Of a stretch of 64,000 nt of DNA, positions 1 through 64,000 are shown in pieces. Positions within the stretch are counted from its first letter, which is position 1. Each line of letters opens with the position of its first letter. A model generated the notes under the pieces. That model worked only from the letters and a program-made list of their open reading frames with translations, was not told where the DNA came from and did no database searches. Origin of the DNA: Candidatus Choladousia sp. (GTDB lineage: Bacteria > Bacillota > Clostridia > Lachnospirales > Lachnospiraceae). The stretch spans positions 30,547-94,546 of the forward strand of contig JBGVDJ010000022.1 of the NCBI GenBank assembly GCA_045119335.1. Direction: 5' to 3'. Both the position numbers and the translations under genes were made by a program.

Positions 1-55
1 TGCAGTCTTTTACATTCATCTGTTCGGGAATGATGATCATTCCTCTGTGACGAAA

Positions 56-226
56 TTATTCAGCTACGATTGCACTTGTCGGGCAAGCAGCTTCACATGT
101 ACCGCAATCCAGACATGCGTCTGCATCGATTACGTACTTTCCATCGCCTTCAGAAATAGCGTCTGCCGGGCACTCACCTGCGCATGTTCCGCAAGCTACA
201 CACTCATCAGTAATTACGTATGCCAT
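56..226 (-). CDS. fdx: 2[4Fe-4S] clostridial-type ferredoxin (56 aa)
   Basis: MAYVITDECVACGTCAGECP...CLDCGTCEAACP: two CxxCxxCxxxCP motifs; AGGAGGA RBS upstream of ATG at 226 (track ORF starts too far upstream). Confidence 0.95.
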   Translation of the reverse strand: MAYVITDECVACGTCAGECPADAISEGDGKYVIDADACLDCGTCEAACPTSAIVAE

Positions 227-454
227 AATAGTATCCTCCTTTATAAAATACAATAGGGCTCTCCACCGAACCTTTGTCTTATTTTAATACAAAACCATTG
301 AATGCACAAGCACAAATCATTTTTTTGTTGTGTATTTCTGTGGAAACACAGGAAAAAAAACTGTAAATCCGATTTTACGGGCGGGACGATGCCTTGCATA
401 ATGGGGCGAAACGTATTATAATGTACGGAGATTAAACAAAGGAGGGTATACCTG

Positions 455-667
455 ATGGCAGTTAAGATTACAAAGGACATGACAATCGGTGAAATTCTTC
501 ACCTGAATCAGAACCTTGCCGGAGTTCTGATGGCAGGCGGTATGCATTGTGTCGGATGTCCGTCTTCTCAGATGGAAACGCTGGAAGAGGCAGCAATGGT
601 TCACGGCATTGACCTGGATCTGCTTCTGACAAGACTGAATGCATTTCTGGAAGCACTGGAGAAATAA
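455..667 (+). CDS. DUF1858 domain protein (hybrid-cluster-associated redox disulfide domain)
   Basis: ITKDMTIGEIL...GMHCVGCPSSQMETLEEAAMVHGID pattern; GGAGG RBS. Confidence 0.85.
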   Translation: MAVKITKDMTIGEILHLNQNLAGVLMAGGMHCVGCPSSQMETLEEAAMVHGIDLDLLLTRLNAFLEALEK

Positions 668-692
668 AAACTGATATAAATAAAGCTGCGGT

Positions 693-731
693 GGCCTGCA
701 TTGGATGTTGAGTCTGATGCAGGCCGTTTTT
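693..731 (+). terminator. Intrinsic terminator hairpin between converging genes
   Basis: GGCCTGCAT...ATGCAGGCC followed by GTTTTT. Confidence 0.6.
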
Positions 732-850
732 GTCATTTGGAATAAGCTGGGAAAGAAATGTCCGGAGCTTTTTACTTTTTGATATGCTCCTTTTGGAGCA
801 GATTGTTGAAATAGTAAAAGCAGTTTGCTCAGACAGAAACTTTTGGAATT

Positions 851-2494
851 TTAAAGCTTGAAGAACGTTCCCAACAGATTTCGTCCCAGTGATGCCCCCA
901 CATTACCGCCCAGTTTCTTTCCGAAGCTTCCGCCGATGGACTTTCCGAGAGAATTGCCGAGCTCACGGCCGATGGTTCCTGCGGCAGAGGAGGCGACGTT
1001 TTTCACACCGGAGCGGATTGCTTTCTCTCGTTTTTCCGCTTCACGCTGCTGTTCTTTTGCCAGTCGTTCCGCTTCGCGCTGTCTTTCTTTTTGAAGTTTT
1101 GCGGCTTCCTTCGCCTGTTCTTTTTCAAGCTGTGCAGCTTCCCTTGCCTGCGCTTTTTCCAGGGCGACAGCTGCTTCACGCTGCTGTTCGGCTGCAAGAT
1201 TCTGCTGGCTTTTTCTTTGAAGAAATTCGTACGCAGAATCACGGTCTTCCATATTCTGATATTTCAGAGTCAGATTGTTTACGAGGATTTCCTGCTTTCG
1301 GTCAGCGTCGGAAATCGGTCCCATCAGGCTCTGAGGAGGGAGAATCCGGCAGCGCTGTACAATGCCCGGGATACCTTTTGCATCAAGCACCGATACGAGT
1401 GCTTCCCCGGTTCCGAGCTGCGTCAGAACCTCGCGCGTGTCAAAGGCGGGGTTGGTTCGGAATGAATTTGCTGCGGATCGGATTGCCTTTTCTTCTGCCG
1501 GTGTATATGCGCGCAGCGCGTGCTGAATTTTGTTGCCGAGCTGGCTCAGCACACCGTCCGGAATATCCTTCGGATTCTGAGTGATAAAGTAAATGCCTAC
1601 ACCCTTGGAACGGATCAGCTTAACGACCTGTTCAATTTTCTGTTGAAGTGCTTTGGAAATATCATTGAACAGCAGGTGAGCTTCGTCGAAAAAGAAGACC
1701 ATGCGGGGTCTTGGCTGATCACCGATTTCCGGCAGTGTTTCGAACAGCTCTGAGAGCATCCAGAGCAGGAAAGTGGCATACATGGTTCCGCTGGTGACGA
1801 GTGTACGGCAGTCAAGTATGTTGATGGTTCCGCTGCCATTTGCGCCTGTGGTGAACCAGTCTGCTATATTCAGCGCGGGTTCTGTGAAGAACTGCTCGCC
1901 TCCGGCTGCCTCCAGGGCAACAACATTGCGAAGAATGGCTCCAATACTCTGTCTGGCAATGTTGCCATATTCTGCAGTCAGTTCTTTGTTATTTTCCCCG
2001 ACATACTGCAGCATGGCCTTAAGATCTTTTGTATCAATGAGAAGAAGATCCTGATCATCCGCGATTTTGAAGATGACAGTCAGAAGGTCAGTCTGTGTGT
2101 TATTAAGATCCATGAGCCTGGAGAGAAGAACCGGGCCCATTTCAGAAATCGTTGTGCGAAGCGGAATACCGGTCTTACCGAAGATATCCCAGAATGCAGT
2201 GGGGTATTGCTGATAAGTGAATCCGCAGTCATTCAGTCCGAAAGCAGTTATACGCTCCTGCATATCGGTGCTGTCCTGCCCCGGCCGGCACATGCCGGCC
2301 AGATCACCTTTGACATCAGCGAGGAAGACTGGCACTCCTGCATCACTGAAGGATTCTGTGAGCACTTTGAGTGTGATGGTTTTTCCTGTGCCGGTTGCTC
2401 CGGCAATCAGTCCATGCCGGTTTGCCATTTCGGGCAGAATGCAGATCTTCTCGTCATCTGCGCTGCCGATCCAGATTTTGCCGTCGTAATACAT
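851..2494 (-). CDS. DUF853/YjgR family HerA-like ATPase
   Basis: RHGLIAGATGTGKT Walker A, FFFDEAH Walker B, YFITQNP, QHALRAYTP; start moved to MYYDG by GAAAGGAA RBS. Confidence 0.88.
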   Translation of the reverse strand: MYYDGKIWIGSADDEKICILPEMANRHGLIAGATGTGKTITLKVLTESFSDAGVPVFLADVKGDLAGMCRPGQDSTDMQERITAFGLNDCGFTYQQYPTAFWDIFGKTGIPLRTTISEMGPVLLSRLMDLNNTQTDLLTVIFKIADDQDLLLIDTKDLKAMLQYVGENNKELTAEYGNIARQSIGAILRNVVALEAAGGEQFFTEPALNIADWFTTGANGSGTINILDCRTLVTSGTMYATFLLWMLSELFETLPEIGDQPRPRMVFFFDEAHLLFNDISKALQQKIEQVVKLIRSKGVGIYFITQNPKDIPDGVLSQLGNKIQHALRAYTPAEEKAIRSAANSFRTNPAFDTREVLTQLGTGEALVSVLDAKGIPGIVQRCRILPPQSLMGPISDADRKQEILVNNLTLKYQNMEDRDSAYEFLQRKSQQNLAAEQQREAAVALEKAQAREAAQLEKEQAKEAAKLQKERQREAERLAKEQQREAEKREKAIRSGVKNVASSAAGTIGRELGNSLGKSIGGSFGKKLGGNVGASLGRNLLGTFFKL

Positions 2495-2820
2495 AGTAAT
2501 TATCATTCCTTTCTCAGGTACAGAGCTGCCTGCTTCTTTGAAACTTTTGCATCCGCAGCAGGAACAGCCTGTTCCACATTACTTTACTGTACATCAGCCA
2601 GGTACCTGTATCTGTACAAACAGGTGCGCTGCCACATTTCCTGACTCATTGTTTTACATGAAATAAACCTGATTTTATTATAGCGAATGCAGGGGAATGG
2701 AGCAAGCAGAGAAGGAAAAACGACAGGTACAAAAAGGTTGACGGTGGCAGAATACATGCTATTATTAAAACAAATATCTGCAAACGGCAGTAAAAATGAG
2801 TTTGGAAATGGAGCGGACAA

Positions 2821-3924
2821 ATGAATTTTGACGAAGTAAAAAAACTGATGGATCGTTCAGTAGAGAATGATCACGTTCCGTGTTCGGATATCGTGATAAC
2901 ACATGAGGGAAAGACTGTGTTCCGGTATATGAACGGGACGAGAGACGATGAAAAGAAACTTCCGGTCAGAGGAGATGAACTGTATTTCCTCTATTCAGCA
3001 TCGAAGCCGATTACATGCACGGCTGCACTGCAGCTGTATGAGAAAGGAAAAATCCGGCTGGAAGACAGGGTGGCAGACTATATTCCGGAGTTCGGGAACA
3101 TGATGGTAAAAACGGAAAACGGTGTGCGAAAGGCGGAGAAAGCAATCACATTAAAGAATCTTTTCACCATGACATCCGGTCTTAATTATGATCTGGCAAG
3201 TCCGGGGATTCTCGGGCAGATTCAGGAGAAGCCAGATTCCTCCACGCTGGAGATGGTGAGAAGCATGACAGGTGATCCGCTGGACTTTGAACCGGGCGAG
3301 CATTACCAGTACAGTCTCAGTCACGATGTGCTGGCAGCTGTCGTGGAAGTGGTGGCGGATATGCCGTTCGGAGATTACCTTCAGAAACATATTTTTGATG
3401 TGTGTGAGATGAATCGGACCGGATTTGTACTGAATGAAGAAATCAGGAAAAATATGTGCAGTCAATATACCTTTGACTGGGAGGAGCAGACCGCGAAGCT
3501 GATAGAAAAGGAAAATCAGTATATCCTGACTCCGGCTTACCAGAGCGGAGGGGCCGGTCTGATTTCCTGCGTGGATGATTATATTAAATTTGCGACAGCT
3601 ATGGCAAACGATGAGCGTCTGCTGAAGGCGGAGACGCGCGATCTGATGCGTGCGGATCACCTTTCCGGTCAGGCATATCTGGATTTCCAGAATTCAAAAC
3701 CCGGGTATTCCTACGGACTCGGTGTGCGGACGGATGCAGCGGGAAACTTTGCGGCTAAAGGAGAATTTGGATGGGATGGAGCTGCAGGAGCGTATACGCT
3801 GATAGATCCGGATAATCGCATTGCTGTCTTTTATGCAACACATATTCATTGTTATGGAGATTATCTTTATGACAGGTTCCATCCGGCAATTCGGGATGCA
3901 ATCTATCGGGGGATTTCAGGATGA
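2821..3924 (+). CDS. Serine hydrolase, beta-lactamase class C / family VIII esterase fold
   Basis: YSASKP (SxxK), FEPGEHYQYS, SGGAGL, EFGWDGAAG; no signal peptide. Confidence 0.88.
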   Translation: MNFDEVKKLMDRSVENDHVPCSDIVITHEGKTVFRYMNGTRDDEKKLPVRGDELYFLYSASKPITCTAALQLYEKGKIRLEDRVADYIPEFGNMMVKTENGVRKAEKAITLKNLFTMTSGLNYDLASPGILGQIQEKPDSSTLEMVRSMTGDPLDFEPGEHYQYSLSHDVLAAVVEVVADMPFGDYLQKHIFDVCEMNRTGFVLNEEIRKNMCSQYTFDWEEQTAKLIEKENQYILTPAYQSGGAGLISCVDDYIKFATAMANDERLLKAETRDLMRADHLSGQAYLDFQNSKPGYSYGLGVRTDAAGNFAAKGEFGWDGAAGAYTLIDPDNRIAVFYATHIHCYGDYLYDRFHPAIRDAIYRGISG

Positions 3925-3966
3925 TCATGTGTTTCGGAATGCTATGAGATCTAAACCAGGGTGACT

Positions 3967-4131
3967 GTATCTATAGAGAATTTTTGCTTGTTCAGATACT
4001 TTTTCAACTCATTTTGGGGTGATGAATCTCCGAAATTGAGCAAAAAAGTATCTATGAGAAAGAATTGCACTTACGGATACTGTTTTTTGCTGATTCTGGT
4101 ATCTATGGAACAGGTTTTTCTGTATGGATAC
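3967..4131. repeat. Three degenerate 33-bp palindromic units GTATC-N23-GATAC
   Basis: Units at 3967-3999, 4048-4080, 4099-4131, each GTATCTAT...GATAC with identical 23-nt inner spacing and imperfect stems. Confidence 0.75.
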
Positions 4132-4302
4132 TTTTCAGATTGTAAAATGGACCCTATAGAATGGATATCTTGAAAATCATTTTATACTCAAAAGTGCTGG
4201 CAAGAATTTTCCCTTGAAAAGAGAATCTGTGCAGGAAGTTTTTTGATATAGATATTAATGTTCATAAGTTCATCTGAATATTGAACTGGTTCATGTTTCG
4301 GC

Positions 4303-4396
4303 CGGGCGCGTTTGCGCCCGGTTTTCTGCATTATGCCTGTAACATGTGCAAGCCTGTGAATGGTTTGCGCCCGGTTTTCTGCGTCATGCCTGTAAC
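4303..4396 (+). repeat. GC-rich terminator-like hairpin plus partial direct duplication of its 3' arm
   Basis: CCGGGCGC-GTTT-GCGCCCGG-TTTT at 4303-4325; TTTGCGCCCGGTTTTCTGC.T.ATGCCTGTAAC at 4311-4343 and 4364-4396. Confidence 0.7.
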
Positions 4397-4661
4397 GTCA
4401 AAGCAGTGACTGTCATGCGGAGAATATTATAAACAGTCATGCAAAGACCGGACTTTTTTGCATATTGAGAACGGAACTGCCGGGTGGTTTTGAAAGTGGG
4501 GGACTCAGAAAGCTCCGGAAGATGTTCAGAAAATGAGATATTCTTTTTGATTAAGAAGCACAGGCATTCTGGTTCTGGTGTTCGGATGATTTCGAATTAA
4601 ATTCAACATTCCAGTGTATTCTAGTTTCGGATTATTCCTCAGGCATTTTTTAATCACAAAA

Positions 4662-4729
4662 AGAACATTTGTTTGAAAAACTGCTTGATTTCGTAATTAG
4701 ATGTGATATAATAACAGAACAAATGTTCG
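4662..4729 (+). promoter_or_regulatory. Sigma-A promoter flanked by two LexA/DinR (SOS) boxes
   Basis: TTGATT (4685-4690), 16 nt, TGaTATAAT (-10 at 4707-4712); AGAACAAATGTTCG (4716-4729) and AGAACATTTGTTTG (4662-4675) match Firmicute CGAAC-N4-GTTCG. Confidence 0.8.
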
Positions 4730-4839
4730 ACATGAGGCTTGAGATTTTCATCTGATAAGATGAAAAGGATATTTCCTATTGGAACGTTGAAATATTAGAA
4801 TGCTGAAGTGGAAAATACGACTGTGAAAGGACATGGCTC

Positions 4840-6165
4840 ATGAGGATTGCGAAGGAAATGGATTTGTATCAGAAACTGAATATTCTGACGGATGCAGCGA
4901 AATATGATGTGGCATGCACTTCCAGCGGGGTAGAACGGAGGGGGAGTGGTCACGGCATGGGAAACTGTACGGCAGCAGGTATCTGCCACAGTTTTTCAGC
5001 TGATGGCCGTTGTATTTCCCTGTTGAAGATCCTGTTCACGAATGAGTGTGTGTTTGACTGTAAATACTGCATCAATCGTGCTTCCAATGATGTGGAGCGT
5101 GCATCATTCACACCGGATGAGGTCTGCAGACTGACTATAGAATTTTATCGGCGCAATTATATAGAAGGATTATTTTTGAGCTCCGGTGTCCTGAAAACAC
5201 CGGCATATACGATGGAGCTGCTGTATCAGACGCTGTACAAGCTGCGTACGGAGTATCATTTTGAGGGATATATTCATGTAAAAGCGATTCCGGGAGCACC
5301 GCAGGATCTGATTACGAAGACGGGTTATCTGGCTGACCGTATGAGCGTGAATCTGGAGCTTCCGACAGCTGAGAGTCTGCGCAGGCTGGCTCCGCACAAG
5401 ACTCGGAAGCGTATTCTGGAGCCTATGCGTCAGGTACAGCTGCAGCGCCAGGAGAATAAGAATGAACTGGTTGTTTTCAAAAATGCACCGCAGTTCGTAC
5501 CGGGGGGTCAGAGCACACAGATGATCATCGGGGCGACACCGGAAAATGACTATCAGATTTTGGCGGTGGCGGAGTCTCTTTATCAGAAGTTTGAACTGAA
5601 ACGTGTTTTTTACTCTGCATTTGTTCAGGTGAATCAGGATGCCATGCTGCCGTCACTTCCGGGAGGCCCGCCTCTTCTGCGGGAACATCGCCTGTATCAG
5701 GCGGACTGGCTGCTGCGTTTTTATGGCTTTGGCGCACAGGAGCTGCTCAGTGAGAGTCATCCTAATTTTAATGTATTTCTGGACCCGAAATGTGACTGGG
5801 CGCTGTCACATCTGGAACAGTTTCCGGTGGAGGTCAGCAAAGCGGATTATTATACGCTGCTGCGTGTGCCGGGAATCGGACCGAAGTCAGCCCAGCGGAT
5901 TCTGAAGGTGCGCAGAACCGGAAGCCTGGATTATACATCCCTTCGGAAGGCAGGCGTGGTTCTGAAACGGGCTGTTTATTTTATTACCTGTAACGGGAAG
6001 CAGATGTACCCGTTGAAGATAGAGGAGGATTTTATTTTGCGCAATCTCTTGCAGAGTACAGACTGGAGACCGGCGGAGACCTTGACTTACAGGCAGCTGT
6101 CTCTGTTTGATGACGGACAGATTCTGGGAGATGTTCCGAAGCCTCTGTTACAGGCGGGAGTATAG
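4840..6165 (+). CDS. Putative DNA modification/repair radical SAM protein (TIGR03916-like) with helix-hairpin-helix motif
   Basis: GICHSFSADGRCISLLK, NECVFDCKYC (CxxxCxxC), REHRLYQADWLLRFYGF, LLRVPGIGPKSA (HhH), C-terminal QLSLF. Confidence 0.92.
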   Translation: MRIAKEMDLYQKLNILTDAAKYDVACTSSGVERRGSGHGMGNCTAAGICHSFSADGRCISLLKILFTNECVFDCKYCINRASNDVERASFTPDEVCRLTIEFYRRNYIEGLFLSSGVLKTPAYTMELLYQTLYKLRTEYHFEGYIHVKAIPGAPQDLITKTGYLADRMSVNLELPTAESLRRLAPHKTRKRILEPMRQVQLQRQENKNELVVFKNAPQFVPGGQSTQMIIGATPENDYQILAVAESLYQKFELKRVFYSAFVQVNQDAMLPSLPGGPPLLREHRLYQADWLLRFYGFGAQELLSESHPNFNVFLDPKCDWALSHLEQFPVEVSKADYYTLLRVPGIGPKSAQRILKVRRTGSLDYTSLRKAGVVLKRAVYFITCNGKQMYPLKIEEDFILRNLLQSTDWRPAETLTYRQLSLFDDGQILGDVPKPLLQAGV

Positions 6166-6191
6166 TACAGGATTGGGGGTATAGAGAGAAG

Positions 6192-6992
6192 ATGATACTG
6201 TTTCAGTGTGAAGACAATGTAGACGGAATATTTACGGCAGTGTATGATGCATGGGCCAGCAGACTTGGTCACAGTAATGTGGGGATCCGTGTGCAGTCGC
6301 AGATGGATCTGGAACTTTTTGCGGAATACCGGTCGGTGGAGACTGATGCAGAAAAAGCGGAAAAAGTGGCCCGTTCCATTCGCAAAAAGATGGGAGAGGA
6401 TGCGTACCAGACAATTTATCAGGCTGCACTTTCAAGGTATGCGGAAAAGACGGATTGTATTTATCGCGTTGTTGTACGCGGAATGTCCGCGTCCGTGGCA
6501 GCCTGTGAAGCCAGGAAAGTGATCTGGAACCTGCAGGATGCTGATGTATGCCGACTTTTTGAATTGTCACGAAGAACCGGGTCGGAGACCCATCGATATA
6601 TACAGTTTGTGCGCTTCAGGGAGCTGGAGAGCGGTGTGATGTTTTCGGAGATACAGCCGGAAAATTATGTCCTGCCGCTGATCGGCGATCACTTTGCAGA
6701 CCGCTTTCCCAATGGAAATTTTATGATTTATGACAACACGCATAATGACTGCCTGATTCATGGCGGATCCAGGCCGTGGTTCATTCTCCGGGATACACAG
6801 CCGGATCCGGCAGTGAAGGATTGTCTGACCGATAAAGAGGCAGAGATGCAGCGGCTGTGGAGAGGATTCTGTGACAGCATTGCGATTGAGGCACGAAGAA
6901 ATCAGCGGCTGCAGATGCAGTTCTGGCCATTGAAGTTCCGGAAATGGATGACGGAAGGACAGATGGAAGATCCGACGGAAGAAGCAGGGTGA
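6192..6992 (+). CDS. DUF4130 / TIGR03915-like putative DNA metabolism protein
   Basis: DGIFTAVYDAW, YIQFVRFREL, HFADRFP, LWRGFCDSIAIEARRN..LQMQFWPLKFRKWM; known partner family of the upstream radical SAM. Confidence 0.88.
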   Translation: MILFQCEDNVDGIFTAVYDAWASRLGHSNVGIRVQSQMDLELFAEYRSVETDAEKAEKVARSIRKKMGEDAYQTIYQAALSRYAEKTDCIYRVVVRGMSASVAACEARKVIWNLQDADVCRLFELSRRTGSETHRYIQFVRFRELESGVMFSEIQPENYVLPLIGDHFADRFPNGNFMIYDNTHNDCLIHGGSRPWFILRDTQPDPAVKDCLTDKEAEMQRLWRGFCDSIAIEARRNQRLQMQFWPLKFRKWMTEGQMEDPTEEAG

Positions 6993-7195
6993 CTGGAAAT
7001 AGAACAGGATAAAACAAAAGTTGAAATTCGGTTTTAACAGAATGGAACATCTTCTGTATCTGAAAGGTGATCTGTGTTATGATAGAGTGCAGGTAGACTG
7101 TGGGGAAGAAGCAGGCGGCAGCATATTTTTACCGCGCATCCGCAGGACAATGACATGTTGCTTCATAAGTAAGTGGAGCAGAAGGCAGGACAGAT

Positions 7196-10033
7196 ATGGA
7201 AGAAGGAAAGAGTATCCGGATATCGATTCGGAATCTCGTTGAATTTATACTTCGCTCCGGGGATATCGACAGTCGCCATGCAGGCCCCATGGACCGGGAT
7301 GCCATGCAGGAGGGCAGCCGTATCCACCGGAAGATACAGGGCAGGATGGGAAGCAACTATCAGGCCGAGGTACCTCTGGCAGTCGAGATAGCAGGTGAAG
7401 GATATACGCTCAAAGTAGAAGGACGTGCGGATGGCATTTTCCGGGAGAAGGAAGAGAATGACAGCAGAATGCGGGGAATTATCTGGCTGGACGCAGATGA
7501 GGCAGACGGAAGGAGTGCAGTTTCTCCGCTGGAGCGGATGATGCAGGAATACGGGAATCCGGAAAATGATAATCAGATAACACTGCAGTTGAGTGACGGC
7601 GAGGGTGGGCAGAAAGTACCGGAGTCAGGTGCCAAGGCAGGCAATCAGGCAGCATCGGAGTCAGGGACCGTCGTGGACAATCAGATCATGTTGCAGCCGG
7701 GGAATTGCGAAGATAATCAGATCATGCTGCAGCCAGGTATTGACGGAGGCGATCAGATAGAACTGGATCAGGACAATGCGGCAGCTGAACGGAAATTTCC
7801 GGGTTCAGATAGTGCAATGGATATTTTAGCCACGCAGCCGACAGATCGTGGAACAGAGTCCCGGAAGACAGAGGCGGATGGAGCGTTGGCGGAGACAGAT
7901 CATGTTTCGCTGGACAAAGTATATATTGATGAGATAAAAGGCATGTACCGGGATGTCACGACACTGGAAGAACCATATTCGCTTCATATTGCGCAGGCAA
8001 AGTGTTACGCTTATATTTACGGAAGTCAGAAGAATCTTTCACATATCGGTGTGCAGATGACATACTGCAGTCTGGAGACAGAAGAGGTGCGGCGATTCCG
8101 GAAACGCTATACGATGGAAGAGCTGAAAGTCTGGTTTGACGATCTGATCCGGAAGTACCAGAAATGGGCGGAGTATCAGTTTGCATGGAAGGAGACACGT
8201 CAGGCATCGATTCAGGGACTGCCGTTCCCGTTTGCATGGCGCTCCGGGCAGAAGGATGTGGCGGGAGGTGTTTATCGGACCATATTAAGACGTAAGAAGC
8301 TGTTTATTCAGGCACCTACCGGAACAGGCAAGACCCTCTCTACAGTCTATCCGGCTGTAAAGGCAGTGGGGGAGAATCTGGCTGACCGCATTTTTTATTC
8401 TACCGCGAAAACAATTACGCGCACGGTTGCAGAGGAGGCATTTGAAATTCTGCGCAGGACCGGACTGCAGATGAAGACAGTGACTCTGACTGCAAAAGAA
8501 AAAATCTGTTTTCTGGAGGAAACGGAGTGTAATCCTGATGCCTGTCCATATGCGAAGGGGCATTATGACCGCATCAATGATGCGGTGTTTGATCTGATCA
8601 CCTGCGGAGAGCAGCAGTTCAACCGGCAGACCATAGAAGCGCAGGCCCGGAAATGGCAGGTCTGTCCTTTTGAGTTCGGACTTGATGTTTCATTATGGGC
8701 GGATGCAGTGATCTGCGATTACAATTACATTTTTGATCCGCGGGCGAAATTGAAACGATTCTTTGGAGAGGGTGTGAAAGGGGATTATCTGTTTTTGATT
8801 GATGAGGCGCATAATCTGGTGGAACGCGGCAGAGAAATGTTTTCCGCTTCATTATATAAAGAAGATTTCCTGGAGCTGAAAAAGGAAATTCGCCCGTACA
8901 GCCAGAAAATGGCACGTGCACTGAGTCGCTGCAATAACTGGATGCTGGAGCGAAAACGGGAGTGCGATGGTGTGAAAGTCTGGCCGGATGCTGGAATGCT
9001 TCCGGTGTATCTGACCAATCTCTGCGGCATTATGGAGGACTTTCTGGAAGAGTCCAGAAACATGCAGATAAATGAGAAGGTGATGGAGCTGTATTTCCAG
9101 GCGAGACGTTTTCTGGATACCAGTGACCAGCTCAATGAGAACTATGTGGTGTATACAGAACTCTGCGAGGATGCCAGGTTCATGATAAAACTTTTTTGTG
9201 TGGATATTTCAGAGAATCTGCAGGCATGTCTTGATAAGGGGAGGAGTACAATTTATTTTTCAGCAACATTTCTGCCAATTCATTATTATAAAAGTCTGCT
9301 GAGTACGCTTGAGGATGACTACGCTATCTATGCGGAACCGACTTTTGATCCCATGCGCCGGCAAGTGCTGATCGGGACGGATACGAGCAGTCGTTACACG
9401 AACCGAAGCGAGCGTGAGTACCGGAAGATGGCGGAATATGTTCTGGAAATGATAAGGGCCAGGCGAGGCAACTATATGATATTCTTTTCCTCCTATCGAA
9501 TGATGGAGGAGGTAGCGCATCAGTTTGAACAGCTGTGTGAAGTGCAGGGGGAGAGTGTGACGCTGCTCTGTCAGGAAACCGGCATGTCCGAACAGGAGAG
9601 AGAAGCTTTTCTGCAGCAGTTCGAGGAGGTTCACAGAAATGGACTTGCAGGGTTCTGCGTAATGGGAGGGATTTTCGGAGAAGGAATAGATCTTCGTAAT
9701 GATCGTCTGATCGGTGCAGTCATTGTGGGTACCGGACTGCCGCAGGTCTGCAATGAACGGGAAATTCTGAAAGATTTTTATGATAAACGGGGCGAGGACG
9801 GATTCTTCTATGCGTATCTCTGCCCGGGCATGAATAAAGTGCTGCAGTCGGCCGGAAGGGTAATCCGTACGGAGGAGGATAAAGGAATCATTCTCCTTTT
9901 GGATGAGCGGTTTGCGTCCCTGCGTTACCGGAAAATGTTTCCGGCGGAATGGAAGCGGCTTGATTACTGCAGTTTGAAGAGTGTTCAGGCTAAGGCGGAT
10001 CTGTTCTGGAACAGTACAGAACAGAAAGCCTGA
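7196..10033 (+). CDS. DinG/XPD-family Fe-S helicase with N-terminal PD-(D/E)XK (Cas4-like) nuclease domain
   Basis: EGRADG...IDEIK nuclease motif, QAPTGTGKT, Cys of Fe-S (KIC..ECNPDACPY, VCPFE), IDEAHN, GEGID, QSAGRVIR. Confidence 0.9.
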   Translation: MEEGKSIRISIRNLVEFILRSGDIDSRHAGPMDRDAMQEGSRIHRKIQGRMGSNYQAEVPLAVEIAGEGYTLKVEGRADGIFREKEENDSRMRGIIWLDADEADGRSAVSPLERMMQEYGNPENDNQITLQLSDGEGGQKVPESGAKAGNQAASESGTVVDNQIMLQPGNCEDNQIMLQPGIDGGDQIELDQDNAAAERKFPGSDSAMDILATQPTDRGTESRKTEADGALAETDHVSLDKVYIDEIKGMYRDVTTLEEPYSLHIAQAKCYAYIYGSQKNLSHIGVQMTYCSLETEEVRRFRKRYTMEELKVWFDDLIRKYQKWAEYQFAWKETRQASIQGLPFPFAWRSGQKDVAGGVYRTILRRKKLFIQAPTGTGKTLSTVYPAVKAVGENLADRIFYSTAKTITRTVAEEAFEILRRTGLQMKTVTLTAKEKICFLEETECNPDACPYAKGHYDRINDAVFDLITCGEQQFNRQTIEAQARKWQVCPFEFGLDVSLWADAVICDYNYIFDPRAKLKRFFGEGVKGDYLFLIDEAHNLVERGREMFSASLYKEDFLELKKEIRPYSQKMARALSRCNNWMLERKRECDGVKVWPDAGMLPVYLTNLCGIMEDFLEESRNMQINEKVMELYFQARRFLDTSDQLNENYVVYTELCEDARFMIKLFCVDISENLQACLDKGRSTIYFSATFLPIHYYKSLLSTLEDDYAIYAEPTFDPMRRQVLIGTDTSSRYTNRSEREYRKMAEYVLEMIRARRGNYMIFFSSYRMMEEVAHQFEQLCEVQGESVTLLCQETGMSEQEREAFLQQFEEVHRNGLAGFCVMGGIFGEGIDLRNDRLIGAVIVGTGLPQVCNEREILKDFYDKRGEDGFFYAYLCPGMNKVLQSAGRVIRTEEDKGIILLLDERFASLRYRKMFPAEWKRLDYCSLKSVQAKADLFWNSTEQKA

Positions 10034-10121
10034 AGGAAGGGGAAAACACGTTCCGGTTCCTTTTGCCGCAAGAAAAACAGTTTTTTTATTTCAGGGTGAC
10101 TCAAATTATCCTGCATTTATC

Positions 10122-10150
10122 TTGTCAGATATATTTTTGTGTGTTAAAAT
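10122..10150 (+). promoter_or_regulatory. Sigma-A promoter of purL
   Basis: TTGTCA-17 nt-TAAAAT with extended TG. Confidence 0.65.
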
Positions 10151-10285
10151 CCGCGTAGAGCTATGTCGCCGGTTGGCATTTTTTGTCCGCTGGTGTTTCA
10201 CTAGACCGGTCGATCGCCGGAGAGCAATTGTTCTCATCAAAAGCGGGCAGACCATAATATAACAGGCAGAAGCCGGGAGGTCCAA

Positions 10286-13200
10286 ATGAGCAAAGTTAGA
10301 AGAGTGTATGTCGAGAAAAAAGTAGATTTCGCAGTTGCAGCTAAAGGGCTTGCACATGAGATCAGAAGCTATCTTGGCGTGGAAGGTCTTACCAACGTCA
10401 GAGTGCTGATTCGGTACGATGTGGAAAATATTTCTGATGCGGTATTTGCAGACGCATGCAGAACCGTTTTTTCCGAACCGCCGGTTGACGATTTATATGA
10501 AGAAACATTCCCGATGACAGAAGACGAGAAGGCATTTTCTGTTGAATACCTTCCGGGACAGTTTGACCAGAGAGCTGACTCTGCCGTACAGTGTGTCAGA
10601 TTTCTGAAAGAGGATGAGGAACCGATCATTCGCTCCGCTACGACATATGTAGTAGCAGGTACTATTTCCGAGGAAGAATTTGAGGCAATCAAGGCTCACT
10701 GCATCAACCCGGTGGATTCCAGAGAAGCAGGTTTTGAGAAGCCGGAGACACTGGTGACGGAATTTGAGGAACCGGCAGATGTTATTACATTTGAAGGGTT
10801 TGCGGAGATGACAGAGGAAGCACTGAAGGAACTGTACAGTTCTCTGAACCTTGCTATGACCTTCAAGGATTTCCTGCATATTCAGAATTATTTTAAGAAT
10901 GAGGAGAAGAGAGATCCGTCTATGACGGAGATTCGTGTTCTCGACACATACTGGTCTGATCACTGCCGCCATACAACCTTCTCCACAGAGCTGAAGGATG
11001 TAACATTTGAGGATGGCTATTACAGAACTCCGATTCAGGGAACCTATGAGAGATATCTGGCAGACCATAAGGAAATTTTCAAAGGAAGAGATGACAAGTT
11101 TGTCTGCCTGATGGATCTTGCACTGATGGCAATGCGCAAGCTGAAAAAAGAGGGCAAGCTGCAGGATCAGGAAGAGTCCGATGAGATCAATGCCTGCAGT
11201 ATCGTGGTTCCGGTTGAGATTGACGGAAAGACAGAAGAATGGCTTGTAAACTTCAAGAATGAGACACACAACCATCCGACCGAAATCGAGCCGTTCGGTG
11301 GTGCTGCTACCTGCCTTGGCGGAGCGATCCGTGATCCGCTCTCAGGACGTACTTACGTATATCAGGCGATGCGTGTAACAGGTGCTGCTGATCCGACTGC
11401 TTCCGTGAAAAATACTCTGAAGGGTAAACTTCCGCAGAAGAAACTGGTACGTGAGGCTGCACACGGATACAGTTCCTATGGTAATCAGATCGGTCTGGCA
11501 ACAGGTTATGTAAAAGAAATCTATCATCCGGATTATGTTGCAAAGCGTATGGAGATCGGTGCCGTTATGGGTGCTGCTCCGAGAAGTGCAGTTATCCGCG
11601 AGAATTCCGATCCGGGCGATATTATTATTCTGCTCGGAGGAAGAACCGGCCGTGACGGTATCGGCGGTGCAACAGGTTCTTCCAAGGTACACACAGAGGC
11701 TTCCATCGAGGTCTGCGGTGCGGAGGTTCAGAAGGGTAATGCTCCGACTGAGCGTAAGATTCAGAGACTGTTCCGTCGTCCGGAAGTAAGTAAGCTGATC
11801 AAGAAATGTAACGATTTTGGTGCAGGCGGTGTATCCGTAGCAATCGGTGAGCTGGCACCGGGACTCCAGATCAATCTTGATAAGGTACCGAAGAAGTACG
11901 CAGGTCTGGATGGAACAGAGATTGCAATTTCCGAGTCTCAGGAGCGTATGGCAGTTGTTGTTGACCCGAAAGATGTTGCTGAATTTATGGGTTATGCTTC
12001 CGAGGAGAATCTGGAAACAATCGAGGTGGCTGTCGTTACCGAGGAGCCGCGTCTTGTACTGAACTGGAGAGGTAAGGAGATCGTAAATATCTCCAGAGCG
12101 TTCCTTGATACGAACGGTGCACATCAGGAGACAACTGTTGCAGTAGAAATGCCGTCAGAGACAGAAAAATATTTCGTTCGCAATGAAGTGGCAGATGTTC
12201 GTGAAAAATGGCTGGAGACACTGGCAGATCTCAACTGCTGTTCCCAGAAGGGACTTGTGGAAATGTTTGACGGTTCCATCGGTGCAGGCTCCGTATTCAT
12301 GCCGTATGGCGGAAAATATCAGCTGACAGAGACTCAGGCAATGGTAGCGAAGCTGCCGGTATTGGAAGGTAAGACGGATACTGTTACAATGATGAGTTAT
12401 GGATTTGATCCGTATCTCTCCAGCTGGAGCCCGTATCACGGTGCTGTTTACGCAGTGTTGGAGTCTGTGGCAAGAATTGTTGCCAATGGCGGTGATTACA
12501 GCAAGATCCGTTTCACATTCCAGGAGTATTTCCGCAGAATGACAGAGGATCCGAAAAGATGGAGCCAGCCGTTTGTTGCACTGCTCGGGGCATACGATGC
12601 TCAGCTGGGATTCGGACTTCCGTCTATCGGAGGAAAGGACAGTATGTCCGGTTCCTTCAATGAGATTGATGTTCCGCCGACACTTGTTTCTTTTGCTGTT
12701 GACGTGGCCAGCGATAAGACTATCATCACTCCGGAACTGAAGAAGGCAGGCAGCAAGCTTGTTCTGCTGCGTGTGGAGAAGGATCAGTATGATCTTCCGA
12801 TATACAGCCAGGCAATGGATCAGTATGCGAAATTCCATGAAGATATTAAGGCGGGCAATATCATTTCCGCATATGCACTGGATGGAAAGGGACTTGCAGC
12901 TGCACTTTCCAAGATGGCATTTGGTAATGGAATGGGTCTGAAGATCGAGCACAATGTGGATGAACGTGATCTGTTCACTGCCGGATTTGGTAATATCGTA
13001 GCAGAAGTACCGGACGGAGCAGTTGGCAAGCTTTCAATTACTTACACAGTTATTGGTGAGGTGACGAACAGCGGGGCATTCGAATACAAGGATGTACGCA
13101 TTGCGCTTGATGAGGCTGCTGCAGCATGGACAGGTACTCTGGAACGTGTATTCAAGACAACATCCGGTCTTCCGACTGTAGGCGGCGGTCTTGATTTTGA

Positions 13201-14125
13201 CGGCAATCCGGTGGATGGACCGACTGCATATTTCTTTGCAGATAAGGACGACAAGGACAGAATTCCGACGGAGGGCGGTCTTTATAAAACAAACAAGATT
13301 TATGTATGCAAGAATAAAGTTGCAAAACCGCGTGTATTCATTCCGGTATTCCCGGGTACGAACTGTGAGTATGACAGCAAGAAAGCATTTGAGTGTGCCG
13401 GTGCAGAAGTAGATGTTAAGGTATTCCGCAACCTGAGCGCACAGGATATTCGTGAATCAGTGGAGATATTTGAGAAATCCATCGGTCAGGCACAGATCAT
13501 TATGTTCCCGGGAGGATTCTCAGCAGGTGATGAGCCGGATGGTTCCGCTAAATTCTTCGCAACTGCATTTCAGAATGCAAAAATGAAGGAAGCGGTAATG
13601 AAACTCCTGAACGACCGTGATGGTCTGGCACTCGGTATCTGTAACGGATTCCAGGCGCTGATCAAGCTGGGACTTGTGCCTCATGGTGAAATCGTTGGTC
13701 AGACACCGGATTCGCCGACACTGACTTTCAATACGATCGGACGCCATATTTCCAAGATGGTTTATACAAAGGTAGTCAGCAACAAGTCTCCGTGGCTTGC
13801 AGGCGCTGAGCTTGGCGGAGTATACACGAACCCGGCTTCCCATGGTGAGGGACGTTTCGTTGCAAATAAGGACTGGCTGCAGAAGCTGTTTGCAAATGGC
13901 CAGGTGGCAACACAGTACTGCGATCCGGACGGCAACATCTGCGTAGGAGAGGAAGAGTGGAATGTCAACGGCTCCTACCTTGCAATCGAAGGCATCACCA
14001 GCCCGGACGGACGTGTGTTTGGTAAGATGGCACATTCCGAACGCCGCGGTGACTCTGTAGCTGTCAACATTTACGGCGAACAGGATCTGAAGATCTTTGA
14101 ATCAGGTGTTGCATACTTTTTGTAA
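10286..14125 (+). CDS. purL: Phosphoribosylformylglycinamidine synthase (single-chain PurL with glutaminase domain)
   Basis: YWSDHCRH, KNETHNHPTEIEPFGGAATC, DFGAGG, PGGFSAGD, LGICNGFQ, SHGEG, KMAHSER. Confidence 0.97.
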   Translation: MSKVRRVYVEKKVDFAVAAKGLAHEIRSYLGVEGLTNVRVLIRYDVENISDAVFADACRTVFSEPPVDDLYEETFPMTEDEKAFSVEYLPGQFDQRADSAVQCVRFLKEDEEPIIRSATTYVVAGTISEEEFEAIKAHCINPVDSREAGFEKPETLVTEFEEPADVITFEGFAEMTEEALKELYSSLNLAMTFKDFLHIQNYFKNEEKRDPSMTEIRVLDTYWSDHCRHTTFSTELKDVTFEDGYYRTPIQGTYERYLADHKEIFKGRDDKFVCLMDLALMAMRKLKKEGKLQDQEESDEINACSIVVPVEIDGKTEEWLVNFKNETHNHPTEIEPFGGAATCLGGAIRDPLSGRTYVYQAMRVTGAADPTASVKNTLKGKLPQKKLVREAAHGYSSYGNQIGLATGYVKEIYHPDYVAKRMEIGAVMGAAPRSAVIRENSDPGDIIILLGGRTGRDGIGGATGSSKVHTEASIEVCGAEVQKGNAPTERKIQRLFRRPEVSKLIKKCNDFGAGGVSVAIGELAPGLQINLDKVPKKYAGLDGTEIAISESQERMAVVVDPKDVAEFMGYASEENLETIEVAVVTEEPRLVLNWRGKEIVNISRAFLDTNGAHQETTVAVEMPSETEKYFVRNEVADVREKWLETLADLNCCSQKGLVEMFDGSIGAGSVFMPYGGKYQLTETQAMVAKLPVLEGKTDTVTMMSYGFDPYLSSWSPYHGAVYAVLESVARIVANGGDYSKIRFTFQEYFRRMTEDPKRWSQPFVALLGAYDAQLGFGLPSIGGKDSMSGSFNEIDVPPTLVSFAVDVASDKTIITPELKKAGSKLVLLRVEKDQYDLPIYSQAMDQYAKFHEDIKAGNIISAYALDGKGLAAALSKMAFGNGMGLKIEHNVDERDLFTAGFGNIVAEVPDGAVGKLSITYTVIGEVTNSGAFEYKDVRIALDEAAAAWTGTLERVFKTTSGLPTVGGGLDFDGNPVDGPTAYFFADKDDKDRIPTEGGLYKTNKIYVCKNKVAKPRVFIPVFPGTNCEYDSKKAFECAGAEVDVKVFRNLSAQDIRESVEIFEKSIGQAQIIMFPGGFSAGDEPDGSAKFFATAFQNAKMKEAVMKLLNDRDGLALGICNGFQALIKLGLVPHGEIVGQTPDSPTLTFNTIGRHISKMVYTKVVSNKSPWLAGAELGGVYTNPASHGEGRFVANKDWLQKLFANGQVATQYCDPDGNICVGEEEWNVNGSYLAIEGITSPDGRVFGKMAHSERRGDSVAVNIYGEQDLKIFESGVAYFL

Positions 14126-14240
14126 AAGCCGGTCTCGGTGAATGGGCATAGGTGCATTTGTGCGAACCTGTGTACGGACACTGGCACAATTCAGGGTCGT
14201 TGCTGATCATGGTGGTTGCAGGCGAACATGGGAGTTATAA

Positions 14241-17200
14241 ATGAAAAAGCAGAAAATGACGGCAGATAATGTCGAGCAGTTAATGGAAATAGTGCGGGCG
14301 CTGCAGACGGGTGAAGACCCGGAGGCCGCCCTGCAGAAAAAGAAAGCGGAGAGTGCGCCACAGGCGGACTCTCCGAAATCAAATCTGGAGGAAGATGCTC
14401 TGAAGCGTGGCAGTACTTTCGGCACAGGGAAATTGAGGAAATTAATGTGCAAAAGAGCGGAAAATGCAGATTTGAATGAAAAAGAGGAGGCAGAAGACAC
14501 CGAGAGTGCAGATGACGCACTGGCACAGTCAAAGCCGGCTTATAGCGCCGAAAAGCGTGCAGGCTCTGTGGATACTGCAGCGAAACGAAGGGACTGCGTG
14601 GGGAGCGATTCAGAACAGGCAGATCTGATGAGCAGGAAAGTAAAACAGAGAGATTCTGCACAGGATTCAGCAGAACGGACGAACCTGATGAGTGAAGCAG
14701 GAAAACAGAGAGATTTTGTGGACGATGCAGCAGAGCAGGCGAATTCGATCAGTAAGACAGGGAAGCAGGGGGATGCAGCAGAACGGATGAACTTGCTGAG
14801 TGCGGCTGTGAAACGGATGAATTCTGCGAAGCATTCAGGATCGGCACGATCCCGGGTGGAAGAACCGGATGATTTTCAGGATGACGAGTTCGAAAAGAAT
14901 CTGCTTGAGGATAGCAGAAAGAAACTGGAAAAGCCGGATATTAATGCCATGCTTGATCGCGTGTCGGAGAGTCTGTGGAAATTTGTGCAGAAAATTGACC
15001 GGGTGATTGATCCTGCGACAGCCGGGAAAAGGGAAAAGAAAAAGCAGGAAAGATCTGTGAATTGGGCAGATTCTGTGTCCGGGGGCGCGTTTGAGCCGGA
15101 TGAGAATGCAGAAGCTGTAAAGCTGATGCATCATGCTGATGCCGATATGAGTATGAAAGCCGATGCAGATATAAATACAAAAGCTAAAGAAAGCGTAAAT
15201 GTGAGAACGGAAGCAGGGATAAAACACGAAGCCAGTGCAGAACCTGCTGACAGATCAGATGCAGAGATGCAGGCAAAGCCGGATGAAACCGGTGAAAATG
15301 TGATGCAGGAAAAGACGGAAGATCAGAAGACGATCGACCGCATTTTTGAAAGCACTGCAGCAGATACATCGACAGCAGATACATCGACAGCAGAAACAAT
15401 AGATTCCGGGGCAGAGGATTCGGGTCAGAATTCAGGTGATAACAGTGCCGGACAAAATCTGCCGGAAACGACGACTGCAGAAGATTCTGTCAATGAAAAG
15501 ACGGAAAACGGAAATACAGAAAAAGAGAATATAGAAAAAGAGAATACAGGAAAGCCACGGAAAGGCAGAAAGACTGATGAAAAGAGTAAGAGCGGCAGAG
15601 CGTTTCATTTGGATTCGCTTTCACCGTCAGCACTGAAGGAATCCGCAGGCGATTTGAGTGCAAATCTGCGTGAAAAGGGAATTGGACACCGGGAGATTGT
15701 TATGATTCTTCTTGTCGTTGTTCTGGCAGTGGTGATTGTTGTTATGATCGTTAATGGAGTGCGGGGCTCTCTGGAAGAAAAGCAAAAGAGCAAAAACGTT
15801 ACAGCGGATTCGGGATTGATTGTTACGGTAGAGGATGAACCGGAACAATGGTGCAGCTCATATTCAGTACAGTTGAGGTTTCGAACACAGCGGGCACCGG
15901 TTACGAAAGTGACGATCAATGGAACGGTTCTTCAGCCGGATGCGAAAGGCTATGTAACGTTTGAGACATCTGATTATGTGCTGGAAGCTGAGGCTGAGAC
16001 GGAGAATGGTACGCTGAAGGCGCAGATTGAGATTCCGAAACTGGATTCTCAGGCACCTTTTGTCAGTGCATCCAGGGCTCAGAATCAGATTACGCTGACG
16101 GGCGCAGATGCACGTTCAGCAATCAAAGGTATCTGGTATGCCGTAGTGCACGAGGATGATCCGATTCAGCTGCCACGCTATCAGGAGTACAGTGGAGCGA
16201 TTCCATTTGAGGAGAATGCGATGTATTATTTCTATGCGCAGGATCAGGCAGGCAATCGAAGTGATCCTGTTGTGACAAATATGGAGACGGCAGACGCAAT
16301 CGGATTTGCGCAGGAAGAAGTCTGTATGTATCCGGATGAAACAGTATATCTGGAGCTTCAGGAGAGTCCGGAAGGTGCGTTGCTGAATAATCTGCGGTAT
16401 GAGAGTATGAATCCGGATATCATATCGGTGGATAAGAATGGTGCAGTTACCGCACTGAAGGAAGGAACGGCAGCAGTCAGAGTCAGTGCTGACGGGGTAG
16501 AGAGTGCCAACTGCATTATTACGGTCAGCAGCACAAGAACGGTGACGCTCAGTGCAATCGGAGACTGTGTTCTCGGTTCGGACGAATCATTTAATACGAC
16601 GACAAATTTTGATGCATACGACGCAGTGAACGGGCATTCCTATTTCTTTAAAAATGTGAAAGATATTTTAGAGAATGATGATGTCACATTTGCGAATCTT
16701 GAGTGTGCTCTGACAACGGAGACTACACGTGAGAACAAAACGTATGCGTTCAAGGGCGATCCGTCTTATACAGAGGTGCTCGCCGAGGGATCTGTGGAAG
16801 TAGTTACGCTTGCAAATAATCACAGCAGTGATTACGGTGAAAAGAGCTATGATGATACGGTCCGCTATCTGACAGAAGCCGGAATTGACTACTGCAGCGG
16901 TACATCGTATGCAATGCGGAAAATCAATGGTGTCAATACTGCATTTGTCGGAGTATATGTTTTGAGAGACGGGATGGCAGTAGAAGATGAAATGAGAGAG
17001 ACGATCGCAGCAGCAAAAGAGGCAGGTGCTCAGCTGGTAATTGTAGCTTTTCACTGGGGAAGTGAGAAATCCACAGAGCCGGATGAGACACAGCGGTCTC
17101 TGGCACATTCCGCAGTTGACTGCGGTGCTGATCTGGTAGTCGGGCATCATCCGCATGTTCTTCAGGGAATTGAGAAATACAATGGAAAATACATTGTATA

Positions 17201-17498
17201 CAGCCTGGCAAACTTCTGCTTTGGCGGTAATACAGCACCGGCCGATAAAGATACAATGATTTTCCGGCAGACCTTTACCATCAGTGACGGTGTTGTGCAG
17301 GATGACGATCAGATCGAGATCATTCCGTGCAGTGTATCATCTGTCTCGGATTACAATAATTATCAGCCGACACCGGCAAGCGGCGAGGAAGCGGATCGTA
17401 TCATGGCACGGATCAATGAGTACAGCCAGGAATTCGGACAAACTTATGCGGCTTCTTCCGATACGAGTCTGGTAGATACAGAGAGCGAAGCACTCTAA
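14241..17498 (+). CDS. Membrane-anchored CapA (poly-gamma-glutamate CapA/metallophosphatase-fold) protein with ~480-aa low-complexity N-terminus and Ig-like domains
   Basis: TM helix IVMILLVVVLAVVIVVMIV; Big_2-like segment (YESMNPDIISVDKNGAVTALKEGTA); CapA motifs IGDCVLG, ANLE, LANNHSSDYG, FHWG, GHHPHVLQG, YSLANF. Confidence 0.85.
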   Translation: MKKQKMTADNVEQLMEIVRALQTGEDPEAALQKKKAESAPQADSPKSNLEEDALKRGSTFGTGKLRKLMCKRAENADLNEKEEAEDTESADDALAQSKPAYSAEKRAGSVDTAAKRRDCVGSDSEQADLMSRKVKQRDSAQDSAERTNLMSEAGKQRDFVDDAAEQANSISKTGKQGDAAERMNLLSAAVKRMNSAKHSGSARSRVEEPDDFQDDEFEKNLLEDSRKKLEKPDINAMLDRVSESLWKFVQKIDRVIDPATAGKREKKKQERSVNWADSVSGGAFEPDENAEAVKLMHHADADMSMKADADINTKAKESVNVRTEAGIKHEASAEPADRSDAEMQAKPDETGENVMQEKTEDQKTIDRIFESTAADTSTADTSTAETIDSGAEDSGQNSGDNSAGQNLPETTTAEDSVNEKTENGNTEKENIEKENTGKPRKGRKTDEKSKSGRAFHLDSLSPSALKESAGDLSANLREKGIGHREIVMILLVVVLAVVIVVMIVNGVRGSLEEKQKSKNVTADSGLIVTVEDEPEQWCSSYSVQLRFRTQRAPVTKVTINGTVLQPDAKGYVTFETSDYVLEAEAETENGTLKAQIEIPKLDSQAPFVSASRAQNQITLTGADARSAIKGIWYAVVHEDDPIQLPRYQEYSGAIPFEENAMYYFYAQDQAGNRSDPVVTNMETADAIGFAQEEVCMYPDETVYLELQESPEGALLNNLRYESMNPDIISVDKNGAVTALKEGTAAVRVSADGVESANCIITVSSTRTVTLSAIGDCVLGSDESFNTTTNFDAYDAVNGHSYFFKNVKDILENDDVTFANLECALTTETTRENKTYAFKGDPSYTEVLAEGSVEVVTLANNHSSDYGEKSYDDTVRYLTEAGIDYCSGTSYAMRKINGVNTAFVGVYVLRDGMAVEDEMRETIAAAKEAGAQLVIVAFHWGSEKSTEPDETQRSLAHSAVDCGADLVVGHHPHVLQGIEKYNGKYIVYSLANFCFGGNTAPADKDTMIFRQTFTISDGVVQDDDQIEIIPCSVSSVSDYNNYQPTPASGEEADRIMARINEYSQEFGQTYAASSDTSLVDTESEAL

Positions 17499-17553
17499 AA
17501 CCATATTTTCTTATACAATGTGATGTTTTGGATATAGTATTGCCCAAGGTTTG

Positions 17554-17631
17554 AACAGGATGCAGAATGAAGAGCACGAAACAGGATGCAGAATGAAGAG
17601 CGCGAAACAGGATGCAGAATGAAGAGCATAA
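17554..17631 (+). repeat. 26-bp tandem repeat x3
   Basis: AACAGGATGCAGAATGAAGAGCxxxA at 17554, 17580, 17606; no spacers. Confidence 0.9.
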
Positions 17632-17646
17632 AGCAGATGTGAGTCA

Positions 17647-17678
17647 AAAGAGGTGCGACAATTTGTTGCACCTCTTTT
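17647..17678 (+). terminator. Intrinsic terminator downstream of the CapA-domain gene
   Basis: AAGAGGTGCGAC-AATTT-GTTGCACCTCTTTT. Confidence 0.75.
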
Positions 17679-17721
17679 CCTATACGAAAATTGGATAAAG
17701 TGTTTTCAGACAGCAAAAAAA

Positions 17722-17761
17722 GTGTCATTTCAGTGAATAAATAAAATGACACAAATTGTGT
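17722..17761. promoter_or_regulatory. Two overlapping inverted repeats (operator-like) upstream of the Y1-like gene
   Basis: GTGTCATTT (17722-17730)/AAATGACAC (17744-17752) and ACACAA-A-TTGTGT (17749-17761), just upstream of TTGAAA...TATGAT-like promoter elements. Confidence 0.5.
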
Positions 17762-17848
17762 TAAAATGTTGAAAAGTGTATATAAATATGATAGGATTTA
17801 TCTGTGGGGAATAAAGACCGCGAAGGTCAATAACGGGGGGAGAATCTA

Positions 17849-18403
17849 ATGTCAAATCAAAATGGGGTTATGAAAGTCTATTATCATGTCATGTGCGGCG
17901 ACCGCTGCCTGTTTGCAGACGAAAGAATTAAATGGCATTTACTGGATGCGGTTGCTGCTGTCTGGAAAAAGCAAAATTGGAAAATTTACGCGTTCTGTCT
18001 GATGGATGACCGGGCATATTTTATTACAGAGACGGGAAATGCAGCAGAAACGGAACAGGAACTCCTGCGTGCGGCTGAGCGTACACTGGAATATTTGTGC
18101 TGCAGTATCTGGGGCCGACCAAACAAGGGGAGCATGCTTTTGAATATCTTTTCAGAAGAATTAAATTCTCTGGATGAGATAACCGGCCGCTGCGTACAGA
18201 TTCACCGCCGGCCACTGCGTCAGGGGTATGTGCGTCGGCTGAGTGATTACTGGTGGAGCAGCTACAATACTTATATCGGATCCTATAATTGGCAGATGAT
18301 TGATTGCGAGGCTGTCCTGATGTATTTTTCATCAGATCAGGAGGACGCTGTTCGCATGTTTCGGCGGTGTCATCGCACATACGTTGAGGATGATCTGTCA
18401 TAA
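17849..18403 (+). CDS. Y1/RAYT (IS200-like HUH) transposase homolog with catalytic residues substituted
   Basis: YYHVM, LFAD, KIYAFCLMDDRAYF (family: IYAYCLMxNHxHL), CVQIHRRPLRQGYV..LSDYWWSSY (family: xRYIHxNPVxAG..DYxWSSY); intact ORF, GGGGGAG RBS. Confidence 0.75.
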   Translation: MSNQNGVMKVYYHVMCGDRCLFADERIKWHLLDAVAAVWKKQNWKIYAFCLMDDRAYFITETGNAAETEQELLRAAERTLEYLCCSIWGRPNKGSMLLNIFSEELNSLDEITGRCVQIHRRPLRQGYVRRLSDYWWSSYNTYIGSYNWQMIDCEAVLMYFSSDQEDAVRMFRRCHRTYVEDDLS

Positions 18404-18655
18404 AGGATAACGCTCATTGTTTAAAAATATGATGCAAAATTGATCTTTTTCTTAAATAAATCGAAACTTTATGACATAGAAAAAGAAAAGTGTTAGAATG
18501 ACAGAACACGGGGAGATTGTTATATAACCTCTGGCAAGATTGCAAAGGAGTGCTGAGAAAGTTTTTTATGTTCTATATGATGTGCACCTCGAAGCAGAAA
18601 TGCCGGAGCATTCTGAAAGTCAACGAAAACGGACAGGATGAAAGGGGAGAATTCA

Positions 18656-19225
18656 ATGAGACGTAAAAGATTGACAGTTATGGCGATTGCAGCAGCGGGA
18701 ATGCTGCTTCTGACAGCCTGTGGTTCCACGGAGCAGACCGCAGTGAACGGATCTGCTGAAAGTGCAGACAGTTCCCAGACTCCGGTCGGTACGGCAGATG
18801 GAGATACAGCTGATTCAGCAAAGGAAGATGCAGCAGGAAACAGCACAGCCGACTCAGCAAAAGAAAATGCAGCAGAAGGCAGCACAGCAAACTCAGCAAA
18901 AGAAAATGCAGTACGAAACAGTGCTGACAGTTCTTCAAAAGTTGAGCTTGGTGATGATATCTGGACAGGGACCTATGCGGGAGACGAGGAGAGTGTTACG
19001 ATCAGTCTGAAGGATGACGGAACGATTTCGTTCAGCTTTGCGCAGTCCGGTATTTCCGGTACAGCAGAAGTGGATGGCAACCAGGCAGTGTACAATGGCG
19101 ATGATAATCATGTGATTACATTCGATATGAACGGGGGTATCCTGAACGTTTCTGTCACAAGTACGGAGGATTATGATACATCAGCTTCACCGCTGATTGG
19201 ATCTTATGTACCATCGTACCAGTAA
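18656..19225 (+). CDS. Lipoprotein with 13-aa internal repeats
   Basis: MRRKR + hydrophobic stretch + LTAC lipobox; (T)ADSAKE(D/N)AA repeats; small beta-rich C-terminal domain. Confidence 0.8.
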   Translation: MRRKRLTVMAIAAAGMLLLTACGSTEQTAVNGSAESADSSQTPVGTADGDTADSAKEDAAGNSTADSAKENAAEGSTANSAKENAVRNSADSSSKVELGDDIWTGTYAGDEESVTISLKDDGTISFSFAQSGISGTAEVDGNQAVYNGDDNHVITFDMNGGILNVSVTSTEDYDTSASPLIGSYVPSYQ

Positions 19226-19465
19226 AAAGACAGCGAACAGACTGTATCTCAGAAAAAACAGGAGAGTATGAAAATACTGTTGCATGTAAAAATGAAAAGT
19301 GCTATGATTAGCGTCGTTCAGCGATAGCTTTCCCATTCCGCTGAATAACATACTGAAAATGACATGCCGGAAATGACATGCCGAATAAGAAAAATGGCTA
19401 TAAGTATCTCTGGGATTTGCTGTCGGTCGGGAAGCGGCAGTTCATTAAGATAGGGGAGAGACTGT

Positions 19466-20149
19466 ATGAAAATAGAAAAGGTAAAAAACTGGTTCAAGAA
19501 ATATCCGCTGATGATAGCTGTTCTGTACCTGATCTTTTATCTGAGCGTTTTTCACTGGCTTGAAGTGAATGTTGTTCCGAAATATATTATTCACTGTAAG
19601 TTAGACGAGCTGATACCGTTCAGGGAGGAATTTATTATACCGTATGTATTCTGGTATGTATATGTTGTGGGGGCATTTCTCTGGTTTAACAAAAGAGGAT
19701 GGGAAGATTATTCCAAGTTATGCCTGATGGTATTTTCGGGACTTACGATTTGTCTTGTTATTTACTATGTATTTCCGACAGGGTTGAATCTTCGTCTGGC
19801 GGCAGATGTGCATGAGACAGGTGCACTTTACAATGTTGTAGGATTGCTGCGGGCCATTGATACACCGACAAATGTCTGTCCGTCTATTCATGTCATGAAT
19901 ACTGTTATGATTTTCCAGGCGGTATGCAGTCTTGAAAATGTGAAACGCAGAAGGCTGACAATTGCGGTACATTTTGTCATTACTGTGTTGATCTGCGCGT
20001 CTACCGTATTTTTGGATCAGCATTCAGTTATTGATGTTGTGTGTGGTGTTATGATGAGTTTTGTCCTGCACGGCCTCGTGTATAAGGTGGAGTGGAAAGA
20101 GGAGCTGGCACGCAGAAATGCTGCAGCCAAGGTCAGAAGGCTTTCCTGA
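19466..20149 (+). CDS. PAP2-family integral membrane phosphatase/phosphotransferase
   Basis: Multiple TM helices, DTPTNVCPSIHV, STVFLDQHSVIDV. Confidence 0.8.
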   Translation: MKIEKVKNWFKKYPLMIAVLYLIFYLSVFHWLEVNVVPKYIIHCKLDELIPFREEFIIPYVFWYVYVVGAFLWFNKRGWEDYSKLCLMVFSGLTICLVIYYVFPTGLNLRLAADVHETGALYNVVGLLRAIDTPTNVCPSIHVMNTVMIFQAVCSLENVKRRRLTIAVHFVITVLICASTVFLDQHSVIDVVCGVMMSFVLHGLVYKVEWKEELARRNAAAKVRRLS

Positions 20150-20366
20150 GAGCAGGAGAAAAGAGGCTGCTCCGAAATTGCTGCTCAAAATCAGATGGCA
20201 ATAATGACTGAAATAAAAAAATAACAAAATACAGAGCGAAAGCAGGGTTTGTATCCTGCAGGATACACTAAAGTACAAAAATGTAAAAAAATAAAAAAAC
20301 TGCTTGACTTATTATTGGTTTAGTATTATACTATCGAAGTGAGCTGAGGTACGGCTCACAAGATAT

Positions 20367-20439
20367 GGGGTCTTAGCTCAGCTGGGAGAGCATCTGCCTT
20401 ACAAGCAGAGGGTCATAGGTTCGAGCCCTATAGGCCCCA
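20367..20439 (+). tRNA. tRNA-Val (TAC)
   Basis: GGGGTCT/AGGCCCC acceptor, CTGCC-TTACAA-GCAG anticodon arm, GGTTCGAGCC; promoter TTGACT...TATACT upstream. Confidence 0.96.
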
Positions 20440-20455
20440 TGATAAAATTGAATAT

Positions 20456-20529
20456 GGCGGAATAGCTCAGTTGGCTAGAGCATACGGTTCATACCCGTAG
20501 TGTCGAGAGTTCGAATCTCCCTTCCGCTA
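20456..20529 (+). tRNA. tRNA-Met (CAT), elongator type
   Basis: GGCGGAA/TTCCGCT acceptor, TACGG-TTCATAC-CCGTA arm like the Bacillus elongator tRNA-Met. Confidence 0.92.
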
Positions 20530-20538
20530 CTACAGACC

Positions 20539-20565
20539 GGGAATCCTGATTAGGATTCCTTTTTT
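20539..20565 (+). terminator. Terminator of tRNA-Val/Met transcript
   Basis: GGAATCCT-GATT-AGGATTCC-TTTTTT. Confidence 0.85.
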
Positions 20566-20884
20566 ATGCTGTGAAAAACGTTGTTGACTCAAAACGTGCA
20601 AGTCTTTCTCTGATACAAAATAGTCAGCCAAGGTGAATGCATGTGTGATACGGAGGCTGTTCCGGGTGATCGAATACATCCGTGGAAAATATGCATAGTT
20701 CCAGGAAAGAAGATGCAGGTATATTTCTGAAAAGAAGGTGCAGGTATATTACCGAAAAGAAGATGCTGCATATTTCAAGTTTATTTCCTGGAAATGTGAG
20801 GACTTGATTTTCTTTGAATAATACGGCAAAATAGGAACAGATATGCCGGTGCATTTTGGAATACCGGGTAAGGAGGCTGACGAT

Positions 20885-21442
20885 ATGAGAGTAGGAATGG
20901 GCTATGATGTACACAGGCTGACAGAGGGCAGAAAGCTGATCCTCGGCGGAGTTGAAATCCCGTATGAAAAGGGACTTCTCGGTCATTCTGATGCAGATGT
21001 GCTTTTGCATGCAATCATGGATGCGCTGCTGGGAGCGGCTGCTTTGGGCGATATCGGAAAACATTTTCCGGATACGGATGAACAATATAAAGGTATTTCC
21101 AGCATTAAGCTTCTAAAGCATGTGGGAGAACTGTTGGAGGAACATTGTTTTGTGATTGAGAATATTGACGCGACAATCGTTGCACAGCGTCCGAAACTGC
21201 TTCCGTATATGACGCAGATGAAACAGAACATTGCGGATGCACTGGGCTTGGAGCCGGACAGAGTTAATGTGAAGGCGACAACAGAGGAAGGACTGGGATT
21301 TACAGGAACGGGCGAAGGTATTTCCTCTCAGGCAATCTGTCTGTTGCAGCCGTTGGCGGATGTGATCGCAGATGATCGTATGACTGCACAGGCGGCAGGC
21401 TGCCAAAGCTGTGCAGGGTGCAGAGCGCAGCAGGAAGAATAA
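20885..21442 (+). CDS. ispF: 2-C-methyl-D-erythritol 2,4-cyclodiphosphate synthase with Cys-rich C-terminal tail
   Basis: [34 protein letters not shown]; start at ATG 20885 after AAGGAGG. Confidence 0.96.
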
Positions 21443-21637
21443 AACTGTTCTGACAGAGAAAAGGCAGCGGAAAAGCGTCTGACAGGGAAAATAAACAGGG
21501 ATCTGACGGAATACGGAGCATAGCAATGAAAGACAGAACCTGACGAGACGCAGAGTATAGCAATGAAAAGGAGAACATGGCGGAATACAGTGCTGCAGAC
21601 ATTTTGCTGATTGAGAGCCGGAAAAGAGGATTCTAAG

Positions 21638-22516
21638 ATGCAGATCAGAAAGCTGAAGCGTTCGGAGCATAACCTGACGCGCTTTTTATATGAAGAAGTG
21701 TTTTCAGAAGATGACAGTGCATTTGTCGATTACTATTATAAATGGAAAACAAAAGATAATGAAATTTATGTGGCCGAGGATGCGGATGGGATTCATGCAA
21801 TGCTGCACCTGAATCCTTTTTCGGTGGTCTGGCGAGGTGAAGTACAGCGGATGCATTATATTGTGGCCGTGGCTACGCAGGAACAGTACCGCCATCGCGG
21901 ATTGATGCGGAGCCTGCTGGAACGGGCAGAGCAGGATATGAGGACGGCGGGGGAGAAATTTACGTTTCTGATGCCGGCCTCGGAGAAGATCTATGCACCA
22001 TTCGGCTATCGTTTCTTCGGATGGCAGAGACGCGGCATACTGAATGCTGACAGAGAGAAAAATGCGAACGGCATTCAGTGTCGGCCGGTGCTGCCACAGG
22101 AGTATGATGCTCTTGCCAGGTTTGTAAATGAAACGCTTGGCCGGCAGGCAGAGTTTTATGTGCATCGCGACACGGCTTACTATGAGAGACTGTGTGCTGA
22201 ACAGCAGTGCCAGAATGGTGATGTAATGGTTCTCGCTGCAAAAGACGGTCGGATCCTGGGCACATTCTGCACTGCTGTGGACGGAGGACTGATGCTTCGG
22301 GAGATCATTCTGGATACAGATTGTTTTGAGGCGGCGCAGAAAGTGCTGCAAAACTGGATTTGGCCTGAGGTTTCCTGTAAAGTGGAGGGATGTCAGACCC
22401 GGCTGATCCTGCAGCATGAAGCATATGTACCTCTTATGATGGGAAAGGTGCCGGGCGGTGAAGGGACGGAAGTATTACCGGAGTCAGAGCGTGTTTTCCT
22501 GAATGAAGTGGTATAG
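21638..22516 (+). CDS. GNAT-family acetyltransferase (Eis-like)
   Basis: YIVAVATQEQYRHRGLMRSLL acetyl-CoA motif, FTFLMPASEKIYAPFGY, FLNEVV C-terminus. Confidence 0.82.
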   Translation: MQIRKLKRSEHNLTRFLYEEVFSEDDSAFVDYYYKWKTKDNEIYVAEDADGIHAMLHLNPFSVVWRGEVQRMHYIVAVATQEQYRHRGLMRSLLERAEQDMRTAGEKFTFLMPASEKIYAPFGYRFFGWQRRGILNADREKNANGIQCRPVLPQEYDALARFVNETLGRQAEFYVHRDTAYYERLCAEQQCQNGDVMVLAAKDGRILGTFCTAVDGGLMLREIILDTDCFEAAQKVLQNWIWPEVSCKVEGCQTRLILQHEAYVPLMMGKVPGGEGTEVLPESERVFLNEVV

Positions 22517-22590
22517 GTGAGAAAAGAATTGACAAAGACTGCGAATTTGCATAGACTTAAGTGAGCAGAAGCAACTGTGAAAAACTGTGA

Positions 22591-22826
22591 GCCGAACGAG
22601 CAGGGAAGTCGAACGAGCAGGGAAGCCGAACGAGCAGGGAAGCCGAACGAGCAGGGAAGCCGAACGAGCAGGGAAGTCGAACGAGCAGGGAAGCCGAACG
22701 AGCAGGGAAGCCGAACGAGCAGGGAAACCGAACGAGCAGGGAAGCCGAACGTGCAGGAAGCCGAACGTGCAGGAAGCCGGAAGGGCAGGAAAGCCGAACG
22801 TGCAGGGAAGCCGAAAGGACAGGAAA
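22591..22826 (+). repeat. 17-bp VNTR-like tandem array (about 14 units, decaying at the 3' end) upstream of cysS
   Basis: GCCGAACGAGCAGGGAA at 22591, 22608, 22625, 22642, 22659, 22676, 22693, 22710, 22727, then 16-17 bp variants. Confidence 0.95.
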
Positions 22827-22950
22827 TACCGGAAATGCCGGAAGCATTGGAACAGTCGGAGGTATCGGAGCGGCCGGAAATAATGAGAGTGCTGCAATTC
22901 CCTGTTCCGTCAACAGCAGTTTACCGCAATAAAAAGAAAGAGGAGTCAAT

Positions 22951-24357
22951 ATGAGAGTATATAATACCCAGACAAAATGCAAAGAGGAATTTGTACCGCT
23001 GGTGCCGGGCAAGGTCAGCATGTATGTATGCGGTCCGACTGTGTACAATTTTATTCATATTGGAAATGCACGCCCGATGATCGTTTTTGATACAGTGAGA
23101 CGATATATGGAGCATAAGGGATATGAGGTGAATTTTGTATCCAACTTCACAGATGTGGACGACAAGATCATCAAGAAAGCAATCGAGGAGGGCGTATCCG
23201 CTCAGGAGATTTCCGAGCGATACATTGCAGAATGCAAGAAAGATATGGCAGGCATGAATGTCAAGCCGGCTACTACGCATCCGCTGGCAACGCAGGAAAT
23301 CGACGGTATGATCGAGATGATCTCCACTCTGATCGAGAAGGGATATGCATATGATGTGAACGGAACCGTTTACTTCCGCACCAGAAGGTTTGAAGAGTAC
23401 GGCAAGCTGTCACATAAGAATCTGGACGATCTGCGCGGCGGTAACCGTTCTCTGCTCGTAACAGGTGAGGATCAGAAGGAAGATCCGCTTGACTTCGTAC
23501 TCTGGAAACCGAAGAAGGAAGGCGAACCGTTCTGGACATCACCGTGGAGTGACGGACGTCCGGGCTGGCATATTGAGTGCTCTGTCATGGCGAAGAAATA
23601 TCTCGGTGAGGAGATCGATATCCATGCCGGCGGAGAGGATCTGGTATTCCCGCATCATGAGAATGAGATCGCGCAGAGTGAATGCTGCAACGGGAAGGTA
23701 TTTGCAAAATACTGGCTGCACAATGCATTCCTGAACATCGATAACCGCAAGATGTCCAAGTCTCTCGGCAATTTCTTCACTGTTCGTGAGATTTCGGAGA
23801 AATACGACCTGCAGGTACTTCGTTTCTTCATGCTGAGCGCACATTACAGAAGCCCGCTGAACTTCAGTGCAGAGCTGATGGAGTCCTCCAAAAACGCACT
23901 GGAACGCATTAAAAATGCTGTTTCCAACCTGAAATATTTGTTGGACAGCGCAGCGGATGCTGCCCTGACAGATGCAGAGCAGGCGGAAATGGCGAATGTG
24001 CAGGCATTCGAGAAGAAGTTTGATGAAGCAATGGACGATGATTTCAATACGGCAGATGCAATTGCAGCTGTATTTGAGCTGGTCAAATATGCAAACAGCA
24101 ATGTGACTGCTGAAAATACGAAAGCGTTTATTACAGCGGTGCGTGATGAGATCATCAAGCTGTGCGATATCCTTGGCATTATTGCAGAGGAGAAAGAAGA
24201 ACTGCTGGATGAAGAGATTGAAAAGCTGATCGAGGAGCGTCAGGCGGCAAGAAAGGCAAAGAATTTTGCACGTGCCGATGAAATCAGAAATCAGCTGCTG
24301 GATATGGGAATTACACTGCTCGATACACGTGAGGGTGTAAAGTGGAAAAGAGCATAA
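22951..24357 (+). CDS. cysS: Cysteine--tRNA ligase
   Basis: YVCGPTVY, HIGNAR (HIGH), GRPGWHIEC, HGGGxDL-like HAGGEDLVFPHHENE, KMSKS. Confidence 0.98.
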   Translation: MRVYNTQTKCKEEFVPLVPGKVSMYVCGPTVYNFIHIGNARPMIVFDTVRRYMEHKGYEVNFVSNFTDVDDKIIKKAIEEGVSAQEISERYIAECKKDMAGMNVKPATTHPLATQEIDGMIEMISTLIEKGYAYDVNGTVYFRTRRFEEYGKLSHKNLDDLRGGNRSLLVTGEDQKEDPLDFVLWKPKKEGEPFWTSPWSDGRPGWHIECSVMAKKYLGEEIDIHAGGEDLVFPHHENEIAQSECCNGKVFAKYWLHNAFLNIDNRKMSKSLGNFFTVREISEKYDLQVLRFFMLSAHYRSPLNFSAELMESSKNALERIKNAVSNLKYLLDSAADAALTDAEQAEMANVQAFEKKFDEAMDDDFNTADAIAAVFELVKYANSNVTAENTKAFITAVRDEIIKLCDILGIIAEEKEELLDEEIEKLIEERQAARKAKNFARADEIRNQLLDMGITLLDTREGVKWKRA

Positions 24358-24358
24358 A

Positions 24359-24799
24359 ATGGAAAAAAGCATAATGTCATTTACGGAAAGCCTGGATACT
24401 GTATTCAGGCTTTCTGACAAGGATTGGAAACAATATTCGCCGCTGACCCTGGCCTATATCGGTGATGCGGCATATGAGCTCATTATCAGAACGATAGAAG
24501 TAAAGCAGGCAAATGTGCAGCCGCAGAAGCTGCATCATAAGGTGACTTCCCGTGTTAGCGCGAAGGCGCAGGCGAAGATGATCGAGGCGCTGCAGCCGGT
24601 TCTGACGGAGGAGGAAAAGGCCATTTACCGCCGGGGCAGAAATTCCAAGCCGTATACAAAGGCAAAGAATGCCAGCATGACGGAGTACCTGGAAGCTACC
24701 GGATTTGAGGCTTTAATGGGATATCTGTATCTCGCCGGAACATACGAACGGATGAATGAGCTGATCGCAAAGGGGCTCGAAGTATTGGAGACAGAGTGA
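24359..24799 (+). CDS. mrnC: Mini-ribonuclease III
   Basis: LAYIGDAAYEL, YRRGRN, ATGFEALMGYLYL; canonical cysS-mrnC-rlmB order. Confidence 0.93.
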   Translation: MEKSIMSFTESLDTVFRLSDKDWKQYSPLTLAYIGDAAYELIIRTIEVKQANVQPQKLHHKVTSRVSAKAQAKMIEALQPVLTEEEKAIYRRGRNSKPYTKAKNASMTEYLEATGFEALMGYLYLAGTYERMNELIAKGLEVLETE

Positions 24800-24826
24800 T
24801 AGAACTGGAGAAAATGAGGAAATCAC

Positions 24827-25738
24827 ATGGAAAGAAGAGATAAAATCAGCCGAAATGGTAAAAATGAAAACAGGGGTTCCGGACGTTCCGGAAGAATGTA
24901 TGCAGAACGGGAGCGCAGTGAACGCAAAGAACGCAGGACTCAGGTAAGAGAACGTTCCTTCAATACATTGACAGAGTATACGGAGGAGGTCGGTGAAGGA
25001 AGCCGTATCGTAGAGGGCAGAAATGCAGTGCTGGAAGCATTTCGTTCCGGAAAGACCATTGATCGTCTTCTGATTCAGGACGGATGTCAGGACGGACCGA
25101 TACAGACAATCCGCCGCGAAGCAAAGAAACATGATACAGTATTTGATTTTGTGAGCAAAGAACGTCTGGATCAGATTTCCGAGACAGGAAGACATCAGGG
25201 TGTCATTGCATATACTGCATCATACGAATATGCCGAAGTGGAGGATATCCTGAATGCAGCCAGAGAAAAAGGTGAGCCGCCGTTCATTTTCCTGCTGGAC
25301 AATATCGAGGATCCTCACAATCTCGGCGCGATCATCCGTACAGCAAATCTGGCCGGAGCGCATGGTGTGATCATTCCGAAGCGCCGTGCGGTCGGACTGA
25401 CTGCCACGGTAGCCAGAACTTCAGCCGGAGCGCTGAATTATACACCGGTAGCGCGTGTGACCAATATCGGTGCGACGATTGATGAACTGAAAAAAGAAGG
25501 AATCTGGTTCGTCTGTGCGGATATGGGAGCAGAACCGATGTACCGGATGAATCTGACAGGTCCGATCGGTCTTGTGATCGGAAATGAGGGGGACGGTGTC
25601 AGCCGTCTTGTGAAGGAAAAATGTGATTTTGTTGCATCTATTCCGATGAAAGGAAATATCGACTCGCTGAATGCGTCTGTGGCAGCAGGTGTGCTGGCAT
25701 ATGAAATTGTGAGACAGCGTGATTTCTCAGAAAAATAG
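24827..25738 (+). CDS. rlmB: 23S rRNA (G2251-2'-O)-methyltransferase, TrmH/SpoU family
   Basis: LDNIEDPHNLGAIIRTA, GNEGDG, IPMKGNIDSLNASVA. Confidence 0.93.
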   Translation: MERRDKISRNGKNENRGSGRSGRMYAERERSERKERRTQVRERSFNTLTEYTEEVGEGSRIVEGRNAVLEAFRSGKTIDRLLIQDGCQDGPIQTIRREAKKHDTVFDFVSKERLDQISETGRHQGVIAYTASYEYAEVEDILNAAREKGEPPFIFLLDNIEDPHNLGAIIRTANLAGAHGVIIPKRRAVGLTATVARTSAGALNYTPVARVTNIGATIDELKKEGIWFVCADMGAEPMYRMNLTGPIGLVIGNEGDGVSRLVKEKCDFVASIPMKGNIDSLNASVAAGVLAYEIVRQRDFSEK

Positions 25739-25881
25739 AAATCACTGACAGGAGTAGGCAGGTCTGCAGAGAAATGCAGGAGCTGTCAGAGAAAATGAAA
25801 GCACAGGCTGAATTCACCTGGAACAGATGCAGGGGCAGTTTGGACTGCTGCAGACAGAAATGAAGCGGACAGGAGACAGGC

Positions 25882-27312
25882 ATGAGTGGTAGTTTGAGAT
25901 TCTGGTCAGGACAAAGGATAGAACGGCTGAAAAAGATTGCGCGGAAGATCGAACAGCATATGACAGCATCCCAGATCATGGTCACCGGGTTTGCCGCTGC
26001 AATTCTGTTCGGTGGATTTCTGCTGGCACTTCCAGCATGCAATGCAGATGGAAAATGGCTGAATTTTATTGATGCACTGTTTACCTCGTGTACGGCAGTC
26101 TGTGTGACCGGTCTGGTGACGATCGTTCCGGCAGTACAGTTTACTCTGTTGGGGAAGATAATCCTTTTGCTGCTGATCCAGATCGGAGGCCTCGGGATTA
26201 TCGCGTGTACGATGGGTACGTTCCTGATCCTGCACAGGCAGATTACGATCCGCAGTCGGGTAATGATTCAGGACAGCTACAATCTGAACTCGCTGAGCGG
26301 ACTTGTGGCACTGATGATCTATGTGCTCAAAGGCACTTTTATTGTGGAAGGTGCAGGCGCGGTTCTTTATGCGTTTCAATTTGTTCCGGAGTTCGGATTC
26401 CTGCGGGGAATCTGGTATTCGGTCTTTCATTCCGTATCGGCATTCTGCAATGCCGGAATTGATATACTGGGGGAGAACAGTCTGGAAGTATACCAGACGA
26501 ATCCGTTCATAAACCTGATCACTGTAATGCTGATCATTGTCAGTGGTCTTGGCTTTACGGTATGGCGGGATCTGACACTTGCTGCCAGGCGGATCATAAA
26601 AAAAGAATTTACAGTACGGCGTGCGCTGGAAAAGCTGAAACTGCATACAAAACTTGCGGTGACTGTGAGCGCAGTGCTGGTTATCGGCGGTACGGCGGCT
26701 GTTTATGCACTGGAGTTTTCCAATGATGCCACACTTGGAACGCTTTCGGCCGGTGAAAAATGGATGGCAGCGTTGTTTCAGTCTGTAACCACGCGGACGG
26801 CCGGTTTTTTCACTGTTCCGCAGAACCTGTTTCGGGAAGAGACGAAGCTGCTTTCCTGTGTGCTGATGTTCATCGGAGGTTCTCCGGGCGGAACAGCGGG
26901 AGGGGTCAAGACAACAACGATTGCGATCCTTCTGCTGACCTGCTGGTCGGTGCTGAAAGGAAGCGAGGATACAGAATGTTTCCGGAGAAAAATTCTGGCT
27001 ACGAATATCAGAGCCGGTTTTTCTGTATTTACGGTGGCATTTCTTGCGATTATCGTCGGTACCACAGCGATTGTCGCAGTGGAGGATGCCGGACTGATCG
27101 ATGCACTGTATGAGGTGACTTCGGCAGTCGGTACGGTCGGACTGACAACGGGTCTGACCCAGACGCTTGGCAATGCCGGAAAACTGATTATTATTGTATT
27201 GATGTACATGGGGCGTATCGGGCCGGCGACGCTGGCACTGCTGTTCGCAGGAAAGATCGGCAGGTGCAAAAATGCGCGTAAGCTGCCGGAGGAACGTGTG
27301 ATGGTAGGCTAG
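25882..27312 (+). CDS. ktrB: Trk/Ktr potassium uptake membrane subunit
   Basis: TAVCVTGL, SAFCNAG, TRTAGF, SAVGTVGLT pore-loop motifs. Confidence 0.9.
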   Translation: MSGSLRFWSGQRIERLKKIARKIEQHMTASQIMVTGFAAAILFGGFLLALPACNADGKWLNFIDALFTSCTAVCVTGLVTIVPAVQFTLLGKIILLLLIQIGGLGIIACTMGTFLILHRQITIRSRVMIQDSYNLNSLSGLVALMIYVLKGTFIVEGAGAVLYAFQFVPEFGFLRGIWYSVFHSVSAFCNAGIDILGENSLEVYQTNPFINLITVMLIIVSGLGFTVWRDLTLAARRIIKKEFTVRRALEKLKLHTKLAVTVSAVLVIGGTAAVYALEFSNDATLGTLSAGEKWMAALFQSVTTRTAGFFTVPQNLFREETKLLSCVLMFIGGSPGGTAGGVKTTTIAILLLTCWSVLKGSEDTECFRRKILATNIRAGFSVFTVAFLAIIVGTTAIVAVEDAGLIDALYEVTSAVGTVGLTTGLTQTLGNAGKLIIIVLMYMGRIGPATLALLFAGKIGRCKNARKLPEERVMVG

Positions 27313-27433
27313 GCTGAGCGGTTTCGGAAAGAGTGCTCCCCGGACGCAGCTGACAGAGCATCAGAGGAGAAGCGTGCAAAGAGGAATGAAAAGGTGGTAA
27401 TTCCTGAAAACAGCGAAAGGCGATGGGACTGAT

Positions 27434-28081
27434 ATGAAAAAACAGTACGTGGTATTTGGAGGCGGAAAGTTCGGAAGAAGTATTGCAGTAACACTGCAGG
27501 AGCTGGGCTGCGAGATCATACTGGTGGATAAGGATCCTGAGGTGATTCAGGATGTGGCGGATGATGTCAGCTATGCAATCTGCGCAGATGTCGAGGATAC
27601 AGAAGTTTTTAATGAGCTGGGAATGCGCAATCTGGACGGTGCGATTGTGGCGATTACGGAAAGCCTGGAAGCAAGTATCGTAACTGCAATGATGTGTCAT
27701 GAGATGGGGATTCCAAGAATTCTTGCCAAAGCCAAAAATCAGATGCATGAGAAGATCTTAAGGAGTGTCGGAGCACACAAGGTCATCTATCCGGAAGTGG
27801 AAATGGGCCGCCGTATAGCAAAATATCTTGTGGCAGACAACTTTACGGACTGGATCGAGCTGTCGCCGAAATTCAGCCTGGTGGAGATGGATCTTCCGTC
27901 TGCATGGCGTGGTAAAACGCTGGTAGAACTGAAGGTACGTGAAAAATACCGCCTGAATGTAGTCGGAATAAAGAATGGAGATACGGTCAATGTGACACCT
28001 GATCCGAATGAACCGCTGAAGTCAGGTGTGGTGCTGATCGTGGTCGGGGAGAACCGGGATCTGGAATCGTTTCAGGACTGA
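27434..28081 (+). CDS. ktrA: Trk/Ktr potassium uptake RCK subunit
   Basis: VFGGGKFG nucleotide-binding motif, VIYPEVEMG, C-terminal TrkA_C. Confidence 0.9.
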   Translation: MKKQYVVFGGGKFGRSIAVTLQELGCEIILVDKDPEVIQDVADDVSYAICADVEDTEVFNELGMRNLDGAIVAITESLEASIVTAMMCHEMGIPRILAKAKNQMHEKILRSVGAHKVIYPEVEMGRRIAKYLVADNFTDWIELSPKFSLVEMDLPSAWRGKTLVELKVREKYRLNVVGIKNGDTVNVTPDPNEPLKSGVVLIVVGENRDLESFQD

Positions 28082-28123
28082 TAATACAGAAGAAAACTGT
28101 GTGGGGGAAGGAGCGGATGAAGG

Positions 28124-29200
28124 ATGAAATTCAATCTTACCCGGTATTTGCGGGAATATGGCGGTAAGAGTTTTCATGAAGCGCCTTTTTCAGAGGTGGA
28201 CGCACTGGTGATGGCACAGCTTTCCTATTTGAAAATGAAAGGAATCGTACCGGACTTTGGAAGCAGTCCGGGAGTCGGCTGGGAAGAAATGCGGCAGCAT
28301 CCGGATTCGGAGCATATGTTTGCGGATCCTATTTATGGCAGGCAGCACAGGTGCATCTTTGAACTGGTGCGAAAGAGCAGGAGATACCGTCATGTAAAGG
28401 CGAATTATTATACAGAATGGTTTGATGAAAAGAAAGAGGCACAGTTTGCAGCTGTGACTTTTTTTCTTGGTGCAACCAGTATTTATGTTTCCTTCCGGGG
28501 AACGGACGAGACGATCATCGGCTGGAAGGAAGATTTTAATATGGGTTTTATGAAATCGATTCCTTCTCAGAAAAAGGCGCTGGCTTATCTGAAGGGAGTA
28601 GCCAGATATACCGAACAGGGCCGTCTGATTCTTGGAGGGCATTCCAAGGGAGGCAATCTGGCAATCTATGCGGCGGCATGTGCGCCGCCGCATATTCAGC
28701 GGAGAATACGTCGTGTTTACAGTTTTGACGGACCGGGATTCCGAAAACAGTTCTACGAACAGGCCGGATTCATGCGGATTGAAGACAGATACAGCAAGAT
28801 CATGCCGGAGCAGTCGCTGATCGGAATGCTGCTGAAGAATTACCGGAACTATCGTGTTGTGCAGAGCTATCGTGCGGGAGTGATGCAGCATGATCTGCTG
28901 CAGTGGAAAATCCGTAACGGAAAGTTTATATATCGGAAACAGCTGTATGGAAGAAGCGGCCGAAAAAGCAGGATTCTGAATGACTGGATGGATTCCCTGA
29001 ATCAGAAGCAGATCAGCTTTTTTGTGGAAACACTGTACGAACTGCTCCGGGACGCAAAAGTGCAGAGTGTCTATGAGATCGTGAAGAAGCCGTTTCAGCT
29101 TCTGGGGGCAGTGTGCCGCAGCTTCAGGATGCTGGACAGGGAGCATCGCCGGGCATTCTGGCAGATCGTCAGAAAATTGTTTGAGGCTGCGTTTTCATAA
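28124..29200 (+). CDS. DUF2974 (alpha/beta hydrolase, lipase-like) protein
   Basis: FSEVDALVMAQLSY, FRGTDETIIGWKEDFNM, GGHSKGGNLA, FDGPGF, QHDLLQW. Confidence 0.87.
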   Translation: MKFNLTRYLREYGGKSFHEAPFSEVDALVMAQLSYLKMKGIVPDFGSSPGVGWEEMRQHPDSEHMFADPIYGRQHRCIFELVRKSRRYRHVKANYYTEWFDEKKEAQFAAVTFFLGATSIYVSFRGTDETIIGWKEDFNMGFMKSIPSQKKALAYLKGVARYTEQGRLILGGHSKGGNLAIYAAACAPPHIQRRIRRVYSFDGPGFRKQFYEQAGFMRIEDRYSKIMPEQSLIGMLLKNYRNYRVVQSYRAGVMQHDLLQWKIRNGKFIYRKQLYGRSGRKSRILNDWMDSLNQKQISFFVETLYELLRDAKVQSVYEIVKKPFQLLGAVCRSFRMLDREHRRAFWQIVRKLFEAAFS

Positions 29201-29237
29201 AACATTCAGAAACTTAATTTTTCCACAAGAAATAAAT

Positions 29238-29285
29238 CACAAAATCACCATTCCTTTCTCACAAAGTTGCCACAGGAAAGACACA
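29238..29285 (+). promoter_or_regulatory. Phased CACA direct repeats (OmpR/PhoB-type response regulator site candidate)
   Basis: CACA at 29238, 29260, 29271, 29282 (11-bp or 22-bp spacing) upstream of the secreted acidic protein. Confidence 0.5.
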
Positions 29286-29352
29286 TTTTCCATTTATAGT
29301 TGTCTGCGTCGACAAAAATAATACCTGTAAGGAGAAAGGACTTGATTTTGAA

Positions 29353-30411
29353 ATGAAACAGAAGTATGTGGCGATGGTATTAGGAATGGCGGTAACGCTC
29401 GCTTCCATGGGGGTCTGTGCGGCAGAGGCCGAATCGACAGAAGTTCAGACTGAACCGGCGGAAGTGGTCGTGGAAGGGGCCACTGAGGGAGCAGAGAGTG
29501 GTGAGATATTCTGGGGAGAAGTGACAGCGATCGATGAAGACAGCATCACCGTTACAGTTGGGAAACTGGCGGAGCTGTCAACAGATGCTGAAGAAGATGC
29601 AGAAATTGTTTTGGAGGATGCGGCAGACGATACAGAGAATGCATCGGAGAATGCAGCAGATGGTGAAGAAATTTCATCAGAGGATGCAGCAGATGGTACA
29701 GAAATCGTATCGGAGGATGCAGCAGATGGTACAGAAATCGCATCGGAGGATGCAACAGATGGTACAGAAATCGCATCGGAGGATGCAGCAGATGGTACAG
29801 AGAATGCTTCAGAGGATGCAGCAGAAGCGACTGATACATCTTCAGACGGCATTTCTGTAATGCTGATACCAGGAGATGAGACGCAAACGATTGCAATTAC
29901 GGATGAGACGCAGGTATATTTCGTGTATGGGAACACGGAACTTGCAAATGTTGAAGATGCGGCGGCAGAATTTACCGGCGGTGACGCGGAAGTGACAGAA
30001 GTGACTGCGGAAGCGGCAGAAGAAGCGGATGCAGATGTGAGTATGGAAGAAGATGCGGCTGTAAGTGAAAGCACAGAGGAGAATGCAGCAGAGGATACAG
30101 CAGAGAATACAGCAGAGAATGCAGAACTGACAGAAAATATTGATGAGGGAGATTCTGACATGGAGGAAACCATGGTAGATGCAGCAGATGTGGATGGCAT
30201 TCTGGAAGGCGACCTGGTAGGTATCATTCTGGACCAGGAGGGAAATGCATCCACGATTCTGGTGGTGCTCCCGGAATCTGAGGTTGTGATAGAGGAAGCA
30301 TCGGATGAAGTGACAGAAGACGCAGCAGAAGAAGCAGTGGCGGAAGAAGATGCGGCAGAAGCATCCGGGGAAGATGCAGTAGAGATTATCTCGGATGATG
30401 CCGCAGAATAA
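29353..30411 (+). CDS. Secreted highly acidic low-complexity protein with 11-aa repeats
   Basis: Signal peptide MKQKYVAMVLGMAVTLASMGVCA; EDAADGTEIAS repeats; very rich in E/D/A, almost no basic residues. Confidence 0.8.
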   Translation: MKQKYVAMVLGMAVTLASMGVCAAEAESTEVQTEPAEVVVEGATEGAESGEIFWGEVTAIDEDSITVTVGKLAELSTDAEEDAEIVLEDAADDTENASENAADGEEISSEDAADGTEIVSEDAADGTEIASEDATDGTEIASEDAADGTENASEDAAEATDTSSDGISVMLIPGDETQTIAITDETQVYFVYGNTELANVEDAAAEFTGGDAEVTEVTAEAAEEADADVSMEEDAAVSESTEENAAEDTAENTAENAELTENIDEGDSDMEETMVDAADVDGILEGDLVGIILDQEGNASTILVVLPESEVVIEEASDEVTEDAAEEAVAEEDAAEASGEDAVEIISDDAAE

Positions 30412-30555
30412 GCTTCTGCTTAGCAAAATAATAAGTTTCGGATTTAGCGAAATAATGGGATTTTGACTGAATGAAACAGCACAGAAAAAATAAGAAACAG
30501 CAGGCAGGAAACTGAAAACATTGTTAACTTAATTTTACTCTCCATAATCATAGCG

Positions 30556-30587
30556 GCGGCATTGCGGGACAGGCAATGCCGCTTTTT
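30556..30587 (+). terminator. Intrinsic terminator
   Basis: GCGGCATTGC-GGGACAG-GCAATGCCGC-TTTTT. Confidence 0.8.
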
Positions 30588-30674
30588 CGTCATAAAATTA
30601 ATACCAGGCTGAAAAGAGAGACTGTATGTTATTGCAGCGTGCCTGAGCTGAATCTGTTTGCTTTGGATAAAGGA

Positions 30675-30830
30675 TTGACAGTCCGGAAACTCATTGTTAA
30701 AATGAAATTAATTATTCGGTGGAATAGTTTCATTTGAATGCTCATAGTGTGAAAATCTGGAAAAGTTAAAAATAGAAAATCAGGAATTGCACTGCGAAAG
30801 CTGTCCTTTCAAAACGGAAGGATAGCTTTT
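30675..30830 (+). promoter_or_regulatory. Sigma-A promoter and leader containing an intrinsic terminator (attenuator or sRNA candidate)
   Basis: TTGACA (30675)-17 nt-TAAAAT (30698); AAAGCTGTCCTTTC/GGAAGGATAGCTTT-T hairpin 30797-30830 lies before the RBS of the next gene. Confidence 0.6.
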
Positions 30831-30873
30831 ATGTAACTGTAAGGCAACAGGAAATTTCAGGAGGGGTGAAAAA

Positions 30874-31623
30874 ATGGTATTATATTTTTCAGGAACAGGA
30901 AACAGTGCCTATGTGGCAGAAATGATTGCACTGCAGACAGGAGATACACTTGTTTCAATCAACGATCGTATTCGCGAGCATGATCACAGGAAGATCGCAT
31001 CAGACCGTCCGCTTGTCTTTGTCACACCGACCTATGCATGGCGGATCCCGCGTCTTGTGGATGAATGGATCCGGAAAATGGCATTTGAGGGCAATCCGAA
31101 AGCGTATTTCGTAATGACGTGCGGCGGTAGTATCGGCAATGCAGAGAAGTATCTGAAGGAACTGTGTGAGGCAAAGAAATTTGAGTATATGGGCTGCCGG
31201 CAGATCATAATGCCGGAGAACTATATTGCGATGTTCCCTGTGCCGGAGGAAAAAGAGGCGCGTGCTGTCATTAAGAAAGCAAAGCCGGTGATCCGCAGGA
31301 CTGCAGATGCCATCCGCACAGAGGCGTATCTGTTCGGAAACAAGCCTTCTTCTGTGGACAAAATGCTCAGCAGTGTTGTGCACGGAGCATTTACAGTATG
31401 TGCAGTGAGCGACAGAAAATTTTATGCGACGGATATGTGCATTGGCTGCGGCAGATGTGAGGAGGTCTGTCCGCTCCACAACATTACGGTCGAAAATTAC
31501 AGACCGGTATGGAACGGCAAATGTACGCATTGTATGGCATGCATCTGCAGCTGTCCGGCAGAGGCAATTGAATACGGAAATGCCAGCAAGGGCAAGCCGC
31601 GTTATCGCTGTCCGGAGTATTGA
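30874..31623 (+). CDS. EFR1-family flavodoxin-ferredoxin fusion
   Basis: YFSGTGNS flavodoxin motif, FVTPTYAW, CIGCGRCEEVCP and CTHCMACICSCP. Confidence 0.9.
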   Translation: MVLYFSGTGNSAYVAEMIALQTGDTLVSINDRIREHDHRKIASDRPLVFVTPTYAWRIPRLVDEWIRKMAFEGNPKAYFVMTCGGSIGNAEKYLKELCEAKKFEYMGCRQIIMPENYIAMFPVPEEKEARAVIKKAKPVIRRTADAIRTEAYLFGNKPSSVDKMLSSVVHGAFTVCAVSDRKFYATDMCIGCGRCEEVCPLHNITVENYRPVWNGKCTHCMACICSCPAEAIEYGNASKGKPRYRCPEY

Positions 31624-31742
31624 TTTCGAAGCTGATTTTAAAAATGACAGAACCGACAGAGTCTGTGAATGTAGAACAGAATGACAGAGTATGTCTTGTC
31701 TGGCATAGAACAGGATTCTTGAACAGAAAGCAGGGAGAAATA

Positions 31743-31991
31743 ATGCGTTTGAAGACAGTAAGGGCGGCACTGGAACAGAAGAAGATCACGTATGACTATA
31801 CGGAGGAGGACGGCTGCGGCAGCCTGGATTTCCTGTTTCGCGGACTGAAGTTTCATGTGTGGGAGTTCCGCGAGGATATCTGGGGTGCTGAGACGAACAT
31901 CTTTCATGCAGGCAGAAGCCAGGATATTGAAGGGGATTATGAGGCAATTATTGCAAAAGAGATATTGTCATGGCCGGATATGATTGCGTGA
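31743..31991 (+). CDS. Small hypothetical protein (82 aa)
   Basis: MRLKTVRAALEQKKITYDYTEEDGCGSLDF...; AGGGAG RBS, host-like codon usage. Confidence 0.7.
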   Translation: MRLKTVRAALEQKKITYDYTEEDGCGSLDFLFRGLKFHVWEFREDIWGAETNIFHAGRSQDIEGDYEAIIAKEILSWPDMIA

Positions 31992-32230
31992 TTTTGATAA
32001 AAGCGACATAATCAAAAGAGCGGCATGAAAGTAAAATTTGCATACATAGAATTAGGAGAGAGTGGCCGGCGGGAGTATAAGTATTATTAAGCAGCCGACA
32101 GGAAGAGAGAAAATATGAAACAGAACAGGATCACTGCCTGCAACACGGCGGTGATCCTGTTTTCAATTACCCTGATCTATTCGTAGCAGAGATACAGTCC
32201 GGATAGAATCCCGATTGATCTCTGAGTCGG

Positions 32231-33685
32231 TTACCGATGCATATGATAGCTGCAGGCAGCCTCGCATTTGCTGACCGTATCTGTGACCTTGCGGTCATCC
32301 ATTTTCTCCTGCAGAGCATCGCGAACCTTTTTGCTGTCGGCCTCGGAGACGATACTTCCCGGACCGTTGACACAGCCGCCTTCGCAGCACATACCCTCGA
32401 TGAAGTTCTCTGGCAGTCGGCCGCTCTTTAAGAGCATCAGAGCCTTCTTGCATTCCCTGGCACCGTTGGAACGGCAGACGGAAACATCTTCATCAATGCC
32501 CTTTTCTTTCAGAGTCTGAAGAACAGCCTCTGTTACTCCGCCGGCATGGGCGAAACGGCGTCCGTAAATACTTCCCTGTTGGAGATGACTGCCGGATGCA
32601 GTTACAGTGATGCCCTTTGCATCGAGCATAGCCTGCAGTTCTTTCAGCGTAAGCACATAGTCAGCGCTTCCTTCTATATTTTCGTCGAGCATTTCACTCT
32701 TCTTTGCCACACACGGTCCGATGAATACGGTAATTGCGTTCGGCACCATTGCTTTTATGTAACGGGATGTTGCAGCCATCGGAGATACGGTCGTTGAGAT
32801 CGAATCTGCAAGCTGCGGAAAATGTCTCCTGATCATGGAAACGAAAGCCGGGCAGCAGGAGGTGGTCTTTTTCTCACCGTTCCGGAGTGCCTCGTACCAT
32901 TCTTCTGCTTCGCTCTCTGCGGTCAGATCGGCACCGAGTGCCACTTCGTACATATCGGTAAATCCGAGTTCCTTCAAAGCTTCCCGCAGATCTCCCATGG
33001 TGACGTTCTTGCCGAACTGGCCTTCACCTGCCGGGGCTACCATGGCATAGACCGGAATGTCCTTCTTGATCGCCTTGATGACCGGTACAATAAAGGAGAT
33101 ATCGGATAATGCGCCGAATGGGCAGTTCTTGATACATGCGCCGCAGTGGATGCACTTCTCGTCATCAATTGTAACGATACCGTTCTCGTCGGTACTGATT
33201 GCATTGACCGGGCAGCTCTTTTTGCAGGGGCGCTGGTGGTCACTGATGGCATTGTACGGACAGGACTGGGCACATTTCCCGCATTCCCGGCATTTATCCG
33301 GATCAATGTATGCTTTATCACGGCCGATGGAGATTGCACCGAATTTGCATGCATTCATGCATTTTTTGCCGAGACATTTCTGGCAGTTGTCGGTAACGAC
33401 AAAGCGCTGGATCGGACACTCTGCGCAGGCACTGTCAAGTACCTGAACGATATTGTGGTTCTTCAGTCCGGCAGCTGGATATTTGCCCTCTGCCAGACGG
33501 ACTCTCTGGCGCAGAATCTCACGCTCGCGGTATACGCAGCAGCGGAAGAGCGGCTTCTGACCCGGCAGCATATTGAACGGAATGGCATCGCGGTTCTCTT
33601 CCAGAGTACCTTCAAAAGTATATTTGGCGACCTGGCGGAGAACCTCCTGTTTCAGGTCATTAATGTCAGATGTGGTTGTAATCAT
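32231..33685 (-). CDS. Monomeric [FeFe]-hydrogenase (group B-like) with ferredoxin domains
   Basis: H-cluster motifs VAPA, TTSCCPAF, GPCVAKKSE, EGMCCEGGCVNGPG; several CxxCxxCxxxCP motifs. Confidence 0.9.
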   Translation of the reverse strand: MITTTSDINDLKQEVLRQVAKYTFEGTLEENRDAIPFNMLPGQKPLFRCCVYREREILRQRVRLAEGKYPAAGLKNHNIVQVLDSACAECPIQRFVVTDNCQKCLGKKCMNACKFGAISIGRDKAYIDPDKCRECGKCAQSCPYNAISDHQRPCKKSCPVNAISTDENGIVTIDDEKCIHCGACIKNCPFGALSDISFIVPVIKAIKKDIPVYAMVAPAGEGQFGKNVTMGDLREALKELGFTDMYEVALGADLTAESEAEEWYEALRNGEKKTTSCCPAFVSMIRRHFPQLADSISTTVSPMAATSRYIKAMVPNAITVFIGPCVAKKSEMLDENIEGSADYVLTLKELQAMLDAKGITVTASGSHLQQGSIYGRRFAHAGGVTEAVLQTLKEKGIDEDVSVCRSNGARECKKALMLLKSGRLPENFIEGMCCEGGCVNGPGSIVSEADSKKVRDALQEKMDDRKVTDTVSKCEAACSYHMHR

Positions 33686-33908
33686 AATTCCCTCCCAAAA
33701 ACATACTATATTAAGTATATTTTATGAAAACCGGGATGTCAATTGAAGATGATGGAAAAGCCGGAAATCATTTTTGAAAAAGATGTCGTGTGTCAAGAGT
33801 GGAAAATTTCATAAGGATATGGTAGAATAAATAAAAATGTCCGTACGGAAACCGCGCGTTGGGGACGCGGCAATGCGTCGGACTTTTTGAGTAATTGGGA
33901 GGGTTTGG

Positions 33909-34922
33909 ATGGATCAGATAAAAATGAGAAAGGCGGTCATGCAGGCAGTGAAGATCGGTATCGGAAGCAGCGCAGCGATCTTTATTGCGGAGTTGCTGCA
34001 TCTGGAGAACGCGGCATCAGCTGGTACGATTGCATTGCTGACGATTGTGGCAACGAAGTGGGAGACGATGAAGCTCTCATTTCTGAGAATCATCACATTT
34101 TTTATTTCAGTTGCATTATCCTGGCTGACCATTACGATGTTCAGCAGCGACTGGATCGCATATGGTATCTATATTCTGATCGTTGTTCTCGGGTGTGAGC
34201 TGCTGGGATGGAAAGCGACAATTTCAGTAAATTCCGTTATCGGAGTGCATTTTCTGAAATCTCAGGATTTCAGCCGGGAATTTATCATGAATGAATTCGG
34301 ACTGATTCTGATCGGTATCGTGATAGCGATCGTGCTCAATCTGTTCCATCACAATAAGGCATCGCAGAAGAGTATCATTGACAATATGCGCTATACGGAA
34401 AATCAGCTTCAGATGCTGCTTCGAGAGCTGGCGGTTTATCTGTCTGACAAGCGTAAGAAAAGAGAAGTCTGGGATGATATCAAGAATCTGGAGCAGAAGC
34501 TTCATGTATTTATAGCCGATGCGTATCAGTATCAGGGAAATACTTTTGTTTCACATCCGGGATATTACATAGATTATTTTGAAATGCGTATGAAGCAGTG
34601 TACGATTCTGCACAACCTGCATTATGAGATGAAGAAGATCAGAGCGATCCCATCTCAGGCGGCGATCATTGCAGAGTATGTATTATATCTGGCAGATTAT
34701 GTGGTGGAGCAGAACGCGCCGGATGAGCAGATTCAGAAACTGGATGAAATATTTCAGGCTATGCAGAAGGAGCCGCTGCCGGTTACGCGGGAGGAGTTTG
34801 AGAGCCGGGCGATCCTGTATCACATTCTGATGGATATAGAGGATTTCCTGTATATCAAGAAACGGTTTGTACAGGAACTGGATGAAGAACAGCGGAAACG
34901 TTACTGGAAGCAGGAAGTATAG
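33909..34922 (+). CDS. Aromatic acid exporter (ArAE/FUSC-like) family membrane protein
   Basis: AVKIGIGSSAAIFIA, SAGTIALLTI, YIDYFEMRMKQC, FESRAILYHIL. Confidence 0.82.
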   Translation: MDQIKMRKAVMQAVKIGIGSSAAIFIAELLHLENAASAGTIALLTIVATKWETMKLSFLRIITFFISVALSWLTITMFSSDWIAYGIYILIVVLGCELLGWKATISVNSVIGVHFLKSQDFSREFIMNEFGLILIGIVIAIVLNLFHHNKASQKSIIDNMRYTENQLQMLLRELAVYLSDKRKKREVWDDIKNLEQKLHVFIADAYQYQGNTFVSHPGYYIDYFEMRMKQCTILHNLHYEMKKIRAIPSQAAIIAEYVLYLADYVVEQNAPDEQIQKLDEIFQAMQKEPLPVTREEFESRAILYHILMDIEDFLYIKKRFVQELDEEQRKRYWKQEV

Positions 34923-34945
34923 AAAACAGTAAAAATTGAAATAAG

Positions 34946-34987
34946 AAAATCTCTCCGGCTGCAGGTACGCAGTGCGGAGAGATTTTT
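34946..34987. terminator. Bidirectional terminator between converging genes
   Basis: AAAATCTCTCC...GGAGAGATTTT with A-run and T-run flanks. Confidence 0.75.
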
Positions 34988-35040
34988 GCATCAAAGGAAA
35001 TCTGTTCTGTAAAACTCGGTTTTCCGGATCTTATACTGTT

Positions 35041-37611
35041 TTATTTTTTATAGAGCACCCGAACTGAATTCAGTACACACAGCATCGCAACACCGGAATC
35101 GGCGAATACTGCCATCCACATATTTGCGAAGCCAAGCAGACCGAGGATCATGACCGCAACCTTGATGACCAGTGCAAATACAACATTCTGAATTGCGATC
35201 CGGTTCGTTGCGCGTGCGATAGCAATGGAATCCGGAATGGATGTCACTGCCGTCTGCATAAATACGGCATCAGCAGCTTCGATTGCCGCATCAGCGCCGC
35301 TTCCCATAGCCGCTCCGACATCGGCGCCGGCCAGTACGGGAGCATCGTTGATACCGTCACCGACGAACATAACAGAACCGTGGCTGCTGCGTACATTGCC
35401 AAGCAGAGTCAGCTTATCCTGCGGGAGAAGCTTCGCATGAACTTCCCGAATCCCGGCTTCTGCAGCAACTGCCTTTGCGCTGCTCTCGGAGTCTCCGGTC
35501 AGCATGACTGTGTGCAGCCCCATTGCATTCAGACGTTTAACGGCAGATTCCGCATCCTGTTTCAGCGTGTCGGAAATCGGAATGGAGCCGGCAAACTGGC
35601 CGTCGATCGCAAGGAAAACTTCGGCACCGTAAGCAGTGTCCGCAGGCTGCTGTACCGCAATCCCGTATTTCGCCATCAGCTTGCGGTTTCCGCAGAGAAC
35701 GCGGCCTTCCGGGAGGAGTGCACGAATACCGTGACCGGCGATTTCCTCAAGCTCTGCCGGAGTATCCGGCACCAGATTTTTGGCCTTTGCAGCAGCAGTA
35801 ATGCTGTGCGCGATCGGATGAGTGGAATTCTGCTCGCAGCCGGCACAGATACGGAGCAGTTCATCTTCACTCCATGTTCCGACAGGGGCGATCTTCTGCA
35901 GCTGGAAGTTTCCTTCTGTGATTGTTCCGGTCTTATCCATTACAACTGCTTTTACCTGGCCGAGCGCTTCAATGGACAGACCTCCCTTGAACAGGATTCC
36001 GCGTTTGGAGCCGGCACCGATACCGGAGAAAAATGCCAGCGGTACGCTCAGCACAAGCGCACACGGGCAGCTCATAACGAGGAAGGTCAGCGCAGTATAG
36101 ATCCAGTAGTTCCAGTTGCCGGTGAAAATGGATGGCAGGATGGCTACAGCCAGAGCACCGAATACGACACACGGAGTGTAAACTCTGGAAAATCTTGTGA
36201 TAAAGCGGTCGATCTTAGGTTTGCTGGCCGCTGCATTTTCTACGGAATCGAGGATGCGGGATACCATGGATTCGGACAGGCGCTTTTCTACACGCATTTT
36301 CAGCTGACCGGAAGTATTGACACAACCGGAGGTCAGCAAGTCGCCGGATGTGACTGTGACCGGAACAGGCTCACCTGTGATCGGAGAAGTATCGATACGG
36401 CTGTTTCCTTCTACAATCACACCGTCGAGCGGAATACGGTCGCCCGGTCGGATCAGAAGGATATCACCGGGCACTGCGTCTTCAGCCGGAATGACCTGAA
36501 CCTCTTCACCGGAGAGCAGATTGACTACTTCGGGACGCAGGTCAATGGCATCCATAATCTGTCCGCGGCTGCGTTCCACAGCCTTGTGCTCGAAATACTC
36601 ACCGATGCGGTAGAAGAGCATGACACCGACAGCTTCCGGGTATTCGCGGATGGCAAATGCACCGATCGTTGCGATGCCCATCAGGAAGTTTTCATCGAAG
36701 ATCTGGCCGTGGGAAATATTCTTCGCGGCCTCCAGCAGAATCGGCCCGCCCAGGATTGCGTATGCAGCCAGATAGACCGGTAAGGTGCTCATTTCAGAGA
36801 AACCAAGGTGTTCCATTACTTCACCGGCGATAAAAAGAATAGCGCCGAGCAGGATTGTAATCGGATCCTCATATTTTTTAAAGAAAGATTCCTTTTGGAC
36901 AGCTTTGGCATCTTCAGAGTCAGAATCAGCAGATGGCCGGCTGACTGTCTGTGCAGCTTTGGAAACAGCATCTCTTGGAGTCACAGTTACCTGTGATTCG
37001 ATCGAGGAGCAGATGCTCTGAATCTGCGGCAGAAGCTTCTGCGGATCGTATGCGCTTACGCGGAGCTGTCCGGTAGCAAATGTAATAACTGCGGAATCAA
37101 CGTCAGGCAGCGCATTGATCTTTTCTTCCATTTTGGCGGCGCAGTGTGCGCAGCCGAGGTTTTTCAGAAGAAAAACTGCTGTGGTGGTGTCAGAGCAGTG
37201 TTCATCGTGGGTATGTTTGTGTCCTTCATGATGAGTGTGATCATGACTGCAGCCGCAATGCTCATCGTGGGTATGTTCGTGTTCTTCATGATGCCCGTGA
37301 TCATGTCCGCAGCCGCAGCGCTCATCGTGGGTATGTTCGTGTTCTTCATGATGCCCGTGATCATGTCCGCAGCCGCAGTGCTCATCGTGGGTATGTTCGT
37401 GTTCTTCATGATGCCCGTGATCATGTCCGCAGCCGCAGTGCTCATCGTGAGTATGTTCGTGTTCTTCATGATGCCCGTGATCATGCCCGCAGCCGCAGTG
37501 CTCATCGTGGGTATGTTCGTGTTCTTCATGATGCCCGTGACCATGTCCGCAGCCACATGCATCATCTCCGTGACAGAACGGAGTTCTGTTATGTCTTAAG
37601 ATATCATACAT
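35041..37611 (-). CDS. zntA: P1B-2 heavy-metal (Zn/Cd/Pb) translocating ATPase with His-rich N-terminal repeats
   Basis: GCAHCA metal-binding domain, TGEP, SCPCAL, DKTGT, GDGINDAP; start MYDIL at 37611 after AGGAG. Confidence 0.92.
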   Translation of the reverse strand: MYDILRHNRTPFCHGDDACGCGHGHGHHEEHEHTHDEHCGCGHDHGHHEEHEHTHDEHCGCGHDHGHHEEHEHTHDEHCGCGHDHGHHEEHEHTHDERCGCGHDHGHHEEHEHTHDEHCGCSHDHTHHEGHKHTHDEHCSDTTTAVFLLKNLGCAHCAAKMEEKINALPDVDSAVITFATGQLRVSAYDPQKLLPQIQSICSSIESQVTVTPRDAVSKAAQTVSRPSADSDSEDAKAVQKESFFKKYEDPITILLGAILFIAGEVMEHLGFSEMSTLPVYLAAYAILGGPILLEAAKNISHGQIFDENFLMGIATIGAFAIREYPEAVGVMLFYRIGEYFEHKAVERSRGQIMDAIDLRPEVVNLLSGEEVQVIPAEDAVPGDILLIRPGDRIPLDGVIVEGNSRIDTSPITGEPVPVTVTSGDLLTSGCVNTSGQLKMRVEKRLSESMVSRILDSVENAAASKPKIDRFITRFSRVYTPCVVFGALAVAILPSIFTGNWNYWIYTALTFLVMSCPCALVLSVPLAFFSGIGAGSKRGILFKGGLSIEALGQVKAVVMDKTGTITEGNFQLQKIAPVGTWSEDELLRICAGCEQNSTHPIAHSITAAAKAKNLVPDTPAELEEIAGHGIRALLPEGRVLCGNRKLMAKYGIAVQQPADTAYGAEVFLAIDGQFAGSIPISDTLKQDAESAVKRLNAMGLHTVMLTGDSESSAKAVAAEAGIREVHAKLLPQDKLTLLGNVRSSHGSVMFVGDGINDAPVLAGADVGAAMGSGADAAIEAADAVFMQTAVTSIPDSIAIARATNRIAIQNVVFALVIKVAVMILGLLGFANMWMAVFADSGVAMLCVLNSVRVLYKK
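37201..37560 (-). repeat. 60-bp coding tandem repeat x6 (HEEHEHTHDEHCGCGHDHGH)
   Basis: Six near-identical 60-nt units at 37201, 37261, 37321, 37381, 37441, 37501. Confidence 0.97.
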
Positions 37612-37647
37612 AATCCGGTCTCCTTTTTGTGTAGGAATCATATTAAT

Positions 37648-37667
37648 ATATGAATAACTGTTCATAT
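37648..37667. promoter_or_regulatory. SmtB/CzrA-type operator upstream of the metal ATPase
   Basis: ATATGAA-TAACTG-TTCATAT inverted repeat, resembling CzrA operators (TATATGAAC...TTCATAT). Confidence 0.75.
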
Positions 37668-38022
37668 GAAGATTTAAGCATATATTTGTTCCGTTGTCAA
37701 TAGCAGAATGCGGAAACAGAAAAAATAAAAACCTCTGTAAAGCCATCGGGCAATTACAGAGACTCACCTAATGTTCAGCTGCTGCGGAGCAGCACATTTA
37801 CCGGGAATAATCTATTTTTGCAAACGAAACGGTTGTAGCCGCCATTCTTTCCGGTAATACGGCGAGCTGACTGGATTTCCACACCGCGGCCGCAGTGGAA
37901 GAAATGCCCGTCATCCAGAGCAGAGATAAATATGTGGAAGGTCTGACTATCCAGATGAAACACAGGAACGTGAATTGGGCAGAAATGCATTGTTCCGGCG
38001 GCTGATCGGAAAAAATTCCCGT

Positions 38023-38052
38023 AAAAAAGTGATGCCCGAACGGACATCACTT
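38023..38052 (-). terminator. Terminator for the minus-strand small ORFs
   Basis: GTGATG(T/C)CCG-AA-CGGACATCAC stem with A6 on the + strand (U6 on the minus strand). Confidence 0.7.
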
Positions 38053-38223
38053 AAAAATAGACTCTACATACTGCCGCATCTCACTTCGTGATTTCACTTC
38101 CCTTGCACCGTCGATCACTTTCTGCTGCTCCGGTTGTGACAGACCGGAAAAGCGATTCAGGATATCCGAGTGCTGTGCAAGCTCCATCGTAAATCCGATA
38201 GGCAGTTCCTCATTATTGATCAT
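38047..38223 (-). CDS. Small hypothetical protein (58 aa), possibly OmdA/YdeI-like helical domain
   Basis: MINNEELPIGFTMELAQHSDILNRFSGLSQPEQQKVIDGAREVKSRSEMRQYVESIFK; GGAGGAG RBS. Confidence 0.7.
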   Translation of the reverse strand: MINNEELPIGFTMELAQHSDILNRFSGLSQPEQQKVIDGAREVKSRSEMRQYVESIFK

Positions 38224-38389
38224 TACCGTCTCCTCCGGGGCCGTCCTTGCGCGGTCTTGTGGACTCCGGCAGCGGCTCTGTGACCCGGGCCTGCTTTGGA
38301 TGGCCGATCTCATCTGTGCCGTGCGGCAGATCGATTTCCGGAATATTTCCGTCATCATATGCGTTGGTAGATTTATTTTTTTCTCTCAT
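38213..38389 (-). CDS. Small disordered hypothetical protein (58 aa)
   Basis: MREKNKSTNAYDDG...RKDGPGGDGNDQ; AGGAGG RBS; overlaps the next ORF start. Confidence 0.6.
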   Translation of the reverse strand: MREKNKSTNAYDDGNIPEIDLPHGTDEIGHPKQARVTEPLPESTRPRKDGPGGDGNDQ

Positions 38390-38502
38390 GACTGCCTCCT
38401 GTTGGTTTTTTGATCTGTCAGAGGAAATTACAAGGCATTCCCTCTGACATGAAATATTATCTCTATTAGCATATCCAGAAGAAGACAAATGATACATGGC
38501 AG

Positions 38503-40056
38503 TTACTGCTGCAGCAGTTTTTTCTTCAATTCAGATTCCCGGGTGGTGAAATCCAGCTTTTTCTGGTAACGTTCATACAGTTCGCTCGGGTATCTGCGCA
38601 GGAACGAAGCGAAGAGCGGATTCTGGCTCAGTGAGGAGAGAAATACAGTAAATTCCGCTCCGTCAGAAGCTGCGAGCAGCGCGATGCAGCGCTCCAGTTT
38701 CTGTGTCAGAAACGTCGCTTCTGATTCCTGTGAATTTCGGCGTTCCAGCAGGATGGATTCGCATGGAAGATCCGGGACAGTGCCGGAATCCTTTTCATTT
38801 TCCGGATAGGATGAACTCATATGCGGAGAATTTTCGGAAATAGCTGCCCGATATTCATACCCGAGTGAACGCAGTTCGTACAGAGAATGCTGCATTTTCT
38901 GAAGCTCCTGTTCGGAGGACAGTCCATGTTCTTTGCGGACAGTGAGGATTTCCTGTTCTTTTTTCAGAAAATCGGGTATCGCAGTCAGTCTTTTTTCTAT
39001 GTGCTGTTGTTTTCTGTAGCGTTCCAGTCGATCGAACAGACCGGAAAGCCGGTTCAGCTGTTCCTGATCCGCATCCCATTTCTGAAGCATTCCGCCGAAG
39101 CAGGACAGCATCAGATGGACCAGATGAAGTTTTGCGTCGAACTCGTTTCCGGACAGGATCCCGCTGCAGGATGCGGCGGCGGTTTCCTCTCCGTCCATCA
39201 TTGCAGGAACGGGAATCGTCTTTTTTCGTGACAGAAAAAGATGATAATATCCGGCAAAATCCTGCGCCAGATCTTCGCTGTGCAGATACTGGGCAATGAG
39301 AGCCGGTGTGACGGGAAAGTCCTGTGCTTCGTACTGCAGGAGCAGACAGGAAAGGTCCTCCCAGCCGCGCGCGGTAGCAAAGGATCTGTTGGAATAGCTC
39401 TGCTTCAGCAGATAAAAACTGTCGCGGTGGGTATCCAGATAGGAGAGGATGGCACCGTGGATATTCATCTCCAGTGCGTACGGCCGCCATGCGTCATAGT
39501 CAGCCTCCACCTCAATGTATTTCAGACGGTCCAGCGTTGCAATGTCGAACTCACGCACGGATTTGTTGTATTCCGGCGGATTGCCTGCGGCCGCCAGTAT
39601 CCAGCCGTCCGGCAGCCGATGGTTTCCGAAGGTCTTGGTCTGCAGGAACTGGAGCATGGCAGGGGCCAGTGTCTCGGATACACAGTTGATCTCATCAAGG
39701 AACAACAGCCCTTCCCGGCAGCCGCTCTCTTCAATGCAGGAAAAGACGGAGGCGATAATCTCGCTCATGGTATATTCTGTCACAGCATATTCCCGACCGT
39801 CAAATATGCGGCGCTCAATAAAGGGCAGACCGATGGCACTCTGGCGGGTGTGATGGGTCATGGTATAGGAAACGAAGCCAACCCCGCATTCAGAGGCAGC
39901 CTGTTCCATGACGGCGGTCTTGCCGATGCCGGGTGGGCCGATCAGCAGCAGCGGACGCTGGCGCAGTGCCGGAATTGCGTAAGCACCCCACTCGTTTTTT
40001 GCGGTATAAGTACGAATCGTGTGTATGATTTCCTGTTTGGCATCTCTGATGTTCAT
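38503..40056 (-). CDS. MoxR-like AAA+ ATPase
   Basis: PLLLIGPPGIGKT, HHTRQSAIGLP, LFLDEINC, AAGNPPEYN, TLDRL, TARGWEDLS. Confidence 0.88.
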   Translation of the reverse strand: MNIRDAKQEIIHTIRTYTAKNEWGAYAIPALRQRPLLLIGPPGIGKTAVMEQAASECGVGFVSYTMTHHTRQSAIGLPFIERRIFDGREYAVTEYTMSEIIASVFSCIEESGCREGLLFLDEINCVSETLAPAMLQFLQTKTFGNHRLPDGWILAAAGNPPEYNKSVREFDIATLDRLKYIEVEADYDAWRPYALEMNIHGAILSYLDTHRDSFYLLKQSYSNRSFATARGWEDLSCLLLQYEAQDFPVTPALIAQYLHSEDLAQDFAGYYHLFLSRKKTIPVPAMMDGEETAAASCSGILSGNEFDAKLHLVHLMLSCFGGMLQKWDADQEQLNRLSGLFDRLERYRKQQHIEKRLTAIPDFLKKEQEILTVRKEHGLSSEQELQKMQHSLYELRSLGYEYRAAISENSPHMSSSYPENEKDSGTVPDLPCESILLERRNSQESEATFLTQKLERCIALLAASDGAEFTVFLSSLSQNPLFASFLRRYPSELYERYQKKLDFTTRESELKKKLLQQ

Positions 40057-40073
40057 ATCAGGTCTCCTGTTCT

Positions 40074-41528
40074 TTAGAATTCGTCGGGCAGATGCAGATT
40101 CAGTCGGATCGCCCAGCCCGGGATCGCGTGTTTCTCAGTTTGGTTATTCAGAAATACGAATGCGGTATCCCACTGCGGCGGAGAATCCGGGAAAATTCCG
40201 TCCCCGTCCGTGAAATACAGCAGACCGCGCAGATGGCGGATCTCCTTTTCGTGGATCAGTTTATTCAGATAATCAAATACGGGCCGGAAGTCCGTATTCC
40301 CATGTCCGAGGATACGGATATCGGAAAGGGAAGCTTCCCATTCTTCGACACCCGTGAAAATGCGGTGCTCCTGGATCATGGAATCGCATTGGATCAGGTG
40401 GAGCCGCATCCTGGAGAAAAAGTTTTCACGCTGCCGCAGGATGCTCCATGTCTCCTCCAGAAAACGCTGTACGATGCGGCCGGAGCAGGAGCCGGAGGTG
40501 TCAATGGCGATGGCCAGCTCGTCGAGACGGTTGACTTCGCTGTATTCCAGCGGTTCCAGAAAGGAGATGCTCCGCGCAACAGGTTGATTACATGAAGCAC
40601 AGCGGGACTGTGCGGCATATGTGCGGATCTCGTCAGCATAACACTCCAGCCCGTAGCAGTATGGAATGTAATCGAAGGAGTCCATATCGAGCAGCGGTTC
40701 CTCTCTCGGTACGGCGAACTGTCTCAGAAACTTCCGGTAATCCATGTTGTCGTTTGGCTGCAGATCGGCTTCTTCTGAAGCGGTACCTCCACGACCGTTT
40801 CGCTGTCCTTCGGCGGCGGTGAGCAGCTTCGGCATTTTATTTTCCCAGTGCCTTCGGATCGTTTCCAGATAATCAAGCTGAGAATGATTCAGGTGAGCAT
40901 GCAAAGCAGAGGCTTCACGGGAGGTGCTGTCGCTCCCGATCGTTTTTGCATCGGGTTGATACAGATTCCGGAACCAGAACTGATGGGAATCCCGTGCGCA
41001 GGTGCCGGCGAGCCCGGGAAGCTCAGGACACGAGTCAAAAAGGCTGAGAATGGCTGCCGGATTGAATGGCGCAATTGCCGTTTTACCGGTCAAAGCTGCA
41101 AACTTTCTCAATAAGGTCATACTTTCTTCATCCCGGGACAGATGCGCGGCGAGAAGTTCTGTCGTCAGATCACAGGCCAGGTCCCAGCGCGCCGGATCTG
41201 TCCTGCTGCCCTGTATCAGATGCAGACAAAGGCAATGAATGTGCACGTGCAGATAGCTTTTTCGCAGATGAGCGGAATCTTCCAGAAAATTCTGCAGCAG
41301 GAGCTCAGGGTGGAAGAACAGATGAATTCCGTCTGTTCCAAGCGGTGCATCAAGTGATTCGCACGGTTCCTGCACCAGCTGTCCGAACGCTTCCGGAAAT
41401 GCCGGAAAGAGAACAAGCGCTTCCTCCTGAAGGAAACGCAGAATGCTGCAGGTCTGTCCCTGCTGCCTGTAATATGCGGTTTTACTGATCGGGATCGAAA
41501 CAGTGTCTGAAATTGTATGGTCCATCAT
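40074..41528 (-). CDS. DUF2201-type (metallopeptidase-like) N-domain + vWA domain protein
   Basis: LGTDG, YLHVHIHCLCLH, WDLACD; MIDAS AIDTSGSCS, GNTDFRPVF, LYFTDGDG; start at MMDHT approximate. Confidence 0.85.
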   Translation of the reverse strand: MMDHTISDTVSIPISKTAYYRQQGQTCSILRFLQEEALVLFPAFPEAFGQLVQEPCESLDAPLGTDGIHLFFHPELLLQNFLEDSAHLRKSYLHVHIHCLCLHLIQGSRTDPARWDLACDLTTELLAAHLSRDEESMTLLRKFAALTGKTAIAPFNPAAILSLFDSCPELPGLAGTCARDSHQFWFRNLYQPDAKTIGSDSTSREASALHAHLNHSQLDYLETIRRHWENKMPKLLTAAEGQRNGRGGTASEEADLQPNDNMDYRKFLRQFAVPREEPLLDMDSFDYIPYCYGLECYADEIRTYAAQSRCASCNQPVARSISFLEPLEYSEVNRLDELAIAIDTSGSCSGRIVQRFLEETWSILRQRENFFSRMRLHLIQCDSMIQEHRIFTGVEEWEASLSDIRILGHGNTDFRPVFDYLNKLIHEKEIRHLRGLLYFTDGDGIFPDSPPQWDTAFVFLNNQTEKHAIPGWAIRLNLHLPDEF

Positions 41529-41792
41529 TATTGCAGCCCTTTGCCATAAGTTCATATTTTCTGCTGCAATTTTATCATGGCTGAAAACGAATGACAATAT
41601 GAGGTGCACAAAGACAAAACAACTGAAGCAACAGACAGGAACAGATGGAGCACAGAGGTGAGCAGGCAGAGTGACAGATGAAAACAGGCAGACGGCAGAT
41701 GCGAGCAGGCAGAGCGACAGATATGAACAGTAAGACCCTGACAGGGCACATGCCGCCAGGGTCTGATATAATATCACATAAATTTTAACGGA

Positions 41793-42101
41793 TTATTCGC
41801 ACACATGCTCCAGTCCCTGCTTCATGATCGTAGCGACATGGTCATCTGCAAGCGAATAGTAAATGGTCTTTCCATCGCGGCGGAATTTCACGAGAGCCGC
41901 CTGTTTCAGAATCCGCAGCTGGTGGGAGATCGCGCTCTGCGTCATGGCGAGTTCGTCCGCAATATCCTGTACGCACAGTTCGTTCTCTATTAAGGTATGC
42001 AGAATCCTGATCCGGGTCGGATCTCCGAATACTTTGAATAATTCAGCGGCGCGAACCAGCGTATCCTCATCCGCGCGGATATCAGTTGTATGAACTGTCA
42101 T
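41793..42101 (-). CDS. ArsR/SmtB-family metal-sensing repressor (CzrA/ZiaR-like)
   Basis: FKVFGDPTRIRIL, CVQDIA, QSAISHQLRILK, alpha5 site DDHV...EHVCE. Confidence 0.92.
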   Translation of the reverse strand: MTVHTTDIRADEDTLVRAAELFKVFGDPTRIRILHTLIENELCVQDIADELAMTQSAISHQLRILKQAALVKFRRDGKTIYYSLADDHVATIMKQGLEHVCE

Positions 42102-42379
42102 GTTGTCACTCCAATCTCTCAGAAGGCCTCTGCTGTAAACGCAGCAGACACTTTGGAAAATACTGTACTTATTTTATCTGAAAAAACGAAATTGGTCAAA
42201 TGCATATTTTCAGGCGGGAAGATGTGTGATAAAATGAGCCGGAGCACCCGGCATACACGGTGGTTATGTGCTGCCGGACGGAAGGCTGATGGCAGGATCA
42301 GCCGCAGAAATGGCTGAATGCAGATGATAATGCAGATAATGAGGAAACGAAATTCTTTAGGCATTGGGAGGAAAAGAGC

Positions 42380-44569
42380 ATGGGAATTACCTATTTTGAG
42401 AGCGAACGCATTTTTCAGATTCAGACTGTCAATACGACGTATCTGTGCGGATTGACGGAGGACAATTATCTCGGACACATTTATTATGGAAAGAAGATGG
42501 AGGATCACAGAGCCGGATATCTCCTGCGAACGAACGAGCGGCCGTTTACACCGTCCGTGCTTCCGCGCGAGAAGAATACATTTCTGGATGCATTTCCCAT
42601 GGAATATCCGACCTGGGGAACGGGAGACTACCGGGAAAGCTGTCTGAATGTTCGTTCTGAGTCAGGAAGCTGCGGGTGCGAGCTGCGCTATGTGAGTCAT
42701 GAGATCATGAACGGCAAACCGAAGCTGGCAGGACTTCCTGCAACATTCGGAACAGAAGAAGAATGTCAGACACTGGAAATTATGTGTCAGGACGAAGTGC
42801 TGGGTTTTACGGTCGTGCTGAGCTACAGTGTATTCGCAGACAGTGATGCCATTGCGCGCAGCGTTCGAATTGAAAATAAATCGGAGAAGAACCTGTATCT
42901 GGAACGTGTGCTGAGCGCATCCATTGATATGGAAGATGAGAATTATGAACTGCTGACTCTGCACGGTTCCTGGGCAAGAGAGCGTCATATGGAACGCAGG
43001 CCGCTTGGTCATGGCAGACAGGGGGTAGGTTCCTTCCGCGGCAAGAGCAGTCATCAGGAACATCCGTTTGCCGCACTGCTGGGCAGACATACGACCCAGT
43101 CTCAGGGACCGGTATATGCAATGAATTTTGTTTACTCCGGAAACTTTACAGCGCAGGTGGAACTGACGCAGGCGGACAGTGTGCGCATGATGATGGGAAT
43201 CCATCCGGAAGGATTCTGCTGGAAACTGGCTCCGGGCGAGATGTTCCAGGCACCGGAGGTCATTCTGGTATATTCAGACTGCGGTCTCGACGGTATGACA
43301 CAGAATTTCCATGACCTTTATCGGAAACATCTGATCCGCAGTCCGTGGCTGCATCAGGAGAGACCGATCCTGATCAACAACTGGGAAGCTACTTATTTTG
43401 ATTTTAATACGGAAAAAATTCTTGAGATCGCAACAGAGGCGAAACGGCTCGGTATCGAGATGATGGTACTGGATGACGGCTGGTTCGGAGCACGTAATAA
43501 TGATGACAGCTCTCTTGGCGACTGGCAGGTAAACGAAGAGAAGCTGCCGGGCGGACTGAAGTATCTGGCAGATCAGATCACGGCGATGGGAATGAAGTTT
43601 GGTCTGTGGTTTGAGCCGGAGATGATCTCTCCTGTGTCAAAGCTGTACGAGGAGCATCCGGACTGGGCGATTCAGCTTCCGGGCAGAGAGCCGACGCAGA
43701 GCCGTGCCCAGTATGTGCTGGATCTGTCAAGACAGGAAGTAGTTGATCATATGTATGAGGCAGTTGCCGCAATTCTTCGGGAGGCAGAGATTTCCTATGT
43801 CAAATGGGATATGAACCGCGAGCTGACCGATCTGGGCAGTGCATACCTTCCGGCTGACCGTCAGGGCGAGCTGAGTCACCGGTATGTGCTGGGATTGTAC
43901 CAGATGCAGGAACGTCTGATCACGGAGTTTCCGGATCTTCTGCTGGAGAACTGCTCCGGCGGCGGTGCAAGATTTGATCCGGGTATGCTGTACTACAGTC
44001 CTCAGATCTGGTGTTCCGACGATACGGATGCGATCGAGCGTCTGGAGATTCAGGAGGGAACGGCGCTGATCTATCCGCTGTCCTGTATGGGCGCACACGT
44101 CAGTGTATGCCCGAATCATACAGTCGGAAGAAATACACCGTTTGAGACAAGAGGTCATGTGGCTCTGGCCGGTACGTTCGGATATGAACTGGATGTAACG
44201 AAGCTGTCTGAGGAGGAGCGCAGCCAGATTCCAGGTCAGGTGGAGATGTATAAAAAGTACAATGAACTGGTGCGGGAAGGTGATTACTGCCGTATTGCAT
44301 CAGTACGTGAGAATCATCTGTATGACTGCTGGCAGGTAACGGACAAGGAGAAGAAGGAGTGTCTGGTGACCTATGTACAGGCAAAAGCGAGACCGAATTA
44401 CCGCAGCAGAAAGATTTATCTGAAGGGTCTGAAGGCAGATGCGGTTTACCTGTTGGAAGAAACCCAGGAACAGTACAGAGGAGAAATGCTGATGAACGGC
44501 GGATTTCTGGTGCCGGAGTTCCAGGGAGATGCGATAAGCAGACTGTATCATTTCGTGGAAGCAGAATGA
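42380..44569 (+). CDS. Alpha-galactosidase, GH36
   Basis: LINNWEATYFDF, VLDDGWFG, FGLWFEPEM, YVKWDMNR, ENCSGGGARFD, WCSDDTD. Confidence 0.95.
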   Translation: MGITYFESERIFQIQTVNTTYLCGLTEDNYLGHIYYGKKMEDHRAGYLLRTNERPFTPSVLPREKNTFLDAFPMEYPTWGTGDYRESCLNVRSESGSCGCELRYVSHEIMNGKPKLAGLPATFGTEEECQTLEIMCQDEVLGFTVVLSYSVFADSDAIARSVRIENKSEKNLYLERVLSASIDMEDENYELLTLHGSWARERHMERRPLGHGRQGVGSFRGKSSHQEHPFAALLGRHTTQSQGPVYAMNFVYSGNFTAQVELTQADSVRMMMGIHPEGFCWKLAPGEMFQAPEVILVYSDCGLDGMTQNFHDLYRKHLIRSPWLHQERPILINNWEATYFDFNTEKILEIATEAKRLGIEMMVLDDGWFGARNNDDSSLGDWQVNEEKLPGGLKYLADQITAMGMKFGLWFEPEMISPVSKLYEEHPDWAIQLPGREPTQSRAQYVLDLSRQEVVDHMYEAVAAILREAEISYVKWDMNRELTDLGSAYLPADRQGELSHRYVLGLYQMQERLITEFPDLLLENCSGGGARFDPGMLYYSPQIWCSDDTDAIERLEIQEGTALIYPLSCMGAHVSVCPNHTVGRNTPFETRGHVALAGTFGYELDVTKLSEEERSQIPGQVEMYKKYNELVREGDYCRIASVRENHLYDCWQVTDKEKKECLVTYVQAKARPNYRSRKIYLKGLKADAVYLLEETQEQYRGEMLMNGGFLVPEFQGDAISRLYHFVEAE

Positions 44570-44655
44570 TCAGAGGAAAGATGTTCGAATCAGAAGCGCA
44601 TACAGTTTCGAATCAGTATGAAGAGCATGAGCCGGAACATTCATAAACAGGCATA

Positions 44656-44696
44656 AAGAACGGCAGTCTCTGCAAGTAGCAGAGCTGCCGTTTTTA
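44656..44696. terminator. Terminator between converging genes
   Basis: AACGGCAG...CTGCCGTT-TTT. Confidence 0.7.
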
Positions 44697-44703
44697 AGTG
44701 CGC

Positions 44704-45540
44704 TTATTTTGTTACGTATACAACACCAAATACATCAGGTCCTACATGTGTACCGATGACAGAACCGATCTGTACGCGTCCGGCTGTACTGTAACCGGCC
44801 TGTGTAAGCTTGGATTCAAAACGGTCACAGTTATCAGTTCCGCATGTATACAGGGTATACATGGGAAAACTGCTGTCAAGTTCCTGCTCCTGCAGATTCT
44901 TCAGCAGTGCGGAAATGGCCTTGTTGCGGCCGAAACATTTGCCCATCACACCTACGGTTCCTTCCGGTGTGACAGTAATGATCGGCTTCAGATTGGCCAT
45001 TTCGCCGATAGCGGCGGCGGCTCTGCTCACACGGCCTCCGCGGCAGAGGTATTCCAGTGTGTCAACGGCGGCAGTAACCTTGACGCGGGACTTCAGCTGC
45101 TCGAGCTGTGCTGCGATATCGGCTGCAGCCATTCCCTGTTCGATCAGCGTGAGCGCATGATCTGCCAGAACACGGATCGGGCAGGTGGCTGTCATTGTAT
45201 CAATTATATAAATTTTGTCGTAATCTGCCATGCTCTTGGCGAGAGCAGCACTCTGACATGTACCGCTGATTCCGGAAGAGAGCAGAAGACAGAGCAATTC
45301 GTCTCCGTTTTCTTTTGCTTTTTCGAAATGGTTGAGAAAGTCCTGCGGAGACGGCTGAGAAGTTTTCGGAAATTCTTTGCCCTGAGTGAGCATCTCATAG
45401 AATGTGTCATTGTCAAGTTCCTCACCCGGGATATAGCTCCTGTCACCAAAAGTGACTCTGAGCGGTACAGTTGCGAAATCCTTTTCACGAATTTCATCCA
45501 TTGTGTAGTCACAGGCGGAATCCAGTAGTATTTTAATCAT
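44704..45540 (-). CDS. DegV-family fatty-acid-binding protein
   Basis: LDSACD, PKTSQPSP, SSGISGT, LEYLCRGGRVS, GTHVGP. Confidence 0.93.
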   Translation of the reverse strand: MIKILLDSACDYTMDEIREKDFATVPLRVTFGDRSYIPGEELDNDTFYEMLTQGKEFPKTSQPSPQDFLNHFEKAKENGDELLCLLLSSGISGTCQSAALAKSMADYDKIYIIDTMTATCPIRVLADHALTLIEQGMAAADIAAQLEQLKSRVKVTAAVDTLEYLCRGGRVSRAAAAIGEMANLKPIITVTPEGTVGVMGKCFGRNKAISALLKNLQEQELDSSFPMYTLYTCGTDNCDRFESKLTQAGYSTAGRVQIGSVIGTHVGPDVFGVVYVTK

Positions 45541-45974
45541 ATCAACACCTCTTCTGCAGTTTTTGCAATTATTGTAAACATCTCAATAAAATCATCCACG
45601 CGGTCGGTACCAATCTTCTCAATGATCGCATCTACCAGTTTCAGCACTTTTTCATGCTGCCTCTGATACAGCGTGGACTCCGTATTGGGAGTAATGTAGA
45701 CCTGACGGCGATCCGCATCGGAACGTTTCCGGATGATGATGCCTTTGTCTTCCATGCTCTGAAGCGTTCGGTTCATCTGGGATTTCAGCATTCTCGACAG
45801 ACGGCACAGGTCAGTGGCAGTCAGCTCTGTGTCAGGATACTCATTCTGATGGTGATACAGGATATTGCAGAGCAATGCTTCATTGTACGGCATATCAGAA
45901 GTCACCCGCTCGTTGCTGACAGTTGTGCAGAGACGAAGGTATGCATCAAGCAGTTCTTCATTCTGTTTTTTCAT
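45537..45974 (-). CDS. MarR-family transcriptional regulator
   Basis: TATDLC..SRMLKSQMNRTLQSMEDKG.I.RKRSDADRRQVYI; 4-nt overlap with degV. Confidence 0.88.
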   Translation of the reverse strand: MKKQNEELLDAYLRLCTTVSNERVTSDMPYNEALLCNILYHHQNEYPDTELTATDLCRLSRMLKSQMNRTLQSMEDKGIIIRKRSDADRRQVYITPNTESTLYQRQHEKVLKLVDAIIEKIGTDRVDDFIEMFTIIAKTAEEVLI

Positions 45975-46151
45975 ATGTGATCCTTTCAGAGAAAATGTTT
46001 ACATATTGAAAAGTTCACATTGTATACTATAAGACAGAAGAAAGTTTGTCAACAGGAAAGTAAAATTCTTACTTGTACTGCCTGAGAGATTGTGATATGA
46101 TTCAAAAAGAAATGAGCAGTAAGGTCACAGAGAACAGATGATCATGCTGCG

Positions 46152-46245
46152 CACTTTAAAACGGGGAGGCTGTGTGGCCTGAGAGTAAACCGAACGGTTT
46201 TGACCCTTTGAACCTGATACAGATAATGCTGGCGCAGGAAAATAG
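46152..46245 (+). ncRNA. TPP (thi-box) riboswitch
   Basis: CGGGGAG...CTGAGA...GACCCTTTGAACCTGATACAGATAATGCTGGCGCAGGAA; downstream terminator-like hairpins (about 46250-46320). Confidence 0.95.
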
Positions 46246-46344
46246 GACAGAGTACATGTGTTTTTGTTGTACGTGTATTTTCGTATATTCAGTTGCCAGT
46301 GCATAAGCCTGGCAATTTTTTTGCATTACAGAGATAAAAAAGGG

Positions 46345-47118
46345 ATGAAAAATTTTATGAAAAAGATATCAAATGCAGCTCCGACTCTTGTAATACTGAG
46401 TCTGCTGGTCTGTTGGGAGCTGATCGTGCAGCTGGCAGGGATTCCTCTCTATGTACTTCCTGCCCCCAGCGATATGCTGAAATCTTTTCTTGCAGAATTT
46501 CCAACGCTGCTCGGTCATGCAGGTGTGACAATGATGGAGGCGCTTGCAGGAATGGCAATTTCATTTGCGATCGGTATTGTGATCGGCATAATGATGGATG
46601 CGGTGCCGACTTTTAAGCGCTGCATTTATCCGATCCTGGTGGTGACACAGACTGTTCCGGTGATCGTGCTGGCGCCGATCTTCATTATTTATATGGGATT
46701 CGGTTATGCGCCGAAGATTCTGACCGTTGTGCTGATGTGTTTCTTTCCCATTGTCATCAGCTTCAGTGACGGACTTGGCGAGATGGATGAAGGATACCTG
46801 AATCTGGTGCGGACATACGGAGGCTCGAAGTGGCAGCTGTACCGGATCGTCAAAATTCCGTCTGCAATGATCTCCCTTCTGTCCGGATTAAAAGTGGCAG
46901 CGACTTACAGTATCAGCGGTGCTGTGGTGGGGGAGTGGATCGCTTCTCAGAGCGGACTCGGTTATTATCTGATCCGCGCGAAGAACGGATATATGCTGGA
47001 TAAGGTATTTGCCTGTGTGCTTATGATCATACTGCTGAGTCTGCTGATGAACGGGCTGGTAAAGATGTTCGGATATGTGGTAATGCCGGGGGTGCGCGGG
47101 AAAAGAAGCAGAGCGTGA
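46345..47118 (+). CDS. ABC permease, ThiX-like (HMP/thiamine precursor uptake)
   Basis: QTVPVIVLAP, EAA-like loop, GAVVGEW..SQSGLGY; under TPP riboswitch. Confidence 0.88.
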   Translation: MKNFMKKISNAAPTLVILSLLVCWELIVQLAGIPLYVLPAPSDMLKSFLAEFPTLLGHAGVTMMEALAGMAISFAIGIVIGIMMDAVPTFKRCIYPILVVTQTVPVIVLAPIFIIYMGFGYAPKILTVVLMCFFPIVISFSDGLGEMDEGYLNLVRTYGGSKWQLYRIVKIPSAMISLLSGLKVAATYSISGAVVGEWIASQSGLGYYLIRAKNGYMLDKVFACVLMIILLSLLMNGLVKMFGYVVMPGVRGKRSRA

Positions 47119-47207
47119 TCTGCAGTCAGGAACGTTTCCAAACGGCGTACAATAGCAGAAGATGTATTTAGCCGATCGGATAATAAAGAAGAAAAGAGGA
47201 AGATATC

Positions 47208-48203
47208 ATGAAAAAAGGATGGAAAAAAGGTGCGGCTTTCCTGAGCGCAGCAGCAATGCTCATTGGAACGGCAGTGACAGGATGTGCTGAGGAAACAGAG
47301 CTGAAAAAAGTAACGGTAATTCTTGACTATGTGCCGAATACGAACCATACCGGCATGTATGTTGCACTTGATAAGGGTTATTATGAGGAAGAAGGACTGG
47401 AGGTTGAGATCATTGAACCGACAGACGGAGCGACTGCGACACTGGTCGCACAGCAGAAAGGCACCTTCGGTATCAGTTATCAGGAGGATGTAACGATCGC
47501 ACTGACCTCGGAGGATCCGCTTCCGATCAAAGCGGTCGCAGCGCTGATCCAGCATAATACCTCCGGTTTCGTCAGTCTGGCGGACAGCGGAATTGAGTCT
47601 CCGGCTGATTTTGAAGGCAGGACGTATGCAGGTTGGGGAGGTCCGGGAGAGTCAGCTGTGTTGGAAGCATGTATGACACAGGCAGGTTCAGATTTCTCCA
47701 AGTTGAATATGGTTATTTCAGACGGAACCGGATTTGAGGCACTTGGCAAGAGCTGCGACGTGATGTGGTTCTTCGAGGGTTGGGACAATGTGATTGCTGA
47801 GATGAACGGCTGTGAACTCAACTATATGGAATGCAAAGAACTGGATGAGCGTCTTGATTATTACACACCGGTTCTCATTGCGGGCAATGCTGTTCTGGAG
47901 GAAGACCCGGAGATGGTATCCGCATTCCTGCGTGCGACAGAAAAAGGTTACAGAGATGCGATAGCGGACTCTGATGAAGCGGCAGAGATCCTGTACTCCC
48001 ATGCACCGGACTATGATCTGGAGATGCTGAAGATCTCACAGGCATATCTGGCAGATAAATATATGGAAGATACGGATGTCTGGGGCATAATGAAGGAGGA
48101 AGTCTGGGACAACTATGCTGCCTTTCTGAAGGAGTACGGTGTGATTGACGAAATGCCGGCGGCAGCCGACTGCTATACGAATGAGTTCCTGACGCAGCAG
48201 TAA
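47208..48203 (+). CDS. ABC substrate-binding lipoprotein, ThiY/NMT1-like
   Basis: VTGC lipobox, LDYVPNTNHTGMYVALDKGYY, DYYTPVL. Confidence 0.9.
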   Translation: MKKGWKKGAAFLSAAAMLIGTAVTGCAEETELKKVTVILDYVPNTNHTGMYVALDKGYYEEEGLEVEIIEPTDGATATLVAQQKGTFGISYQEDVTIALTSEDPLPIKAVAALIQHNTSGFVSLADSGIESPADFEGRTYAGWGGPGESAVLEACMTQAGSDFSKLNMVISDGTGFEALGKSCDVMWFFEGWDNVIAEMNGCELNYMECKELDERLDYYTPVLIAGNAVLEEDPEMVSAFLRATEKGYRDAIADSDEAAEILYSHAPDYDLEMLKISQAYLADKYMEDTDVWGIMKEEVWDNYAAFLKEYGVIDEMPAAADCYTNEFLTQQ

Positions 48204-48269
48204 ATGAGAGGTGGAGCGGGTTCCGGCTGTGGGTACGAAGGAGGCTGTTTCAGACAGGGAGAGGATATT

Positions 48270-48998
48270 ATGAATCTGTGTGTTGAAAATCTGAGTTTTT
48301 CCTATCCGGATAAAACCGTTCTCCGGGATATTTCTTTTGAGGTAAAGGACGGGGAATTTATCAGCATCCTGGGACCGTCCGGCTGCGGAAAGTCCACGCT
48401 GCTGAATGTTCTGGCCGGAATACGGAAGCCGGAGAACGGAAGGATTCTGATTGACGGTCAGGTCACAGAAGGTATGAACAGCCAGTTTGCCTATATGCCG
48501 CAGAATGATCTGCTGCTCCCGTGGAAGACGATTCTTGATAACGTGTGCCTGTACGGTGAGATTCATCACTGCAAAGAAGAAATGAAGAAAAAGGCACGTG
48601 TACAGATGGTACAGTTCGGTCTGGAGGGCTGCGAGCATAAATATCCGGCCGAGCTTTCCGGAGGAATGCGCCAGCGCGCGGCATTTTTGCGGACGACATT
48701 GTGTGAGGCAGGAATATATCTGCTGGATGAGCCGTTCGGTGCACTGGATGTTATTACGAGAGGCGACATGCAGGACTGGCTCCGTGCGCTCTGCAGCAGT
48801 CTGAAGAGAACTATTCTGCTGGTGACACACGATACGGATGAGGCAATTTATCTGTCAGACCGGATACTGATCCTCGGAGAGCCGGGGGAAGGAATCCGGG
48901 AGGAGATTGCGATAACACAGCGTGAACGTACGCGGGAATGGCTGTATGAGCAGGGTGCGCTGCGTGCGCAGGTCCACAGGATCATTAAAAAGAAATAA
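48270..48998 (+). CDS. ABC ATP-binding subunit, ThiZ-like
   Basis: GPSGCGKST, LSGGMRQR, LLDEPFGALD, VTHD. Confidence 0.92.
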   Translation: MNLCVENLSFSYPDKTVLRDISFEVKDGEFISILGPSGCGKSTLLNVLAGIRKPENGRILIDGQVTEGMNSQFAYMPQNDLLLPWKTILDNVCLYGEIHHCKEEMKKKARVQMVQFGLEGCEHKYPAELSGGMRQRAAFLRTTLCEAGIYLLDEPFGALDVITRGDMQDWLRALCSSLKRTILLVTHDTDEAIYLSDRILILGEPGEGIREEIAITQRERTREWLYEQGALRAQVHRIIKKK

Positions 48999-49062
48999 GG
49001 CTTCCGAAGGGCAATCGCCCGTACAGGGAAGCAGCGCTGCAGGATACGAGAGGGAAGATACA

Positions 49063-49926
49063 ATGCAAACCCGAATGCTTGATATGCATGCCCATTTGGC
49101 ATGTCTGAGTGAAGAATATGTCAAAAATCTGACGCAGAAGCAGAGATACGGATTCGGAATACAGGAACTGAAATTACGGAGGTCGCAGAATATTGCGACC
49201 TTTTTCAGCTGCGGAACACCGGAAGAGTGGAAAGCTGCAATGAATCTGATGGAGGAAACAGGAAGAGACGGCTTTTACATGAGCTTTGGAATTCATCCAT
49301 GGTACAGTGACCGGTACTGTCCTGAGGATTGTATCGAACTGCTGAGAGATTGTGATGCCGTTGGAGAAATCGGTATGGATTCCGTCTGGTGTGATATACC
49401 GCTGCCGGTACAGCGCCGTGTGCTGGAGCGCCAGCTTCAGATTGCTGCTGATCTGCGCAGACCGGTAATCCTGCATACAAAAGGGCAGGAGCAGGAGGTC
49501 GCGGATATTATCCGGGATTTCCCGGGAAAGGTCTGTGTACACTGGTATTCCGGGGATGTGAAGACGTTGGAACGATTCATTCAGATGGACTGCTATTTTA
49601 CGTTGGGCCCGGATCTGGAGAAGGTATTTCCGGGCAGAGCATCTGCGAGAAAGACGGGCTGTGAGTGTGCAGAAGAAAAGGACAGGGCATCTGGGGAGTT
49701 GTACCGGTATATGCTGAACAGAATTCCGGCAGATCGTCTTTTCCTTGAGACAGACGGGATTTTGGCAGTTGCGTGGGCGAGAGGAGCAGCTGCCCTTCCA
49801 TTGGAGGAGATTTCGGTGGTTCTGAATGAGAATCTTGTTCATCTGGCTCATTATAGGAAAGTGAAGGCAGATGAGATGCAGGCGGAAATCTGGAGGAATC
49901 TTCAGAAATTTCTCGGAAATACATGA
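49063..49926 (+). CDS. TatD-family (amidohydrolase-fold) metallohydrolase
   Basis: LDMHAH, GIHPW, GEIGMD, ILHTK, VHWYSG, LETDG. Confidence 0.85.
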   Translation: MQTRMLDMHAHLACLSEEYVKNLTQKQRYGFGIQELKLRRSQNIATFFSCGTPEEWKAAMNLMEETGRDGFYMSFGIHPWYSDRYCPEDCIELLRDCDAVGEIGMDSVWCDIPLPVQRRVLERQLQIAADLRRPVILHTKGQEQEVADIIRDFPGKVCVHWYSGDVKTLERFIQMDCYFTLGPDLEKVFPGRASARKTGCECAEEKDRASGELYRYMLNRIPADRLFLETDGILAVAWARGAAALPLEEISVVLNENLVHLAHYRKVKADEMQAEIWRNLQKFLGNT

Positions 49927-50102
49927 AAGAATACAGAAAGCAGGCAGATAAAGCAGATATCCGGAACAGGAGTAGAAAATGAGCGTCCGGAATTAGATAT
50001 GAAGCAGATAACACAGATAGGATATGCAGCAGGTATCCGGAACAAAGGATATCAGATAAGTCTAAAATGAGAATATAAAAATACAGAAAGGAAGGCCCTC
50101 CG

Positions 50103-51959
50103 TCAGGAAGGCCTTCTTCTGCTTTCAAAATAAACAAACCGGTCGATGGCATCCAGAATATCGCTGAATTCTTCCCGGGGGGCCAGTTCCACATACTGAT
50201 TCAGCAGTTCCCGCTCTCTTTTGCGGAAACGGCCGTAGAACAGGTCGAATATATCGTGTCCGCGCATGTAGATTCTGATCTCCTCCATATGCTGCCGCAC
50301 ATCTTCGACAGTCTGGAAATCTTTTCCGAGCACCTGGCGCAGATGCTGTCCACTGCGGGTCCGGTGGAAATAACGTTTCCATTCGTGCAGGAACATATGA
50401 TAGAAATCCTCCTCTGTCTGCAGCACTCCGATCTTCACCATGATCGCCGGATTCAGAAAATAATTCTCAAAGGAATAATAGCGCAGGATCAGTACATTCT
50501 CCGGCTGCACCCGTGGAAGCGCACCGACATCTTCACGGCTGCGTGCATCGTAGTAGCGGCAAAGGTCGTTCTGCAGTTCCTGCCGGTCCCTGCCGTCGCT
50601 GTCACGGATCATCAGGAACTGATCCTTCAGATAAATCTGATTCATGTATTTCAGGTTCGCATATGTTTTGATATTGGTACAGCTGTTCGTATTAATGATG
50701 GCAATACGGAACAGACTGCCGTCCTCCTCGCAGACCTCTGAATAATATTTTCGAAGCAGCATCGGCAGGCGGCTCTTGTCCTGTTTGCCCTCCACGATAA
50801 AGACAAAGTTCACATTCATCAGGTCGCCGGCGGTATATCCCAGGTCGTTCAGAATCCGACTGATGTCCGTGTGCGGACGTACCCTGGAACAGCCCTGTTC
50901 GTCGAGTACCATCTGACGAATCTGTTTTGTGCTGAAGTTGGACAGCAGATTCGGGGAGTGCGTTGTGAAGATGACCTGATTCTTCCTGGAGAGCCGATAC
51001 AGGATCTCTCCGGCCACCTTCTGCATCTCCGGATGCAGGAAAATTTCCGGTTCTTCCACAACGATAATGCCCTGATTCTGACCTTCACCCTGCGCATAGG
51101 TTTCCAGCAGGGACAGCATATAGACGCTGCGCATGCCCTTTCCCATACGGTTCAGTGGCTGCGGATTACTGTGATTCGGACCGGTCATTTCTGCCGTGAC
51201 GGACAGCATTCGTTCCATATCACGGTTCATGGAGTAGTGAATGGTTTCCTGCCCGCCGTTCTGCCGGAAATTCTCATTCAGTTCCCGGGAAAAATCATCG
51301 AGGTTCAGCTGATACAGTTTATAATCCAGCAGTCTTGCTGCTTCGAATGCATTCAGTTCCACAGCAGCCTTTTTTCCGATTGTTTCAATACAGGCAAAAC
51401 AGTGGCTGCATTTTCTGGCACGGTCCAGAAGACAGCAGTCGGAACGCATCTGTTTTATCAGATCATTTTCCATCCACAGCAGCAGATCACGCTGAAACTG
51501 ACCGAGATTGCGCTGCGTATCAATGCAGTATACCTGCGGAAAAAGGTCGCGGATCAGCGGATTGTGCTTTTTCTGACTGTCAGCATAGCGGATACCGCCG
51601 TTCGGCTCGACAATAAATGTAAAAGTCAGTACGCCATCCTGAAACGACGGAAGCTTTTTCTGAAAATCCTGAAGCCAGACCTGATATGTTCTGAGTCTGC
51701 TGACGATACCATGCTGGTGAAAGAACTGCAGATCATCGTCTGATAATGCAAGCTCCACCTCGGCTGTGACCGGATGAGTATTGTCACGGAAATCATCGCA
51801 GCTGATGAGGTAAGTACCGGCGATCGCGCGGATGATTTCCAGTACGGCGGTTTTTCCGGTGCTGTTCTTGCCGACCAGGATCAGCGCATTTTCCAGATCC
51901 TCCAGGCACAGGTCACGGATGGATTTGTAGTTTCTGATAAGGAGTTTTCTGATGTTCAT
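50103..51959 (-). CDS. OLD-family ATP-dependent nuclease (ABC ATPase + TOPRIM)
   Basis: IRNYKSI, GKNSTGKT, GKGMRS, VEEPEIFLHP, TTHSP; TOPRIM VEGKQD, RDSD, SFENY; start MNIRK at 51959 after GGAGG. Confidence 0.87.
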   Translation of the reverse strand: MNIRKLLIRNYKSIRDLCLEDLENALILVGKNSTGKTAVLEIIRAIAGTYLISCDDFRDNTHPVTAEVELALSDDDLQFFHQHGIVSRLRTYQVWLQDFQKKLPSFQDGVLTFTFIVEPNGGIRYADSQKKHNPLIRDLFPQVYCIDTQRNLGQFQRDLLLWMENDLIKQMRSDCCLLDRARKCSHCFACIETIGKKAAVELNAFEAARLLDYKLYQLNLDDFSRELNENFRQNGGQETIHYSMNRDMERMLSVTAEMTGPNHSNPQPLNRMGKGMRSVYMLSLLETYAQGEGQNQGIIVVEEPEIFLHPEMQKVAGEILYRLSRKNQVIFTTHSPNLLSNFSTKQIRQMVLDEQGCSRVRPHTDISRILNDLGYTAGDLMNVNFVFIVEGKQDKSRLPMLLRKYYSEVCEEDGSLFRIAIINTNSCTNIKTYANLKYMNQIYLKDQFLMIRDSDGRDRQELQNDLCRYYDARSREDVGALPRVQPENVLILRYYSFENYFLNPAIMVKIGVLQTEEDFYHMFLHEWKRYFHRTRSGQHLRQVLGKDFQTVEDVRQHMEEIRIYMRGHDIFDLFYGRFRKRERELLNQYVELAPREEFSDILDAIDRFVYFESRRRPS

Positions 51960-52121
51960 ATCCGGCCTCCGTAATATACGATATTTTATATTATATTGAA
52001 ATTGCCTTATATCGTCAAAAGAATTCTGTGGTTGACTTACCGGTTTCCGGTGGCTAAAATAGGACTGCATCACATCATTAAATAATGAAAAAACAGATTT
52101 CATGCAGAAGGAGTATAGCAT

Positions 52122-52358
52122 ATGATAAATCCAATGAAGCTGATGAAACTTAAGGGAATGGGAGAACGCTTCAAAGCAAATCATCCCAAAATTCCGGGAT
52201 TCTTTGACGCAGCGGTCAGAAGCATCCGGGAAGGCAGCGTTATCGAAATGACTGTGACCGATCCGGAAGGCAGGGTGCTGCGTACGAATATGCGCGTTAC
52301 CGCAGATGATATCGCAATGCTGAATGAAGCAAAGGAAGCATTTGAACAGATGCAGTGA
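52122..52358 (+). CDS. Small hypothetical protein (78 aa)
   Basis: MINPMKLMKLKG..RFKANHPK..F...EGSVIEMTVTDPEG; AAGGAG RBS; own terminator at about 52370-52410. Confidence 0.8.
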   Translation: MINPMKLMKLKGMGERFKANHPKIPGFFDAAVRSIREGSVIEMTVTDPEGRVLRTNMRVTADDIAMLNEAKEAFEQMQ

Positions 52359-52431
52359 CAGGACGCAGCGGCGGCAGGCATCTCCGTTTCTGGAGAATGC
52401 CTGCCGCCTTTCGCAGTTCTGCCGCTGAATT

Positions 52432-54336
52432 TTACGCTGTAATGGAATTTCCTGTATACAGCTGATAATATCTGCCCTTTTTTTCAATAAGCTGGTCATG
52501 TGTACCGCGTTCGATAATGCGTCCCTGCTCCAGGACCATGATACAGTCAGAATTGCGTACGGTCGAGAGCCGGTGTGCAATGACGAAAGTTGTACGTCCG
52601 CTCATCAGACGATCCATTCCCTCCTGTACGATCCGTTCCGTACGGGTGTCGATGGAACTGGTCGCTTCATCCAGAATCAGTACCGGAGGATCTGCAATCG
52701 CAGCGCGCGCAATAGCGAGCAGCTGCCGCTGTCCCTGACTGAGGTTGGCACCGTCACCGGTCAGCATGGTATCGTAACCCTCCGGCAGACGTCGGATAAA
52801 TCCGTCTGCATTCGCAAGCTTTGCAGCTGCGATGACCTCCTCATCCGTTGCATTCAGATTTCCAAAACGGATATTCTCCTTTACGGTTCCGGTGAACAGG
52901 TGAGTATCCTGCAGAACAATGCCGAGAGAGCGGCGCAGATCCGCTTTTCTGATCTTATTGATATTAATACCGTCGTAACGGATCTTTCCGTCCTGAATAT
53001 CGTAGAAACGGTTGATCAGGTTCGTGATTGTCGTCTTGCCGGCACCGGTGGAACCGACAAATGCGATCTTCTGCCCCGGCTCCGCATACAGCTTCACATC
53101 ATGAAGCACAATCTTGTCATCATTATAGCCGAAGTCCACACCGTCGAAAACCACATCACCTTTCAGCTCCACATAGTCCACGGAACCGTCAGCCTGATGT
53201 GTATGCTTCCATGCCCAGCGCCCGGTACGTTCCGCAGTCTCGGTCAGAACACCGTTTTCCTCTTTTGCATTTACAAGGGTTACATAGCCGTTATCCACTT
53301 CCGGTGTTTCGTCCATGAGACGGAAGATACGTTCGGCACCGGCCATTGCCATGATGATGGAGTTGAACTGCTGGCTGATCTGGTTGATTGGCTGATTGAA
53401 GCTCTTGTTGAACGTCAGGAAGCTGGCCAGTCCGCCCAGCGTGAAGCCGCCGAACCCGTTCAGTGCCAGAACACCGCCTGCAATTGCGCAGACAACATAG
53501 CTGACATTGCCGAGCTGTGAGTTGATCGGGCCGAGGAAATTGGCGAATGTGTTGGCGCGGTCGGCACTGACAAAAAGTACGTCGTTGAGCGTATCGAAAT
53601 CACGTATATTTTCTTCCTCATGGCAGAAGACTTTTACGACCTTCTGGCCTTTGATCATCTCCTCAATGTAACCGTTGACAGCACCCAGATTTTTCTGCTG
53701 CTCCATAAAGTATCTGCCGCTGCGTTTGGTAGCCTGCTTGGTGCAGAAGATCACGAGACCGACCATCACAAGCGTCACCAGTGTCAGCGGAACGCTGAGA
53801 ATCACCATACTGATAAAGACGCTGACAATGGTGAATGCACTGTTGATGACCTGCGGAATACTCTGACTGATCATCTGGCGAAGTGTGTCAATATCGTTGG
53901 TGTAGACGGACATGATATCGCCGTGAGAGTGTGTATCAAAATATTTGATCGGCAGCGTCTCCATGTGAGAGAACAGGTCATCGCGCAGATTGCGCAGCAC
54001 ACCCTGTGTCACATTTACCATGATGCGGTTCCAGGTATAGGTGGAAATGACACCGAGTGCATAGAAACACGCTACCCTTCCGATAGCTTGTGCCAGCGGA
54101 GAGAAATCCGGCTGGTCACTCAGCAGGAACGGTGTGATATAGTTATCGATCAGATTTTTGGTAAACATCGTTCCCTGAACGTTGGCAATGACACCGGCAA
54201 AGATCAGGAAAAATACAGCGATGCAGTGAATTTTATAGTCGCGGAAAATGTAACGCATCAGACGCGCCAGAAGCTTTCCGGGATTCTTGACCTGCGGTTT
54301 TACGCCGCGCGGAGGGCGGTTCATCGGTCCTGCCAT
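52432..54336 (-). CDS. Heterodimeric ABC exporter, subunit B (consensus Walker B)
   Basis: TMD + GSTGAGKT, LSQGQRQ, LDEATS, IAHRL. Confidence 0.93.
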   Translation of the reverse strand: MAGPMNRPPRGVKPQVKNPGKLLARLMRYIFRDYKIHCIAVFFLIFAGVIANVQGTMFTKNLIDNYITPFLLSDQPDFSPLAQAIGRVACFYALGVISTYTWNRIMVNVTQGVLRNLRDDLFSHMETLPIKYFDTHSHGDIMSVYTNDIDTLRQMISQSIPQVINSAFTIVSVFISMVILSVPLTLVTLVMVGLVIFCTKQATKRSGRYFMEQQKNLGAVNGYIEEMIKGQKVVKVFCHEEENIRDFDTLNDVLFVSADRANTFANFLGPINSQLGNVSYVVCAIAGGVLALNGFGGFTLGGLASFLTFNKSFNQPINQISQQFNSIIMAMAGAERIFRLMDETPEVDNGYVTLVNAKEENGVLTETAERTGRWAWKHTHQADGSVDYVELKGDVVFDGVDFGYNDDKIVLHDVKLYAEPGQKIAFVGSTGAGKTTITNLINRFYDIQDGKIRYDGININKIRKADLRRSLGIVLQDTHLFTGTVKENIRFGNLNATDEEVIAAAKLANADGFIRRLPEGYDTMLTGDGANLSQGQRQLLAIARAAIADPPVLILDEATSSIDTRTERIVQEGMDRLMSGRTTFVIAHRLSTVRNSDCIMVLEQGRIIERGTHDQLIEKKGRYYQLYTGNSITA

Positions 54337-56087
54337 TACAGTTCACCTGCCTTTTCATCAAAATCTCCGCCGCCGCTCGTCTGAGATTCGTATACTTCGC
54401 GGTAAATCTCGTTGGAGGCCAGCAGCTCTTCATGTGTACCGAAACCATTGATCTGTCCGTTCTCCATGACAATGATGCGGTCAGCATCCTGTACGCTGGA
54501 GATACGCTGTGCAATGATCAGTTTTGTTGTGTCCGGAATGTCTTCACGGAATGCACGGCGGATGCGCGCATCTGTTGCCGTGTCCACGGCACTTGTACTG
54601 TCATCGAGAATCAGGATCTTCGGTTTCTTCAACAGGGCACGGGCAATACACAGACGCTGTTTCTGTCCGCCGGACACATTTGTTCCGCCCTGTTCGATAC
54701 GTGTTTCATAGCCCTGCGGGAAGGCGCGGATAAAGTCATCAGCGCAGGCAAGCCGGCAGGCTTCCTGACATTCCTCCTCCGTGGCAGCCGGGTTGCCCCA
54801 GCGCAGGTTGTCGTAAATGGTGCCGGAGAACAGAACATTATTCTGCAGTACCACGGATACCTGATTACGCAGAACTTCCATATCATATTCTTTGACATTC
54901 CTTCCACCGACAAAGATCTCGCCGGCCGTCACGTCATACAGACGGCTGATCAGATTTACAAGACTGGTCTTGGCACTTCCCGTGCTGCCGATGATACCGA
55001 TGGTTTCACCGGAATGAATATCGAGACTGATGTTCCGCAGAACCGGTTCACAGCTGTCCTTTTTATAAGAAAAGTCAACATTCCGGAACGAAATGCTTCC
55101 GTTCGTTACTTCCATCACCGGATGCTCCGGATTCTGCAGGTCACTGGTTTCATTCAGGACTTCGCTGATACGTTCCATGCTGGCCATGCTCATGGAGATC
55201 ATAACAAAGACCATGGACAGCATCATCAGGCTCATCAGAATATTCATACAGTAAGTCAGCAGACTCATCAGCTCGCCTGTGGTCAGCGTGGAGCTGACGA
55301 TCATTTTGGCACCGATCCAGCTGATCAGAAGAATACAGGTGTACACAGTGAACTGCATCAGTGGCTGGTTGACGATGACATTGCATTCTGCCCTGACGAA
55401 AATGCGGTAGATATTCTCATTGGCTTTTTTGAATTTGTCAGTTTCCTCGTGTTCACGCACGTATGCCTTGACTACACGGACAGCGGAGACATTCTCCTGA
55501 ATGGAGGCATTCAGCGCATCGTATTTCGGGAATGCCATACGGAAATACTGTGTGGCATGGCGAATCAGGAAAAACAGGATCACACCGAGAAACAGTACGG
55601 CAACCAGATAAATGCTGGCAAGCCGCGCATTGATCATGAATGCCATGATCAGTGCACAGATCATGCTGGCGGGAGCACGCATGGCCATACGCAGCATCAT
55701 CTGGTATGCATTCTGAACGTTGGTGACATCTGTAGTCAGACGGGTGACCAGTCCGGCTGTGCTGAACTTGTCAATATTTGCAAAAGAGAAGGTCTGGATC
55801 TGGCGAAACATGGATCTGCGAAGATTTCTTGCGAGACCGGTGGAAGCTTTGGCACCGAAGCGGCCGCCGCACAGGCCGGCGATCAGGCCGATAACTGCCA
55901 CCACGATCATCAGACCTCCGGTACGGTAGATATGTCCGAGATTACCTGCATTGACTCCGTTATCAATAATGGATGCCATCAGAAACGGAATCATTGTCTC
56001 CATCAGAACCTCCAGCAGCATAAAGCACGGAGTGATGAGAGAGGCGCGTTTGTATTCCCGGACTTCTTTCAGAATTGTCCGAATCAT
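54336..56087 (-). CDS. Heterodimeric ABC exporter, subunit A (degenerate site)
   Basis: TMD + GSTGSAKT, VSGGQKQ, LDDSTS, IAQR; stop/start overlap with subunit B. Confidence 0.93.
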   Translation of the reverse strand: MIRTILKEVREYKRASLITPCFMLLEVLMETMIPFLMASIIDNGVNAGNLGHIYRTGGLMIVVAVIGLIAGLCGGRFGAKASTGLARNLRRSMFRQIQTFSFANIDKFSTAGLVTRLTTDVTNVQNAYQMMLRMAMRAPASMICALIMAFMINARLASIYLVAVLFLGVILFFLIRHATQYFRMAFPKYDALNASIQENVSAVRVVKAYVREHEETDKFKKANENIYRIFVRAECNVIVNQPLMQFTVYTCILLISWIGAKMIVSSTLTTGELMSLLTYCMNILMSLMMLSMVFVMISMSMASMERISEVLNETSDLQNPEHPVMEVTNGSISFRNVDFSYKKDSCEPVLRNISLDIHSGETIGIIGSTGSAKTSLVNLISRLYDVTAGEIFVGGRNVKEYDMEVLRNQVSVVLQNNVLFSGTIYDNLRWGNPAATEEECQEACRLACADDFIRAFPQGYETRIEQGGTNVSGGQKQRLCIARALLKKPKILILDDSTSAVDTATDARIRRAFREDIPDTTKLIIAQRISSVQDADRIIVMENGQINGFGTHEELLASNEIYREVYESQTSGGGDFDEKAGEL

Positions 56088-56248
56088 GAAAATTTCCTCC
56101 TGTATAATATGTATCTGGGATAATCATAGGATAATAAAAAATTTGAGTCAAGTGAAAAAATGTGATTAAATTGTGTCCAAAAGATACTTTCTGTTTGACA
56201 TACAAAGAGATGTGTGCTATTATAATTTATCGTAGCGATAACATTTCT

Positions 56249-56321
56249 GCTGATGTGGCACAGTCGGTAGCGCACCTCATTGGTAGTGAGGAGGTCACGG
56301 GTTCGATTCCCGTCATCAGCT
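56249..56321 (+). tRNA. tRNA-Thr (GGT)
   Basis: GCTGATG/CATCAGC acceptor, CCTCA-TTGGTAG-TGAGG arm, GGTTCGATTCC; terminator AAGGAGTTCTGA...TCAGAACTCCTTTTTT follows. Confidence 0.94.
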
Positions 56322-56519
56322 GAGCAGAAGGAGTTCTGATTTTCAGAACTCCTTTTTTATATCACAGGATACCAGGATCGCGGATGTTCGAAGCCACACT
56401 TCGGTACATACATAGAATAGAAGCGACGGCTTGAGTAAATCAGGCAGATTATGTATAATGTGGACAGCAGAAGCGGAGAAGGCTTTTTCAAGATACTGGC
56501 CGGGTAAGGGGTTTATAGA

Positions 56520-57164
56520 ATGGAATATTCAGATATTATTATACTTATTATGGAGATGGTCGGAACAGTGGCCTTTGCGGCATCCGGTGCACTGACCGGA
56601 ATACAGCGCCGCATGGATCTGTTCGGTGTGAATGTGCTGGGTGTAACGACTGCGGTGGGAGGCGGCCTGGTTCGTGATCTGATTCTGGGGCAGAATCCGC
56701 CTGCAATGTTCCGGGATTCCAAGTATGCGCTGACGGCAGTGGCTGCTTCGACGATCCTGTTTTTTGTTATTTATTTCCGGCAGAAGAGCATACCGGAAAA
56801 ATATCCGCGCAGATTTGACCGGCTGCTGCTGATCGGAGATACAATCGGACTTGGCATCTTTACGGTAATGGGCAGCTATGCGGCTATTCTGGCCGGCTAT
56901 GGCGGCAACCGGTTCCTGATCGTATTTGTCGGTGTGATGACGGGAGTCGGCGGCGGCATGATGCGTGATATTATGGCGGGAAATATGCCGTATATTCTAG
57001 TAAAGCATGTTTACGCGGTAGCATCACTGGCAGGCGCACTCGTGTTTGTCCTCTGTCTCCCGTATTTTGGAAGGCTTGGGTGTATGGTAGCCGGAGCGGC
57101 GGTGGTGATTGCAATCCGTTTTCTGGCTGCACATTTCAGGTGGAATCTGCCGAAGATACATTAA
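56520..57164 (+). CDS. TRIC/YadS-family membrane protein
   Basis: GTVAFAASGA, TAVGGGLVRD, DTIGLGIF, TGVGGGMMRD duplicated motifs. Confidence 0.9.
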   Translation: MEYSDIIILIMEMVGTVAFAASGALTGIQRRMDLFGVNVLGVTTAVGGGLVRDLILGQNPPAMFRDSKYALTAVAASTILFFVIYFRQKSIPEKYPRRFDRLLLIGDTIGLGIFTVMGSYAAILAGYGGNRFLIVFVGVMTGVGGGMMRDIMAGNMPYILVKHVYAVASLAGALVFVLCLPYFGRLGCMVAGAAVVIAIRFLAAHFRWNLPKIH

Positions 57165-57224
57165 AATATTGATGAGGCGTGCAGGCAGAGATATAAGCAG
57201 GAGAGATAAATCAGAAAGAAGAAA

Positions 57225-57290
57225 AGAAGCGAAAACAGAAGCAAAAGAAGAAACAAAAGAAGCAACAAAAGAAGCAACAAAAGAAGAAGG
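57225..57290 (+). repeat. A-rich 12-bp degenerate repeat (AAAAGAAGCAAC) before a terminator
   Basis: AAAAGAAG units repeated; AAAAGGGACTGC...GCAGTCCCTTTT hairpin at about 57297-57340. Confidence 0.7.
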
Positions 57291-57403
57291 GCGGAACAAA
57301 AGGGACTGCGGCAATGTGTGATTTGCTGCAGTCCCTTTTCGTACCTGTCTGCGATATTATGGCTGATAAATTCCAATTGAATGCAATCGGATACATGTCT
57401 GTA

Positions 57404-57952
57404 TTACTGTTCCATCTGACGGCCCATGAATCCGGCGGCGCATTTTGCCAGAACCTGCTCTGTTTCACCCATTTTCCGGTTCGTATCCTTGCTGCGCAGG
57501 ATAACGGAGCCGATGACATCCCCTTCACAGAGGATCGGACTGATGACCTGAGGAAGACTTTCCTCCATATCTTCGCTGGTGATCTTGATATGCTTGCGGG
57601 ACTGCTGGTCGGTGAGAATGTGCTCCCGGTCATTCATGACCGCTTCCAGCTGCCCTGTGACCGGTGATCCGACGGTCTCCTTGCGGATGCCGCCTGCTGC
57701 TGCAATGACCTGATCGCGGTCTGTGATGCAGACACTGTGTCCGGATGCAGAGGCCAGAGCTTCCGCGTATTCTTTGGCAAAGCTGCCCAGTTCGCCGATG
57801 GGAGAGTATTTTTTGAGGATGATCTCACCTTCCCGGTCGGTAAAGATCTCCAGTGGATCACTTTCGCGGATGCGCAGGGTTCTTCTTATTTCTTTCGGGA
57901 TAACGACGCGTCCCAGATCGTCTATACGACGTACGATTCCTGTTGCTTTCAT
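57404..57952 (-). CDS. spoVT: Stage V sporulation protein T
   Basis: MKATGIVRRIDDLGRVVIPKEIRRTLRIRESDPLEIF AbrB domain + GAF-like C-terminus. Confidence 0.96.
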   Translation of the reverse strand: MKATGIVRRIDDLGRVVIPKEIRRTLRIRESDPLEIFTDREGEIILKKYSPIGELGSFAKEYAEALASASGHSVCITDRDQVIAAAGGIRKETVGSPVTGQLEAVMNDREHILTDQQSRKHIKITSEDMEESLPQVISPILCEGDVIGSVILRSKDTNRKMGETEQVLAKCAAGFMGRQMEQ

Positions 57953-58239
57953 ATTATCTTCTCCTTATCCATGGTTTTTATCACTAGCAATCTACTCTTA
58001 AAATGTGCAAAAAAACTTGATTTTATGCGGGATTTCGCGATTTTGTGACTATGACGGAAAATCCTTGTAAATACCGGGTTCTTTTGTTTTTACGTTACCA
58101 CCCGGCCAGCCTTTTTCTGATGAGAGAAAAAACAGGGATTCTGGCCGGGTAGTAATTTTCTTTTAATAGTATTGCTCATTTTTTTGAATTTATGAGCTAA
58201 TTTACCAGCTTTCATAAATAGAAAAGATATATAAATATC

Positions 58240-59064
58240 CTATGCCTGAAGTGGTCCATAGAAATAGGACGCTGTTGCACCGCCATCACACAGAAAAGTT
58301 GACCCCGTGATAAAGGCACCTTTTTCGCTCATCAGAAGTTCTGCCACATTGGCTACTTCATCGGCGGTTCCCGGTCGGCCGGCCGGACATTTTGAAAACA
58401 TGTTTTTATAGAAATCTCCACGGGGACCATTAAATTCATCAATGGCAAGCGGGGTTACAATAATGCCCGGCGCTAGGGCATTGATCCTGGCACCGCGCTT
58501 TCCCCATTCCACACTCTGTGCCATGGCACGCTTCTCATTGCAGCGTTTTGCGATCTGATATGCATGAAGCGTATCTTTAATATTTTCAGGTTTTAACAGC
58601 GGGAGTGCCAGCAATTCTTCTGTCGGTGTCATTGCCAGAAGCGCATCTTCTTCGGCAGTCAGCTGCGGCATCCTCCAACCTGACTGACTGGAAATCGTAA
58701 CACCGACACCACCGCGTTCGATTACTTTTCCTGCTTCTTCAAGCATAACAGCAGTCCCATAAAGATCGACTTTTAGTATTTCCTCAATGGATGCCTGACT
58801 TGGTGAAACACCGGCTGCATTGATCATCATCGTGATGCGGCCATACTTTTGTCCTTCTGCAATCAGCCTCCGGATAGATTCTCTGCTGGAAAGATCCATT
58901 TCCACAGGAACGACATCATACCCTGCATCATTCATGATCCTGGCAATCGCTTTTGCATTTTCCATCTTTTTGTCACCGACAACGATTTTCTTCCCATATC
59001 CGATACGACGGGCAATCGCCATGCCGATCTGTCCGGCTCCAGCCCATAACACTACACTGTTCAT
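58240..59064 (-). CDS. SDR-family oxidoreductase
   Basis: GAGQIG, INAAGVSPSQ, YQIAK (YxxxK), PGIIVTP, FITGSTFLCDGG. Confidence 0.9.
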   Translation of the reverse strand: MNSVVLWAGAGQIGMAIARRIGYGKKIVVGDKKMENAKAIARIMNDAGYDVVPVEMDLSSRESIRRLIAEGQKYGRITMMINAAGVSPSQASIEEILKVDLYGTAVMLEEAGKVIERGGVGVTISSQSGWRMPQLTAEEDALLAMTPTEELLALPLLKPENIKDTLHAYQIAKRCNEKRAMAQSVEWGKRGARINALAPGIIVTPLAIDEFNGPRGDFYKNMFSKCPAGRPGTADEVANVAELLMSEKGAFITGSTFLCDGGATASYFYGPLQA

Positions 59065-59077
59065 ATTTGTTTCTCCT

Positions 59078-59518
59078 TTACAACAGTTTTTCATATTCTT
59101 CCTGACTGACCGGTTCACACCATTCATTTTTACAGTCATCTCCCGGAACTTCTACTGCAATATGACTGAACCAGCTGTCCTTTTTAGCTCCATGCCAATG
59201 CTTGACATTTGCAGGAATTGTGACAACTGTGCCTGGAATGAGACTGACTGCTTCCCTGCCTTCCTCCTGATACCAGCCTTCTCCCGCAGTACAAATGAGA
59301 ATCTGTCCGCCACCTCTTTTTGCGTGATGGATATGCCAGTTATTCCGGCATCCCGGTTCAAAAGTAACATTTGCAAGAAACTCTGTTTCTGCAGGATCTG
59401 TCAGTGGATTCAGAAAGGATGCACCGGAAAAATACTGTGCAAAATTTGTGTTCTCAGAACCTGTTCCGAATACATTCACCTGCTCAAAATCTGCTTTGTT
59501 CAAAATCTTCATTTTCAT
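59078..59518 (-). CDS. Cupin-domain protein
   Basis: NVTFEPGCRNNWHIHH, GGQILICTAGEGWYQ, KHWHGA, FSHIA. Confidence 0.9.
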   Translation of the reverse strand: MKMKILNKADFEQVNVFGTGSENTNFAQYFSGASFLNPLTDPAETEFLANVTFEPGCRNNWHIHHAKRGGGQILICTAGEGWYQEEGREAVSLIPGTVVTIPANVKHWHGAKKDSWFSHIAVEVPGDDCKNEWCEPVSQEEYEKLL

Positions 59519-59643
59519 TTTCCTTTCCTCAGGAAGTGCTTTCATTTTCTGCGTTGTGTGTCACTTTTCACCTTCCGCCTGTATTCACGAGCAACTTCTT
59601 GACCTTGCCGGTTTGCTTTGATATATTAACTTCATTCAATAAG

Positions 59644-59664
59644 TTGAAGTATACTTACAGTCAA
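59644..59664. promoter_or_regulatory. MerR-type dyad operator in divergent promoter
   Basis: AAGTATACTT palindrome (59647-59656) next to a minus-strand TTGACT -35 (59659-59664). Confidence 0.6.
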
Positions 59665-59693
59665 CCGATTATTTTTGGTGGAGGAGATTTTTT

Positions 59694-60152
59694 ATGGTGT
59701 ATACAGTTGGAGAAATGGCAAAACTGCTGAATATTGCGCCATCTGCGCTGCGTTTTTATGACCGTGAAGGTTTATTGCCTTTCGTTCAGCGTTCGGAAAA
59801 TGGTGTTCGGGTTTTTAACGATAAGGATTTTCGATGGTTAAAACTCATTACCTGCTTAAAAAGTGCCGGCATGTCCTTAAAGGAGATCCGTCATTATATA
59901 GAGCTGGCAATGGAGGGCGACGATACTGTGGATGACAGACTTCAGATGTTTGCTGAACAGCGGGAAAAACTCATGGCACAGATGAAAGAGCTGCAGCAAA
60001 CCCTGGATATTGTAGAGTATAAGTGCTGGTATTATCAAACAGCAAAAGAAACCGGTTCAGAGGAGATCCCTCAAAATATGACAGACGAAGAAATACCCGA
60101 ACATTTCCGCTCTGTCCGGGAGTTTTTGAGAGGCAGCCTGTCTGTAAAATGA
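59694..60152 (+). CDS. MerR-family regulator (AdhR-like)
   Basis: YTVGEMAKLLNIAPSALRFYDREGLLP, CLKSAGMSLKEI, YKCWYY. Confidence 0.92.
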   Translation: MVYTVGEMAKLLNIAPSALRFYDREGLLPFVQRSENGVRVFNDKDFRWLKLITCLKSAGMSLKEIRHYIELAMEGDDTVDDRLQMFAEQREKLMAQMKELQQTLDIVEYKCWYYQTAKETGSEEIPQNMTDEEIPEHFRSVREFLRGSLSVK

Positions 60153-60255
60153 AGAAATTGATGCATGTAAAGCACGAAATGGGATAATAAAATGGCAGCG
60201 CCGAAAATGATAAAATCGGCACTGCCTGATAGGAAACAGTCACAAACAGCTGCAG

Positions 60256-61722
60256 CTACAGAGAAAGTGCTGCACGTCCCATCTGTTCCAGCAGTTCGCT
60301 TTTGATCCGGAACAGTTTGTCAGACAGATCCACATATACTTCATGTGGATTTGCGAGACGTCTTGTTTCTTCCCACAGAGTATTTTTTTCTTTTGTACAG
60401 TAATCACGGATCTCCATTACGGATGGAGATGTATAGACGCATTCGCCTTTTTTGAATACAGGAACAAGAAGCTCACGGAGAGTATAGGTGCCGCCTTTGA
60501 TCTTCGTCTTTTTCCAGGTTTCGATCGGGTCGAAGATGATCATGTCCTCGGATTCGTCAAAAGTCTCATCGTCCAGACAGATCAGGTCTGCGCGGATCTT
60601 GCCGGTTGCTTTGTCATAGATGCGCAGAATCTTTTTGTTGCCCGGATTGGTGATCTTCTCCGTATTTTCGGAAAGTTTGATCTTCGGAACGAACTCACCG
60701 GTCTCTTCATTATATACGGCAGCCAGTTTATAGACACCGCCGAATGCCGGGTTGTCCTTGGAAGTGATCATATTGGTGCCGACACCCCAGGAAGTGATTG
60801 CAGAACCCTGGGTCTTCAGACTGTCGATCAGATATTCATCCAGATCGCTGGAAGCGGAGATGACAGCATCGGTAAAGCCGGCTGCATCCAGCATCTGACG
60901 CGCCCTCTTGGACATATAGGCCAGGTCGCCGCTGTCGAGTCGGATACCGTAATTCTTCAGCTCCATGCCGGATTCGCGCATCTCGCGGAATACGCGGATG
61001 GCATTGGGAACACCGGAACGCAGAGTATCATATGTGTCAACAAGCAGCGTACAGGCATCCGGGTACATCTCAGAGTATTTCTTGAAAGCAGTATATTCGT
61101 CCGGGAAGCTCATGATCCAGCTGTGCGCATGAGTGCCCTTCACCGGAACATCGAAAAGCTGACCGGCCAGAACATTGGAGGTTCCGATGCAGCCGGCGAT
61201 CATGGCAGCTCGGGCACCGTATACTCCGGCATCCGGTCCCTGTGCACGGCGAAGACCGAACTCCATGATACCGTCACCACGTGCAGCATGTACAACACGG
61301 GCAGCTTTGGTCGCGATCAGACTCTGATGATTCAGAATAGTCAGGACAGCGGTCTCCACCAGCTGTGCCTGCATGATCGGTGCAATAACTTTCAGCATCG
61401 GTTCACGCGGAAACATGACAGAGCCTTCCGGAATCGCATAGATATCTCCCTCAAATCGGAAGTTTCTCAGATATTCCAGGAAGTCATCCCGAAAAATTCC
61501 AAGACCTTTCAGATAAGCAATATCATCTTCGGAAAAGTGGAGGTTTTTAATATAATCAATGACCTGATCCAGTCCGGCAGCGATCGCATAGCCGTTGCCG
61601 CATGGATTGTTGCGGTAAAACGCATCGAAAATAACTACTTCGGAGGAATTGTTCTTGAAATAGCCCTGCATCATGGTCAGCTGATACAGGTCAGTCAACA
61701 GTGTAAGGTTCAATGTACTCAT
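60256..61722 (-). CDS. pncB: Nicotinate phosphoribosyltransferase
   Basis: LLTDLYQLTM, EFGLRRAQG, GTHAHSW, LVDTYD, IRLDSGD, WGVGT. Confidence 0.96.
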   Translation of the reverse strand: MSTLNLTLLTDLYQLTMMQGYFKNNSSEVVIFDAFYRNNPCGNGYAIAAGLDQVIDYIKNLHFSEDDIAYLKGLGIFRDDFLEYLRNFRFEGDIYAIPEGSVMFPREPMLKVIAPIMQAQLVETAVLTILNHQSLIATKAARVVHAARGDGIMEFGLRRAQGPDAGVYGARAAMIAGCIGTSNVLAGQLFDVPVKGTHAHSWIMSFPDEYTAFKKYSEMYPDACTLLVDTYDTLRSGVPNAIRVFREMRESGMELKNYGIRLDSGDLAYMSKRARQMLDAAGFTDAVISASSDLDEYLIDSLKTQGSAITSWGVGTNMITSKDNPAFGGVYKLAAVYNEETGEFVPKIKLSENTEKITNPGNKKILRIYDKATGKIRADLICLDDETFDESEDMIIFDPIETWKKTKIKGGTYTLRELLVPVFKKGECVYTSPSVMEIRDYCTKEKNTLWEETRRLANPHEVYVDLSDKLFRIKSELLEQMGRAALSL

Positions 61723-61934
61723 TGTGACACTCCTTTTCTGAAACTGAAAGCGCAAAACGGCAGATCGCCTGTTTCGTGTTCACTGTAGTAATTTTAACCA
61801 TAACTATAACATATTTCACTGGAATTGGCACAAAAAATTGAAAAAACGCAGAAAATAAAAAAAGTGAAAAAAATAGAAAAAAAAGCTTGCATTTTCCAGA
61901 TGCTTGATATAAAATAATCTCTGCGTTGATACGA

Positions 61935-62006
61935 AGGGCTATCGCCAAACGGTAAGGCAACGGACTCTGACTCCGTCATTTCAAGGTTCGAATCCTTGTA
62001 GCCCTG
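61935..62006 (+). tRNA. tRNA-Gln (CTG), copy 1
   Basis: AGGGCTA/TAGCCCT acceptor, ACGGA-CTCTGAC-TCCGT arm, GGTTCGAATCC. Confidence 0.95.
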
Positions 62007-62046
62007 CTCATCAGGATACTTCCTGATTTTTACAATTTCATAATTT

Positions 62047-62118
62047 AGGGATATCGCCAAACGGTAAGGCAACGGACTCTGACTCCGTCATTTCAAGGTT
62101 CGAATCCTTGTATCCCTG
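62047..62118 (+). tRNA. tRNA-Gln (CTG), copy 2
   Basis: AGGGATA/TATCCCT acceptor; otherwise identical to copy 1. Confidence 0.95.
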
Positions 62119-62120
62119 CT

Positions 62121-62150
62121 AAGAGCACTCATGGATGAGTGCTCTTTTTT
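62121..62150 (+). terminator. Terminator after the tRNA-Gln pair
   Basis: AAGAGCACTCA-TGGA-TGAGTGCTCTT-TTTT. Confidence 0.88.
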
Positions 62151-62257
62151 CGTCCCGGAAAGCCCGTAAATACGGTGTTTTTCGGGATTTTGTGATTTGG
62201 GGATGGCAGACAGAAGCGGAGTGAGGAATAAGAGAACAGTAGCAGGTTTGATGGAAA

Positions 62258-62433
62258 ATAGGTCAATTTTATTGAAAGAATAGGTCAATTTCAGATGCTG
62301 AAAATAAGCGGATGATCGCTGGATACTGCTGCAGCATATAAAGGGTACATGAGACAGCTCTTCCCGAAAACTCCCTTTTTCTGTTTCAAAATGCCGTGAA
62401 TTTGAAATGGATAGGTCAATTCATAGGTCAATT
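62258..62433 (+). repeat. Four ATAGGTCAATT direct repeats (candidate arm-type integrase sites)
   Basis: Exact 11-mers at 62258, 62280, 62411, 62423, in two pairs. Confidence 0.8.
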
Positions 62434-62670
62434 TAAAATGGGAAAAACTGGGAAACAGTGGAAAAAGGCTTTCAAAAGCAAAAAAATGATGAAAAAACCA
62501 GACTGTACTTTTAAAAATACAATCTGATGAAAGATTTTTATTATTGAGGGTTAGTTTGATAAAAGGATGTGTAAAATGCCCATACAGGCACCGGATGATT
62601 GCAGGCAGGAATTATATCAAAAGAAAAATAAAAATCAATATATGGGCATTTTACGAGGTCGTTTTTTTGA

Positions 62671-63261
62671 TTACGTTGATGAAATGATTCGGTCAGGTAT
62701 GGAAAGAGGCTGTGATTGGCAAAGAACATGAATAACACCATCGTACGCAAGAGCATGTTCTTTAGCCGCGAATAAATAGAGTGCGTTGTATGTAATGAAT
62801 GGTGAGCTGCATTCAGGCAAGGCATCTTTCAGAATTTCTTTGATATTTTCATAGGAAACGTGAACATCACTGGATGCATTTAAAGAACGTTCTATATCGC
62901 TGATAATTACACAGGAATGCAAATGGTTGTTTGGATCCTGATATACAAGTGACATCAGAAAGAGGTCGTTATTGTAATGAGAGTTAAATGTGTTGGCAAT
63001 CGTATTTACCGAAGAAATTATGGCAGACAAATCTTTGGTGCTGTCATAGTCCAGCGTAAGGCATAGAAAGCTGTGATTGTCAGGATTTTGTATGGTTTGG
63101 CGTTTGGCTTCGATTACAGAATAAGCCTCTTCGAAGGAGTGGATTTCAGGGAAGTCGAGAAAATTGAAGTAATGAAGTTGGGGATTGCGGCATCCATGAA
63201 AAAGTGCTTCTTTGATCTGCTCTGCAGAAACAGAATCAGTTGTTGTTTGATAGAAAATCAT
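62671..63261 (-). CDS. Hypothetical protein with HUH-like motif (divergent relaxase-like fold?)
   Basis: LVYQDPNNHLHSCVIIS resembles relaxase motif III; AGAAAGGAC RBS before MIFYQ. Confidence 0.5.
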   Translation of the reverse strand: MIFYQTTTDSVSAEQIKEALFHGCRNPQLHYFNFLDFPEIHSFEEAYSVIEAKRQTIQNPDNHSFLCLTLDYDSTKDLSAIISSVNTIANTFNSHYNNDLFLMSLVYQDPNNHLHSCVIISDIERSLNASSDVHVSYENIKEILKDALPECSSPFITYNALYLFAAKEHALAYDGVIHVLCQSQPLSIPDRIISST

Positions 63262-63316
63262 AAAGATAACGTCCTTTCTTTTTTGTTGGATAAATTGCAT
63301 AATCGGAACTGACCAG

Positions 63317-63445
63317 TTACATCAGTTCCGATTTTTTTGCAATGTACAGGTCAACGGCCTGCTTGGATACTTTCCATTGGTTCTCAATTTTGAATCCTTT
63401 GATGGTTCCGTCGTTAAGCAGCTGGTATGCAAGATTCCTGCCTAT
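63317..63445 (-). pseudogene. 5'-truncated excisionase-like (HTH_17) remnant
   Basis: Frame not in the ORF track: IGRNLAYQLLNDGTIKGFKIENQWKVSKQAVDLYIAKKSELM*; no start codon, in-frame TAG two codons upstream. Confidence 0.7.
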
Positions 63446-63782
63446 AACCTAAATTCAGTATATATCTACAGCAATCTACGGCATAATCAGCCAGCCTGTT
63501 AAAATCATTATTCAGCCTACGGAAGTCTTCAAGAGTAACTTTAATTGAGAAGTGCATCATACGACTGCCGGGTTTACGCAAAAGTGTATTGTGGATGAAT
63601 TGAAATTCTGCTATGGTCTGCGCTGGGGCTTTATTGTGATTATATCCTGCAGCATCGCCAAAGCATATAAGTTCACAATAGCGATCTTCATTTTCCCTCG
63701 TTCTTGAAATATATTCGATCACCTTTTTAGCTGCATCTTTATTTTTGTATTCTCTGGGATTAAGCTGTGTGATCAGTACCAT
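63414..63782 (-). pseudogene. Truncated relaxase-like ORF (motifs I-II only)
   Basis: KKVIEYISR (Tyr motif I-like), RMMHFSI (motif II-like), ends YILNLG|YRQESCIPAA before any HUH motif. Confidence 0.55.
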
Positions 63783-63991
63783 ATAGCTTCTACCTCCTTC
63801 TTTATCTTATCCAAGTGTGAAATAACTTCTGATTTTGTAAAAGTTTCCTGTTCAGTTTTAGCAAGATCATCATAAATCTGATAAAGAACATGACTTGTTC
63901 GGACGATACCACCGGCAGCTTTCCTATTGGCATATCTGTTGGCAGCTTTACCTTTGAGCGAACGATCTCTCATATAGGTAGAAGTAGGCAT
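63773..63991 (-). CDS. Small basic hypothetical protein of the integrated element
   Basis: 72-aa ORF overlapping the start of the relaxase-like ORF. Confidence 0.45.
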   Translation of the reverse strand: MPTSTYMRDRSLKGKAANRYANRKAAGGIVRTSHVLYQIYDDLAKTEQETFTKSEVISHLDKIKKEVEAIWY

Positions 63992-64000
63992 ACCAAGTGG

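Follow-up and report, generated by a model that had tools for sequence, protein, structure and literature searches.

What does a radical-SAM enzyme do under the control of the SOS response, and where on the DNA does it act? The question is raised by a two-gene locus in a 64,000-nucleotide stretch of DNA (referred to here as the window) from Candidatus Choladousia sp., an uncultured gut bacterium of the Lachnospiraceae, since the radical-SAM/DUF4130 pair that it encodes is among the most widespread SOS genes without known chemistry. The reading that we consider likely is that of a LexA-repressed operon for a DNA-binding, clamp-docked radical-SAM/DUF4130 enzyme that would act on damaged DNA. The features on which this reading is built, together with those of the gene downstream, are collected in Table 1.

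Table 1. Features of the radical-SAM/DUF4130 locus and its downstream neighbour, in window coordinates (a dot marks a site without strand)
Feature	Positions	Strand	Details
LexA (Cheo-type) box 1, GAACATTTGTTT	4663-4674	.	one mismatch to GAAC-N4-GTTC
Sigma-A type promoter, TTGATT-16-TATAAT, extended -10 TG	4685-4712	+	10/12 matches
LexA box 2, GAACAAATGTTC	4717-4728	.	perfect GAAC-N4-GTTC
Radical-SAM ORF	4840-6165	+	441 aa; TIGR03916 match
CxxxCxxC motif of the [4Fe-4S]/SAM cluster	5047-5070	+	CVFDCKYC; C70, C74, C77
HhH motif LLRVPGIGPKSAQRIL in ComEA-like DNA-binding domain	5851-5907	+	aa 338-356
QLSLF, candidate beta-clamp-binding motif	6094-6108	+	aa 419-423
DUF4130/TIGR03915 partner ORF	6192-6992	+	266 aa; without UDG domain
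Extended -10 element TGTGTTATGAT, EndoDinG own promoter	7073-7083	+	conserved in relatives
EndoDinG: N-terminal PD-(D/E)xK nuclease and XPD/DinG Fe-S helicase	7196-10033	+	945 aa
First intergenic terminator-like hairpin after the SOS promoter	10092-10113	+	terminator scan

The product of the first gene scored 684.5 bits on TIGR03916 (rSAM_link_UDG; cut-off 343.5), covering model positions 2-415 of 415. The initial annotation had ascribed to this protein a CxxxCxxC motif, an HhH DNA-binding motif and a C-terminal QLSLF, and had described two LexA boxes bracketing the promoter, one of them over the transcription start. All of these were recovered, the pentapeptide at exactly the position claimed for it. 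All 67 aligned homologues have the three cysteines of the cluster motif. For the HhH motif the Pfam match was weak (PF00633, 5.9e-4), and the profile of the alignment matched the ComEA-related HhH chain 2duy at 3.9e-8; residues P344, G345 and G347 were invariant among the aligned homologues. The AlphaFold2 model of the protein had a mean pLDDT of 83. We considered whether the N-terminal cysteines C26, C43, C49 and C58 might bind an auxiliary Fe-S cluster, and rejected this because distant homologues do not keep them.

The second gene starts 26 nt downstream of the first, and this immediate succession is seen in 79 of 80 related loci. The product of this second gene was matched by TIGR03915 (236.1 bits, cut-off 112.25) and by the Pfam model DUF4130 (PF13566, 3.6e-44). 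Its AlphaFold2 model (mean pLDDT 88) had DHH/DHHA1 proteins, RecJ and PAP phosphatase among them, as best PDB fold matches, though at weak similarity, and our analysis thus reproduces, as a prediction from the model, the DHH/RecJ-like fold of DUF4130. No solved structure of either protein was found among PDB matches, which were confined to ComEA HhH domains and generic cluster-loop similarity. For the pair C806_00604/C806_00603 of Lachnospiraceae bacterium 3-1, a heterodimer has been predicted with AlphaFold3 (bioRxiv 10.64898/2026.08.19.745780). The present locus shares with that pair, and with CAC3343-CAC3344 of Clostridium acetobutylicum, both HMM matches, the gene order, the CxxxCxxC motif and the HhH motif. 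It differs from CAC3343-44-type pairs in the dual operator that brackets the promoter and in the short distance to the EndoDinG gene that follows. Judged by its sequence, the locus at 4840-6992 is an intact, ordinary copy of the widespread TIGR03916/TIGR03915 pair, with nothing essential that sets it apart. Among relatives in culture, Faecalicatena contorta, Murimonas intestini and Blautia have this locus too.

LexA control of the radical-SAM/DUF4130 pair is already known from the literature. SOS boxes together with expression data led to its prediction for CAC3343-CAC3344, the orthologues in C. acetobutylicum (PMC3828012), and it has been published for COG4277 operons of other phyla (PMC8565304). 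In the window, the promoter of the pair was the top promoter-like site found by a promoter scan of 4300-10400. Both boxes are of the CGAAC-N4-GTTCG operator type of the Firmicutes LexA regulon. Box 1 stops 10 nt short of the -35 hexamer, and its core AACATTTGTTTG recurs in this genome's lexA operator. Box 2 is the sole perfect GAAC-N4-GTTC of the window; its start, 5 nt past the -10 hexamer, puts it over the expected transcription start. The centres of the two boxes are 54 nt apart, and spacings of 54-59 nt recur at orthologous loci as well as at lexA and at a gene on contig C17 of this genome.

The specificity of these boxes was assessed with a LexA weight matrix trained only on sites of orthologous loci from other genomes and run on the whole 2.76-Mb genome. 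Only 14 matches reached at least 14 bits; box 1 ranked 2nd (20.3 bits) and box 2 3rd (20.0 bits), and the other matches adjoin recA, lexA (two), uvrB and dinB, among others. The arrangement holds well beyond this genome. At least one LexA box was present upstream of the radical-SAM orthologue in 75 of 79 Lachnospiraceae loci, with at least two in 59, and perfect boxes occurred at 3.09 per kb upstream of the orthologues versus 0.009 per kb in the rest of these loci, an enrichment of about 340-fold. An Rfam search of 4300-7300 returned nothing meaningful, with one sub-threshold sRNA match at the edge of the region, and the sequencing runs found to hold the locus sequence were all DNA metagenomes, from ruminant and other guts, with no RNA runs among them. 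The operator data support the proposal, made in the initial annotation, that the pair forms a LexA-repressed (SOS) operon.

QL[SD]LF is the canonical beta-clamp-binding pentamer, and pentamer as well as hexamer variants of it are known. The QLSLF of the radical-SAM protein looks like such a docking site for the beta sliding clamp. It lies in a tail (residues 405-441) that AlphaFold2 models with pLDDT below 50. Its conservation in orthologues, on which the initial annotation had let its proposal depend, proved high at close range: 119 of 120 close homologues have QL[SN]LF, with a variable tail on either side. For distant homologues we counted QLSLF, QLELF, QMSLF, QLDMF, QLSLW or the hexamer type QLTLPF within the last 60 residues, and found a clamp-type motif in 18 of 39 versus 1.6 expected from shuffles. 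Elsewhere in this genome, Q[LM][SDN]LF occurs only in DnaE, MutS, a RarA-like protein, Pol IV and an IS66 transposase, replication, repair and transposition classes that we take to be clamp clients. The Pol IV sequence reads PIQLSLFDA, and its QLSLFD is identical to the radical-SAM motif. As in the clamp clients Pol IV, DnaE and MutS, the pentapeptide sits in a flexible region; for the radical-SAM protein, binding is predicted from the motif.

The peptide could have another target: it might dock on DUF4130 or on the enzyme's own core, or gate the active site. We judge this quite improbable. About half of the distant radical-SAM homologues have no recognisable clamp motif, which favours such a role and indicates that not every member of the family would dock on the clamp. 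At the extreme C-terminus of the same tail stands a second short motif, LLQAGV, corresponding to ..TGE[LVF] in distant homologues; the tail thus has more than one conserved peptide, a further point for a function other than clamp binding. Against this stand the match to the canonical pentamer, the known pentamer and hexamer variants carried by distant homologues, and the restriction of the motif in this genome to the protein classes named above. In proteins where the radical-SAM and DUF4130 parts are fused, moreover, the linker retains the motif in two of three cases, and a peptide that recruits DUF4130 would be redundant there, which argues for a third party as its target. We therefore keep the beta clamp as the preferred partner of QLSLF. 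Our literature search found no report of a clamp motif in the TIGR03916 family, nor of any radical-SAM enzyme as a clamp client.

No chemistry can be read from the structure or the sequence of the radical-SAM protein. To our knowledge, spore photoproduct lyase (SplB, COG1533) is the one radical-SAM enzyme of DNA repair that has been characterised. As it, too, is linked to DNA damage, it offers a working analogy for direct reversal of a lesion by hydrogen-atom abstraction. It belongs to another family, however, and is without the HhH domain, the DUF4130 partner and the clamp motif. Membership of the present protein in the SplB family was rejected: no NCBIfam or Pfam SPL model matched, and Foldseek with the radical-SAM model retrieved generic radical-SAM barrels only, with spore photoproduct lyase not within the top 50.

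The enzyme might also modify nucleic acid and not repair lesions, for example by adding base modifications to DNA or RNA, or by removing them, in the manner of RlmN/MiaB-type radical-SAM enzymes. The NCBI family name is "modification/repair", Aravind and colleagues proposed a thymine-modifying, mutagenesis-related role, and a preprint of 2026 likens the predicted complex to MiaB without deciding between DNA and RNA as substrate (bioRxiv 10.64898/2026.08.19.745780). We nevertheless find a modification enzyme very unlikely, given the tight LexA control that is kept across the family, with similar control published in other phyla, and the co-regulation with recA, uvrB and dinB. The HhH domain, of the ComEA type that binds double-stranded DNA, and the clamp-type motif likewise point to DNA at damaged forks.

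The initial annotation had presented the lack of a UdgX partner as a peculiarity of this locus. The absence itself was borne out, since the window contains no such gene and a TIGR03914 (UdgX) search of the organism's own genome, the check proposed at the outset, gave no match. The only uracil or related glycosylases in this genome, which is 94% complete, were a family-1 Ung and a TIGR04274 deoxyinosine glycosylase. Its distinctiveness was not upheld: TIGR03914 scored above its cut-off in 0 of 151 sampled Lachnospiraceae genera, so that a lack of UdgX is the norm of the lineage and not special to the locus. TIGR03916, in comparison, was found in 90 of these 151 genera (one genome per genus). 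Nor does the locus belong to the UdgX-linked cassette of TIGR03914, TIGR03915 and TIGR03916, as no UdgX-branch UDG is fused or adjacent to DUF4130. The COG1573-COG4277 operon of Verrucomicrobia, Alphaproteobacteria and Bacteroidetes contains the same LexA-controlled radical-SAM family, with LexA motifs that vary by phylum (PMC8565304). That operon includes UdgX or a family-4 UDG, whereas here there is no UDG/UdgX domain and DUF4130 stands alone. Because the pair does without UdgX throughout an entire bacterial family, the two proteins appear to be the functional core.

A third candidate component is encoded immediately downstream. The EndoDinG protein matched PDB 9kqh at 4e-143 and has DEAD_2 and Helicase_C_2 domains; its translation shows the motifs GRADG, DEIK and QAKCYAYIY and a cysteine cluster, which place it in the EndoDinG family (PMC13650095, PMC11981726). 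Its PD-(D/E)xK plus XPD/DinG architecture is that of the Finegoldia magna EndoDinG (DinG, PDB 9KQH; PMC13650095). The present protein differs in sitting directly after an SOS operon and in a low-complexity insert of 165 aa in the nuclease domain, which spans 10-144 aa in relatives. Two stretches of this insert, QITLQL and QIMLQP, were considered as clamp motifs and dismissed as chance, since the insert is variable in length and the motifs are not conserved.

It is conceivable, if quite unlikely, that EndoDinG joins the pair in a single SOS-induced repair machine of three parts, with the nuclease-helicase in place of the UdgX of other phyla. In 62 of 80 close relatives the pair is followed on its own strand by EndoDinG, whereas the upstream neighbour is conserved in 0 of 80; in a sample of one genome per genus, 31 genera keep the same-strand adjacency. 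Only 203 nt separate DUF4130 from EndoDinG here, and the spacer (6993-7195) contained no terminator-like site, the plus-strand candidates other than the hairpin in Table 1 lying inside coding sequence. In relatives, by contrast, the gap has a median of 713 nt. It holds an HPr-like ORF, missing in this genome, in 47 of 80 loci and a terminator-like hairpin in L008 and L010, whereas a LexA-type box (with an AT spacer) was found in only 1 of about 60 gaps (L029). EndoDinG also keeps a promoter of its own. The element TGTGTTATGAT aligns with the same element upstream of EndoDinG in L009 and L010, with the variant TGTGCTATACT in L012; it was not listed by the promoter scan because of its weak -35 match. 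On a wider scale, EndoDinG was found in 126 of 151 genera (one genome per genus), including 42 without the radical-SAM gene, and the two genes are far apart or on different contigs in 51 of the 84 genera that have both. We rejected EndoDinG as an obligate third subunit on account of its subclade-confined link, the 42 genera without the radical-SAM gene and its own promoter. It is a syntenic neighbour within a subclade and a candidate, not an established, member of the module. With the HPr-like gene missing and no terminator detected in the spacer, EndoDinG may also receive SOS read-through transcription in this genome.

For the two-protein enzyme, the following course of events can be proposed, in which the regulation has the support of comparative genomics. 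In undamaged cells, LexA would occupy the two Cheo-type operators, one just upstream of the -35 hexamer and one over the transcription start, at a distance of about five helical turns. Upon RecA-stimulated cleavage of LexA, the operon would be de-repressed along with recA, lexA, uvrB and dinB. The radical-SAM subunit would then bind DNA through its ComEA-like HhH domain and pair with a DHH-like, probably non-catalytic DUF4130 subunit that may offer a nucleotide pocket. The flexible C-terminal QLSLF is predicted to dock on the beta sliding clamp and so to bring the enzyme to primer-template junctions and stalled forks. There, a 5'-deoxyadenosyl radical may take hydrogen from a damaged base or sugar, so that a replication-blocking lesion could be reversed or processed without oxygen. 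A more far-reaching version would make the pair the second radical-SAM DNA repair class after spore photoproduct lyase, namely an SOS-induced, clamp-riding heterodimer for oxygen-independent radical lesion repair at stalled forks, with EndoDinG as downstream processing partner in a Lachnospiraceae subclade without UdgX. Taken as a whole, this version seems to us rather unlikely.

The locus brings no new kind of system to light, but as a clean, well-controlled example it makes the question of chemistry testable, and its conserved clamp-type docking peptide predicts a site of action, namely primer-template junctions or stalled forks. If the prediction is true, a radical-SAM enzyme tethered to the clamp would add a new type to the clamp clients and may represent an oxygen-independent route of repair in anaerobes.

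This is a typical example of an SOS gene pair that is known but functionally uncharacterised: two ORFs in the same orientation, encoding a radical-SAM protein (TIGR03916) and its DUF4130 partner (TIGR03915). Every element observed in the initial annotation was confirmed at its position. Two LexA boxes bracket the promoter, one of them over the expected transcription start, and the radical-SAM protein carries the CxxxCxxC cluster motif, a helix-hairpin-helix (HhH) DNA-binding motif and a C-terminal QLSLF.

Features of the radical-SAM/DUF4130 locus and its downstream neighbor (window nucleotides unless marked aa)
Feature	Position	Details
LexA box 1	4663-4674	GAACATTTGTTT; ends 10 nt 5' of the -35 hexamer
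Promoter, sigma-70 type	4685-4712	TTGATT-16-TATAAT, extended -10 TG; best of the region
LexA box 2	4717-4728	GAACAAATGTTC; starts 5 nt 3' of the -10 hexamer and covers the expected transcription start
Radical-SAM ORF	4840-6165 (+)	441 aa
CxxxCxxC cluster motif	C70, C74, C77 (aa)	CVFDCKYC; cysteines invariant in 67 aligned homologues
HhH	aa 338-356	family profile matches ComEA-type DNA-binding domains (2duy, 3.9e-8)
QLSLF	aa 419-423; 6094-6108	radical-SAM protein
DUF4130 ORF	6192-6992 (+)	266 aa; TIGR03915 236.1 bits (cut-off 112.25); Pfam DUF4130 3.6e-44
Extended -10 element	7073-7083	TGTGTTATGAT; conserved 5' of EndoDinG in relatives, kept in the window
EndoDinG	7196-10033 (+)	nuclease-helicase (PDB 9kqh, 4e-143)

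The 64-kb window has no perfect GAAC-N4-GTTC other than box 2, whose center lies 54 nt from that of box 1. We compared 80 loci from other Lachnospiraceae species whose radical-SAM proteins are 69-89% identical to the query. Of the 79 with enough upstream DNA, 75 had at least one box (no more than one mismatch, within 250 nt of the start codon) and 59 had at least two. Perfect boxes occurred at 3.09 per kb upstream versus 0.009 per kb in the remainder of the same loci; with up to one mismatch allowed, the densities were 7.56 and 0.30 per kb. A weight matrix trained solely on boxes from the orthologous loci was then run on the whole genome, a 2.76-Mb assembly that is 94% complete and carries the window on contig C22 (30547-94546). 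It returned 14 sites of at least 14 bits, among which boxes 1 and 2 ranked second and third. The remaining sites included recA, lexA (two), uvrB, dinB, a contig C17 gene for a 229-aa repeat/membrane protein (two) and a few more. Boxes with AT-rich spacers precede recA and uvrB, and a pair of them brackets the promoter of the C17 gene; lexA has two degenerate boxes, one sharing the core AACATTTGTTTG with box 1. Bracketing spacing recurs at lexA (about 56 nt), at the C17 gene (59 nt) and in many orthologous loci (54-59 nt). Because of this conservation, genome-wide ranking and recurrent geometry, direct control of the pair by LexA, in line with the SOS regulation proposed initially, is very well supported by comparative genomics. 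Such control has been described before: for the C. acetobutylicum orthologues CAC3343-CAC3344, SOS boxes together with expression data led to its prediction (PMC3828012), and COG4277 operons are reported to be under LexA control in Verrucomicrobia, Alphaproteobacteria and Bacteroidetes (PMC8565304).

The leader of about 120 nt that separates the predicted start site from the ATG also contains a perfect 9-bp hairpin, TTTTCATCT-GATA-AGATGAAAA (4744-4765), with no T-run after it and no Rfam match there. Outside the window, in the region 30,749-31,748 of contig C30, the LexA site that scores highest genome-wide, at 22.4 bits, lies 5' of a small ORF (MNFGPFEYVVKRIDGDYAVL...); a 258-aa ORF about 220 nt downstream, with a basic and then hydrophobic N-terminus, had no NCBIfam match. 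In the region 51,599-52,414 of C17, the two strong boxes surround the promoter of the 229-aa protein, which has ENRVIESRAL-type repeats at its N-terminus, a hydrophobic C-terminal half and no NCBIfam match, and which could act as a YneA-like SOS inhibitor of cell division. At uvrB (contig C63, ~14,255-14,900) a perfect box, AGAACAAATGTTCT, lies directly 3' of the -10 hexamer; after about 100 codons its reading frame seems interrupted, shifting and then entering unrelated sequence, for which a misassembly, an insertion or a pseudogene would each be a possible explanation.

The clamp-type motif QLSLF is the single feature of the locus absent from the searchable literature, where we found no paper tying the TIGR03916 family to the beta sliding clamp (DnaN). 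Q[LIM][SNDT]LF followed by acidic residues is kept in 119 of the 120 closest database homologues, the exception being truncated just ahead of the motif, and the linker N-terminal to it and the tail beyond vary freely. In the AlphaFold2 model (mean pLDDT 83) residues 405-441 score below 50, so the motif lies in a tail without confident structure, as expected of a short linear motif. We also scanned the last 60 residues of 39 full-length distant representatives (35-56% identical). Clamp-type motifs (QLSLF, QLELF, QLDMF, QMSLF, QLSLW and the hexamers QLTLPF and QMTLDF) were present in 18, where 2000 composition-preserving shuffles averaged 1.6 and never exceeded 6, and the strict pentamer in 9 versus 0.03 in shuffles; about half of this set has no recognisable clamp motif. 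In two of three natural radical-SAM-DUF4130 fusions the linker joining the two domains still carries the motif, which argues for a target other than DUF4130. The genome has 4420 ORFs of at least 120 aa, and 10 of them contain Q[LM][SDN]LF. Four of these look spurious; the others are the radical-SAM protein and DnaE, MutS, a RarA-like ATPase, Pol IV (PIQLSLFDA) and an IS66 transposase, the latter five of which we take to be established or suspected clamp-client classes. The predicted docking of the radical-SAM protein on the clamp through QLSLF is well supported as an inference.

The RarA-like ATPase (C49:132,350-133,669) begins MTGQMSLFDD, placing the motif at its extreme N-terminus, and the IS66 transposase (C76:175-1,818) contains GQLNLFDE; each of these two proteins, encoded outside the window, may be a further clamp client in the genome. 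The radical-SAM protein ends in another short conserved peptide, LLQAGV-COOH (aa 436-441, 6145-6162), which could be a second docking peptide. Such an ending is found in 49 of 120 close homologues, and several distant ones end ..[AS]x[MV][TS]GE[LVF]-COOH in its place.

The lack of a UdgX partner was borne out by a genome search, which found family-1 Ung and a TIGR04274 deoxyinosine glycosylase as the only uracil-DNA-glycosylase-type genes. Among 151 Lachnospiraceae genomes, one per genus, TIGR03914 (UdgX) exceeded its cut-off in none and TIGR03916 in 90. Absence of UdgX is thus the rule in the family, and the radical-SAM/DUF4130 pair is thereby shown to be the system's autonomous core.

In 62 of 80 close relatives EndoDinG likewise lies downstream of the pair in the same orientation, while the upstream neighbor is conserved in none of the 80. 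Across the family, 126 of 151 genera have EndoDinG, 42 of them without the radical-SAM gene; among the 84 with both, 31 carry it immediately downstream in the same orientation and 51 have it far off or on another contig. The gap after DUF4130 has a median of 713 nt in relatives versus 203 nt here. A conserved HPr-like ORF of about 75 aa (75-108 aa; e.g. L008:8511-8738, L027:8457-8783) sits in this gap in 47 of 80 related loci and is missing from the window; the genome has distant paralogues alone, on contigs C66, C7 and C49. Two relatives (L008 and L010) have a terminator-like hairpin in the gap, and an AT-spacer LexA-type box occurs in one of about 60 gaps (L029). Because of the family-wide distribution, the gap contents and the conserved extended -10 element, we regard EndoDinG as a subclade-specific neighbor with its own promoter. 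No terminator-like site was seen in the 203-nt gap, and EndoDinG may here additionally receive SOS read-through. Its PD-(D/E)xK nuclease domain is split between the GRADG and DEIK motifs by a 165-aa low-complexity insert (~aa 85-250) with the near-repeats DNQITLQ, DNQIMLQPG (twice) and DQIELDQ, whereas relatives have 10-144 aa there.

No solved structure of either protein of the pair was found. The radical-SAM model matched generic partial TIM-barrel radical-SAM enzymes alone (HydE, lipoyl synthase, PFL-activating enzyme, ThiH, BioB and viperin); spore photoproduct lyase was not among the best 50 fold matches, and the additional cysteines near the N-terminus are not conserved. For one Lachnospiraceae pair, a 2026 preprint (bioRxiv 10.64898/2026.08.19.745780) gives a confident heterodimer prediction, and the DHH/RecJ-like fold that it claims for DUF4130 was independently reproduced here as a predicted fold. 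In the mechanism favored here, the radical-SAM protein would abstract a hydrogen atom and thereby process lesions on DNA at clamp-marked sites. The initial view of the pair as a damage-inducible, replisome-tethered radical enzyme acting on DNA is supported, and with this locus a long-standing 'unknown SOS gene' becomes directly amenable to testing.

Follow-up and report, generated by a model that had tools for sequence, protein, structure and literature searches.

A predicted Y1/HUH-fold protein without the catalytic residues is maintained downstream of purL in Lachnospiraceae, with related palindromes upstream of its gene

Introduction

The RAYT proteins make up class 2 of the TnpA_Y1 superfamily of transposases (Quentin et al. 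2018, PMC6006769; Messing et al. 2012, PMC3479197). They keep the HUH motif, the tyrosine and the Y---NP motif, and they cleave REP hairpins; in the E. coli protein whose structure is 4ER8, N119 is the third metal ligand (PMC6006769, PMC3479197). Subclass 2.1, the TIRYTs, combines the Y1 core with a C-terminal Bac_DnaA_C/HTH domain and has terminal inverted repeats of the form GGGG[AT][CG]A[CG] (PMC6006769). A 5' stem-loop has been described in IS200 (bioRxiv 10.1101/2024.06.26.600842). The HuH and Y motifs were common to all of the sequences in the 2018 survey of the superfamily (PMC6006769), and our literature searches turned up no account of a Y1 family that is nuclease-dead. Domesticated Y1 transposases are already known, but as active RAYTs; the clade described here is large, lacks the catalytic chemistry and is still under selection.

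The clade came to light through one gene in a 64,000-nucleotide stretch of DNA from Candidatus Choladousia sp. (Lachnospiraceae), which we call the window. A first-pass annotation of the window had proposed that the gene encodes a Y1/RAYT homologue that has lost catalysis, retained its fold and been kept by selection, perhaps as a binder of ssDNA or RNA hairpins or as a regulator. We refer to this catalytically dead Y1/HUH-fold protein as Y1x. The evidence from fold, synteny and dN/dS given below agrees with the proposed loss of catalysis, retention of fold and selective maintenance, and it is accompanied by a pair of upstream palindromes that offer the protein candidate binding sites.

Results

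The gene and its expression signals

The gene and the signals that precede it are as follows.

17849..18403, + strand: Y1x coding sequence, 184 aa, ATG start, no internal stops
17835..17842, + strand: Shine-Dalgarno sequence GGGGGGAG, 6 nt 5' of the Y1x ATG; the AATCTA(A/T)ATG context is repeated in orthologues
17769..17797, + strand: promoter-like TTGAAA-17 nt-TAGGAT, the -10 being preceded by TG; orthologous spacers keep the TTGAAAA and -10 blocks
17722..17752 (arms 17722-17730 and 17744-17752), + strand: inverted repeat GTGTCATTT-N13-AAATGACAC, from an inverted-repeat search

Every motif that had been quoted for the intact 184-aa frame was found in its stop-free translation (KVYYHVM, CLFADER, KIYAFCLMDDRAYFI, IFSEEL, QIHRRPLRQGYVRRLSDYWWSSYNTY and MIDCEAVLMYFSS), and the ribosome-binding site, promoter-like elements and inverted repeats that had been pointed out are present at 17835-17842, 17769-17797 and 17722-17752, respectively. 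The upstream arm of the inverted repeat, GYSYCAT, lies about 17 nt 5' of ATGACAC in orthologues, and the pattern occurs once more in the genome. The gene is single-copy in its own genome (94% complete), where there is no other Y1-type gene. The first-pass annotation had seen no tnpB, IS-end hairpins or flanking REPs, and we likewise found no tnpB-like frame among the neighbours of Y1x, no multi-copy REP and no inverted repeats of the GGGG[AT][CG]A[CG] type around the gene; the GGGGACG type was found only around catalytic relatives. The spacers had no match in Rfam, and searches of PHROGs and PADLOC gave no match either.

A predicted Y1 transposase fold

The sequence profiles of the Y1 family recognise Y1x at levels below their thresholds. 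Pfam Y1_Tnp (PF01797) scored 13.9 bits (E=0.061) against a cut-off of 23, and the NCBIfam model REP_Tyr_transpos (NF047646) scored 30 bits (E=3.9e-7) over residues 17-137 against a cut-off of 80. A search of the PDB sequences with Y1x as a single sequence returned noise only, while the profile of the Y1x family had one match there, a weak one to 4ER8 (E=0.078). An AF2 model computed from a 70-sequence alignment (A2), which was built from two homology searches, reached a pLDDT of 91 and a pTM of 0.87. When this model was compared with the PDB by Foldseek, the first rank went to 4er8_A, the E. coli TnpA_REP (E=3.2e-6, TM 0.57/0.63 over 151 columns), and ranks 2-29 were taken by 28 chains, all of them Y1 transposases (IS200, IS608, ISDra2 and Sulfolobus tokodaii). 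The sequence homology was weak but consistent, and it was the fold search, with Y1 transposases in all of the top 29 places, that settled the Y1 question in favour of the fold originally proposed. As modelled, Y1x has the RRM-like fold of the Y1/HUH transposases, a four-stranded sheet flanked by helices.

Replacement of the catalytic residues throughout the clade

The catalytic positions were mapped by alignment to 4ER8 and by an alignment of 150 representatives that included catalytic relatives. Three segments of the gene are of interest.

18011..18019, + strand: codons of R55-A56-Y57, at the position of the HUH motif, aligned to H59-M60-H61 of 4ER8 and to NHVHLL of catalytic relatives
18197..18211, + strand: codons of Q117-I-H-R-R121, at the Y-I-H-x-N position that holds the catalytic Tyr and metal-binding Asn of class-2 Y1 proteins
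18245..18265, + strand: codons of D133-Y-W-W-S-S-Y139, the motif after helix alpha-D, corresponding to the 'DWPFST'/Y.WSS segment of RAYT/TIRYT proteins

Residues H59-M60-H61 of 4ER8 correspond to R55-A56-Y57 of Y1x, Y115 to Q117 and N119 to R121. The loss of catalytic residues noted earlier is borne out, but the count of three replaced positions is not: four are replaced, namely both histidines of the HUH motif, the tyrosine and the asparagine. The dead state is common to the whole clade, which answers a question that the first-pass annotation had raised about the conservation of these positions. The complete catalytic set is found in none of 59 intact orthologues. No member of the 59 has His at position 55; at position 57, 40 have Tyr and nine have His, and C, F, S, V and D occur as well; position 117 is E, Q, K, R or A in most, and in the three proteins that have Tyr there the HUH motif is missing. 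Position 121 is L, I or V, or R in the query, and never N or Q in the 59. We infer that Y1x can no longer cut or join DNA.

D24, E25, K28, H119, D133-Y134-W-W-S and Y139 are invariant in all 59 orthologues, S138 and Y142 are each present in 58, D53 is present in 57 with Asn in the remaining two, and P122 is conserved. Y1x retains the non-catalytic motifs ADERxK, IYAFC, IHxxP and DYWWSSY, the DYWWSS element having a counterpart, (D/E)Y(R/P)WSS, in catalytic relatives. Since ADERxK, IHxxP and Y.WSS are conserved in the catalytic relatives too, they are ancestral motifs of the non-catalytic scaffold. The residues through which 4ER8 contacts its hairpin (R78, K82 and R97) are not recognisably conserved in the Y1x family.

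Descent from a class-2 transposase

A search of 1.84 billion representative proteins gave 455 matches at E<=1e-3. Among the listed matches of at least 160 aa (P0028 onward), 93 are without both catalytic motifs and 25 have both. The distant relatives of Y1x in the Lachnospiraceae (loci L014-L031) are proteins of about 250 aa, mostly with NHVHLL and YIHxNP, and several are bordered by inverted repeats of the GGGGACG type; two relatives from the database (P0210 and P0213) combine PF01797 with PF08299 (Bac_DnaA_C). In their length, motifs, Bac_DnaA_C domain and GGGGACG repeats these catalytic relatives match TnpA_REP subclass 2.1, the TIRYTs, as defined in PMC6006769. Y1x is a descendant of a class-2 (RAYT/TIRYT-type) Y1 HUH transposase. 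Its nearest catalytic relatives have a C-terminal HTH domain and terminal inverted repeats, and Y1x has lost both.

A single branch (SH-aLRT 72) of a 203-sequence tree separates 43 catalytic-type from 152 dead-type sequences, as would be expected if catalysis was lost once. It is an ancient loss, common to the whole Y1x clade. A sister family in the Lachnospirales has 250-aa forms that retain a C-terminal HTH but are partly or fully dead; for example, L121 has S-A-N and F-I-H-Q-L-P at the two motif positions and L125 has H-V-H and H-I-H-Q-E-P. These 250-aa forms do not lie beside purL and have no palindrome.

A syntenic gene under purifying selection

One genome per species was scanned for orthologues, giving 75 loci, nearly all in Lachnospiraceae MAGs and isolates, and synteny was scored in the first 62 of these by mapping the proteins encoded by the neighbours of Y1x in the window. 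The purL gene lies upstream on the same strand at 55 of the 62 loci, so the orthologues do not show the sporadic occurrence that the first-pass annotation had named as evidence of decay. The usual gene order is purL, a PGA_cap/Big-domain (capA-like) protein, Y1x, a lipoprotein (often missing) and PAP2. The most divergent orthologues, with 25-29% identity, directly follow purL and have tRNA genes, ispF or unidentified sequence downstream, and whole-genome searches found the purL-Y1x arrangement to recur in nine other genera. These data show that Y1x is vertically inherited and fixed downstream of purL in a subclade of the Lachnospiraceae, the position being kept in at least 55 genomes of gut members of the family.

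The 59 intact orthologues share 23-49% identity and range from 162 to 331 aa, most having 176-196 aa. Two are shortened at the C terminus to 162-163 aa and one is an extended form of 331 aa. Pairwise dN/dS (NG86, Nei-Gojobori) was 0.04-0.24 for pairs whose synonymous divergence is unsaturated (dS of 0.07-1.0), far from the value near 1 that had been put forward as a mark of a decaying gene. Y1x evolves fast, yet it is under purifying selection. Contigs from bovine, sheep and other gut metagenomes also carry the gene with its coding sequence unchanged; a search of RNA-seq runs gave none that contains the locus. A further proposed sign of decay had been frameshifts in close relatives. The proposed signs mostly fail to appear, the exception being one genome of the same genus: in Bacterium 1XD42-54 Y1x is split at about residue 131 by a Mu-like prophage encoding a MuA-like protein of 710 aa, a MuB-like protein of 336 aa and a repressor. 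That strain can thus do without the gene.

Related palindromes that accompany Y1x

The sequence between Y1x and its upstream neighbour contains two palindromes.

17646..17678, + strand: hairpin A, with arms of 16 nt and then a T-rich tail; terminator-like for the upstream gene, with a conserved apical sequence
17653..17671, + strand: core of hairpin A, the 19-mer GTGCGACA-ATT-TGTTGCAC; family consensus ATGCAACA-N3-TGTTGCAT; about 196 nt 5' of the ATG
17746..17765, + strand: box B, ATGACACAAATTGTGTTAAA; a degenerate A palindrome (ATGACAC-N2-ATTGT...) that abuts the -35

In 35 loci the core of hairpin A recurs between -176 and -228 relative to the ATG; among them are loci of orthologues with 25-29% identity and some with a distinct terminator for purL. 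In an ungapped alignment of these 35 loci (A3) 88% of the cells are paired, against 42-59% in slid controls, and compensatory changes occur in 11 of the 14 pairs; none of 500 shuffles reached these values. The core has five invariant positions (G15, C19, G25, T26 and C29 of A3). Pairs of the G-U type, which are G-T wobbles on the + strand, are frequent, and this places the structure of hairpin A on that strand. Hairpin A has a T-run and usually lies close behind the stop codon of the upstream gene; because the hairpin resembles an ordinary intrinsic terminator, part of its conservation may reflect termination. That the 17646-17678 hairpin has a sequence-conserved core that travels with Y1x had been missed in the first-pass annotation.

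A position weight matrix (PWM) for the 19-mer, applied to loci outside its training set, gave 17 matches in 10.7 kb of upstream sequence as opposed to five in 477 kb elsewhere. No site in the genome of the window scores higher than the one at the Y1x locus (26.5 bits, the runner-up having 19.8), and strict patterns for hairpin A and for box B are each unique in that genome. The matrix has no match beside catalytic relatives. We also compared the regions downstream of purL in 29 other genera, three with Y1x and 26 without: a site of at least 16 bits was present in two of the three, and none of the 26 had a site of even 14 bits. Of 59 loci searched for box B with the pattern ATGACA[CT]-N2-3-[AT]TTG, 32 have it, between -85 and -146, and in L084, L090, L092 and L098 it is a near-perfect palindrome of the A type. 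Hairpin A and box B are thus related elements that co-occur with Y1x across genera. A strong A site is absent from some orthologous loci, for example in the L053/L059/L071 subclade and in genome G037.

The palindromes are found upstream only, with no second copy downstream of Y1x. We considered whether they might be the remains of an ancestral transposon end; the GGGGACG-type repeats of the catalytic relatives are dissimilar and the downstream copy is missing, so this origin is not supported.

Other candidate partners

The first-pass annotation had suggested three local partners for Y1x, and none of them withstood comparison with other genomes. The 26-bp repeat present in three copies at 17554-17636 occurs only at the Y1x locus of its own genome and is absent from the orthologous spacers that were inspected. 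The GTATC palindromes belong to a low-copy repeat family: GTATC-N23-GATAC occurs 21 times in the genome of the window against about 6.5 per spacing, but among 301 genomes of the family it is enriched only there (G000) and in one genome that lacks Y1x (G087), the other carriers of Y1x being at background. The lipoprotein gene is missing at about 20 orthologous loci. No DNA-binding protein is encoded by the neighbours of Y1x, which specify PGA_cap, lipoprotein, PAP2, IspF and GNAT proteins.

Discussion

We consider that Y1x is a domesticated, non-catalytic HUH-fold protein that, by a modest balance of the evidence, probably binds the palindromes upstream of its own gene. Such a protein would be a sequence- and structure-specific binder of nucleic acid with hairpin A and box B as its cognate sites, and it would recognise these palindromes much as its ancestors bound hairpins. 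Given its G-T wobbles, hairpin A would adopt its fold either as sense RNA or as top-strand ssDNA, and binding at A, with its terminator-like features, and at B, next to the -35, might then set both the transcription of Y1x and the read-through from the upstream gene. The conserved upstream palindromes strengthen the earlier proposal of an ssDNA- or RNA-hairpin-binding regulator, but it is weakened by the family's pI, which varies and is often not basic. Values span 5.2-9.5 (median 8.1), as against a median of about 9 in the catalytic relatives; Y1x itself has a pI of 5.8 and a net charge of -3, so global charge gives no support to nucleic-acid binding. It could also be that the real binder of the palindromes is an unlinked transcription factor.

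More tentatively, Y1x and the palindromes may be a module complete in itself, the former transposase recognising its own hairpin or dyad, whether as sense RNA, top-strand ssDNA or duplex DNA, and controlling both termination at A and initiation at the adjacent promoter. The partly dead, HTH-bearing 250-aa forms would then be intermediates, and Y1x would be the first gene regulator derived from a TnpA (Y1) protein. We regard this fuller scheme as possible but rather doubtful.

A reading that we judge unlikely, if still a serious one, is that Y1x is a selected, non-catalytic HUH protein that acts elsewhere, the palindromes belonging to another regulator or simply to a terminator and promoter. 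Y1x might in that case have other ssDNA or RNA structures as its targets, such as those at replication forks, or it might work through protein-protein contacts. The variable and often acidic global charge fits such a role, as do the lack of conservation of the hairpin-contact residues of 4ER8, the absence of a strong palindrome from some orthologues and the T-run of hairpin A, a hairpin that usually lies close behind the upstream stop codon. However, the palindromes follow Y1x and not purL, they keep a constant distance from the ATG whatever the upstream gene may be, they are the top or only such sites in the genome, and the locus has no other conserved regulator gene. It is improbable, by comparison, that Y1x remains an enzyme with a rewired active site in which D53, Y57, D24/E25 or a tyrosine of DYWWSSY substitutes for the lost residues. 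The invariance of D24, E25, K28, H119, D133, Y134 and Y139, the near-invariance of Y142 and D53, and the Tyr that 40 of 59 proteins have in place of the second His could be taken to suggest as much, but Y57 itself gives way to H, C, F, S, V or D, the ADERxK, IHxxP and Y.WSS motifs are ancestral non-catalytic ones shared with catalytic relatives, and the old site has no conserved triad of metal ligands, position 121 being hydrophobic.

The idea that Y1x is a dominant-negative 'immunity' factor, binding the ends of incoming TIRYT- or IS200-type elements and blocking their transposition, strikes us as very improbable. It would account for the lack of a second, catalytic-type match in carriers of Y1x: nine of 11 other carriers have a single match, and of the two second matches one is the other half of a split gene (G199) and one contains two stop codons (G025). 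A catalytic relative is present in only about 13% of Lachnospiraceae genomes, however, which makes zero in about 12 not significant, and the GGGGACG-type terminal inverted repeats of those relatives are unrelated to the palindrome. Least credible of all is the reading of Y1x as a transposase pseudogene in decay, or as the relic of an IS, whose frame happens still to be open. The prophage insertion in Bacterium 1XD42-54 and the two shortened (162-163 aa) and one extended (331 aa) orthologues are what might be expected of decay, but dN/dS of 0.04-0.24, strict synteny, 59 intact orthologues that keep invariant motifs at 23-49% identity, and the excess of motif-less over motif-keeping proteins (93 to 25 among the listed matches of at least 160 aa) all speak against it; the selection and synteny data refute the pseudogene reading.

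The Y1x clade provides a tractable means of asking what the HUH fold does when it does not cut. The protein is small and soluble-looking, it has a defined candidate site in the 19-mer, and cultured carriers exist, candidates being Hominisplanchenecus murintestinalis DSM 111139 and Parablautia sp. Marseille-Q6255. The clade is also an example, from the TnpA side, of the recycling of IS200/IS605 proteins by their hosts.

Comparison with known systems

Among described proteins it is the RAYTs (TnpA_REP; E. coli YafM, 4ER8) that Y1x resembles most closely, as the best structural match and the sole sequence match in the PDB. Like them it is single-copy, vertically inherited and syntenic, as befits a domesticated Y1 transposase, and both have IHxxP and a D-aromatic-W-x-S-S motif after helix alpha-D. 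It differs in that all four catalytic residues are replaced, with Q-I-H-R-R-P in place of Y---NP, and in that RAYTs are accompanied by tens to hundreds of copies of REP/BIME sequences, whereas the cognate-looking palindrome of Y1x is confined to its own locus. The TIRYTs are its nearest catalytic relatives by sequence, but Y1x, at 184 aa, has no HTH (no Pfam match to Bac_DnaA_C, HTH_23 or HTH_28), no terminal inverted repeats and no catalytic residues, and its ATGCAACA-N3-TGTTGCAT palindrome is unlike the TIR consensus.

With the TnpA proteins of the IS200/IS605 family (IS608, ISDra2 and IS200) Y1x shares the predicted HUH/RRM-like fold, these being the matches at Foldseek ranks 2-29, and its gene, like IS200, has structured inverted repeats on its 5' side, which could limit Y1x expression. 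It lacks the hairpin pair at both ends, the tnpB gene, the multiple copies and the catalytic residues of those elements.

The TldR proteins that Wiegand et al. reportedly presented in 2024 are said to be nuclease-dead, RNA-guided repressors derived from TnpB. The parallel with Y1x is a conceptual one, in that the other protein of IS200/IS605 has there lost its catalysis and been exapted as a site-specific regulator, the role that we suggest for Y1x. TldR has the unrelated RuvC fold and is guided by RNA, whereas nothing indicates a guide RNA for Y1x. If Y1x does indeed read its palindromes, it would be the counterpart of these TnpB-derived repressors.

Sequence flanking the dead Y1 gene

The dead Y1 gene, which encodes a Y1/HUH-fold protein that lacks the catalytic residues, lies among the following features of the window:

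14241-17498, upstream: a 1085-aa protein
17554-17636: three tandem copies of the 26-bp unit AACAGGATGCAGAATGAAGAGCACGA, downstream of the capA-like stop codon and ahead of hairpin A
18443-18500: promoter block of the gene that follows the dead Y1 gene, TTTTTCTTAAAAAAATCGAAA...ATGACAA, a spacer, then GTGCTAGAAT
20367-20439 and 20456-20529: one tRNA gene each (Rfam scores of 69 and 61 bits), in the interval that separates ispF from the PAP2 gene

The promoter block is strongly conserved, being nearly identical across genera, and it is also found in contigs of other organisms from the same metagenomes. The 26-bp unit occurs nowhere else in the window's genome, and the orthologous spacers that we inspected showed no copy of it. 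The 1085-aa protein has a long, charged, repeat-rich N-terminal region that is poorly conserved between genera; it also contains a transmembrane segment and Big-like domains, and it ends in a PGA_cap (CapA-like) domain.

The 19-mer palindrome at the core of hairpin A has its second- and third-best genome matches at C66:47830 (19.8 bits, GTGGGACATATTGTTGCAC) and C7:13759 (18.8 bits, GTGGAACAAAATGTTGCTT); these could be additional sites or chance matches.

A species-specific palindromic repeat

GTATC-N23-GATAC palindromes number 21 in the window's genome, compared with about 6.5 for each of the neighbouring spacings, and they cluster with a recurrent 81/51-nt geometry at these sites in the window and elsewhere in the genome:

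window 3967-4131
C4:2344-2508
C4:35464-35547
C60:94478-94581
C66:19506-19661

Among 301 family genomes the enrichment is confined to the window's genome and G087, a genome that has no dead Y1 gene. The palindromes are a species-specific, REP/MITE-like repeat with no link to the dead Y1 gene.

An interrupted ortholog and partly or fully dead relatives

In Bacterium 1XD42-54, of the same genus, the dead Y1 ortholog is interrupted by a Mu-like transposable prophage whose ends lie on different contigs:

L032 (G199:C30) 3800-9850: one end
L033 (G199:C20) 2256-3599: the other end

The prophage encodes a 710-aa MuA-like transposase, a 336-aa MuB-like ATPase and an HTH repressor, with a DNA methyltransferase at the other end, on the separate contig.

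Five loci from a different family of the same order (L121, L122, L124, L125 and L127) encode 250-aa Y1 proteins that retain a C-terminal HTH and have lost catalytic residues: Tyr is replaced by F or H and/or HUH by S-A-N, and Asn by E or L. None of the five genes adjoins purL. These proteins may be intermediates between the TIRYT enzymes, the catalytic Y1 relatives with a C-terminal HTH and terminal inverted repeats, and the 184-aa dead family.

Follow-up and report, generated by a model that had tools for sequence, protein, structure and literature searches.

DNase is the default annotation of TatD proteins, and the question raised by this locus is what one of them does as the product of the last gene behind a TPP riboswitch and thiXYZ. 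The original prediction was that it replaces, as a non-orthologous enzyme, YlmB (FAMP deformylase) or TenA (amino-HMP aminohydrolase) and so provides HMP for ThiD and ThiE. The features identified in the window, i.e. the whole stretch of 64,000 nucleotides that was analyzed, are summarized in Table 1.

Table 1. Features of the TatD-thiamine locus (positions in the window).
Feature	Position	Strand	Basis
TPP riboswitch aptamer (THI element)	46152..46257	+	Rfam RF00059
Predicted intrinsic terminator of expression platform	46293..46322	+	GC stem then T7, from sequence
thiX, ABC permease	46357..47118	+	PF00528, 112 bits
thiY-like substrate-binding lipoprotein, 4NMY (thiamine-binding) type	47208..48203	+	PF09084 (NMT1/THI5), 217 bits
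thiZ, ABC ATPase	48270..48998	+	PF00005, 111 bits
TatD-fold binuclear metallohydrolase, 287 aa	49063..49926	+	PF01026, 114 bits
GC-rich hairpin 3′ of tatD	50091..50116		Strong; reported by the scan on the - strand

The covariance model placed the aptamer upstream of the thiamine genes at 55.8 bits, above the gathering score of 54.3 (E 3e-8). The hairpin of the expression platform is present in the MFE fold of the riboswitch leader and is predicted to be an attenuator-type terminator, while the 3′ P5 strand of the aptamer could pair with the 5′ arm of the terminator as an antiterminator. This T7 hairpin had not been described in the original prediction. Riboswitch, permease, NMT1-like protein, ATPase, and TatD-like gene are co-oriented with short gaps, as had been claimed; the gaps between the four genes are 89, 66, and 64 bp. 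The terminator scan (7 found, 4.8 ± 1.9 expected) reported none between the genes, in agreement with the earlier statement that no clear internal terminator exists, and gave only weak matches within thiX and thiZ, one each. The hairpin downstream of tatD probably terminates transcription in both directions, from the operon and from a convergent AAA_15 ATPase gene. An assignment of the TatD-fold protein to QatD of the Qat defence system was rejected, based on a score of 76 bits to NF041926 (cutoff 230) and the convergent orientation of the AAA ATPase gene, which is not among the recurrent neighbours of related loci.

The arrangement is conserved far beyond chance. thiZ is located immediately upstream of tatD in 66 of the 77 informative related loci, down to ~31% identity, and in unbiased genome samples 12 of 14 matches were at a TPP-riboswitch thiXYZ operon (family 2/2, class 4/4, phylum 6/8). 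Among 60 TatDs without the subfamily signature described below, none had a thiamine context. Two further architectures were identified: TPP-tatD-PF01910-thiXYZ in a 27%-identical sister, and TPP-thiT-tatD, in which the two genes overlap by one base and thiT belongs to PF09515. The coupling to two different thiamine transporters, ThiXYZ and ThiT, is thus conserved. In addition, we found five fusions of TatD to the thiamine pyrophosphokinase ThiN (48-61% identity to P0137), three of them seen directly 3′ of thiXYZ, as well as an unfused thiN just 5′ of the riboswitch in two further loci. The five fusions probably have one origin, and fusion could reflect simple adjacency; a search turned up no fusion of more than 547 aa, which is weak evidence. 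Taken together, the conserved thiXYZ coupling, the ThiT pairing, and the ThiN fusions support the claim that the gene is linked to thiamine.

The TatD-fold protein could nevertheless be a passenger of the operon, either a conventional TatD nuclease or a hydrolase whose substrate is unrelated to thiamine. It is a member of PF01026 by profile, fold, and HxH/E/H/H/D ligands (H9, H11, H78, E102, H138, H160, and D231 as metal and active-site residues), and the best structural matches of its AlphaFold model (pLDDT 93) are all TatD (Z 25-27), with lactonases and PTEs next. It shares the fold of the class II nucleases YcfH and YjjV of E. coli and human TATDN3, along with the HxH motif, the bridging Glu, two His, the Asp, and a phosphate-contacting His (PMC10085689). 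Stand-alone members (Levilactobacillus and others; 11 of 77 loci) lack a thiamine context, with no TPP riboswitch found near those tested, and in a distant soil/sediment sister branch the context is mostly missing. An apparent riboswitch on a lone tatD (locus L049) was not counted, because a deletion has left a scar there, with the gene truncated and its catalytic motif altered.

Against such a passenger role, the thiamine link persists across the three operon architectures and the ThiN fusions, and a separate housekeeping TatD (270 bits) is encoded in the genome. The protein scores 92.5 to TIGR00010, below the cutoff of 206 for housekeeping YcfH/TatD DNases, and in a quick tree, used with caution, it lies on a separate branch (SH support of 76 at the split and of 98 for the clade of housekeeping TatDs). 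Grouping with housekeeping TatD DNases, which had been named as a refutation of the original prediction, was thus not seen. Column comparison showed that the family has other sequence in place of both the C-terminal loop of YcfH type and the GG-x-TFKN loop; relative to the nucleases, HxR reads HTK, HC reads HW, and ETDxPYL..RG..N reads ETDG-x5-W. The subfamily signature consists of W80, E143, W161, G232, and W238, of which the three tryptophans are specific to the thiamine-linked TatD family. Every TatD metal ligand is invariant, and so is the counterpart of His77 of TATDN1, which hydrogen-bonds phosphate (PMC10085689). The ESM Atlas returned TatD clusters without names as its only matches. 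The database entry starts at a later ATG (283 aa), and no signal peptide is evident from the sequence. The claimed divergence from housekeeping TatD is thereby confirmed, a function as a salvage hydrolase instead of a DNase is probable as judged from gene neighbours and fusions, and we consider the passenger role quite unlikely.

The binding protein ThiY bears on what is imported. It groups by sequence with 4NMY of C. difficile (368 bits), a structure solved with thiamin bound (PMC10586155), as against 109 bits to the FAMP-binding 3IX1. In a tenA-linked control operon from the same family the relation is reversed (265 bits to 3IX1 versus 135 to 4NMY), which leaves the claim that ThiXYZ here imports FAMP or HMP weak. 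A TPP-riboswitch ABC operon has been predicted in C. difficile (PMC10586155, PMC11477304); the present locus has the same binding-protein subfamily but differs by the added TatD-fold gene, the missing PF01910, and a Tyr in the LD-W motif where 4NMY has Trp. At conserved positions, the TatD-coupled ThiY subclade has Y41 for W and G175 for D as compared with other 4NMY-type proteins, which hints at a changed ligand. The B. halodurans ThiXYZ/YlmB/TenA system (3IX1) likewise has an NMT1-type ABC importer for thiamine salvage, whereas neither tenA nor ylmB is found here. ThiY was also considered as a THI5 HMP-P synthase and rejected, since the KAMIH stretch reads SYQED, the score is 44 bits, and the protein has a lipoprotein signal and ABC partners.

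The absence of TenA and YlmB from the locus, on which the original prediction was built, was confirmed and extends further: no TenA was found in this 94%-complete genome, and no clear YlmB among the best five of its eight M20 peptidase matches. The genome contains thiW-thiM-thiE-thiD-cytX without thiC and could use HMP, and the amidohydrolase superfamily includes deformylases. The proposed profiling against tenA gave the expected anti-correlation, with TenA in none of 48 operon genomes, but this says little because TenA occurs in just 15 of 150 family genomes and the genomes are related. More telling for a supply of HMP, which would need ThiD and ThiE, is that these were not found in 21 of the 48 operon genomes (44%), so that HMP would be useless in those hosts; 19 of the 21 have ThiN. 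Both enzymes are present in the other 27, and ThiD in 101 of 150 family genomes. Neither was found in a 99% complete genome (G069), nor ThiE in G441, a single-contig genome of 98% completeness that carries the sister gene, and the operon is independent of ThiD and ThiE. Furthermore, thiD, thiE, and thiM are absent near tatD at all 80 loci, and the partners with which tatD is paired or fused, ThiT and ThiN, are both specific for intact thiamine. Together with the 4NMY-type ThiY, these results argue against a replacement of YlmB or TenA, which we regard as very unlikely.

ThiN is present in 46 of the 48 operon genomes and ThiL in none. This state, probably common in Clostridia, is necessary for an enzyme of the TMP-phosphatase class and does not discriminate. 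ThiL-less bacteria need TMP to be dephosphorylated ahead of TPK (PMC2766623). We tentatively favour, as the leading candidate among several, a phosphohydrolase that converts imported thiamine phosphate (TMP) to thiamine for ThiN. The operon would serve TPP-repressed scavenging of thiamine: at low TPP, as suggested by the anatomy of the leader, the riboswitch would allow read-through past the terminator, and ThiXYZ would bring in thiamine or phosphorylated thiamine. The two-metal site of the TatD-fold enzyme, presumably in the cytoplasm, would then cut a phosphate ester on the imported derivative, in the simplest case TMP, and ThiN would convert the thiamine to TPP by the only TPP route identified in these ThiL-less bacteria. 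That intact thiamine is the product is suggested by the ThiN fusions and the pairing with ThiT. A thiamine derivative as substrate is a strong inference, and a phosphate ester as the bond that is cleaved a moderate one; TMP may be the ligand of ThiY and is a candidate only. To our knowledge, no TatD protein has been reported to act as a phosphomonoesterase, and the literature search yielded no connection between TatD and thiamine. In the family sample, 24 of 26 thiXYZ operons lack tatD although ThiL is missing from the tested genomes; other phosphatases may thus be sufficient.

The same genomic evidence would fit an enzyme that releases thiamine for ThiN from some other conjugate taken up by the cell, by hydrolyzing an ester or amide bond (O-/S-acyl thiamine, ring-opened N-formyl forms) or by cleavage of adenylated thiamine. 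Binuclear sites of the amidohydrolase superfamily cleave both C-O and C-N bonds, the structural matches that follow after TatD are lactonases and PTEs, and the Y41/G175 substitutions may reflect such a ligand. Retention of the TatD-like site and the phosphate-contacting His argues against it, no such conjugate of thiamine is known to us to be abundant in the gut, and we consider it unlikely. Rather unlikely, too, is a role in damage control, in which phosphorylated damaged thiamine or antimetabolites (oxy-/oxo-thiamine-PP), imported alike and activated by ThiN, would be hydrolyzed. This idea draws on parallels to Nudix systems: a Nudix enzyme reportedly acts in thiamine damage control (work of Goyer et al. 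2013), Tnr3 of fission yeast is a Nudix-TPK fusion, and Nudix genes adjoin some thiXYZ operons. Both types of thiamine-linked hydrolase are fused to TPK, though their folds differ. tatD is coupled to transport and not to synthesis, as damage control would have it, but TPP repression fits acquisition better than clean-up. Finally, PF01910, a small thiamine-binding protein, is encoded ahead of thiX in 35 of the 40 thiXYZ loci sampled but was found neither in any of the 82 loci of the tatD-after-thiZ type nor in this genome. The TatD-fold protein might accordingly take over its buffering or hand-off, with catalysis secondary. However, both genes are present in three sister-branch loci (L096, L097, and L177), the metal site is invariant throughout, and the exclusion may merely mirror the history of one transporter subclade, making this replacement highly improbable.

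TMP handling in ThiN-containing, ThiL-less bacteria is partly answered by HAD enzymes and a promiscuous GTPase, and the TatD-fold gene with its ThiN fusions adds a candidate coupled to transporters. As far as the account in PMC5627462 goes, HAD TMP phosphatases (Hasnain et al. 2016) occur in fusions or clusters with thi genes; the proposed conversion of TMP to thiamine before TPK and the kind of evidence are alike, but the folds are unrelated, and the HAD enzymes go with synthesis genes (thiD/thiE) whereas the TatD-fold gene goes with transporters. The chemistry proposed for the TatD-fold enzyme is tentative, and the system is rare (about 1-3% of sampled genomes). On balance, it seems more likely than not that this TatD clade left nucleic-acid metabolism and became a dedicated thiamine-derivative hydrolase, coupled to a subclade of importers adapted to thiamine in a phosphorylated or otherwise altered form. 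If so, it would represent a cofactor-salvage function for one TatD clade, correcting the annotation of several hundred protein clusters, and an undescribed salvage step in ThiL-less Bacillota. The operon bears on which forms of B1 gut auxotrophs can use, and would perhaps point to an unrecognised B1 vitamer exchanged in gut communities.

Downstream of a TPP riboswitch, four same-strand genes spaced by 64-89 bp encode a permease, an NMT1-family lipoprotein, an ABC ATPase and a TatD-family protein. The hairpin that follows the riboswitch has the form of an intrinsic terminator and thus points to transcription attenuation. No terminators were found in the intergenic gaps of the operon by a terminator scan, which did detect a strong hairpin 3' of the final gene, and the co-oriented, tightly spaced layout without a clear internal terminator was thereby confirmed. 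The riboswitch and the transporter are of known kinds, and a review of C. difficile riboswitches mentions an ABC transporter under TPP control that may import thiamine (PMC11477304). Homologues point to a host in the Lachnospiraceae. Among the flanking genes, the AAA_15 ATPase probably carries a C-terminal nuclease domain, apparently OLD-like, and is a possible defence gene. A pair similar to marR-degV was observed near the operon in L257, a locus with a TatD-like gene, and degV in the related locus L048; the arrangement is not conserved elsewhere.

Features in and around the riboswitch-controlled operon (window positions)
Feature	Position	Strand	Remark
MoxR-like AAA ATPase and VWA-domain pair	38503-41777	-	identified from sequence only
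alpha-galactosidase-like gene	42380-44569	+	identified from sequence only
marR-degV pair	44704-45974	-	divergent
TPP riboswitch	46152-46257		score over Rfam gathering threshold
GC hairpin and seven T	46293-46322		downstream of TPP riboswitch
thiX	46357-47118	+	
thiY	47208-48203	+	
thiZ	48270-48998	+	
TatD-fold gene	49063-49926	+	
AAA_15 ATPase gene	50103-51956	-	convergent with operon

In 66 of 80 related loci thiZ lies immediately upstream of the TatD-fold gene; 11 have no operon, three were too short, and a simple TPP pattern matches 40 of the 80. Prevalence was estimated from evenly drawn samples of 150 family, 300 class and 330 phylum genomes, in which the subfamily gene was rare (2, 4 and 8 genomes, respectively) and 12 of the 14 genes found were at a TPP-thiXYZ operon. 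Thiamine context was found around none of 60 TatDs without the subfamily signature. Two further architectures were identified, TPP-tatD-PF01910-thiXYZ, where tatD is a 27%-identical sister, and TPP-thiT-tatD, where the genes overlap. TatD is also fused to thiamine pyrophosphokinase (ThiN) in five proteins, probably of a single shared origin, three of which are shown located after thiXYZ. Stand-alone genes occur in Levilactobacillus and some other subfamily members, and thiamine context is absent from most of the soil/sediment sister branch, so the thiamine reading is limited to the core clade. It is very unlikely that the protein is a hitch-hiking nuclease. A PF01910 gene precedes thiX at 35 of 40 sampled thiXYZ loci (L094-L133), and none was found at the 82 loci with tatD after thiZ (L009-L090). 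That the TatD-fold protein stands in for PF01910 is scarcely credible, the TPP-tatD-PF01910-thiXYZ architecture encoding both. Three rabbit-gut MAG loci (L012, L017 and L020) have a short repeat coiled-coil gene with promoter-like sequence of its own between thiZ and tatD. Eroded operons were seen in two Hungatella MAGs (L083 and L088; thiX-thiZ-tatD without thiY) and in L049, where a truncated tatD is joined to the riboswitch.

The AlphaFold model of the enzyme is a TIM barrel (pLDDT 93) whose closest structural matches are TatD proteins throughout (Z 25-27), followed by the phosphotriesterase/lactonase group (~18), and its profile scores are under both the YcfH/TatD and QatD cutoffs. H9, H11, E102, H138, H160 and D231 correspond to the residues that bind the two metals in class II TatDs, and H78 to the histidine of TATDN1 that hydrogen-bonds phosphate (PMC10085689). 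None of the seven residues varies, which makes an active binuclear hydrolase very likely. The subfamily-invariant W80, E143, W161, G232 and W238 are missing from housekeeping TatDs, whose ETDxPYL...RG..N and GG-x-TFKN loops are replaced. Since these positions follow barrel strands on the active-site face, we infer a pocket remodelled for a small molecule. Thiamine damage control is an unlikely role. The original description of a divergent TatD was sound: in a quick tree the subfamily branches away from 21 other TatDs at a modestly supported node, the family sample shows a clean profile-score gap (>200 bits versus <95), and the host genome has a second, housekeeping TatD (270 bits versus 111).

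The original prediction was that the enzyme may replace YlmB or TenA, a role that requires a pyrimidine importer and a means of using HMP. In the 94% complete host genome no match was found to TenA, ThiC, ThiL or ThiT, nor a clear YlmB among the five best of eight M20 hits; ThiN is present, as is a cluster thiW-thiM-thiE-[TPP]-thiD-cytX (G000:C20; L008:9223-13630). The TPP riboswitch of this cluster is internal, and none was found upstream of thiW. The premise of FAMP/HMP import is weak, as the operon ThiY gives 368 bits to 4NMY versus 109 to the FAMP-binding 3IX1. A control operon of the same family, tenA-thiZ-thiX-thiY, gives the opposite (135 and 265, respectively). 4NMY, from C. difficile, was solved with thiamin bound (PMC10586155). 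ThiD, ThiE, ThiN, TenA and ThiL were profiled in 48 operon genomes. Of these, 27 have both ThiD and ThiE, and in the other 21 neither was found, their joint absence being one observation because the genes are usually adjacent. With ThiN detected in 46 genomes, 19 of them from the group of 21, the gap is not a matter of genome incompleteness; neither ThiD nor ThiE was found in one 99%-complete operon genome, nor ThiE in a 98%-complete, single-contig genome carrying the sister gene. ThiD is not commoner with the operon (56% versus 67% of the family). Profiling against tenA lent the replacement little support: none of the 48 genomes has TenA, but the family as a whole has it in just 10%. Given the ThiY type, the ThiN distribution and the missing ThiD/ThiE, the gene goes with ThiN and the transport of thiamine rather than with its de novo synthesis or the salvage of pyrimidine, and a YlmB/TenA analogue is highly improbable.

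A search for ThiL found none in the 48 genomes. Bacteria without ThiL have to remove the phosphate from TMP before TPK can act (PMC2766623), and in some of them HAD enzymes do this (PMC5627462). The TatD-fold enzyme is probably cytoplasmic and has a phosphoester-type site, would be regulated together with a thiamine importer, and occurs in some cases as a ThiN fusion; the simplest reading, which we favour tentatively, is that it may convert imported thiamine phosphate to thiamine. The main objections are that most thiXYZ operons have no TatD-fold gene and that we know of no monoesterase activity in the TatD family. At Y41 and G175 the ThiY proteins coupled to TatD differ consistently from others of the 4NMY type, which is compatible with an altered ligand, short of proof; release of thiamine from a different conjugate is doubtful.

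Other genes were observed at thiXYZ operons. A class I SAM methyltransferase, a candidate for a further thiamine-related enzyme of a new kind, lies tightly 3' of thiZ in four TPP-thiXYZ operons (L098, L103, L105 and L106), in three of which a YkoF/PF01910-like gene comes next. A Nudix gene lies just 5' of the riboswitch in L099-L101, and a Nudix-GNAT fusion (L257:4833-6098) immediately downstream of the TatD-like gene. No paper linking TatD to thiamine was found in a search mostly outside subscription journals; the gene may already be listed in databases of regulons. The enzyme-transporter module is real and conserved, and apparently previously undescribed.
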